Source: Gekko japonicus (taxonomy: Eukaryota). Taken from it: a stretch of DNA of 64,000 nt. Location: assembly GCF_001447785.1 (NCBI RefSeq), contig NW_015173124.1, positions 1,817,441 through 1,881,440 on the forward strand, in the 5' to 3' direction. Under the pieces are notes generated by a model, which was not told the origin of the DNA, did no database searches, and saw nothing but the letters and a program-made list of their open reading frames with translations. This document shows positions 1-64,000 of this stretch, piece by piece (positions within the stretch are counted from its first letter, which is position 1; every line of letters begins with the position of its first letter). The translations under genes and the position numbers were made by a program.

Positions 1-37
1 TAGACATTGCACAAGTTTCATATAACAAATTCTTCAC

Positions 38-185
38 CTGGGATGTAACCTGTGGAGAAAGCTGTAACCTCCAGGGCCTGTCTGATGCACAGCGCAGCAT
101 TGTTCAGTGCAAGTACCACCTCAGCCAACTTTGTGAAGTTTGCTGCGCATTCAGTTACAGCAACGCACAACATGGCATCTGTCCT
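38..185 (-). other. Candidate exon of the unidentified minus-strand gene, possibly its first coding exon (ATG at 173)
   Basis: Acceptor CTTTTCCTCTCTCAG and donor CAG|GTGAAG. GCCATG opens MLCVAVTECAANFTKLAEVVLALNNAALCIRQALEVTAFSTGYIP. Confidence 0.4.
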
Positions 186-479
186 CTGAGAGAGGAAAAG
201 TCCACCGCCAGAGTTATTCTGCCCCCTAAAACACTGAGTGTAACTGACTGAGAAAGAATAGGCATTGAGAGACTGTGGGAAACATTTCTGGGCAAACAAA
301 GTGGGAAAGGGAGCCCAGCCCGCCGGACAGCAGTGATAAGAAAGACTTTTAATTTCCCCTAGAGGAGCTGGGCTCCGCCCGACCCTCACGTATTTGCAGA
401 CGCAGAAGTCAGTCCAGCCCAAGAGACCTTTTTACCACCACCTTTACAGCGCTCAGCCTCAGCACTTCTTCTGAAGCCT

Positions 480-1730
480 CGGTGACCGCCTGGCTCCAGG
501 AGAGAAAACGGATACTCGACGCTGTCTCTGCTTGTGTGCCTGCCGCTCTCGCTAGTGGGGGGAGCGGGGGGGGCGTCCCCCGGCCTTTCCCTCAATTGCC
601 CCCTTCTTCTGCGCAGGGACCAGAGCGGAACAATAAGGCCCCTGTTTCTTTAAGGCTGGTCGGCTCGCCCGGAGAAAAGCCGCCCTCTCACTCTCCACAA
701 CTTGAGCGAGGGAAGTTGGTTTCCGGGGAGACGCGGTCATCAACAGTGTGCATCGCCTTCCTCCTGCCGGGGAGGGCCAGAGACAGAGTCCGAAAGCCAG
801 GCGACCCGCCTCATTCCCCGGCCTACTCCCTCTCAGCCGCCCGCCCACCTACCTACTTACCCACAACGGCGCATCTCCCCTCTCGGTCGCCCGGACGCTG
901 GCTCGAGGTCGGACCGGAGCAACACGATCTCACCGGGGGGTGGGGTGGGGGTGGAACCTGCCCCCCCCCAGCTTGATCTGGGAGGTGCGCCCTTCTCATC
1001 CGGCGCCTGCCCTCCGCCGAGAAATCAGTGGGCACCGGCATGGATCCCGGCACTGCGAGTCCCCGTAGCCGCGGCCACCCTTCTCAAAGAGGTCACGGGG
1101 GAGGTCGCGACCCACCCTGTCCAGCCACTCACCTGTCGCGGCCTGTCCCATTCTCTGAGCGCGTCCCGCAAAGCCTCTCTCAAGGCTCCTCCATGCCCGG
1201 AGCGCTCCTGGCTGCGCGAGCTCTGGCGGGCACCGCTCGGGTCGGCCTCCTTCCCCGGGGCGTGGTACTCCCGCTGGGGGAGAAGGCGCTTCGCCTAGGT
1301 ACTCACCAGGCGGCCGGGCCTGGCAACTCTTTGCAGCGCCGGAAAGTTGCTCCCTGCTGCCGGGCCCCGTAGCCCACTTGCTCCTGTTCTGCTTCCAGGA
1401 TCACGAACACTTCTGTCTAACTCGGAAGGGTGCAGAGACCTACAGTAAGCCTACAGTAACGGGTCCAGTCAAAGTCTCGCCTTTTCTTACTTCGTATTTA
1501 CGTTTGGTGCTCCAGCAAATATGTTTTAAACTCTTAATGTTTGCCACTCCAAAATATCAGGACATGTATGTGTGGACGATAATCCGGACTGTTTCGCGCC
1601 ACACTGGCAGAGAGAGCGCGCCACGGTGGAAGAGGCGAAAGGTGTGGCTTGCACCTGTGGTCATTTCCGACCCTGGATCCAAGGCAGGCTGCAGAGTCCC
1701 CCACTGCAGTCCACCCTTAGAGCGCGCTCC
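480..1730 (-). promoter_or_regulatory. CpG island; probable promoter and first exon(s) of an unidentified minus-strand gene
   Basis: High CpG density. Near-consensus minus-strand donors with exon ends at 1307 (CTG|GTGAGT), 1133 (CAG|GTGAGT) and 861 (TGG|GTAAGT). Confidence 0.65.
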
Positions 1731-2131
1731 CTCCCCTACTGCTTCCACTGCCCCCCTAAGCAGATTTAACACCCTTTTAAATTGAAATCCGAGGGTTAAG
1801 AAACGGAGGACTGTGCTGATAATGCCACTGTTAGGTGACCTTTGCCTCTCCTTTCCTATATTGTGTTCTTATTTTGGAAATTACATCTAGTACTATTTTC
1901 ATTTTTATTTGTATATGTTCAAAAGGTAAAATCTTGGACCAAGTACAAATTCATGTCTTACATTTATTTACAGATTGGATAATTCCAGTGGGAGTAACAA
2001 GAGAGTTGTTTTCTGAGCTTGTTCCTAACTATGATGAGGATTCCAGATGGGCAGCTGCTTAGCAGCCAAGTGACAGGAGCTCAGTGGCCATTTAGAGACC
2101 AAACATGTTTAGTCCATCATAAGCTTTTGTG

Positions 2132-2460
2132 GGAGCTGCGTGGCTCAAGTGGTTAAGACGCTGAACTGCAGGCTGTGGAAGGTCGGTAGTTCAGCAGTTC
2201 AAGACCCGGGTGCCGCAAGACGGGGTGAGCTCCTGTCTCTAGTTCCAGCTCCTGCCAACCTAGCAGTTCGAAAGCAAGAAATTGCAAGTAGATAAATATA
2301 ACAGCGTTCTGTGCACCTTGGTGTTTAGTCATGCCGGCCACATGACCACTGAAATGTCTTCGGACAGCGCTGGCTCTTCGGCTTTGAAACGGAGATGAGC
2401 ACCGCAACCCTAGAGTCGGATTCAACTGGCTTTCGAGCAAGGGAACCTTTACCTTTTACC
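2132..2460 (+). mobile_element. Sauria SINE
   Basis: tRNA-like head, (ACCTTT)n tail, TSD TAAGCTTTTGTG at 2120-2131 and 2461-2472. Confidence 0.85.
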
Positions 2461-2869
2461 TAAGCTTTTGTGAGTCAGAGCTCACCTCAACAGCTGCCTG
2501 GGAATGGTCCTCACTTTTTCAATTGGATCTTGTTTTAAGCTAGTCTCTCTTTGGAATATCTCCCACCCACCTTGACTTTTGTGATTTGCAGCTTTTCGTT
2601 ATAAATGAATCTGCCTAATGGTAGAAGGGCCATATGTCCTCTTTATTTTATTTTTTATTTATTTCTTACTATTAACCTACTTATAGAATAGTAGATTGTA
2701 ATTAATTTGGAATGGTAGATTGCAATGTATGGTCTGGAGACAGGGGAGGTAAGTCTACGCATCCAGTCACCCCACTTCTGAGAAGAAGAGGCTGTAAGGT
2801 CGCCTCCATGCTTGAGAGGAAGAAGGATGGCAGGTCTCAGTTAATTCACTATTCCACAATCAAGTATAC

Positions 2870-3775
2870 ATCTGCCCATCAATCTCCAATGCTGACATAT
2901 TTATTTCCTTCACTATGTTTTCCCCCAATTAAACACAAACAAATGGTAACCATATAAACTAAACTTGGCCCTTGAATCTGTTAAACATCTTCATTATGCT
3001 GTATGCTATTTTACTGCTCACCCTCTACCTATATGTATGGACCAGTCAGGCCCATAGCTACATTGGAGCCTTTCAGGGCCCGGCCTCCCCGACTTCCCAC
3101 CAAGGGCCCCCAACTCACCTAGCCCAGGACCCCAACTTCCAACTTTTAATTTTATTTATTGCACTCATTGCCACCACTGGCAAGCCTCGTGCCGCCCTCT
3201 CTTGCTGCTCTTTTTTGTTTTTCGCCAGCCGGCAAATCTCCAATCTCATGCTGCTGCTGCTCTCTCTTGCGTCTCTTGGGCTGTCAAGTCAAGCCCCTTG
3301 GGTTGGATTATCCCACGCTGCTGCTCTGCTCTCTCTCTCACTGCTCGCTGGCCAGCAAGGCAAGCCCTGACCACCTTCATCCCTCCGATTCCCAAGCCAG
3401 CAAAGCAAGTGCCGCACTGCCCAATCCCTCCGCCGGGCATCAGAGCCCATGATTTTGCTTCCATTCCTTCCCCACCCCCTTCCCTTTTTATCTGCAGGGC
3501 TCATCTCTGCCTCCCACCTTTGAATAAGTAAATTATTTAAATTAGCCAGTGCCAAGTGCTCGCCCCCCCCCCAGAAATTCCTGGCTACAGGCCTGGGACC
3601 AGTAATTTCCATTTCATTGTATCTGAAGAAGTGTGTGTGCGCATAAAAGCTTTTACCCTGAATAAAACTTTGTTGGTCTTAAAGGTGCCACTGGACTCAA
3701 GCTTTGTTCTGCTGCTTCAGACCAACAGGGCTACCAAGCGGAATCTATCTGAATGGTAGAACAGTTAGGTTTGAG
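2870..3775 (+). mobile_element. Penelope-like 3' fragment, interrupted by a hAT MITE
   Basis: Similar to the reverse complement of 16270-16570; degenerate hammerhead at about 3623 (GAAA changed to AAAA). Confidence 0.6.
3047..3595. mobile_element. Non-autonomous hAT element
   Basis: Terminal inverted repeats (TIRs) CAGGCCCATAGC/GCTACAGGCCTG; perfect 8-bp TSD GGACCAGT. Confidence 0.8.
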
Positions 3776-3823
3776 TCTGATAGCACTTTAGAGACCAGCA
3801 AGAGTTTCAAGGTGTAAGCTTTC

Positions 3824-4081
3824 TTTCTTTCTTTCTTTCGATATTTTTGCAGTTTTGTGTGTGCGTGTGTGCGCCCGTGCCTGGAAGTCAGGGCAACCTC
3901 TGGTGACTCCTACTGGGGCGTGGAGGACATTCAGAGAAGTGGCTTGATAGCCTGCTTCTGCCTCCTGGCTGGCCCTGGTATTCCTTGGAGGTCTCCCTTC
4001 CAAGTACTTGCCAGGGTCGGCCCTGCTTAGCTTCCAAGATCTGATGAGATCAGGCTTGCCTGGTCCCTCCAGGTCAGGGCT
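3824..4081 (-). mobile_element. 5S rRNA-derived SINE inside an inverted Penelope-type repeat pair (about 3760-4377)
   Basis: Reverse complement of a 5S-like GATCT..GAAGCTAAGCAGGG..AGTACTTGGA.GGGAGACC segment; 14-bp TSD AGGTGTAAGCTTTC at 3810-3823 and 4082-4095. Confidence 0.75.
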
Positions 4082-6084
4082 AGGTGTAAGCTTTCACAAG
4101 TCAAAGCTCCCTTCATCAGACATAGTAGAACGGAAGTGGAGATTTGAGTTCGGTTATCCTAGTCAGAAGTTGGGAGGGGTGTTGCAAGGAACGCCTGTAG
4201 AGGATGCAGAGGTACAGTGCATGCTGTAATCAGATCCCCACTTCTGTTTTACTGTGTCTGATGAAGGGGGCTTTGACTCTTGGAATCCTGCACTCGGGAA
4301 CTCTTGGTGGCCTCTGAGGTGCTCCTGGACTCAGATCTCGCTCCTCTACTGCAGACCAACATGGCTGCCCTCTGAAAGTGCCTAATGGTAGAGAGCCAGT
4401 GGTGCTCAGCAGACAGAATGTCAGGCTAGGATGTGGGAGACCCACATTCAGATCTCCACTCTGCCACGGATGCTTGCTGGGTGACTTTGGGCCAGTCACA
4501 TACCCTCAGCCTCACCTACCTCACAGGGCTGTTGTGAGGATAAAATGGAGGACAGCAAACTGATATAAGCCACTTTAGGCAGGTTATAAATAGAATGCAT
4601 ACTGAATAAATGCTTCAAGCACCTGATGAACTGAGCTATTCTCCTTTACGTTGTTATTAAATAGTGTTTTTCCTCATTTGCAACAGCTGCCAAGAAGCTG
4701 TTTTAGGCAGTGAGTTCCCACTATAAATGAGCAGTCACTGGTAGAAAGTAAGAACAGTTCAATGAAGGGCATTTTCCTCATGCTCCTCACAAGCCAGGCA
4801 AAAGCCCCAAGGTGGAAATACACCTTCCGTCGCCTGAAAATTAAGCTAATGGTTTGGAAGAATCTTCAGAACATCCCAATGTAGAATCAGCATAATTTCT
4901 CCTTCTGTCTGAAGGCTTGCAAACACCTCCTTGCTTGCCACAGGAAAGTGTCTGCAACTTCTCACCATAAATGAGAGGGCCTTTTGAGTACATTTTGTCA
5001 TTACTGGGTGGCCGTCCACTTAAGCACCCCTCGTTACTTATCCATTAGGAAAAGCATCCTGGCATGCCCATGACACCAAATAAGATTTAACATTTGTCTG
5101 CAGTAGTACCCCAGCTTTGTACCCAGCTATGGAACACCCCGAAAGTCGACAGCAGCCTGAACATGGAACAAATCAAAGAAACAGTACAAGATTGGAAAAC
5201 ATGGAGAGAACGGGCCCATAGAATCGCCAAGAGTTGAACACGACTGAATGGATAACACGGAATACCGGCCGCCTAACACTGCTTGGCATGTGCAGTGTAG
5301 ATGCAGTGATGCTGCTGAAACTCTCCCTGTTGATGGGCTTGGTCAGGCCTTAGGCATTCCTACAAACAGGAGGGCATAATGGCCTCTCATAGAATGGGTA
5401 TTAGGAATTCTCCCAAGGGGTCACGGTTGGCCCTTGGACCTTATGCTGCATAGCCCTGCTCTAGATTCTGGGCTGGTTAAACTGGCTCAGGCCTTCTGTG
5501 GGGCTGGCCCCAAGGATTACCAGCTTTTGAAACACCCTCTAATTATCCTTTTAATAGCCACTTACTCTGTGGCAATTAGCAGGTGAGAATGTGTATTTCT
5601 ATGCTATCAAAAGATTTGCATGCTGATGTCTTCACAAGAAACCATTGATTACGAGACAGAAGCAGGCCAACCAGTTAGCAGCTTTATGTGTCACATAGTG
5701 GAGCAGATACTTTTCTCTCTCCTGTTCTGGGAGAAGGAATCTATATGCCAATAGGGGGGGGGGATACATCGAAATTGTGCTTTTCAGACATCCACTGCTT
5801 TGGGGATCTGGTCCTTTTCAGAATGAACTCCTTTCCCTACTCTTCAGTGTGCTTCCACTATTCAGATAACCCCAGTGTCCTGCTTTCTGGCTCTGAGTAC
5901 GCATTGTCTGCCCCACTAATGAAATAAAGTTCACCACTGCAGGAAGAGGAGGGCCAAGGAGCTTCAGCTTCCCTGAAACTGGCTCCAGTTTTCCTGGACT
6001 TTTAGTTTTGCTGCCTCACCAGTTAAGAAGTCTCCTTGACAATTTGATTTCTTTTGCCTCCTACTAGGCAATACTCAAATTTAC

Positions 6085-6278
6085 ACTTTTATCTATACAT
6101 ATGTAAGTGCTGACAAATCACAACTGACTTATGATCCCAGCAAGGGGCTTTCAAAGCAAGTGAGAAGCAGGGGTCGTTTGCCATTGCCTTCCTCTGCAGA
6201 TACTTCCTTGGTGGTCTCCCATCCAAGTACTGATCTTGCTTAGCTTCCGAGATCTGATGAGAGTGGGCTATACCATGG
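6085..6278 (-). mobile_element. 5S rRNA-derived SINE
   Basis: ggtctcccatccaagtact...gcttagcttccgagatctgatgaga is antisense to the 5S internal promoter region. Confidence 0.7.
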
Positions 6279-6805
6279 TGCCTTTCTTCCTCTTGCATCC
6301 ATACACTGAATTTAATATATATACATTAATAACGAGAGTTACCCTCTTGCCCCATCAAAAAAGAAAGAAATTATCATCCTTTTACCCACTGAGAAAAGGG
6401 GATGATTACCTAGGGAGTTACTATAAAACATCCAAGAACTATGGGAAATACCAGCTGAAGGGCTGGTTAATTGGTCACTGGGGGCTTTGGCAGCTCTGTT
6501 TTTACATCCCTGTGCAAGTCTGTATGGAGATGCTTCGTTACTCCAGTTATATTTTTGCTGTATCCTCAACCAGTATGATTTAATAGTGGATGGACTGGGA
6601 GTGATGAGAATAATCATGGGGGGGGGATTATGTGATTTAACATTGAAATTGAGACTGAAGAGGTAAATTCTTGCCAATGGCTATTCCAAGGGAGTTATGC
6701 TTAATTTCTATAAAGAGCCAATCAACCTAGAAGCCATGTAGGAATTTCTTCTGCCTGTGTTCAGAGATGCACTCTCTCCCTTATCATTACTGATCTGTTC
6801 CAGAG

Positions 6806-7006
6806 CTATGGCTGCCAACCACCAGGTGGTACCTAGAGATCTCCTCCTGAGATTACAACTGATCTCCAGGCAACAGAGATCAGTTCACCTTGAGAAAATG
6901 GCTGCTTCAGAAGGTGGACTCTATGGCACTGTACCCTACTAAAGTCCCTCCCCTCCCTAAACCACACCCTCCTCAGGCTCCACCCCCAACCTGAATCTGA
7001 CAACCA
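6806..7006. mobile_element. hAT-type MITE of the AGGGTTGCCA family; other copies at 10999-11235, about 12208-12425, 42744-42963, 43250-43500 and 60329-60590
   Basis: Shared core gagatcagttc.cctggagaaaatggctg...ggactctatggca. The 10999-11235 copy has a TSD ccaaatac/acaaatac and splits a 5S SINE. Confidence 0.7.
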
Positions 7007-9489
7007 TATCCAGAGCTGAGGCCTGACATTCGAAACTTAGTTGGAGATTGAGACATACTGAGTCCTGCCTCAAAACCCCTACTGCACACACAGACACACA
7101 CAATGGAGCTATGCACGATGTCCAAAAGGGTCCAATGCCTCTGCAAAAGGAGTAAAGGGTTTCCTAATTCATTTGCACATGATGCATATGTAAATAGCTA
7201 CAAGGAAGAGGCCTGTAGAAGCTCTGTAGAGCTTGGAGCACAATAAATGTCCCCTTTCCTCAGCTCCATTTCCAGGACTGCTAGTTTTGGAGAAGACAGA
7301 CTCTGCCACCCTGGGAAAAAAACAGGGAAAAAATGTGTGCTTGTTTGGGAAAATGGAAAGCTCACACTGAAAATGGCCAGAGAGAGCTAAAGAAAGAAAC
7401 TCCAGTAGCCTAGCTATTGTGTTATGACACTTTGGCCTAAGCAGGGGTCATTTCGTAGAAAAAGAGGTGCAGGAGCTCATTAGCATAACTCATTAGCATA
7501 ACGTATTTGCATATGCCACACCCCCTGACATCACCGGAAGTGCGTCAGAAGGCAACACCCACTGCTCAGGCTCCACTGGACTGTTTTGGATTGCTAGCTA
7601 TTGGGGGGGGGGAACGTGCAGATCTGCCCTTGCAGAGGAGGGAGAGCTTGTACCTAAATAAAACTTGGTCTTAAAGGTGCCACTGGACTGTTTTGGACTG
7701 GGGGGTCAGCGGGAGGGCTCTGCAGCTTACATGGCTGCTTCTTGCTCTGACTGAGGGCTGCTGGGACCAGGAGGTGGGGCTTGTTGCATGTGCCCACCCC
7801 CTGGGCTCTTTACTGCCAGAGCTCTGCTCCGATGTGCTCCTGCAGGAAATGACCCCTGGGCCTAAGTATGGCTGGGAAAGGCTTGTACAGGCAAAGGTGA
7901 AATCCTTTCTGGCTTAGGGTTCCACGAAGCTGCAATGATTCTGGAAAATGTTTTATAGGTCACTTCTAGTTTTTCATACTTTGGAGTTTTCAGAGGAGCA
8001 TGACACAGGTTATGAACCCTTTTTTACCATCAAGTTGTCAGACCCCAGTCCAGTTATGCTCAACAACTCTCTCTTTGGCAGTGATAAGTTTATTGGAGTA
8101 TATGCAAGATCCAGAAAGTCACTGTGTCAGAACTAAAGACTTTTGGCGAGCACAAGCTTAATATAGTAAGTTCAAAGAAAAGCCCCTTCCCCTTCTCCAC
8201 GCATATGTCATACACATACCACGCCTAGTGTTGCCATCCCAACCAAGGGAGAGATATATGGCTTGGTTATCTACATTCGAGGATGGCACAGACAGCACAG
8301 AAAGCCTCTCAAGGTCACCTTCCCTTGGGAACGCAAAAAGGGAGGGAAGGAGGATGACTGGGAAGGTTAAGTCTTCTAAAAGCAAAGGTCTCATTCACTC
8401 ATACACACCCCCTCCCCTAAGGAATTCCCTCCACAAGCGCAGTGGTTTGACACAAGCCACAGATGATTTATGCAGGGCAGGAGCTTCCATAAGGTGGGGT
8501 TAAGCAATTGCCTAGGGCGCCAGCTTAAGAAAGCGCCCTGCTGGCCTGTTGCCCCTCCCCCTCCCCTCCCTCACCAAAGCCCTGCTCCTCCGCTCGCACA
8601 AAGAGGGGGGACAGAGCCAGAGAGAAAGTTTGTTCACCATTTCCAGCGCTGGTGCCGCCGACGTCACCTTGGCCCCCTGCCTGCCAGTCCCCAGCACAGT
8701 GGGAGAAGGAGGTGTGGAGGTGCGCAGGCCAGGTGGGAAAGCCAGATACCTTTTAAGAGCCGCTCACCCACCTCTCGACCCAGGGAAGAGGAGGCCGCTG
8801 CCACTGTGCATGTTGGGCAGGCCCCGTGGGAGCAGGGGAGGGGGGAGGAGGAGGTGGTGGAGGAAGTTTCCCCCTCCTTCTCCTTCACTCCCTCCTTCCC
8901 CCTCCTTGGCCGGTGCTGGCAGCCAGGCTGAGAGGAGATGTGGCACACAAAGGCAGGCAGGCAGGTCAGCTCACACCCAGGACCGGGGTGGTGGCAGGGG
9001 GAACTGGTTCCACCAGTTCCTGTGGGGTGGAGGAGGAGAGGTCAGGCCAAGAGGGGCGTGGGCGGGGGCTGGCTGGGGTCTATGGGGCCCAGGAGCAGGA
9101 AGATCCAGTTGCTGCCCCGTGCAAAAGCCCAGCTGCTTTTGAAAGGCGAGCCGCATTGCTTGCAACGCGACCATAGATTGATTGCAGTCAGTGCTGCTGT
9201 TGTTCTTCAGACCCCAAAAGTGTATCTTGCAATAAATGCTGAGCGATTGGGAGAGCCAGTGTCACCAGGAACGCGGTTCTGGTCTTGAAGGTGCAGTGGG
9301 ACCATCTGTTTGCTGCGGTGAGGACGCCTGGAGGTGGGCAGGGGAAACTGCCGTCAAGTCACAGCCAATGGATTGCAACCCCTGATGGAGGTTTTCAAGA
9401 TGAGAGGTGAACAGAGAGGTGGTTGGCCATTGGCTGGCTGCGCATAGCAAGCCTGGGCTCCCTTGGTGGTCTCCCACCCAAAGACTCAG

Positions 9490-10050
9490 TGTCGTGGGTC
9501 AGGGTCTAGCTGAGGCTGACTCCTCCTCAGATGAGGAAGGGGCAGGGAACAACTCAGTCTCCTCTAGAGACAGCCCAGAGGAAGAACCCTTAGGAGTACC
9601 TGAGAAGGAGGAAGAGTCCCCAGCAGCTGCACAAGAGGTGCAGCCGGAAGGAGAGACCATTCCTGAGCCAGGGCCAGCAACTCCAGCTGCAGACACCCCA
9701 AGGCCAGACTCTCCGCCTAGTTCCCCTGGGTGCCCCAGATGTAGGGCACGGCAGAGGCTGACTTTGCAGGAACTAAAAAGAAGTGCCAGGCTGCAGCTCC
9801 AGCAACATCAACGAGAGGAGTTGTAAGCCTCTGCAGACTCAACTCCAAAGGGAGAGAGGATCTGTTTAAAACCCCTTGGTGTACCTGCTCCAGTGCAGCA
9901 ACAACTCTGCAAAATCAGACCTGCTTCTGAGTGTGCAGCAGTCACTCCTTACCTTTGGAAACCTGCATTCTTGAAACGACTTCCTGGCTATCAGACCTTT
10001 GACTTTCTCACTGACCTTGATTCCGGCTCAGGTCTTCAGCCTGGCACCGG
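9490..10050 (+). mobile_element. Probable LTR-retrotransposon LTR fragment
   Basis: Starts with TGTCGTG, interrupts a 5S SINE and contains an acidic low-complexity pseudo-ORF; 3' end not resolved. Confidence 0.4.
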
Positions 10051-11663
10051 CCCTGAATTTATGGTGACCTTGTGGGGTTTTCAAGGCAAGACCTGTTGTG
10101 GTTTGCCATTGCCTGCCTCTGCATTGCAGCTGTTTCCAATATTCTGTAAATATACAGAAAGCTCTATATCAATGCAAGGCTTTCTGGATTTACTGACTGA
10201 GGACATCTCATCCATATGGTCTTAATCAGGCATTGGAGTTATGTTTTCTTTAAATTGATACGTGTCTCTTTAACTAGTTAGGAGTTGCTGTTACTGTTTG
10301 TGCTATATATTAGCCGATACTTTGTTCATTACCTAGAGGCAATACCACCTTAGTAATGTTACAGAGTGGCTCTTTTGAAAATTGTGACTGGTTGCCCATT
10401 AATACAAGCACTGTAACTCATTGTACCTTAACAATTTGAAATTATCCCAAATGGGTAAGTTTCATTGTATCAATCTGTATTTGTACTTTGTTTCAATTCA
10501 TATGTGACTTTTTGTAAAGATTACTGAGGCACTAATTTCCCTTTTTAGGAAACTGATTGAAGACACATCACTGCCTCAGATGTTAATGAAAAATGTTTAA
10601 TGGGTAATTAATTTGACTTCACATATGTAATTTAAATTTTGTATATTGTAGTCCTGATCTTATGTATCATTCGTTTCATAGTACTATTTTATCTTGATTT
10701 TTATATGTTAGTGTTACATTTTCTTGAAGAAGACAACCAAAACGAAGCTCTTAACATCTGGAACCTTCGTTAAATTAATGAATTCTTTATTGAAGAACTT
10801 ATTTACAGTACATGTGTTGTTGTAATGAAGTCTTTCATGTGTTATTTTCTTAATTAGCTTTCTTGTTCTTTCTTAATATAGCATATCAGTATTTATTGCA
10901 ATTCTAGCATCTTTTGTACACAGCTTTTACTATTGGCATTACTGCATTGCTGTGTGATCTTTCTCTCTGCATTCCTTGGTGGTCTCCTATCCAAATACTA
11001 GGTTTGCCATTGCCAACTCTGGAGATTTTGGGGGTAGAACCTGGTGAGGGCAGGGTTTGGAGAGGAGAGGGGAGGGGAGGGGAGGGGAGGGGGGGGAGCA
11101 CAGCAGGGTATAATGCCATAGAGTCCAACCTCTGAAACAGCCATTTTCTCCGGGGGAAGATCTTGGTCATCTGGAGAACCATTGTAATAGTGGGGGGGGG
11201 TGTCTCCAGGTGCCACCTGGAGGCTGGAAAACCTAACAAATACCTACCAGGGCCTCTCCTGCTTAGCCTCTGAGACCTGATGACATCTGGCTATCCTATC
11301 TAGGTCGGAGCTATGAACCAAAAGTCCCTGCTCTAAACTATTCAGCATCTGTTTTAAAGAACATTAGATTCACCTGGATTAAACATCAGCATGGACATAT
11401 TGATCTATTTAATGTAATTTCAGATCTGAAGAAGGATACCGTGTAACTCAAAAGCTTGCTTCCTGAATGTTTTCATGGATCAGTTGGTCCAAAAATGATG
11501 TTATTTCACTTGGTTTGTGTGTATCCCTCTGATGGGGCCAATCTGATCTATGTATGAACCAGTATGAACCAGTGAGATTGTAGATGGATTATCGAGACTT
11601 TACAGTTTTTAGATTTGTTGCATCCACCAGATAAGTGTTGACAGTTTTAAAATGCAAACTATA

Positions 11664-12111
11664 TGTCAGCTAGCTGCCATAGAAAACTGGGAGGCAGTTG
11701 GTTTCCCCCCCCCTCTCCCCTGGAATCTGCGCATGCCCTATCTTCCCTGTGTATGATCTTGTCTCATGCATTCCTGTCTGTAAATGCTAGGCAACGCTTA
11801 TCTGCAAGGTTAACAGGTGTGTGGGGGAGCTGCTTTGCCAAATGTATAATGAACTGCACCGTGTGAAGCTGTAATTGTTTAGGTTTAAGTACCGTTGCTT
11901 CTCAGGCTTTTGAGCGTGTAACCTGGAGTCTGCCCGCTCGGCGGGAATGGAGATTATTGGTTATTACCCTGTTTGAATGTCTTACATTATTCCTTGCCCA
12001 CCCTGGCCCAGGCATTCTGGACAGTGAATTTGTTCCTGCTCTATCATAGCTTTAATAAAATACTACTTTGCCTAAACGTGTATTGGATTAATAGCTGTGG
12101 GGGACCGGACA
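11664..12111 (+). mobile_element. Solo LTR
   Basis: TG...CA, 5-bp TSD CTATA, AATAAA at 12054. Its 5' end TGTCAGCTAGCTGCCAT is nearly identical to that of the intron-13 LTR. Confidence 0.8.
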
Positions 12112-13254
12112 CTATATTATCTTTCTACTGTGGTCAGCAAAACCAGAACACTTTACATCTTTCTCCACTAGTGATGGCTACAAAAACACCATAATTAGGG
12201 GCTAACATAGGGTTGTCAGCTCTGGGTTGCGAACTACCTGGAGATTTTGGGGATGGAGCCTGTGGAAGGTGGTGTTCAGGAAGGGGAGGGACCTCAGCAG
12301 CATATAATGCTATAGAGACCACCCTCCAAAGCAGGCATTTTCTCCAGCTGAACTGATCTTGGTCATCTGGACCAGTTGTAATAGTGGGAGATCTCCAGGT
12401 GCCACCTATAGGGTGGCAACTCTGCTAACTAACTAGAACGTGTGTGAACTAGCACTGGTTTGCCCTAAAGCGGTTTTACCTATGTTTACTACACAGACAG
12501 AATGGAGCTGGACATTTCTGACAATCTCAAATAGGTACTAGGGTAGCTATATTTGATTTTATTTGCATTACATGGTTAATTGTATGCTAAAAGCATATTG
12601 CCATACTCAAGATTGAGTAACTGAACAATTTTTTGTTGCAATTTTGTTGTCCTTCCACTCTTAAACTTTCTTTCTAGTGAACTTGTAGATGATTTCCTGC
12701 GAGGCTTATAGTACTTATTTTGGGGAACTAAGGTCATACAGAAAGTCCTTAGTGTAACAATTCAGGTTCTGAAAAGTTTACTTATAGAGAAGCTGAGATC
12801 TTGCAATGAGCTTTGCTTTGTTTTACTGAATTCATCCCTTGCAAAGCTTATTTTAGATTAATTTTACCAGAACAAAAACAAAGTGGGAGGGGTCATCCTG
12901 GAAAAACGTCCCTATACTATTGGTGTAATTACCTCTAGTTCCCCCACCACCATTTTATTCATTCATTCATTCGATTTATACCCCACCCTCCCTGCCAAAG
13001 CAGGTTCAGGGCGGTGATGCCTAGTACCTGGTCTCAAAATTCTAAAAGTTAGGCTTAGTAAGATTGGTGACCTCTGACTGACTGCCTCTCGCAGCGATTG
13101 AATTGTTCATTTAGGGCTTTCACACAGAAGGAATTACGACTTATTATGTAGTTCTAAAAACATGTGAACAAGGCTCAAACCTCCACCCCATGGCAGGACC
13201 TGAAAATCTTTCCACTTAGTCTTGAATAACCTGATTTGGTCAAAAACGTCTATT

Positions 13255-14105
13255 ATTTCGGAGGGAGGTCATCAGAAACTTAGTTGCCAACAACGATGGG
13301 AGGAGGATTTATTGGCTTGCTGGGATGGAACAGACTGGAAGAAGGTGTGGTCCTCGCCAGCTAATAACTCGAATGTCTTTAACATTCGGCTTCAATTTTT
13401 TAAATTGTTCTCGAGGTGGTACATGACACCATGTAAATTACAGAAGATAAACATGAACAGTGATCCACGCTGTTGGAAAGGTTGCGGGGAGGTTGGTACC
13501 TTTATTCACTGCTGGTGGGCATGTCCACGAATGAGTAATTTTTGGGAGGACGTTCGGAAGGAGATCGCTGACATAACTTCGATAGATCTTAGTCTTAAGC
13601 CTGAAGTGTTTCTGCTGAACTACTGGGATAATGATATGGATGCTAGGAACAGGGAAATTATCTCGATGCTTCTGGCTGCAGCGCGTTTGACATTAGCGTC
13701 ATGTTGGAGGTCTCCTCATCCTCCAACGATAGCAGCCTGGCATGAAAAAATATGGGATCAATTTGTGATGGCTAAGATAGCAGATAAAGTACATAGAGCT
13801 CAAATTTTACGGTCCTCTAACCTCAAATTTGAATCAACCTGGTTCCCGATATTTTCATTTCTTACTTCACGGGGCATATTGCCAATAAATACCTGTTACC
13901 AAAAATGGGTTCTGATGTAACATACTAAGAGTTGAAATTTAAAGGATGCTTTCGTTATTTGTTATTATTATCTCTGGGGCTTTAAGTTCAAAAATACCTG
14001 AATGATACTGTAACTCTTTTGTAGGAATGTCGAGTGTTTATTATTGGATTCTTTGCATGTTCTTGTTTGCTTTGTTATGAAAAATGAATAAAGAGAAATT
14101 AAAAA
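13255..14105 (+). mobile_element. 5'-truncated L1 (ORF2 C-terminus, 3' UTR, poly(A))
   Basis: Cys-rich CWKGCGEVGTFIHCWWAC motif, AATAAA at 14087, A-tail, 13-bp TSD AAAAACGTCTATT at 13242-13254 and 14106-14118. Confidence 0.9.
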
Positions 14106-15373
14106 AAAAACGTCTATTCGTTCTATACCATTTTTAGCTGCTTCTGCGCTAACCATTTAGTCTAAAATTGTTCTCTCTTGTTTGGTCACCCATTTTAAAC
14201 AGAGAATCATCAGCAATCCATTGCATTCCAGTGTTTTCTTCTTCTTCTGTTGTTCGTCTTTTTTCAGATCCAATTTGTGGTGATTAAAAAAACCAAAACA
14301 ATAATAGTGCCAGGCTGTCCAGTGTGTCAAAACACTATTGAAGTTTCTCAAGGCTGCTGTCCTTCTAAATTTTGCTTCATCGCTTCTGCTCCTAGTTTAA
14401 TTAAATACTGCCTGTTCTTTTGTAGCTGGCTAAGACATTCCTACATCATTATCAGCTATTGTTGAGGGGGAGGCCTGCCTTCAGTTTAATCAGCTTTATT
14501 AAAGCAGAACACAACAGGAGGGATGCTGGTGTGGCTTCCACAGTACATGCGGCTATCTACTGGAATGTGGCTGAGGTGAGTTTTAGGATTCCCCCTTTAA
14601 ATCAGGATTAAGCCTTGTTCAGCTTCCCTTCATCCTCATCAGTTAACAAACAAAACAAGCATCATAGCAACTAGGACAACAGTATTGTGTGGGTCCTGGG
14701 AGCTTTCCAGAAAAATCCCCAGTGGGCAAAAGAGAAAGAGAAGACCAGAGGAACTTTTCCTTCTGGTGTCATGCAAAAATGGCTTTCTGGGTGGTAGTAG
14801 ATGGTCCACAAGACAGGAACTCCCAGAACATACATTGACGTAATGAATGACTACTGCTGGAATGGATGGAGCCTTCCTGATTAAAACAGATTCTTTTAGC
14901 AGTGGTGTCAGAACCTGGAACATAGGGAAACTGGGAATTTGGAGTCAAGTGTGAAGTACTGCTAGACACATTTTTCTCCAGCATGCTGTTGCTTAGAGAC
15001 CAAGAACATAGAAGTGTCTCTGTTTTCTGAAGCCTGTTGTTGGCAGGGAGTTCAAAAAGGGATGGGGGTGGGGACACAGATGTATATGTATTGTGATAAA
15101 ACTTTAGAACTAAATGTTGAAAATCCACCCATCCCTCCTCACTTCTCCAAAATGACAATAATAATATTTATGTTTTAACTCTATGGAAATTATTTCTTAA
15201 TGGCACATCAGACTGAATTGTAGATTTTTCTGTTCCCTGTATGTTTTAAGCTTAACTGAATAATGCTTGGCTCACACAAATTGGTTTTGCTTAAGTCACT
15301 AGTGGAGAAGCTCTGTGTAATGTTCCTCCTCTGCTCATAAGTAATTTAGGAAATAGATTGCTATGGTGACAAC

Positions 15374-15583
15374 CAATTCTCCCTCTAAGCCGTGCAGTCT
15401 TGTGAGCAAAACTACTTTGTGAGCTACTGGCATTAAAGTTGGGGGTGAGCAATTTGACTACTGCATAAATTAGTTTGCTCTGGAGGCTGGAGCCATCCTT
15501 CTTTAGCTAAGACATAAATGTGTGAACCGGAAGCTAAAAAACTGTGAGCCAGCTCACACTAACTCAGCTTAGAGGGAACACTG
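15374..15583. mobile_element. hAT MITE
   Basis: TIRs ...CCCTCTAAG/CTTAGAGGGAACACTG; TSD gtgacaac/atgacaac. Confidence 0.7.
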
Positions 15584-15899
15584 ATGACAACCACTAGCTA
15601 CAGTGGCTTTCAGAAAGATTAGACAATAGATCTATTCATGCATGTTAATCAGGATAGCCAATAGTGGCATCTTCACATTCAGGCAAAGGACCCCCCCCCC
15701 AAATACCAGATGAAGGGCACAAGCACCAGGGATTGGTCAGCTGCTCTATATGCCATATGAATGCCAGCTTAAAGATAGATTGCTGGACTAGTCGGACCTG
15801 ATCTGATCCCCTCTCATCCAGACTAACCCAGTTCATTTGCTTTTGGATTCACCCATTGGGGAAGGTAATATTGACACTGAGACAGTCTTCACCCATCCA

Positions 15900-18800
15900 A
15901 TGGCAGAAGCTGCACTGACATGCTGCCTGCTCTCACTGCTTGTGATGCTGTCATGTTACTTGGCTTTGCCCTGTGAGGAAAACGAAGTAGAAACGTTCAG
16001 CCAGGAATACAAACAGCTTTTGGAGTTAGGTAATCCCTGAAGATGGCAGTGGTCTGCATTGCTTTTGTCAGCGCGTGATGGCAGCTCGGCTGGGTTTGCA
16101 AGCAGGGATCTCTTTTCCGTCTCCCTGTGTGGGATACACGGCTACAACCTCTTGGGTAAGGGAAAGCTGTTTAGCCAGTATATAATTGGCCCATCTTGCA
16201 GAGAAGGGAGGAGATACTCTATGACCATGCGTGTTTGGTGCTCAGCATACCTTGGCAGAAATACTGGGTATTAGAGAACAAAGTTTGAGTCCAGTAGCAC
16301 CTTTAAGACCAACAAAGTTTTATTCAAGGTATAAGCTTTTGTGTGAGTGCACACGTCCTCAGATACATTGAAATGGAAATCAACACATACATATAGGTAG
16401 AGGGTGAGCAGCAAATTAGCACACAACATAATGAAAATGTTTTAACAGATGCAAACAGGAATAACAAGGTAAATGTATATGGTCACCATTTGTTTGGACT
16501 TAATTATGGGGGAAAACGCAGTGGAGCAAATAAATATGTCAAAATAGGAGATTAATGAGTAAATGCATCCTTCTTAATTGCGGGGTGCCTTCTCCTTGTA
16601 GCCCAGATCCAGAAGTGGAGTTGAGGTTCCTTGCAGGAATTAGTGCCGAGACTTGAAGTGCTTGTAATTAAACAGTTTATACATCCCCTCACTTTTCTTC
16701 CCAATGGGGTCTCAGTGTGGCTTATATCATCTATCTCCCTTCTTCCACTTTATCCTCACAACAACAGCCCTGTGAGGCAGGTTAGGCTGAGGGAGAGTGA
16801 CTTGCCGAAGGCCACCCAGTGAGCATCCTTGGCAGAGGGGGGAGGATTCAAGCCTGGATCTCCCAGATCCTTGTTCAGCACTCTAACCTCTACACCACGC
16901 TGATTATTGTCTGTGCAGATGCCACGTGCAAGGAGCCTCTGATTTGGCTCAATTCATCTGCCTCAACAGAGCCCCAAAAGAAGCTGAAGGACCAGGTAAG
17001 AATGATGCAGAACAGACCTTTTATTGGTGGACTGACATCTGAGCTCCTGGTCCAGCCCAATTCCTCCTTGATCATACAGCTCTCCCTTGTCTGCAAGACC
17101 TCTAGTTTGCCTGCCCCAACTGGCTCCAGAAGGAAGGCAAGTATAGAGAGCCATACAAGCTCGCATCTTCCCCTGCTGCCCTTGTCTCTCTTTGCATAGG
17201 TCCAGCCTTCCTTCTCTTGCCGGCCATCATTTTATGCTTCCTGGCCACTCTATCCACTGGGGTTCATTTTCCATCCTCTGCCTCTCAACCCCAGCTTTCC
17301 ATCTCTTCCTGCTGCTTCCCACAGATACCCACTGTTTATGTCTCTTCCAGGGTTTGGGTGCACCGGCCACATCAGGCAGCCCCCATGATGTAACCACGGG
17401 GGATGTATGCTGGCTACCTGCTCCTTATTTCAGGGAATGTTTCCTTGTTTAGTATTAATAGTATTAATAAAAATACTCCTGAAACCAATTAGATGTACTG
17501 TATCTACAAAAAGAAAAACGAATGCATTATGAGGATGGAATATTCCATAAAACACCATTCTGATGTATAAAAATGTTATTTGCCTGCTGTCCCAAAATAT
17601 GTGCCTGATTTTTGGAGATGTTCAGCTGGCACCTCTTGAGGGAAGCTCAGAATTCCTTTTGTGACCACAGTGCGCTTACACCAAAGTTCCTGGTCACTAA
17701 GCTTTGCCACCTCACCAAAAAAATGGCCTGTGCTGTTCTTGTGTCTTTAATGTGATCTTGAGCTACCAAAACCTGTCAAAAGCATGGAGATGTTACCAGA
17801 GGTCATTTCGGGGGGGATCGCGGGGGATCGCAGTTTCCCCGGGTGAGGTACGGGGGCGGGGCACATGACGAAGCCCCCCCCCATTTCCGGCCGCCGCGCT
17901 TCCGGCCCTCAGTCAGACAGGAGGAGGCAGGAGAAGAGGGAGGGTAAGTTGCTTCCTCCCTGCCTCTCCCCACTCCTGCCTGCCTGGGGCCAGGGAGGGC
18001 CTTCGTGGGGCTTCCTTGCACTCCCGCCGGCCTTGCAGGTCCACCGCCGGGCCCCTCATGGGGCTCGGCAGTGGAGCTGCAAGGCCGGCGGCAGTGGCCG
18101 GGACCGTTGGGGGTAATGAGTTATGCTAATTAGTTCTCCTAGCTCTTTTTCTATGAAACGACCCCTGGATGTTACCATCTGCTAGTATCTGCACATCACT
18201 GCTGTTAAAGGTTAAATTACACAAGCTGGATGAAAAGTTCCAGAGGGGTGGGCTACTATTGCAGGAAAATAAAACAGGAGTCCAGTGGTACCTTAAAGAT
18301 TAACAATATTTATTCCAGAATGAACTTTTTTGAGTCACCACTCACTTTTTCATACAGCATTAGGAAAACTCATATTGGAATAAATGTTGCTGGCTGAAAC
18401 CCTAGGGGGGGGAGTGGGACTTCCCCCCCCCCAAAGCTTTACTTTGCTGAGGGTTTGTTTTTTTTTTGGTGTGTGTGTGAGAGATCTAACTTCCATGTGT
18501 TCCCAAGGTGTCACAAGACAGGTTACCCAGTTAAAGTCCATCTGCCTTCCATGTCTTGACTCCTCCCTACAAATGTAGTTGATTCTGGAGGTGATTAATC
18601 ACAAGTCCAGCTGCGGTTCTGTCCTCATGGAAACGGAATTTTTGCCATCATTGTTCAAAATGGACCTCTCAAAGAAGGAATGCTGGTAAGCAAAATTGGC
18701 AGGCACACAATTCTCTGATCCGCCAGGAGAGGGCAATGCATTCATGTTATCTACACTATCCATTGTTTGGGGGAAATGGGCGGTTTTGATTCTTGCTTGC

Positions 18801-21800
18801 TGCGCTTCGGGACAGTGACAGCAACAACCCTCGGAAGGATATTGTGAAAAAGAAGTTATGGGAATATTTTTAGGAACAATGGCTTTTCCAGCACAGAGGA
18901 GTGATCAGGTTAGCTATCTATAGTTTATACATGTTTGTTTACAGAATTACTGTCCATGGGGTTTTCTTGGCAAAGATACTGGAGTGGGTTGCCATTTCCT
19001 TCTCCAGTGGATCACATTTTGTCTGAGTTCTCTGCTGTGGCCTGTCTGTCCTGGGTGGCCCTCCACAGCATAGCTCACAGCCTCATTGAACCACGCAACC
19101 CCCTTGCCACATCAAGGCAGTGATCCATGAGAGAGTTTCGAAGAGGTAGAGGAACTAGAGATCAAATTGCCAACATTAGCTGGATTATGGAGAAGGCAAG
19201 GGAGTACCAGAAAAACATCTGCTTCATTGACTATGCTGAAGCCTTTGATTGTGTGGATCACAATGAACTGTGGCAAGTCCTTAAAGAGATAGGAGTACCA
19301 GACCACCTCACAAAATCTCTTGAGAAAACCTGTATAACGGTCAAGAAGTGACAGTTAGAACCAGATATGGAAGATCTGATTGGTTTAGCATAGGAAAAGG
19401 AGTATGACAAGGATGTATATTTAATTTGGATGCTTATTTAGTTTATATGCAGAGTACATCATGCAAAATGCCAGCCTGGATGAATCACAAACTGGAATTA
19501 AGATTGCTGGGGAAAATATCGATAACCTCAGATATGCAGACGATACCACTCTAATGGCAGAAAGTGAATAGGACCTAAAGAGCCTCTTGCTAAGGATCAA
19601 AGAGGAGAGCGCAAACGTTGGCTTGAAACTCAACATCAAAAAACCCAAGATCATGGCATCCGGCCCCATCACTCCTTAGCAAATAGAAGGGGAAGTCATG
19701 GAAGCAGTGACAGACTTCATGTTCCTGGGATCCAAGATCACTGCAGATGGTGACTGCAGCCATGAAATTAAAAGACGCCTGCTCCTTGGGAGGAAAGTGA
19801 TGGCAAACCTAGACAGCATAATAAAAAGCAGAGACATCACCCTGCCAACACCCTGGGTATTCCCAGTAGTAATGTATGGCTGCAAGAGTTGGACTATAAG
19901 GAAGACCGAGCACCAAAGAATAGATTCTTTTGAAATAATGGTGCTGGAGAAGACTCTTGAGAGTCCCTTGGATTGCAAGGAAATTGAATCAGTCAATCCT
20001 AAAAGAAATCAACCCTGACTGTTCCCTGGAAGGCCAGATACTGAAGCTGAAGCTCAAATACTTTGGCCACTGAAAAGTACTCAGAACGAAGAGTGATTTC
20101 AGCAAGAGTACTTTATTAGGTGAAGAACAAGACAAGAGAAACCAGCTCGCAGGCCAGTTTATATGCGTTCAGAAAACCCGCCACCAAGCACACCTAAACA
20201 CACCCCCTACTCCCGATAGGCTATTTACAGTAACCGGGCGACCATTGGTCTCCCGGCTGGGAAGCTGGCCCTTTGATTGGGCCGGCTAGGATCCTTCGGA
20301 TCCTTTGTCTTACGACTGAAGCTATGGAGAAATACTGCCTGGCCAGCCCGGGCAAGTCCGGACATGTCAGGCTGAATGCATTACACGTGGTAATGGCGGC
20401 AGTACATTACAGCCACCAAATGAGAAGGAAGCACTCACTGGAGAAGACCCTGATGCTGGGAAAGATTGAAGGAGAAAGAAGAAGGGGATGGCAAAGGATG
20501 AGATGGTTAGACAGTGTTATTGATCCAACGAACATGAAATTAAGCACACTCCAGAGCACGACGGAAGACAGGAGGGCCTGGCGTGATGTGGTCCATGGGG
20601 TTGCAAAGAGTCAGACTCGACTGTGCAACTGAACAACAAATTTACAGAATGTATACATCACTTTTTAACATAAATGTTCAAGACAGTTAATGAAAGGGGG
20701 GAAAGATAAATTAAGCAAATAATATTATAAAACAATTTAACAGAAGCAAAAGCAACTGTGAACACAGAATTCCACTTAATCCCCCCCAAATACTTTCATT
20801 TGTTCCAAAAGGAACATAAACAAGCTTCTTAAGAGGTGTTAATACCATGGCCTGAAATTTTTATTTTTCTCCCCACTCTGACTTTTTGTCTGCTGAAAAA
20901 TTCTGGAAAATGTGAAAGAGTACAACATTTCATGTAAGTTTGGTTCCTTCTTACATGAATTGTTTTAGTTTATGGATGTGGCTTTGGACTGATGTGACTA
21001 TCTGCAGTCTCTCACAAGACACTGTATTCCAGAACTTCAGAGGCGTGACCAAAAAGGCCCTGCTTCTCCTGGAAGTTGATCCATAACTCCAAAAAGATGG
21101 CACTTAGAGCAGAGGCTTATTGACAGATCTTAAAGCTCATCTGCAAGGACCAGCACTTTGGATTAGTAGCCAATGTGTGTATTTAAGAACTAGTGTATTA
21201 TTTTCTTGCCAGTTCCTATCTGGTAGGTCAGTGTTTCCCAACCTGTGGGTCATGAAGTCTCTGAAAGTGGGTCACAGTCCAGCCACCCTAATGGTGGCTC
21301 CTGCCCTTTCCATCCTTGTCATTCTTTCTGTTTTACCAACCTCACATTTTCATCTCCTCTTCCCTCTTTGTGAGAATAATGAGGAGAAAAAAAGTCATCA
21401 GGCAACTAATAACTTCATGGCAGTAGCTGAAAGAAGGAGTGGAGGCTGGAGAGTAGGTGCCACAGAAAAACCAGAGGATAAAAAGAGGCGTGTGCATGCA
21501 TGGGCTCTGTCTTGGTGCTGGTCCTTCAGCAGTACAACCTCCTGCCCAGACCCCTGCATTGGTTCAGTGACCTCTACCTGCTGCTGTGGAAGACGTACTG
21601 CACCAATCCCCCTCGCCGCCAACCTCTTTGCTGCCATCTGCCAACTCCTCCGTGTATCAGCTCAGCCCAGCACCCCTGAGCATACCTCCTCAAACTCTGG
21701 CTCTGGCCCAGTTGGCAGAAGAGAAGGATGTTGGGGTTCATAGTAGTGTGTGATGTGTGTTGGTTTCTCAAAAACATCTGGTTTGCCACTGTAGAAAATG

Positions 21801-23834
21801 GAATTATGGAATAGATCAGTGCCAAGGTAATAGTTTTCCTAGAGCACCAAAAAACCTTGCTCCAGCCCTTGATGGGTCACTATACGAAGTCAATTTGGAT
21901 GTGTGGGTCACCATCCAAAAATGTTGAGAACTACTGTGATAGATGGCCTTTCGTACTTTATTAGACCATTTTCAAAAGCAGCTTCACATGGTTCAGGTAG
22001 CAATGGGCAAATATGGCAGTTATCAAAATAAGAGTGGCAGTAGCCATGCAGAAAGGAGCTGCGGTGGCTCAAGTGGTTAAGACGCTGAACTGCAGGCTGT
22101 GGAAAGTCAGTAGTTCAGCAGTTCGAGACCCGAGTTGCCGCATGACGGAGTGAGCTCCCATCTCTAGTTCCAGCTCCTGCCAACCTAGCAGTTTGAAAGC
22201 AAGAAATTGCAAGTAGATAAATAGGTACCACTTTGGTGGGAAGGTAACAGCGTTCCGTGCACCTTGGTGTTTAGTCATGTCGGCCACATGCTTATCACGG
22301 AAACGTCTTCGGACAGCGCTGGCTCTTCGGCTTTGAAACGGAGATGAGCACTGCAACCCTAGAGTCAGATTCGACTGGCTTTCGAGCAAGGGAACCTTTA
22401 CTAGCCATGCAGAATCATAGAGTTGGAAGGGACCTACAGGGCCATCTAGTTCAACCCCCTGCACAATGCAGGACATTCACAAATACCACTCTCCCTAGTG
22501 ACCCCTGTTCCCTGCCCAGAGGATGATAAAAAATCTCCAGGATCCCTGACCAAACTGGCCTGGAGAAAAATTACTTCCTGAACCCAAAGTGGCAATCAGC
22601 ATTTCCCTGGGCTTGTAAGAAAGGGAACTAAGCAATGATGCAACCCTTCCTGCCCTCCCTCTCATGATCTGCTCTGTCTTCTGGTAATGTACAGCTGCTG
22701 GAGAATTAACCAGAACCCATAAAGGCACTCAGCCATGTCCACCACATGGCAATCCAGCAGCAATGCTGGTCCCATGTATCTAGGTGGTTTACAGTAAACC
22801 ATAGACAAAAAGAAGTCATCAGTAAAATTGAATAGGAATACTATACCTCAGAACTACTAAATACAGGGCATTTTTTGGGCAGAAATGCACAGGAACGAAG
22901 TTCCGGCTGGCTCCCAAGTTGGCCACACCCAGCAGGAACTCATTAGCATAACAGGCCACACCCAACAGCAGAAACTCATTAGAATTGGCTACAGTAGGCG
23001 TGTGTGGCCTAACATGCAAAGGAGTTCCTGCAACAAAAAAAGCCCTGGGTTTTGACAACAAACAAGGTAAACAGAATAAGAAGCAAAAGGTGGGTGTGGC
23101 TGGATGACCATACTTCTGGTAACATGGGAATGCAGCCTAATATGCTAATGAGTGGTGCAATCAGGGGTGTGGCCTAATATGCTAATGAGTTCCTGCTGGA
23201 CTTTTTCTACAAAAAAAGCCCTGATTAAATATAAACTCACATTCAGTGTCTACTTAAATGCAGCCTAAATAAAAAGATCTTGCATTGCCTACCTAATGTC
23301 TTCTGGAACAGGCAATAGTCCCCGCTTCACCCCTTGGAGTGAAGACAATCAGTCATAGAACATTCTTCAGCTGTGGTGTGAACTCATCTCCACAATTTAC
23401 ATATCAGATAGACAGACCAACATGCCAAAGCTATCAGCCATACCATTGTCTTCCTGTCTACTTTTTAAAAAGCAGCTGATGTATGTTTGTTTACCTGTTC
23501 ATCATCAAGCTTTGCACAAAGGAATGGGGTAGTAGGAGGTTGTGTTGATGAAGTCACATACACTAGTCAATCTAGATTTTTACCAATTCAAACTGAATCA
23601 CACATCTAAATTGCAAAACTACCTTTTAGATGTGGCTGAAGACAGTGAATGCTACAGTCATATCAAACATGGTGAGGGGGCTTCCAAACCGGTATACAAT
23701 GCTGCATTTATCAACTAGCTGAAGGCAATTTTAAAGATGGGATTGATTCATGTGGTATCTCTTGACTGTCTCTTTTGTATTTTTGCAGGGTACCGATTTG
23801 TATTGTTTCAAATACTTGCAGAAGACCTTTCTGA
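15900..23834 (+). CDS. Candidate unannotated secreted-protein gene or recent pseudogene; exons 15900-16029, 16919-16995, 18579-18685, 23789-23834
   Basis: Signal-peptide-like N-terminus and canonical splice sites; phases 1/0/2 join into an open 119-aa frame. No homolog recognised. Confidence 0.35.
17797..18167. mobile_element. GC-rich hAT MITE
   Basis: TIRs CAGAGGTCATTTCG/GAAACGACCCCTG; perfect 8-bp TSD GATGTTAC; near-identical to 50614-51082. Confidence 0.85.
18948..20640 (+). mobile_element. BovB (RTE) LINE, decayed, with an apparently inverted 5' segment and a nested LTR
   Basis: RT motifs GRGTRDQIAN, FIDYAEAFDCVDH and LRYADDT; SLEKTLMLGKIEG; (CAA)n tail; TSD TTTACAGAAT at 18938-18947 and 20641-20650. 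Confidence 0.9.
20071..20411 (-). mobile_element. Solo LTR nested in BovB
   Basis: Minus strand reads TGTAATGTAC...GTACTTTTCA; 5-bp TSD GCCAC; AATAAA on the minus strand. Confidence 0.85.
21229..21936. mobile_element. hAT-Charlie-like non-autonomous element
   Basis: TIRs CAGTGTTTCCCAAC/GTTGAGAACTACTG; degenerate TSD tggtaggt/tgatagat. Confidence 0.65.
22054..22401 (+). mobile_element. Sauria SINE
   Basis: Full length; 13-bp TSD TAGCCATGCAGAA. Confidence 0.85.
22412..22680 (-). mobile_element. CR1 LINE 3' end
   Basis: aatcatagagttggaagggacc...catctagttcaacccc is antisense to a CR1 tail. Confidence 0.65.
22864..23223. mobile_element. hAT MITE (CAGGGC-TTTTT TIR)
   Basis: TIRs; TSD actaaata/attaaata; internal duplicate terminus at 23047. 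Confidence 0.7.
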
Positions 23835-26548
23835 AACGATTTCCTGCTTTCTTTAAACTATCGCCTTTTCCAGCTTAAGTGGGGTCTCCTAGAAATGAAC
23901 TCCATATGATAGCATTCTTATTAGATAACAGGACACTGCTTTTCCATCTCATCAAATATATGAGATAGTTCAGAAAAAAAACTCTGCCCAGATTCTTCTG
24001 TTATTTTTACTTTCGGCCTGGCATGGGATGGTGGAGTGGGAAGAGCCACCTTGAAACACCCTCCACTGTGCTATAATTAACTGCATATAAAAGCAAGCAA
24101 AATGGCTGTCATACCACCTAATATCTCACTAATATGATTTAGCCAACTCCCTTGAATAGTAAAACCCCTTTCCAAGAAGAACTACATTCTTGTTTTATAT
24201 TAGTTTATTTTCGACATTTACCTTTTATTTTAAAGGCAAATCAATGGTGATATCCATGAAGTGAGACTTCTGCATATGAGAGTAGAATGAGTCTACTTTA
24301 TCCCCCACCTTTGCTTCCTACCCCTTTCCTCATTTTGTATTTTGCATCATCTCCACTAGGCTACCATGGGATTCTGCACAGCAGAAGAAAAGACACCAGA
24401 CAAAGAAGTCTTACCCACAGGCTTTGTGTATGAACAGAACATATATCTATGAGTTCATCAGCTTAACAAGTTTCCCTTCCAAGAAGGAACTGTTTGCCTG
24501 TCCCACTGTGCTATTTCATGGCAGCTTGCATTGCTACTTCAGTTTGGTTAATTATTTCTTATCAACCTAACAAAAGGACTGGGGAAAGGGGTGGAGGATC
24601 CATGACATCTAGAAACTCCACCACTGTTCTGACTCCACCTAAATTCCTCAGTACTTTGCAGGCCATATTAGAGACTAGCCCTGGGACAATTAAAACAGGA
24701 GCAGAGGTATACAACAGTCACATTTTCCTTTCAAAAGATGGAGAAATAAATGAGTCTTGGAAGTGGAGACAGTGGTAAGAGAAGAGAAAGAGCAACCTTT
24801 ACCAGGATTTTCTTTAAAAGGCTACATCTACTACATAAAAAAATAGAATTGCCACCTGACCAGAAAAAATCACCTAATGTACTCTTGTGTCTTTAACAGC
24901 AACTTGATCTGGATAAATCAGAAGTGAAACTTATCTCAACATTTGACTCCTTGTTGAGACCAATATGACTACCTGTTAATATCTACACAGGAAACTGTTC
25001 TTAGAGGCACCACTATAGAAGATTTTTTACAAGGTAGCAGTCCTATTTAAAAGAGGATACTATTTTTTTTAAAAAATTATACTTGTATTGATAGTGACAT
25101 GCCAGCCAGTCCAGCAGATCTTGAGCTTAAAGGGGCAGTGGTGGTCTTACATGGTCTATGAGTCAAGCTGCTTTGTTTGGCCACAGCCCACAGAGGTTTG
25201 CCAGTTCATATTAAAGCTGTCAGTTTTTCAGACAGCCTCTGCAGCTGTACCTTTAAGGGTGACTAGTTGTACAGACATTAGCCAGCAATTCTTCTTGTCC
25301 CTAGGCTATGAAAAGCCTCAGTCACTGATTTGTGCTGCTAAAGGATTTTTCTGATCAGCTGGCAATTGTAGTTTACATGAGTGGAAGTTATCAATCAGAC
25401 TAGTCAGTTGTATGTGCAAATCACAACTTAAAAGAAATCATAACCTTTAAATTAAAACTGACACAATGATATATTATGAACAATTCAAAACAAATGTAGT
25501 TGCAATTTTCTTGTCTAAAGTTCTGCATGGTGTTAATCTCTAACAGACATTATTCAGTGAAAATCAGTTATTCAGTAGCAAATACGTTAATTCAGCTTCA
25601 GTTGTAAGGCTGCTGACCTGTAATTAAATCCTGTTTACTGTAATGCGATTTAGGACTGATACTCAAGATCACTTAAGCCTAATGGAAGGTGCCCAACAGC
25701 AAAGAAGAGGAAGGTTGCAGGGCCTCTAAGAGGTGTGTAAAAAGAAAACAGAAAAGTCCTGTAGCACCTGAGACACCTGAGATAGTGCCACCCTTAGCAG
25801 AATTACATCCTAAACCAATTGAAGTCAATGAGCTTAGAGAGGAGTAACTTTGCTGAGGGTGGCAGTGTTACTGTACAAAAAAGAGCAGCTCATCCTGCAG
25901 GAGCTGAGAAAAGCTACATTTACTGAAATTCTCTCTGCAACATACCCTGGTGTATTTACAATCTGTGTGGTGATAGGTTTTCCCCAAACCTTTTACTGCT
26001 AGTTTGACATCTACACTAGGGTTTGCGATAGTATCACACACACACACACTTCCCACACTGTACATTCAGTCCCTTGAATCATTGATGGAAAAGGGTATTT
26101 TATTTCTGAAATGGCATAAGACATCCCGCCCCCCACACACACCCTGTGCATGCTCACACACACCAGTAAAAGGTACCTGTTTTCCCCATGTTTTGAGCCG
26201 GCAGAGGTACAATAATTCAGATAAATTAGCAATACAGTATGCAATATGATCCTCCTGTGAATATTTAGGTTTATTTATTTCATTTATTCAGAATATTTCT
26301 ACATTGCATCAGGGTCCAAGTTGTGACCCGTTAAAAGATTTAAAGGCCAAGGCTGTAAACAGAAGTAAATTCCATTAGGTGCAGGTTGAAAATTAATTTT
26401 TTAAAGTTTCCCCTACTCTCAACAATTCTAGAATAATTCACATGCTACATATATCGAGGTCGTAATTTCCAGTTAAATACATAAGGGGAAAAGTGTCCTG
26501 CTTCCTGCCCTTTCTGAAAGGCCCCTGCCCATGGACAGGCATGAGGAA

Positions 26549-26766
26549 CTGGTCATCAGAGCCTTTTATCCACACACGGATTCCATCTGCTGTTTAAGAC
26601 CACTTTTACCTGGTGTATATATCGTGCTTGAATTTTTAGTCTGCAATACAGTATTTTCCAAACTGTGAAGAGCGCTAAAAAATTCAAGCACGATTTATAA
26701 GCCAGGTAAAAGTGGATTTAAACAGCAGATCGAATCCGTGTGTGGTTAAAAGGCTCTGATGACCAG
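26549..26766. repeat. Long inverted repeat (about 91-bp arms, about 35-bp spacer), MITE-like
   Basis: 26549-26639 is the near-perfect reverse complement of 26675-26766. Confidence 0.85.
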
Positions 26767-27257
26767 CTCAATTGGGGCCTCTTCTCTACCTCCAGGATTA
26801 ATAATGTTCCAGGCCTCGGATGAAGAAAGGAGAGAGAAAGGAAATCTCCCCGTTTCCTTTCTATGTTCCCCTTTGAATTTCCTCTTCTCATCGCAGAGAA
26901 GACTCACAAGTATTTCCGTTACAAAAAGAAAGAAAAAATCATGCTCAGCGGCTGTCTGTTTAAGAACCAACCCCAAGTACTTCCTCTGGGAAAAGAAAGA
27001 AAAGCTCGGCCGCGGCATTCCCTTTAAGAACTGACTCCGCCCCCAAAGTGAAGGGAGGGGTTCCCTACTGGATGACGTCTACCTCTCCCATTGATAAAAG
27101 CGCCGGGATTCCCTCGGCCGTAGGTAGAGAGCGTACCGAAGTTCCGTTGCCGGCGCGCCACGTGGCTTTGTGCGGGACTGGTGGAGGTCTTGGGCTGGCC
27201 GAGGGCTGACCAGTCCCACCTCCTTTCCCTGCCGTAAGGAAGCCACCCCTGTTAATA

Positions 27258-47084
<19,827 letters not shown>

Positions 47085-48352
47085 AGCTGCAGGATGGGAC
47101 TCTTTGTCTCCTTTGTCCTTCCAAGAACGATGCTAATGTCATAAGAGATACAACTGCAGAGACCATCAGAATCCTCCCACAGTGGATGCCTGATCTTCAG
47201 GAAAGACAAGACTCCAAACAAAAACTGCACAGATGTAGCTCTGAGTACCTTATCCCAGGACCCATCAACGTCTGGATGCTTATCTCCAAACTGACTTTTT
47301 AATTAAGGGATTTGCACTTGGTTTGACATGACTGCTCCAGTCCATAGAGAGAAGGTGCAGGGATGGAAGTTAAATGTCTTAAGTTTACTCCTGTGTGACT
47401 GCACAGCTGGTTATACACAGTGGAGAAGATGGGGTCTTGGGTGTGGGGAGAGCTATTGCTGCATCCATAGTATGGAAACAATTGAGGGTAGGCTGAGGAA
47501 TGAGGAGAAATGTCCTTTGAGAAGACAGTTGCTGGACTGTTTTTCCAGTGCTTATATACCTGGTAAGGTCTGGGCATCCCAGCACCTGATGGGTTTGAGG
47601 GGCTTCTCAGCTGCCCTTCTGTGAGCATGGAATTAAGGTGGCTTCCATTCATGAACTGGTTCAGGCATTTGTAACACTACCACTGTCTGCCCGTGGACTC
47701 TCTTGTGCTGCTTGCTTGGCTCTGATTCATGGACCAACTAAAGCTGTGAGTGGACAGTGTCTGGGGCTAGTCGGGCAAGGAGGGATGCGTGTCCCAACAC
47801 AGTGGCACTGTCGCGAGTGGCCTTCCGCAGAGTTAGACGGGAACCACGAAAAGGGCTTCTCTGCTTGGCGTATGACTGTTGCAGCTAAGATGCTGGTGGC
47901 AGAGGGGAACTGAGGGGAACTGTGGGGAACTGTATCTGGCTGCTTTGCCAGATGGCTGTTTTCTGGAATTGGCAGGGATGAACTGCTGCCAGTCTTAATT
48001 TGGGATGAAGAGTTAGGGGGATGAGAGCTGAATCTTCAGCCTTAAATCCGAGCCAATTCAGGTTTCCAGTGCTGCTGCTCAGTACTTGATGCTGTGAAGC
48101 TGCGTGTTGCATAACAAACTCCTACACTAATTAGGCAAATAGGGCTTTTTTGTTTGCTGAGACTGTGAATTGCCCTATTTTTGCCTCAGTTTCTCAGCTG
48201 CTGTCTCAGACTCAAGATGCAGCAGAGGGATTTTGTGTATTACTGTGGTACAGACTTGAACAGCTTAAACAAAAGCTGCCTGTTTGGTATTTGAACTTGA
48301 CAGACTGTTGTCCAGTTGTGGAGCTTAAATGGTATAAACTTCCACTGACACC

Positions 48353-48380
48353 TATTTATGTATTTATATGAATTATTTAT
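48353..48380 (+). promoter_or_regulatory. Cluster of three AU-rich elements in the PLK3 3' UTR
   Basis: TATTTAT three times (ATTTA at 48354, 48362, 48375), about 65 nt before the poly(A) signals. Confidence 0.8.
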
Positions 48381-48442
48381 TTTGCACCTGTGTTCTGTCA
48401 ATCATGCAGCACCATGTCTCCAAACTCCAGCAGTTTGATTAC

Positions 48443-48463
48443 AATAAACTCCTTTTTAATAAA
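48443..48463 (+). terminator. PLK3 polyadenylation signals (tandem AATAAA)
   Basis: AATAAA at 48443-48448 and 48458-48463; implies a 3' UTR of about 1.4 kb. Confidence 0.75.
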
Positions 48464-50115
48464 AGCAAATATAAATCAGTGCTGATTTAACTTGAAATAG
48501 CCCTGGCTGCAGTGAAGAGCAGTCAGGACAGGAACTGGCTGATCTTCTTCCAGTCTTCTCAGAAGCTATGTTATTTCATTGGTCTAGGGCATCACATCTG
48601 TTTGAGGTTGCTTTCCATACCCTGCAACAGCTGTCACCTTAGCATGGTTAGCAGGGAACTCACAAAGAGATGTCCTGTTAAACATACAGTGGGAGCTGAG
48701 GTTGGTCATTGCTCTCAGACACATATCCAGAATATTAGTGTTCATTATGGACACTGCTAGGTATTTTGTCTACTACAGTAGGCAGGGACCCTTCTAAGCA
48801 GCTTAAGACTAAAGGGTAGGAAGCAAGAACTAAATAGGACCTCTGCTACTATACAAATACGTAGCTGGAGAGGTCTCAGTGATGTAACTCTTCTATAAAT
48901 GGCATGTTTTATCAGCACAAATTATATGAACATATACAGATTTATAGGGTTTGTTTCAATCCAAAACAAATCTGGGTGGTGGTGGTAGTACGTAACATAG
49001 GGAGGTTCAAAGCCAAGCATCCTTCTATGATGGAGGCAGCTGTTTCCAAAGGAGTGTTATCTTCTGACATAAAGTAAAGCTTCCTGGACTCTTCATATCT
49101 ACTTCATTGGAACAGAAATTGGAAGAAAGCTAGTACCAGCTGTTTGCTTTTGCTTTGGGGGGGGGGGAAAGAAGCAAGTGGGGGAAGGACACTCTTTTGT
49201 GGACAGAGTAGTGGACAACATGTTGCATAGGGTATAGAAGCAGCTATATGCTGGAGTGACTATACAGTTTTGTTTCTGAAAGATGAGACATATTACATTT
49301 GAAGTGGTGTCTCTAGATTGATCTGGGACCAGCCTAATGTCTGAAGTCTCACTACAAAAAGCAGCCTATTGCACACTGGGAAGAGAGCGACACTCAAATT
49401 TCTCATGTACTATTCTATCATGGAGGAAGAGTGATAGACACTGAAGGAGGCCTGTGAGTTTTTTTCCACTCCAGTAGCCCATGATGGTGGTGGGGGTGTA
49501 TTAATGCTGCACTGAAGAATCTAAACACGATGGAATGGAAATAATTTTACAGTCTTCCAAAGCTGTGCAACTGTGTGAGTAATGACATGGGAGTGCCTAG
49601 GTAGACTACTTGGCAAAGAACAGAAGGTAACCAAAGGTTTATGTAGAACAGGGCTGAGCAAGAGACTGTGTATAGTTCGTCTGCAACATCCAAGGCCCCT
49701 TTAACTGCAACATCTAAGGCCCCCTTTTTGATTTTAGAATCTTGATGTAAGAGTGGAACAAATGTATCTTTCATCAACAGATTGCCATGAGTCATGGTGA
49801 AGGAGATTTGTGTGCACCTCAAAAGGGTTATTCTGCCAGCACAGTAGATCCAGTAACTAGGACTGTCTAAATACTGGTGTTTTGGGGCAAGTGCTGTCCT
49901 ATGTCTGCTGTAAGAGGCTGCTTTGCTTCATGAATTCCTCCTTGGAAGAGACTATGGCCCTTTCACATTACCATTCTAAACCAGATGTTATTCATTCTTG
50001 TCCTGATTTCGAGTATAGGAATACAGGGATGGGGGTTATGTACAGCAAACTTCCTTCCATTAATGAGCCATCTCTAAAGCACTATTGTCATTTCAAACTG
50101 CTGTTTTTCTCCCTA

Positions 50116-50303
50116 CGCAATCTTTCTTGGACTTTTAAAAAAACCTTCTAAGGTGAGTGCTTTAGTGCTAAACCACTATAGCACTTCAGTGCTATAGCGG
50201 ACACCATTGAGATGCATTGGAGTCCATGGAGTCAATGCATCTCAATGGTGCCACTATAGCGCTCACCTTAGAATGTTTTTTTAAAAGTCTGAGGAAGATT
50301 GCG
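50116..50303. repeat. Imperfect palindrome within a probable MITE (about 49955-50480)
   Basis: caccattgagatgcattg/caatgcatctcaatggtg core, plus outer arms cgcaatctt...aaggtgag/ctcacctt...aagattgcg. Confidence 0.7.
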
Positions 50304-50613
50304 CGTCAAAAATGGGTGGGGAAAACAGTGGCATTGTGGGAAGTGCTATGGACATTTTAAACAGCATGCCACAGCGATTCAGAAGTACAACAAAAGGGGT
50401 TGAAAATGGAAAAAAAGCAGTTTCCCTTGAAAGTGGCTCAACCACACTCTGCTAACCCAATGCGAGCATTTGTATGAACAGGTAAATAAATTCCACTAGC
50501 AGCCAGTTATGAAAACAGGACTGTCTGAAATCACAGAAAAAATCCATTAGCAACCAGTTACTAAAACGGAATACAAAGGCAGTTTGAAAAGGGTCTATGG
50601 TGTTGATTATGCA

Positions 50614-51082
50614 CAGAGGTCATTTTGGGGGGGATCGCGGGGGATCGCAGTTCCCCCGGGTGAGGTACGGGGGCGGGGCACAAGATGAAGCCCCTCCCCC
50701 TGCTTCTGGCCGCCCCGCTTCCGGCCCTCATTCAGCCAGGAGGAGGCAGGAGAAGAGGGAGGGTAAGTTGCTTCCTCCCTGCCTCTCCCCACCCCTGCAT
50801 GCCTGGGGCCAGGGAGGGCCTTTGCGGGGCTTCCTCGTACTCCCGCCAGACTTGCAGGTCCACTGCCAGGCCCCTCATGGGGCTCGGCAGTGGAGCTGCA
50901 AGGCCGGCGGCGGTGGCCGGGACCGTTGGGGGCGGGGTGTGTGGCCTTATGACACACGTCCGGTGATGTCGGGGGGGGGGGCGGCCTTATGACACACTTC
51001 CGGTGATGTCAGGGGGGGTGGCATATGCTAATGAGTTATGCTAATGAGTTCCCCTAGCTCTTTTTCTACGAAACGACCCCTG
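50614..51082. mobile_element. GC-rich hAT MITE (second copy)
   Basis: Same TIRs as the 17797 copy; TSD attatgca/actatgca. Confidence 0.85.
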
Positions 51083-51791
51083 ACTATGCATCTCTTGTAG
51101 CAGCAGTCGCCTGAAGTTTTTTAAAATGCAGCAGAGCTGTGGGAGGGGTGCTTCATGTTCCCTGTCAAAATTACCTTATGGCTGCTTTTGCCATGTGAGG
51201 GGATAATCCTTTTATAGGGCAAATATCTTGTGCACAAGCAAAATGTTGCTGGGAATGGTTCATTATGTTACTGTCCCTGCCCATCTTTAAAAATAAGGAA
51301 ACCCAATCCCAGACCTCCCACAGTAACTTCTCTCACATACATATATGGGAAGCTTTAGTTGGATCTCCTAAGGTGTGTCCTCTGAGGGTGGCCAGTGATA
51401 CAACCTGTTCAGAAGTGCTTTGTATATACCTGATGTAACACCTGGAGCATCTGTGTGTGTACAATTAAAGTATACAGTGTGTTCTGTAATTAGTACTAAG
51501 GATGTGCATTAGTTTCCCAATGAAAAATGATTTGAACCATCCATTTTAATTGAACCAGAATGGGAGGGGCCGCCTCTTCTAGCTGTCCTACCCCCAACAC
51601 ACATTGCATTGTAAGTGGCAGCCAGGAACTCTCTGATGCTTCAGATGCAGACCACAGGAAACATAGTACACCATACACGGTTATCTGAGATGTGTGGGGA
51701 AATGGAAAGGGGGAGAGATTCCCCCCCCACCTGCCGGTCCGGTGGCTGGATGGGGGGGCAACAACATACCTATTGATTTAAATTTTATGGA

Positions 51792-51792
<1 letters not shown>

Positions 51793-51822
<30 letters not shown>
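51793..51822. repeat. (TAA)n microsatellite
   Basis: Seen directly. Confidence 0.95.
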
Positions 51823-51823
<1 letters not shown>

Positions 51824-52328
51824 CATCTATCATAGAAATGAATGATTTGAAACAAAAAAGTGCATTCCTAGTTGCTTCTCCCAAATTCCTAGGACTCTTA
51901 GCTCTGCCTGAAAGACCTATAATGAACTGGAAGCTTGTTAATCTAGCCTTTTAGAGAAGTCCATGCAGGTAGTACTGGTTGGAGTGATTCTCAAGGCTAT
52001 TGATATGTTTCTTATTTAAATGGGTTTGGAACATCAAGGAATGGATCCCTTGGAGGAAGTGACCTTGGTGTTTCAGGGGGAATGGCAGAGAGTGTGGGGC
52101 TCTTGAAGTCCTTATACTGCTAGGGTTTGCAGTGCAGGCCACAGAGGCTGACCGTTAGTCCTCCTGTGCAGAGCTCTTGTGTCTTGGCTAGGGGATGCAA
52201 TAGCAGCACATGTCTAAATACTGTTATGGAAGTCAAGCAGAGTTGGATCAACCACATGTTCTGAATATAATGGAACATGTATGTTCTGAGGGCATAATGT
52301 TCTGAGAACAAGCATAATGTAGAGTGGT

Positions 52329-52614
52329 TGTAATGTATCTAGTCCAGACAAGTCCATAGACAAACGTTGACCTTCACTCCAAGAGGCAATGGACTATGCG
52401 GATCCAAGCCTGCTCCAATCGGGGGGCTAGGTTCCTGGCTGAGAGCCTATGGGACTCTCGGCCACTGTAAATAACCTATAGGAAAGTAGGGTGTGTGTTT
52501 TGGGTGGCGTTTTCTCGGGGATATAAGCCGGCCTGCGAGCCGGCCAAAGTCATCTTGTTCCTGATCGAATAAAGTAGGCTTTGCTGAAATCACTCTCCGT
52601 TTGCGTACTTTTCA
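52329..52614 (+). mobile_element. Solo LTR, related to 20071-20411
   Basis: TGTAATGTA...GTACTTTTCA; TATA-like box; AATAAA; TSD gtggt/atggt. Confidence 0.8.
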
Positions 52615-53371
52615 ATGGTGATTCATGAGTATTGCTATAACCTTTGTAAAAAGTCCCTACCAGTTTCTCAACATTTTCTAGGGAAAGTACCTAATCTTCA
52701 AAAGAAGAGTCAGGATTCAAGCTTGTGTGGCCTGTGGCCTGAAAGGCAGCCCTGTTCTTTAATGATAAGTGCCTGTCGACTGGCTGCAGTTGCTTATCGG
52801 AACTGGAAAGGCAGCCTAGAGCATTGCTTAGAGAGCATTTAATTCATCTCTCTTTTAAAAGCAGGCATGGTTACAGAGGGGAAAAGTTATATGGATAAAT
52901 TTAGATGAGGGGAAAAGCTAATGACTAAGACCAACAGCACCTGCAAGAAATCACACACACACACTGCCGCTTTACCACTGGGTATGAGGCAGATGGTGCC
53001 TTTTATAGTGTTAAATGCTACTGGTGAAATATGCTGTTCAGTGTAAGTAGGTTTCAGAGCTGCATGAAGTGAAGCTGGTCCAATTATATTTTCTTTATGT
53101 ACGCTTGCCTCTGCCAGTCAGGAAGGTGATGTGGGTTGTTCTGAAATCAGCTCTGTTCTGGCAGATCTCCTAATGTTAATAGGAAATCTCTTTGTTCCTG
53201 CTTCGTGAAAGGTCACATCTATTTCGCGACTGATGAAAGCCTAGAAGCAGTAATAGCCCCGTGTATTGCTACATTTTTGTTGGCTGCTTCTGGAAAAGGA
53301 GTTAGGGCTTTGGCAGCTTCAGTTCTACAATGATACATTATTTAAACATCTCACATTCTTGGTATGACCCC

Positions 53372-53388
53372 NNNNNNNNNNNNNNNNN
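53372..53388. other. Assembly gap (17 N)
   Basis: Run of N. Confidence 1.
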
Positions 53389-53414
53389 CTTGCTCTGATC
53401 TAAAATTCTTCTAT

Positions 53415-53736
53415 GTAAAGGTAAAGGTTTCCCTTGCTTGAAAGCCAGTCGAATCTGACTCTAGGGATGCGGTGCTCATCTCTGTTTCCAAGCCGAAGAG
53501 CCAGCACTGTCCAAAGACAGTCCGTGGTCACGTGGCCGGTATGACTAAACGCCAAGGCACATGGAATGCTGTTTCCTTCCCACCAAAGCAGTACCTATTT
53601 ATCTACTTGCAATTTCTTGCTTTCAAACTGCTGGGTTGGCAGGAGCTGGGGCCAGAGACGGGAGCTCACTCCATCATGCGGCACTCGGGTGTCGAACGGT
53701 TGAAGTACCGACCTTCCGGTCTGCAGTTTAGCATCT
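53415..53736 (-). mobile_element. Sauria SINE
   Basis: Antisense copy with a gtaaaggtaaagg tail. Confidence 0.8.
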
Positions 53737-55394
53737 ACTTTGGGAATAAACAGTTCCTGTTGCTTTGAAGAATTTCCTCTTCTCCTCTTCACTGCCTGCT
53801 CTCACATGATCCCAGCTATGATGGGCAGTTCCTTATGATTGCACAGGGTGAGCATGCATTTCTGCTGCAGGAATCTCCCACTGGCCAGACTAAAATGGGA
53901 ACTACCCCCTTTGGGAAAGTTTACAGTTATGCTTAACAAGTACTTCGTATATGATTCCCCCTCCCCTATTGCCAACCACTGTGAAATTGCTGATATTTTC
54001 TGCCATCTCCTTGACTGCACCTGCCCATCTTTTTGTTTTGTTTTGCTACTATTGTTGGTTTGTACACAAAGGAGCTCCCTCAGGGCTGAGGTCTTCAGGG
54101 GGACATGGCCACCTGCTCTGCCTGCTGCCCTGACAGGGCTGTCAGCAGGGGCTTAGTGAAGCAAGATCTGTGTCCATGCAGAAACTAGGCAGCTGTTGAG
54201 GAGAGGGCGCCTTTATGCAGGGTTGCCACCTGGTTAATGATGAATTGTGTTGAGGGAGGGGGTTTGTTTTTTAAGGACAGACTGTTTTCTGTAACAGACA
54301 AAATGTGCATGCATTTAAATGAATTATCAAATGAATAGTGGCAAGTTTCTTCTCTTACACAGCAAGGTTTTTTAGGCTAGTCAATTAAAAAATTTCTTCA
54401 GTGTGATTCTCGGACTGCAATCTTTGTTTACTATGTATTCACCACCAAGTGCTTCCTAGGTGAAGACAATGGTAGTTTTTGGATATTTACAAGACCTTAG
54501 GTTGGATGTTGATTGGGCTGTGGTTCCATCGAAGCTTTTTAAAACATGACTTAAGGTAGCATTAAAAGGGGATCATCTGTGTCCTTCCTTCAAACCTGGG
54601 CATCCAATTTTATTTACTTCATTTCATACCCCAACTGTTCTCTCCAGGGGAGACCCAAGGTGGCTTACATAATTTTCCTCTTCTCCATTTTATCGTCACA
54701 ACAACTCTGTGAGGTTGGTTAGGCTGAGAGCATGTGACTGGCCCACGGTCCCCTAGCGAGCTTACACAGCAGAGTAGGGATTTGTATCCAGGTGTCCCAG
54801 ACCCTAGTACAGTATTCTAACCACTATATAACACTGGCATGGCTGGGGAAAGCATCTCTGGCCCACACAGACTATTTTCATCCAGCACATGAGATTTTAA
54901 AAATATGACCCAATCAGGAGCTGCCATGTACCCAGGTCAACTCTCTTCCTCTGACAGCATGCCTGGAAGTTAGTATGAGTGAACCTGAAGTGATGTGGAG
55001 CCTGTGCCACATATGCCCTAGATGTGTGTCTATAAAGGGGAGACCTTATCTCCCTTTAGGGGTGCTAAATCAGTTAGGACATGTGTGGCATAGATAGAAA
55101 GACAAAATAAGTGAGGTGGAGGGACGGGGAGGGAAGGAGTTGACTGAGGAAGCAGAGATATGCATACCAAATGAGTGGGGGACTGAGAGGCAGGCTGTAC
55201 TTAATTTTTATCAATATTTATTTATTTATTTACCTCATAACCTGCCTTTTCACTGGCTTACAACCTTTTCCTCTCCTCCATTTTATCCATTTAATTTTAA
55301 TATTAAGACATTGTCCCCACCCCTGCTATGGTCCACCTTATCAAATGGTTTCTGTACCATAGAGTGGTTCTTGGATCCAAAAGAATTAGATGTC

Positions 55395-55570
55395 CAAGAC
55401 AGGGACGGCAAAGGATGAGATGGTTAGACAGTGTCATAGATGCAATGCAACGAATATGAAGTTGAGCAAACTTCAGAGGACGGTGGAAGACCGGAAGGCC
55501 TGGCATGATCTGGTCCATGGGGTTGCGAAGAGTCGGACTCGACTGTGCGACTGAACAACAACAACAACAA
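55395..55570 (+). mobile_element. BovB 3' terminal fragment
   Basis: ggcaaaggatgagatgg...gactcgactgtgcgactgaacaacaac. Confidence 0.8.
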
Positions 55571-56339
55571 ACTCATTCACACACACAAACCCAACCTCAC
55601 AGAGCTGACTTATTTATCTTAGCTATGCCCCATTAGTTAGTGGATTGAGACACTGATTTTTCTGGAGCATTTGGGTAACTACTCTGAGGTAAATTGTTCA
55701 GTGCACACCCATGCAGCAAAACAAATCTCAGAATTCAGCATTGTAAGTCTGATTTCATTCTAACTGGGTTCCCTGACACACTACAGGGAATTCAAACCAG
55801 GTCCAGGACTACTAAAATTCAAGCTGATGACCTAATTTGAGTCATCTTTCCATTATTCAAATGGAGAGATAACTGCTGTATCCTGAGATATGGGTACACT
55901 CTGGCATTGTGGAATATTTCATGCTCTCTCTGCTTCTATTCCCCCCCCCATGAATGTAGTCGCTGCTAGTTTGTACTGAATCTATAGTGCATTCATGCAA
56001 CTGCTTTGTTCATAGCTACGAGTACAGGTTCAAACAAGGAATTATGAAATTCTGAAGGTTATAATATTTGGCAACTAATTTGTATGATTCTGGAAAACAT
56101 GAAACTAATATATCACTGTAAAAAACATGGGTAAGCAAATGTATAGGTTAAAGTTAACCCCCAAACTCTAATAATTTGTGTCAGTCACTAGATCTTATCG
56201 GGGAGAATCTGCTCATATTTACTTACAAGCCATCCTGCTTTTTACTTGACGTAATATGCCCATATTTTCATCCAGCATATACAACATTTAATGCTAACAG
56301 ATTTAATGCAAACAATCATGATAACTCAAGTCAGAGAGC

Positions 56340-56345
56340 TTTATT
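56340..56345 (-). terminator. Probable DYNLT4 poly(A) signal
   Basis: AATAAA on the minus strand about 60 nt after the stop codon. Confidence 0.6.
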
Positions 56346-56404
56346 TTTTTTTCTGACTAGGCAACAGTGGGGAGAAAGGGGACACTGGAATGTGTAGAGA
56401 TGGC

Positions 56405-57112
56405 TCATTCAAAATATAATCCATGCACTGTGGCCACAGCAAAAAGGTATGAATTGGTAAATGTGGCAGAGGCAAAGTTGTCATTCTCTACATCCCAGAG
56501 GGATCGACTGGAAATCTGAAGACCTTGGTTGGCTTGCTGGCCCAGAAAGACATTGCACACTAGCTTATATCGAGGTGGGGTCAGTTCTTTGGCTCTGTTC
56601 CGGATGAGGTCTGACAGGTTTTGAGCCAACTGGCCGCTATTTGCAGGATTGTACTTGGTATCACCGAGGTAGCTGGCTAGAATAGATTCTAGAACCTGCT
56701 GCGTCTGGAAAGCATTAAACCTGCATCCTTTGTCTGGCTGGGTCTTGTAGGTGTTTTCATACTGTGTCTCCCGGATGGGTTCAAAGAGGGGTAGCCCAGA
56801 GAAACTCACTCGACCAAAATGCATCCAGGAGAAGCGCCTGCCTCCAGTCGCTAGAGAGCTTCTCCTGCTGGGAAACGGAGCATTGAGGATGCTCATGATG
56901 GAGCTTCTTCGAGATGGTGGGAAAGGGGCCTTCCCTTCTTCAATACTCTGCAGACGCAACAGTGGCCTGGGTACCATGTCTGTGGACTGGGAATTTCTGT
57001 GGATAGGTATGGATCCTGCTTTCAGACATGTGGAATCTGCATCCTCTGAGGTCATTACTTGGTTGAACTGGGCCACAGCTTCCTGGGATAGTGCCAGAGG
57101 CCTGTCTGCCAT
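56405..57112 (-). CDS. DYNLT4: Dynein light chain Tctex-type 4 (TCTEX1D4), 235 aa, single coding exon
   Basis: MADRPL start, RVSFSGLP motif, YENTY, and a Tctex-1 domain (PPRYKLVC...SRSLWD...FAVATVHGLYFE). Splice acceptor 11 nt upstream of the ATG (exon starts at 57123). Convergent with PLK3. Confidence 0.93.
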   Translation of the reverse strand: MADRPLALSQEAVAQFNQVMTSEDADSTCLKAGSIPIHRNSQSTDMVPRPLLRLQSIEEGKAPFPPSRRSSIMSILNAPFPSRRSSLATGGRRFSWMHFGRVSFSGLPLFEPIRETQYENTYKTQPDKGCRFNAFQTQQVLESILASYLGDTKYNPANSGQLAQNLSDLIRNRAKELTPPRYKLVCNVFLGQQANQGLQISSRSLWDVENDNFASATFTNSYLFAVATVHGLYFE

Positions 57113-59149
57113 GTCCAAGTTGTCTGGGACATCAAGAAAAAAAGAGAATTATATTGGTATGCAGGCTGATCCCAGCTGGGGATTCCAAAGTGGAGAGATA
57201 ACACATTCTCCTATGTCCTCTGTGCAAGTAAGAATTTCAGTTTACACAAATGGGGCACTTGTATCTGTGTAAAATTTGGCAGGGAGGATGCCACAGGCAG
57301 CTAAAGAATACAGTCCTTAAGAACTGCAACCCAGTTTAGGATTTAGCTGAAAAGCTATGGGTGGAAATTGCTTTCTCATTGAAGCCAATGGAATCAAATA
57401 AGAGAGAAAGGAATAAGATTCCATAGAGGAATAGTAGATATATTAATGAACACAAAGTATTAAAGAACAAAACAAGCGGGAGAAACAAAATTTCTGTACA
57501 CATCCTGACTGATTTCAGTGGATCATATTTTCAAATAACGTGTTTGGAATTAAAATATCTTTGACTGCATATCAGATAGATTTACTCATTGGTGTGTTGT
57601 TCCTCTATAGTGAAATCAGCATTTGAGATAGGGTATAATATCAGACAAGGCCTTGAGTGCTCAAAATCTCCATTTTCAGGGCTCATTCCAGTTTTCCTGG
57701 CCTGGTGCCATTGACAGTTACTGGCTTATGATCAAGTTTCTGAGTGTTTTGGCACAGATTACACACACCTCTCACCTTATACCATCTCTTCCATCTCTAT
57801 TTTATCCTTTCTGCCTCTGCTATTTACCTTCCACAAGGGCTTCGCATTCCATGGGGCTGCAAAGGTATTTGAAGAAATGTCTGGGGAAACTGTGCCAACA
57901 GCTCCTCACAGCTGTTCCAACAGTAGCAGCTTTTTAACAATGAAAGGGTGCATTCAGGCGGGGCGTTTCAGCTGGCATAAACTGTACCGGTTGGAACCGG
58001 TGCAGTTTATGCCGGCTGAAATGCGATCACACTCACCTCCTATCTGCGGATCCCATTGTTGTATGCCCATCCACACGCAGCGGGCATCGGCGTGTTTTTT
58101 TTAACTCAGTTTGAGCATGCACATAGGCAGTCATCCACAGAATGGCGATTTTTGCGCATGCACAAAAAAACCCGTCTGACATTTAAACTTTAAAGGTAAG
58201 GACTTACCTTTAAAGTTTAAAGAGCAAAGTAGCCTCCCTGAGGTCCCGGACTCCTCCGAAATGCTAAACTAAGGCCCTTTTCTTTTTTTAAAAAACAAAC
58301 GCCAGGGCAAAGCTTTGCCCAAGCGCATATCGCCAACCTTTAAAAAAAAAAATGGCGGGCAAAAATCGGAAGCCTGAGGCTTCCGAACGGAAGTGGCTAG
58401 ACACCGGTGGAGAGCGATCAGACGGGGGTAAAGCAATTACAACCATTGTAATCAGGATACCACCACTTGGGGACCTAGTGGCAGAGTACAACGGTTTAAA
58501 GGGCTTTGCAACGGTTAGGGATGGAAGGCAGATGTTCTATGTGTGAATGCCGGTAAGTATAAAAGTGGATTACAATCTTAATTTTCCTTGAGGACAAGCC
58601 ACCAGTGGGTGGGAGATGCTCTGCCAATATTTACTACTAAATTTATATATATGGGATAATGTGTAGGGGGTGGATGCTAGTTTCAGCCATGCATAGCCCA
58701 ATTTGGATTAGGGCTATGTGGGATAGGGGTTTAACACTTCCATTGTTCCCCCATCAAGACTGCCCTGTGTACCGTTGTTAACCCTTAAAAGGGGTTGCCT
58801 GTCATTTGTCTTTACAAGGCTATTAATAGCTGGAGGCAGCAGTTTCTATAAGCAAACTATGTGGGAATGGAAAGGTTAAATTCTCCCCTCTCTTTCCCAT
58901 GTGGCCCCAATCTGACCCACGCAGCTCAAATTGTTTTAAAATTGATGGGAATATTCAATCATAGATCCCTTTTCCCCCCTAGATTTTTAAAGATTTTTTT
59001 TTAGATTTTGATTTTTTAGAAATAGTAGGATGTTTAGGTGCTAATAAACTAATAGGGGGACTTTTTTTTTTTACTTCATGAGAGCTACTATCTTGTTTTT
59101 TAATTTGCACCAATGGTCCCACTCCCACTACATGTTATAGTGGAGTGGC

Positions 59150-59790
59150 TGCTTTGTATGTTAGAGCTGGGGCACACTGAAATGTTGTAAAACAGTGGGA
59201 TTTCATGTTGCAAAGCAAAAGCAAAGGGCAAATGAGTATGCGAACCTTTCTTCTGCCCATAGCTACATCCTGTAACAGTAAATTCCACAGGTTAATTACT
59301 CTTTGAGTGAAAAAGTACTTTGTTTTTTTTAATCGACTGCCCATCAACTTCACTGAGTGCCTGCAAGCTCTCGAGACAAAGGAGAAGAAGAACATGTTGT
59401 CTCTTTCTACTTTATGCATACATGCATGATTTTATAAACCACTATCATTTCTTTCTTCAGTTGCCTTTTCTCTAAATTAACAAGCTCTCCACATCCTTAG
59501 CCCTTTTCAGGGAAAGTGCTCCAAACCATGACCATTTTCTCCACTCCCCCCCCCCAGTGCTATAATATCTTTCTTGAGATACAGTATCCTGAACAATAAA
59601 CTGTATTGAAATCCACTGCACTATAGATCTGGGAGATGTGTTTTCAATCCTTTTCCTGATAATCGTTAGAGTAGAATTTCCTGTTTTCTCCACTGCTACA
59701 TACTGAGAACATTTTCAGCAAGATATCTACCACAATCCCAAAACCCTTTTCCTGGTCAGTCACTGCCCATTCAGACCTCACTTAAAGTTA
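59150..59790 (-). mobile_element. Decayed CR1 LINE 3' region
   Basis: Minus frame KLMGSRLKKTKYFFTQRVINLW. Confidence 0.65.
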
Positions 59791-60953
59791 GAATTTTTTT
59801 AACCAATGTGCCTCACTACACTTATTCAAGAAACAGAAAACAGAATAAATTGATAACAGCCACATACAAAGAAGAAGAAGAACAGAGGGGATGGGAACAG
59901 TTGTGAAATAATTTGAGCCTCCTTCAGTTTGTTTTTGTTGAAACCGCAAGCAATAAGTATAAATTACGTGAAAGTAAATGAGGGTACCTTTCACAAATCA
60001 CACAGATGTTAATAAATCATTGCACAGGGACAGGTAAGTGTTCATTTTTAGGTATTTTAAAAGCACAGTTTTAATCTATATTTTTCATCTAGTGATTGTT
60101 TTATTTTTAATCATAACTTTAAGTTTTAGATGTTTATTAATTTAAACAAGCACACTTGCTAACTTGGATTAGAATCACCATTTTGCATTTTAGTGGACCT
60201 TTTCGTGATGCCATAACACATAAGGATTAATGTTTAGCTGACTTTAACAGCCTTTTCTGCATACAATAAAACCAGTACAACACAACAAAGGAATAATTCC
60301 TCCCTGGTTTTTCAACAGAAGTTTAACACAGGGTTGCCAGCTTCCAGGTGGTAGCTGGAGATCTCCTGCTATTACAACTGATCTCCAGACACCAGAGATC
60401 AGTTCGCCTGGAGAAAATGGCTGATTTGGAAGTTAGACTCTATACCCCGCTCATGGGGAGGGTGGGGTATAAATTGAAATAAATAAATAAATAAATAAAT
60501 AAAATGGCATTCTGCCTCAAACCCCATTTTTCTCAGGCTTCCCCCCCCCCAAATCTCCAGGTATTTCCCATCCTGAAGCTGGCAACCCCAGTTTGACGAC
60601 TGTTCTCACAATATTCTGTTAATCTGGATATTTTATTCCAGATTAACTAATATGGAGTCTTCTTACTATCCGTAGAAGAGAGGATAGTTGTCCCTTCTTC
60701 AGTTTTAATTACAATAAGTGCATGGATATTTTACATCCTTACCACGGTTGATACTGATGATGTGAAACAAGCGTAACTGAAGTTCAAAGGTAATCAGTTC
60801 CCAGGAAGTCTTGTGTACACATTTAAAAAATCCAAAGTGCACAAGTAAATAGACAGCGACAGCAGAATGCTAGGCTCAGCCAACAAGAATGGGCAAAGAC
60901 CATGATTTTTTGAGTGTGTGGTCTCAGACATGTTGCCTCCCAGCCCATCTTAC

Positions 60954-61334
60954 CTGGTCACAGTGCAGCCTTACCCAGAGGCAGTGGGCTCACTAGAAGA
61001 GGAGTTCTGCTGGAATCATGAACTGGAGATCAGTTGAAGAGCTCTTTAATACCCATTATCTTGCTACAGCTTGCTCAGGCTTGTTGCGAGGGCCTGCTGA
61101 GGCCCTCACCCCTTTACCTCCCTGGCTTCATAAGCTCCCTCCTTGATGTGGTAAATCATGGGCTGTTTGATCTGGCAGTTCAATGGGAGAGTAATCAAAA
61201 GCACTGCGACAGGACTGGGCAGCCTGCCACCCGAAATGCATGGTCTCCGTGGAGACTGTATCACTTGTGTTATTTTTGTACAGCATGGAGTGTTTGGGGA
61301 GACGGGAGCTGTAGTACTTCCAGGCTTCATTGTG
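60954..61334 (-). other. Candidate exon upstream of DYNLT4
   Basis: Acceptor TTCTTTATTCTTTCCTCAG; donors CAG|GTAAGA (exon end 60954) and TGG|GTAAGG (exon end 60975). Confidence 0.4.
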
Positions 61335-64000
61335 CTGAGGAAAGAATAAAGAATTGGTTCTGTAAGAACTACTAGGCTGTTGGAGGCTATTTGAGGCATG
61401 TGGCTTAACCAGGCATGTTCATGATAGAAATGGATGTGCTTGTTCCCTTGACAGAAATCCAGAAACACATGGGGAACAATTTACAATTGTTTTCAAGCCT
61501 CCTTTTTTTTTTTAAAGAGAGAGATGGCTCTAGCATCCATTAAAGTGCTACAGATCTCTCTCAGCTAATAGGATCTCCCTCAAAGGGGCTTCCTTGAGCT
61601 CATGGTCTCAACCTGACTTGTCTCCTCAGTTTGAATTTGGGGTATGTTACCTGCCAAAAGGCTCAAGCCCAAATCTTGTTATGTCAATGTAATGTTTTAC
61701 TAGTTGGCCACATTATGGCACTAAGATATATTTTATGCATTTAATCCTTTCCTAGTGTAAAGGTTAGTAAGGAAGACGTTTACAAGATGGTCCCTCATTT
61801 ATTAGGATCATTATGGATTCCAGAACACCACAGCTCTACAGAACCCAGTTGCTATCTTATACTCAGTATCAAAGAACTTCACAAAATAGATTCTGCTGTT
61901 CAGCTATGCCATTTGTGTTTAAATTTTGCCTGGTAGGTAGGCTCTGACCCTACAAACATTTACCAAGGATTAAGACCCATTGAATGTGTCAGCAGTGTGG
62001 CTCAAGTGTTCTAGTGTGGGCGGGGTACCTGCTCACCTCAATTTGGCATCCTTCTTACTCTTTACTCTCTTCCTTGGCCCAGAGGGTTTCAAGATCACCA
62101 TAAAGTGGAGATGACCATTGCTTTGTTATGGCCAACTGCACATTTATTTTCTCTACTCAGCATTCCCCTTGATCATCTACACCTCTGTATTGTACTCTAC
62201 AGTATGATCTCTCCTTCTCCCTCTTATGAAGGGACTGGCAGTTCTGGAGGTGGGATTACTTTGCAATGTGTGAATTAATTTGTGCCAGCACCAGTCCTGA
62301 AATTTGTTTTTAAGTGCTGGGAATTGGTTTGGAGCTTGTGCAGAGTGATTATAACCAGTCCTTATTTACTGAGGATTGAGCGGGGAGCACCTTTCTGGAA
62401 ATGCCGGAGCCTCAGCATCTTGCTGTTTAGAAATTAAGCAGATAAATACCCACTTCTATTTGTCATCTGATAAGAATATAATTTTACATCAGTCTTGCTT
62501 CTTGAGTCACTTCCGTCATAACTTTTAGTAATTTTTTCTCAGGATGCTGTGATTTCTTTTTATGGCATCCTCCATTTGCTTTGGGATGGTGAGGCCAGTT
62601 TCATGGACTGATATGCTACAATTTGTCTTCTCTTGTGACTTCTGAATCCAGTTGCCTGCTTCCTGCCTGGCTGTCAAAGCTGTCATGAACAAACATTATC
62701 CTGCCTTGACATGCACATCCTAACTTTGCTGCTCTATTTATTTCATACACATTTTCACAACCACTTTTGTCCATTCTCATTTATGTTAAACCTTCCCTTT
62801 TTTAACCTCCTTGGCCTGTTGTCAGTGAATTCTCCCTGCTATTTTGCCAATCTGCTGATTGACGCTTAGCCTTCATACATCTCCTCCCCTTCCAATTGTG
62901 TGAACAATTGCTTCTTCACTATTCATCCCCTTATTGTTCTGTTTAGATGGGGAACTCTCCTGGACTCCTTATATGAAGGCATTATTCTTGCCTATGTTTG
63001 TTTGCTTTCTGTGTCTTTCTGTGTATGTTTGGAGCTTAAGGTACACAGGCATTCAAGATACTGTGTGTTTATTTTGTATGGAAACTTTTTTGTGGTTGTT
63101 GCTATGTGACAGGGAGGTTCTCAAACCATGGCATTCCACTTTTAACTGCTTGTTTACAGCCAATACACAGTTAAAGGGAGATAAGGTCTGAAAATCCTTT
63201 GGCAAGTCCCCTGGCCTTTGGATTTGGGGGTTTCAGAACCAGTTATGACTTATTTATTTATTTGATTTATAGACTGCCCTCCCCTGTACGCAGGGCGGTG
63301 AACAACATCTTGATAAAAACATTTAAGTACATTCAGATTAACAGATTAACAGTTAAACATCAGCAATTTCTTTCGGGGTTAGCCGGTATAGTTATATAGT
63401 TACCACTGACTAGTAAGCAGAGTGCATAAAGCTTATCGCACAGGAGTGTGTCCAACCAGGGTAACAAAGCTTAGAGTGCCACAAAGGTACACAGAGCCAC
63501 TTTTTCAGTTTAAAAGACTAATACTAGTCTCTTTATTCTAGAACTACAATCTGGATAGGAAAGCTTAGAGACAGGATAGTGTTCTAGTCTAACTAACTAA
63601 GGATGAACTCAGATGGTGAGAGGCCATCTGAGTCATGGTGCCAAGATTGGACAGCATTGTCCTCCCTCTCGGTGCATGCAGAAAGAAGTGCAAAGAAGTT
63701 CTGGGGGGAAATGAACGGAAGGGAGGAAGTTGTTCCCTGAGATCTCCATTCCACATATCAAAGGGATAGTGACAGGAGAGTAAATACAGGAAGGAAAGGT
63801 CAGTGTGACTGTCTAGCTATCTGTCTCTCATGGCACGAAGCCTGGAAGCTGAGGCAGGGACAGTGCCTTCACTTCAAACAATTTCTATCCTAATTCAGAT
63901 GGTGCTTATATCCTTAACCCTGGGGGGGGGGGGGAAACAGAAGAGGCCAGTCTTGATGGAAAAACCGTTGCTGTCCCCAACCATAGGCTCAATGGAACAC

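Follow-up and report, generated by a model that had tools for sequence, protein, structure and literature searches.

A candidate multi-exon gene for a small secreted, possibly cytokine-like protein upstream of PLK3 in Gekko japonicus

Upstream of PLK3 in Gekko japonicus we identify a candidate gene of five coding exons, whose predicted product is a small secreted glycoprotein. It lies on NW_015173124.1 (assembly GCF_001447785.1; contig C13414 of our genome set G000), and all positions given here are numbered on the window, i.e. the whole 64,000-nucleotide stretch analysed, which spans 1,817,441-1,881,440 of the forward strand. We consider it probable that the candidate is a real gene. That its product is a short-chain helical cytokine is a more tentative proposition, to which its predicted sequence features point.

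Gene structure and genomic context

The predicted coding region begins at 15900, about 150 nucleotides downstream of the TATA-like TATAT of a possible core promoter (15733-15751, forward strand like all features described here), which a weak reading of the sequence suggests together with a reverse CCAAT and an E-box; the preceding segment 15400-15900 has no CpG island (CpG o/e 0.08). Exon 1 (15900-16029, 130 nt) encodes a predicted signal peptide and a predicted helix, ends in a phase-1 donor, and was recognized by hydropathy, AlphaFold2, its coding score and an unguided exon finder. Exon 2 (16919-16995, 77 nt), likewise chosen by the unguided finder and supported by its splice rank, enters in phase 1, leaves in phase 0 and carries one cysteine and an NSS sequon. 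Splice ranks and coding score delineate exon 3 (18579-18685, 107 nt, phase 0 in and phase 2 out) and exon 4 (23630-23671, 42 nt, phase 0/0, with an NAT sequon), both of which have a weak acceptor and a good donor. Acceptor rank and coding score define the coding part of exon 5 in the phase-0 frame (23789-23878, 29 codons and a stop), which is followed by its likely 3' untranslated part (23879-24777), read from the contigs of RNA runs and from the sequence. The latter contains an AATAAA at 24745-24750, the sole copy in 23400-27300, and the last exon probably extends past it to about 24777.

Splice sites were scored with vertebrate matrices against the 558 GT and 822 AG sites in 15000-26000. The donors of exons 1-4 rank 28, 1, 5 and 8 among the former and the acceptors of exons 2-5 rank 38, 125, 155 and 1 among the latter, so that two sites are very strong (exon 2 donor and exon 5 acceptor) and two acceptors are weak (exons 3 and 4). 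An initial annotation of this DNA had joined exons 1-3 directly to the acceptor at 23789 in phases 1, 0 and 2, and the open 119-aa frame that it described was reproduced, with exon 5 in this phase-2 frame reaching its stop at 23834. Its observations that the 42-nt exon joins 23789 in phase 0, with a stop ending at 23878, and that this exon can follow the 107-nt exon only given one lost base were also borne out, the junction as assembled reading TGA. Thus, the five-exon reading of 148 codons is off by one base at exon 3 and is not open as assembled: joining exons 3 and 4 gives a 104-aa product with its stop 44 nt upstream of the last junction. Skipping exon 3 yields open frames of 98 and 112 aa in which exon 5 is read in phase 0. 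A search for a frame-restoring bridging exon returned two candidates at strict and eight at relaxed thresholds, none convincing; an alternative acceptor at 18611 would give an open five-exon form of 137 aa, but scores -1.3. The coding score gives no position for the break inside exon 3. Phase 0 is shared by the donor of exon 2 and by exons 4 and 5. Exon 3 is the piece that disrupts this pattern.

The neighbors of the candidate are an LRR membrane-protein ORF, a bestrophin gene and, outside the candidate gene, what we take to be PLK3 from its translations and the BEST4 neighborhood. The first coding exon of the latter lies at 27258-27452, and its kinase and polo-box exons continue to 46207. All five candidate exons fall in unique DNA, with repeats making up 46% of the intron span, and are single copy in the genome. 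A sequence search for paralogues within the genome gave only weak matches (E 0.87-10), none exon-like, and Rfam had no matches in 14000-27500.

Coding statistics

Signal peptide and splice sites, taken without a coding score, do not lift the chain beyond chance, as equally scoring chains arise in 14 of the 300 null regions and in 3 of the 34 real tiles examined. When the coding score is added, the unguided finder chooses exons 1, 2 and 5 with a score of 35.2, which none of 600 Markov nulls reaches; it is reached by 3 of 112 real tiles, and all three of these are made of PLK3 or WDR36 exons. Exons 3 and 4 were not chosen, two other 54-nt pieces being preferred. The finder takes exon 5 in the phase-0 frame rather than that of the initial annotation, and we therefore regard the five-exon, 148-codon reading as the better model. 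Individually, exons 1, 3 and 4 score +5.2, +4.2 and +1.4 bits, and exon 5 scores +3.8 bits in the phase-0 frame versus -6.9 bits over the 14 codons of the 119-aa model's frame. The five-exon reading attains 0.108 bits/codon, matched by 11 of 3000 nulls (22 of 3000 for its mature part alone), and exons 1-3 by themselves are coding-like (42 of 3000). The 119-aa model, which had been advanced as the main form, is matched by 170 of 2000 nulls and is thus the weaker one. Scores of the chosen exons are inflated, since the exons had been picked for their protein-like look. The coding model, at 1570 codons, is a small one that failed for WDR36; three of four real genes kept out of its training gave 0.085-0.17 bits/codon.

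Transcript evidence

Of 15 runs listed, 8 contained a small share of the sequence and none was labelled as RNA. Seven of eight contig pieces from probable RNA runs fall within 23795-24777 at a depth of 2-3, coming from three of four runs and two studies, with strand and end not given by the contigs. The covered stretch thus lies directly behind the strongest acceptor (23789). The low-depth contigs of the four probable RNA runs gave no cover of exons 1-4 or of the candidate splice junctions, including 16029/16919, 16995/18579 and 18685/23789 of the initial annotation, for which no reads were seen; uncovered parts of 23400-26200 in these contigs carry no weight as evidence of absence. In the raw data of three RNA samples from a single study (3-12% of each sampled, tissue unspecified, no control gene in the stretch), the bins containing exons 1, 3 and 4 and 23792-24599 had a depth of zero. 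The proposal that a secreted protein is encoded here by an overlooked gene of several exons has support from the statistics (0 of 600 and 11 of 3000 nulls) and weakly from the last-exon cover; the junction reads that the initial annotation had named as a check were not seen in these contigs.

Homologue searches

Against proteins of 77-2000 aa exon 1 gave three candidates, none of which scored, and against 1.84 billion representatives a single match, a 696-aa tandem-repeat ORF that we rejected. An alignment search with the stacked exons gave 128 candidates, again none scored, and this blank is uninformative because the profile retained only 24 positions. There was no usable match for exon 1 or exon 3 in the ESM Atlas, no Pfam family for exons 1, 2, 3 and 5 (exon 4 being too short), and no match among PDB sequences for exons 3 and 5. 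As a control, exon 3 of the genome's own TSLP-like gene was equally without a homologue (nine candidates), and therefore these blanks show neither novelty nor absence; Pfam also misses this gene's exons and barely detects IL-7. The literature searched on PLK3/BEST4 synteny and cytokine genes in reptiles, chicken and teleosts, in part represented by titles or the openings of abstracts, does not describe the locus.

Predicted protein and its relationship to TSLP and IL-7

The claimed signal peptide, at about residues 1-22, is supported by hydropathy of up to 3.0, by a signal-peptide heuristic and by a predicted helix at residues 2-22 followed by a break; exon 1 alone, modeled with AlphaFold2 from the single sequence, shows helices at 2-22 and 27-42 (pLDDT 83), and exon 3 alone has no predicted helix (pLDDT 55). 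As had been stated, the 119-aa form has six cysteines after residue 22 (25, 47, 81, 104, 109 and 115), an even mature count, and one NxS sequon; the five-exon reading has five mature cysteines. The amphipathic helical segments reported earlier did not rise above shuffles, and neither did those of the TSLP-like control. With an X placed at the break, the five-exon reading predicts a mature chain of about 126 residues; the forms open as assembled give 76-97, and TSLP/IL-7 short-chain cytokines have about 115-155.

The candidate is neither the TSLP nor the IL-7 orthologue, the corresponding loci being on other contigs: a TSLP-like gene upstream of WDR36 (G000:C11799, about 489,600-496,270) and IL-7-like last exons on C14120 and C10571, with a search for upstream IL-7 exons on C14120 finding none. 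Locus L012 was likewise rejected as TSLP, as WDR36 sits on another contig. Phase-0 introns in the mature coding part are typical of TSLP/IL-7 short-chain cytokines and are seen in the genome's own TSLP-like gene. In the candidate introns 2 and 4 are in phase 0, intron 3 is in phase 2 as assembled, and intron 1 is in phase 1 at codon 44, inside the mature protein. The small phase-0/0 exon before the last exon, together with the short-chain size, recalls IL-7, in which such an exon precedes a last exon beginning with a cysteine-bearing helix; the candidate differs from IL-7 in its locus and in having signal peptide and first helix share one exon.

Resemblances to TSLP are the predicted signal peptide, a predicted mature length of about 126 residues in the five-exon reading versus 131, an intron in phase 0 that separates the fourth cysteine from an N-x-T sequon, and little detectable conservation. 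Human TSLP has the cysteines C34, C90, C110 and C137 (offsets 0, 56, 76, 103) and the disulfides C34-C110, C69-C75 and C90-C137 (PMC5382266). Four of the candidate's five mature cysteines lie at offsets 0, 56, 79 and 100, within six residues in total of this template. Such a match arises by chance in 0.36% of cases for that template, which was chosen after the fact, and in 752 of 20000 with any four TSLP cysteines, so that the predicted spacing resembles TSLP modestly (0.4-4% by chance). Unlike TSLP, the candidate occupies another locus, has five exons with a phase-1 first intron and a frame broken at exon 3, lacks a basic furin cassette in the CD loop, and has a single cysteine in place of C69-C75, the short pair being absent. 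In-register comparison with the genome's TSLP-like exons showed no similarity (177, 1979 and 836 of 2000 shuffles); of 16 related whole-protein tests against this control, the best reached 13 of 2000, with the alignment out of register. Exon 5 showed no similarity to the IL-7-like last exon (1429 of 2000 shuffles). The suggested likeness to IL-7/TSLP thus comes from size, exon layout and cysteine spacing, and not from the in-register comparisons or the phase-1 first intron.

Our tentative proposal, which we think may well prove wrong, is that a five-exon gene, expressed weakly and with exon 3 one base out of frame, encodes a small glycoprotein that is secreted and belongs with the short-chain four-helix cytokines of TSLP/IL-7 type. 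Splicing of exons 1-2-3-4-5 would give a precursor of 148 codons, cleaved near residue 22, in which helix A would come from exon 1, helices B and C from exons 2 and 3, the CD loop from the 42-nt exon and helix D from exon 5. Cys25-Cys104 and Cys81-Cys125 could pair like the two long-range TSLP disulfides. Signaling to JAK/STAT would run via a class I pair in which IL-7R-alpha joins a CRLF2 or gamma-c type chain; CRLF2/gamma-c-type receptor exons gave seven matches in the genome, three over the cut-off. The frame break would stem either from the assembly or from a recent loss of function, and the transcript as assembled would give a 104-aa product without helix D, or exon-skipped forms of 98, 112 or 119 aa.

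Two other small secreted proteins were compared. IL-15L, encoded between PLEKHG2 and SUPT5H and having an LXTP motif and two cysteine pairs, provides a precedent, as an old short-chain cytokine found only by locus inspection, which some lineages keep intact and others carry as a pseudogene (PMC3894449); the candidate exons differ in having no LXTP. CYTL1 (PF15153) is likewise small and secreted, bears cysteines and has an early helix. The genome's own copy is on G000:C15708, the candidate is absent from the 11 matches at E <= 10, and in-register comparison with the CYTL1 exons showed no pairwise similarity (1238-1839 of 2000 shuffles); we thus rejected this identity.

Alternative explanations

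A non-coding transcript might instead end here, with a real last exon (23789 to about 24777) and upstream exons in which good splice sites and a hydrophobic start line up by chance. The restriction of RNA cover to the last exon, the recurrence of equally scoring splice and signal peptide chains in nulls and real tiles, the absence of a homologue for exon 1, the broken five-exon frame and the inflation of the 119-aa and five-exon coding scores by exon selection are all consistent with this. We nevertheless consider it unlikely: none of the 600 nulls matches the unguided score, exons 1-3 are coding-like without exons 4 and 5, and the homologue blank is equalled by a real TSLP-like exon. Far less probable in our view is that the functional product is the four-exon, 119-aa form, which would be secreted, small and acidic, contain three disulfides and lack a cytokine fold. 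It is open as assembled, has six mature cysteines and uses the strongest acceptor, but the negative score of its exon 5 codons and its 170 of 2000 nulls tell against it, and under it neither the 42-nt exon, which is well phased, nor the 29 codons open in phase 0 would have an explanation.

The least weight falls on a real gene whose exon-3-skipped or 119-aa products would be chemoattractants that engage a G protein-coupled receptor with their C-terminus, in the manner of CXCL17 and GPR25. A CXCL17 study (10.64898/2026.05.18.725876) describes secreted proteins of <200 aa with 4-8 cysteines, four or five exons and Xaa-Pro-Yaa at the C-terminal end (Xaa and Yaa both large aliphatic), a mature pI of about 10 or higher, a CXC-CXC-C-C pattern and a position adjoining LIPE, and states that such genes are frequently unannotated in reptiles. 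Measured against this description, the predicted 119-aa form is secreted, <200 aa, has six cysteines and four exons, and both exon 5 frames have a second-last proline (RPF and FPA). By the same description, however, the residue before this proline is not large aliphatic, the candidate forms are acidic (pI 4.7-6.4, with 7.8 for a weak-acceptor variant) and without CXC pairs, exon 1 is longer and the last exon shorter than described, and the neighbors are PLK3 and BEST4, not LIPE; in zebrafish, cxcl17-like maps to yet another locus (PMC12905490). By pI, cysteine pattern, C-terminus and neighbors the candidate is not a CXCL17 orthologue.

Implications

New vertebrate cytokines are rarely found; IL-15L, IFN-upsilon and non-mammalian CXCL17 were reportedly all found by locus inspection. 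Returning to the TSLP/IL-7-type reading, we offer the conjecture, rather unlikely on present evidence, that a third member of the IL-7/TSLP group, undescribed and lost in mammals, persists in squamates between BEST4 and PLK3. The break in exon 3 would then be explained by the assembly or by a private allele; with an LRR adaptor gene, likewise unrecognised, standing head to head with it, the candidate would form a small immune locus. Were the candidate a recent pseudogene or a non-coding transcript, it would have little significance. If the conjecture is true, an IL-7/TSLP-type ligand outside mammals would revise the account of the origins of IL-7R-alpha ligands, and would give reptile immunology a new signal to test.

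Exon structure and possible products

The exons, splice sites and frames listed in the initial annotation are all present in the sequence. The candidate comprises exons at 15900-16029, 16919-16995, 18579-18685, 23630-23671 and 23789-23878 (+ strand; exons 1-5), which are single-copy in the assembly and unmasked, repeats (masked with a library of 394 kb of local sequence) making up 46% of the intron span. When ranked with vertebrate splice matrices, its donors stand 28th, 1st, 5th and 8th among 558 and its acceptors 38th, 125th, 155th and 1st among 822. Joining exons 1-2-3-5, as originally modelled, yields 119 aa; all five exons as assembled yield 104 aa, ended by a TGA that forms where exons 3 and 4 join, 44 nt upstream of the last junction; skipping exon 3 yields 98 and 112 aa; and the five exons would encode 148 codons were exon 3 symmetric. 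As exon 3 has 107 nt in this assembly, that full product is not encoded in it, and a search for a bridging exon restoring the frame gave none that was convincing. The frame break may be either an assembly error or a recent loss.

Chance expectation

A first finder demanded no more than an ATG, an N-terminus resembling a signal peptide, and three introns with good sites. Of 300 copies of the region generated by an order-3 Markov model, 14 matched the splice sum of the 119-aa model (49.8), as did 3 of 34 real tiles of 11 kb; with about 12 tile-strands per window, the splice and signal-peptide score alone is thus unremarkable. A 3-periodic coding model was built from 1570 codons of PLK3, bestrophin, the LRR ORF and WDR36 (3 of 4 training genes positive on leave-one-out). 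It gave the 119-aa model 0.032 bits/codon (170/2000 nulls), the genome's own TSLP-like gene 0.043 (114/2000) and the five-exon reading 0.108 (11/3000; mature part only, 22/3000; exons 1-3 by themselves, 42/3000), values that are optimistic for exons chosen by a reader. An unguided finder combining splice and coding scores over 3-5 exons, with a penalty of 12 per intron of our choosing, reached 35.2 with exons 1, 2 and 5 (phase 0), replacing exons 3 and 4 by two 54-nt pieces (17351-17404 and 21213-21266). None of 600 nulls reached this score; 3/112 real tiles did, each assembled from exons of PLK3 or WDR36 that belong to the training set. Hence the core of exons 1, 2 and 5 is significant, with less certainty for exons 3 and 4. 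The piece at 17351-17404 (+, phase 0/0) is exon-like unique DNA with good sites; it may represent an alternative exon or have arisen by chance.

Relationship to known cytokines

The five-exon reading has a predicted signal peptide, 126 mature residues, a predicted helix at 27-42, cysteines at 25, 47, 81, 104 and 125, and a short symmetric exon preceding a last exon that bears one cysteine. Four of these cysteines are spaced 0, 56, 79, 100, against 0, 56, 76, 103 for the long-range disulfide cysteines of human TSLP (PMC5382266). Such a match arises by chance in 0.36% of cases for this template, in 752/20000 if any four of the six TSLP cysteines may serve, and more often if other cytokines are templates. 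In-register comparison with the genome's TSLP-like, IL-7-like and CYTL1 exons gave nothing; whole-protein comparison gave a best value of 13/2000 among 16 related tests, with the alignment out of register. No helix was predicted for exon 3 alone, and the amphipathicity of the segments was uninformative. Intron 1 is in phase 1, which we count against a short-chain cytokine, as the introns of the TSLP-like gene are all phase 0. The candidate can fairly be described as having a short-chain cytokine layout, which makes it a putative member of that group at most.

Per-exon searches of protein collections, Pfam, the ESM Atlas and PDB sequences recovered no homologues. This is expected even for a real lizard cytokine, because the 46-aa exon of the TSLP-like gene likewise found no match in the protein collection; this agrees with PMC3894449. 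The Pfam TSLP model also fails to detect the genome's own TSLP-like exon. That gene (L032-L033, G000:C11799 ~489,560-496,270, +) lies upstream of WDR36, with exons ending at 489685 (donor uncertain), at 490238-490273 and 493012-493149, and from 496118 onward; its assembled part has seven cysteines and a basic CD-loop stretch, and a search for its start codon found none. Its location elsewhere excludes the candidate as the TSLP orthologue. IL-7 and CYTL1 were rejected likewise, the genome's CYTL1 and its IL-7-like last exons lying elsewhere (the latter at L015, G000:C14120:45823-45924, -, and, with a premature stop, at L014, G000:C10571:1040731-1040991, +, perhaps a duplicate or pseudogene). 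CXCL17 was considered since the 119-aa form matches it in size, cysteine number, exon number and second-last proline (10.64898/2026.05.18.725876, 10.64898/2026.01.18.700233 and PMC12905490); it was rejected because the charge, the CXC pattern, the residues around the proline and the locus all disagree. Literature searches on the PLK3 neighbourhood, cytokine synteny and TSLP/IL-7 paralogs found no account of the locus, and the accessible portion of PMC4690019 does not mention PLK3.

Genomic context

The window corresponds to G000:C13414:1817441-1881440. Judging from their translations, the exons from ~27258 to beyond 46207 (+) belong to PLK3. A bestrophin gene lies at C13414:1773486-1783757 (-); in mammals BEST4 adjoins PLK3. 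The interval between them holds the candidate and, between bestrophin and candidate, a 427-codon LRR single-pass membrane-protein ORF (L006:26-1309, G000:C13414:1799466-1800749, -; Pfam LRR_8, E 7.7e-14). Its tail, with seven tyrosines, presumably resembles GAPT/LRRC25-type adaptors. GAPT adjoins PLK2, and we know of no such LRR adaptor gene beside mammalian PLK3. In a CpG island at 40-1140 (-; o/e 0.73), several minus-strand sites resemble donors and acceptors, and an open frame of 137 codons (18-431) lacks a Pfam match; 5' exons of the LRR gene may lie here. The GC-rich stretch 8400-9200 (GC 0.62, CpG o/e 0.30) contains no recognised gene. The BovB-like LINE and SINE repeats suggest a squamate genome.

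Transcription and competing explanations

The RNA status of the sequencing runs is a guess, none of those holding the stretch being recorded as RNA. For three samples from a single study (unspecified tissue), the raw reads covered amounted to 3-12% of each run, over a stretch with no control gene. Depth was zero at 23792-24599 and in the bins that contain exons 1, 3 and 4, and elsewhere only repeats contributed depth. Contigs from three of the four runs that are probably RNA, spanning two studies, supplied 8 pieces at depth 2-3, of which 7 fall within 23795-24777, downstream of the strongest acceptor, and the eighth at 25721-25871. If the pieces behind that acceptor were scattered at random over the stretch searched, all would land in 23795-24777 in 0.3% of trials when counted as 7 pieces, or in 1.3% when counted as 4 fragments. 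The end of one piece lies 27 nt past the sole AATAAA in 23400-27300. These contigs, which reveal neither strand nor end, weakly hint at a polyadenylated last exon; they contain neither a splice junction nor a loose end, and contig holes carry no weight. Low-depth contig pieces from run X1 at 25721-25986, which lie outside the last exon and end ~1.4 kb before PLK3 begins, may be background or promoter-upstream transcription.

Nothing in the contig cover supports the upstream splices, and a non-coding transcript accompanied by a chance chain of exon-like pieces would fit this; the significance of the core exons speaks against that explanation, and we regard it as rather unlikely. The candidate is probably a real gene or a recent pseudogene. 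That it encodes a short-chain helical cytokine is possible at somewhat under even chances, and an intact, undescribed member of the IL-7/TSLP group is unlikely.

In the most likely mechanism, the candidate would be transcribed at a low or inducible level from a non-CpG promoter near 15750, with the five exons spliced together. The secreted, N-glycosylated product may then form a disulfide-tied four-helix bundle that would bind a class I receptor pair, for which receptor-type exons are present in the genome, and signal by JAK/STAT.
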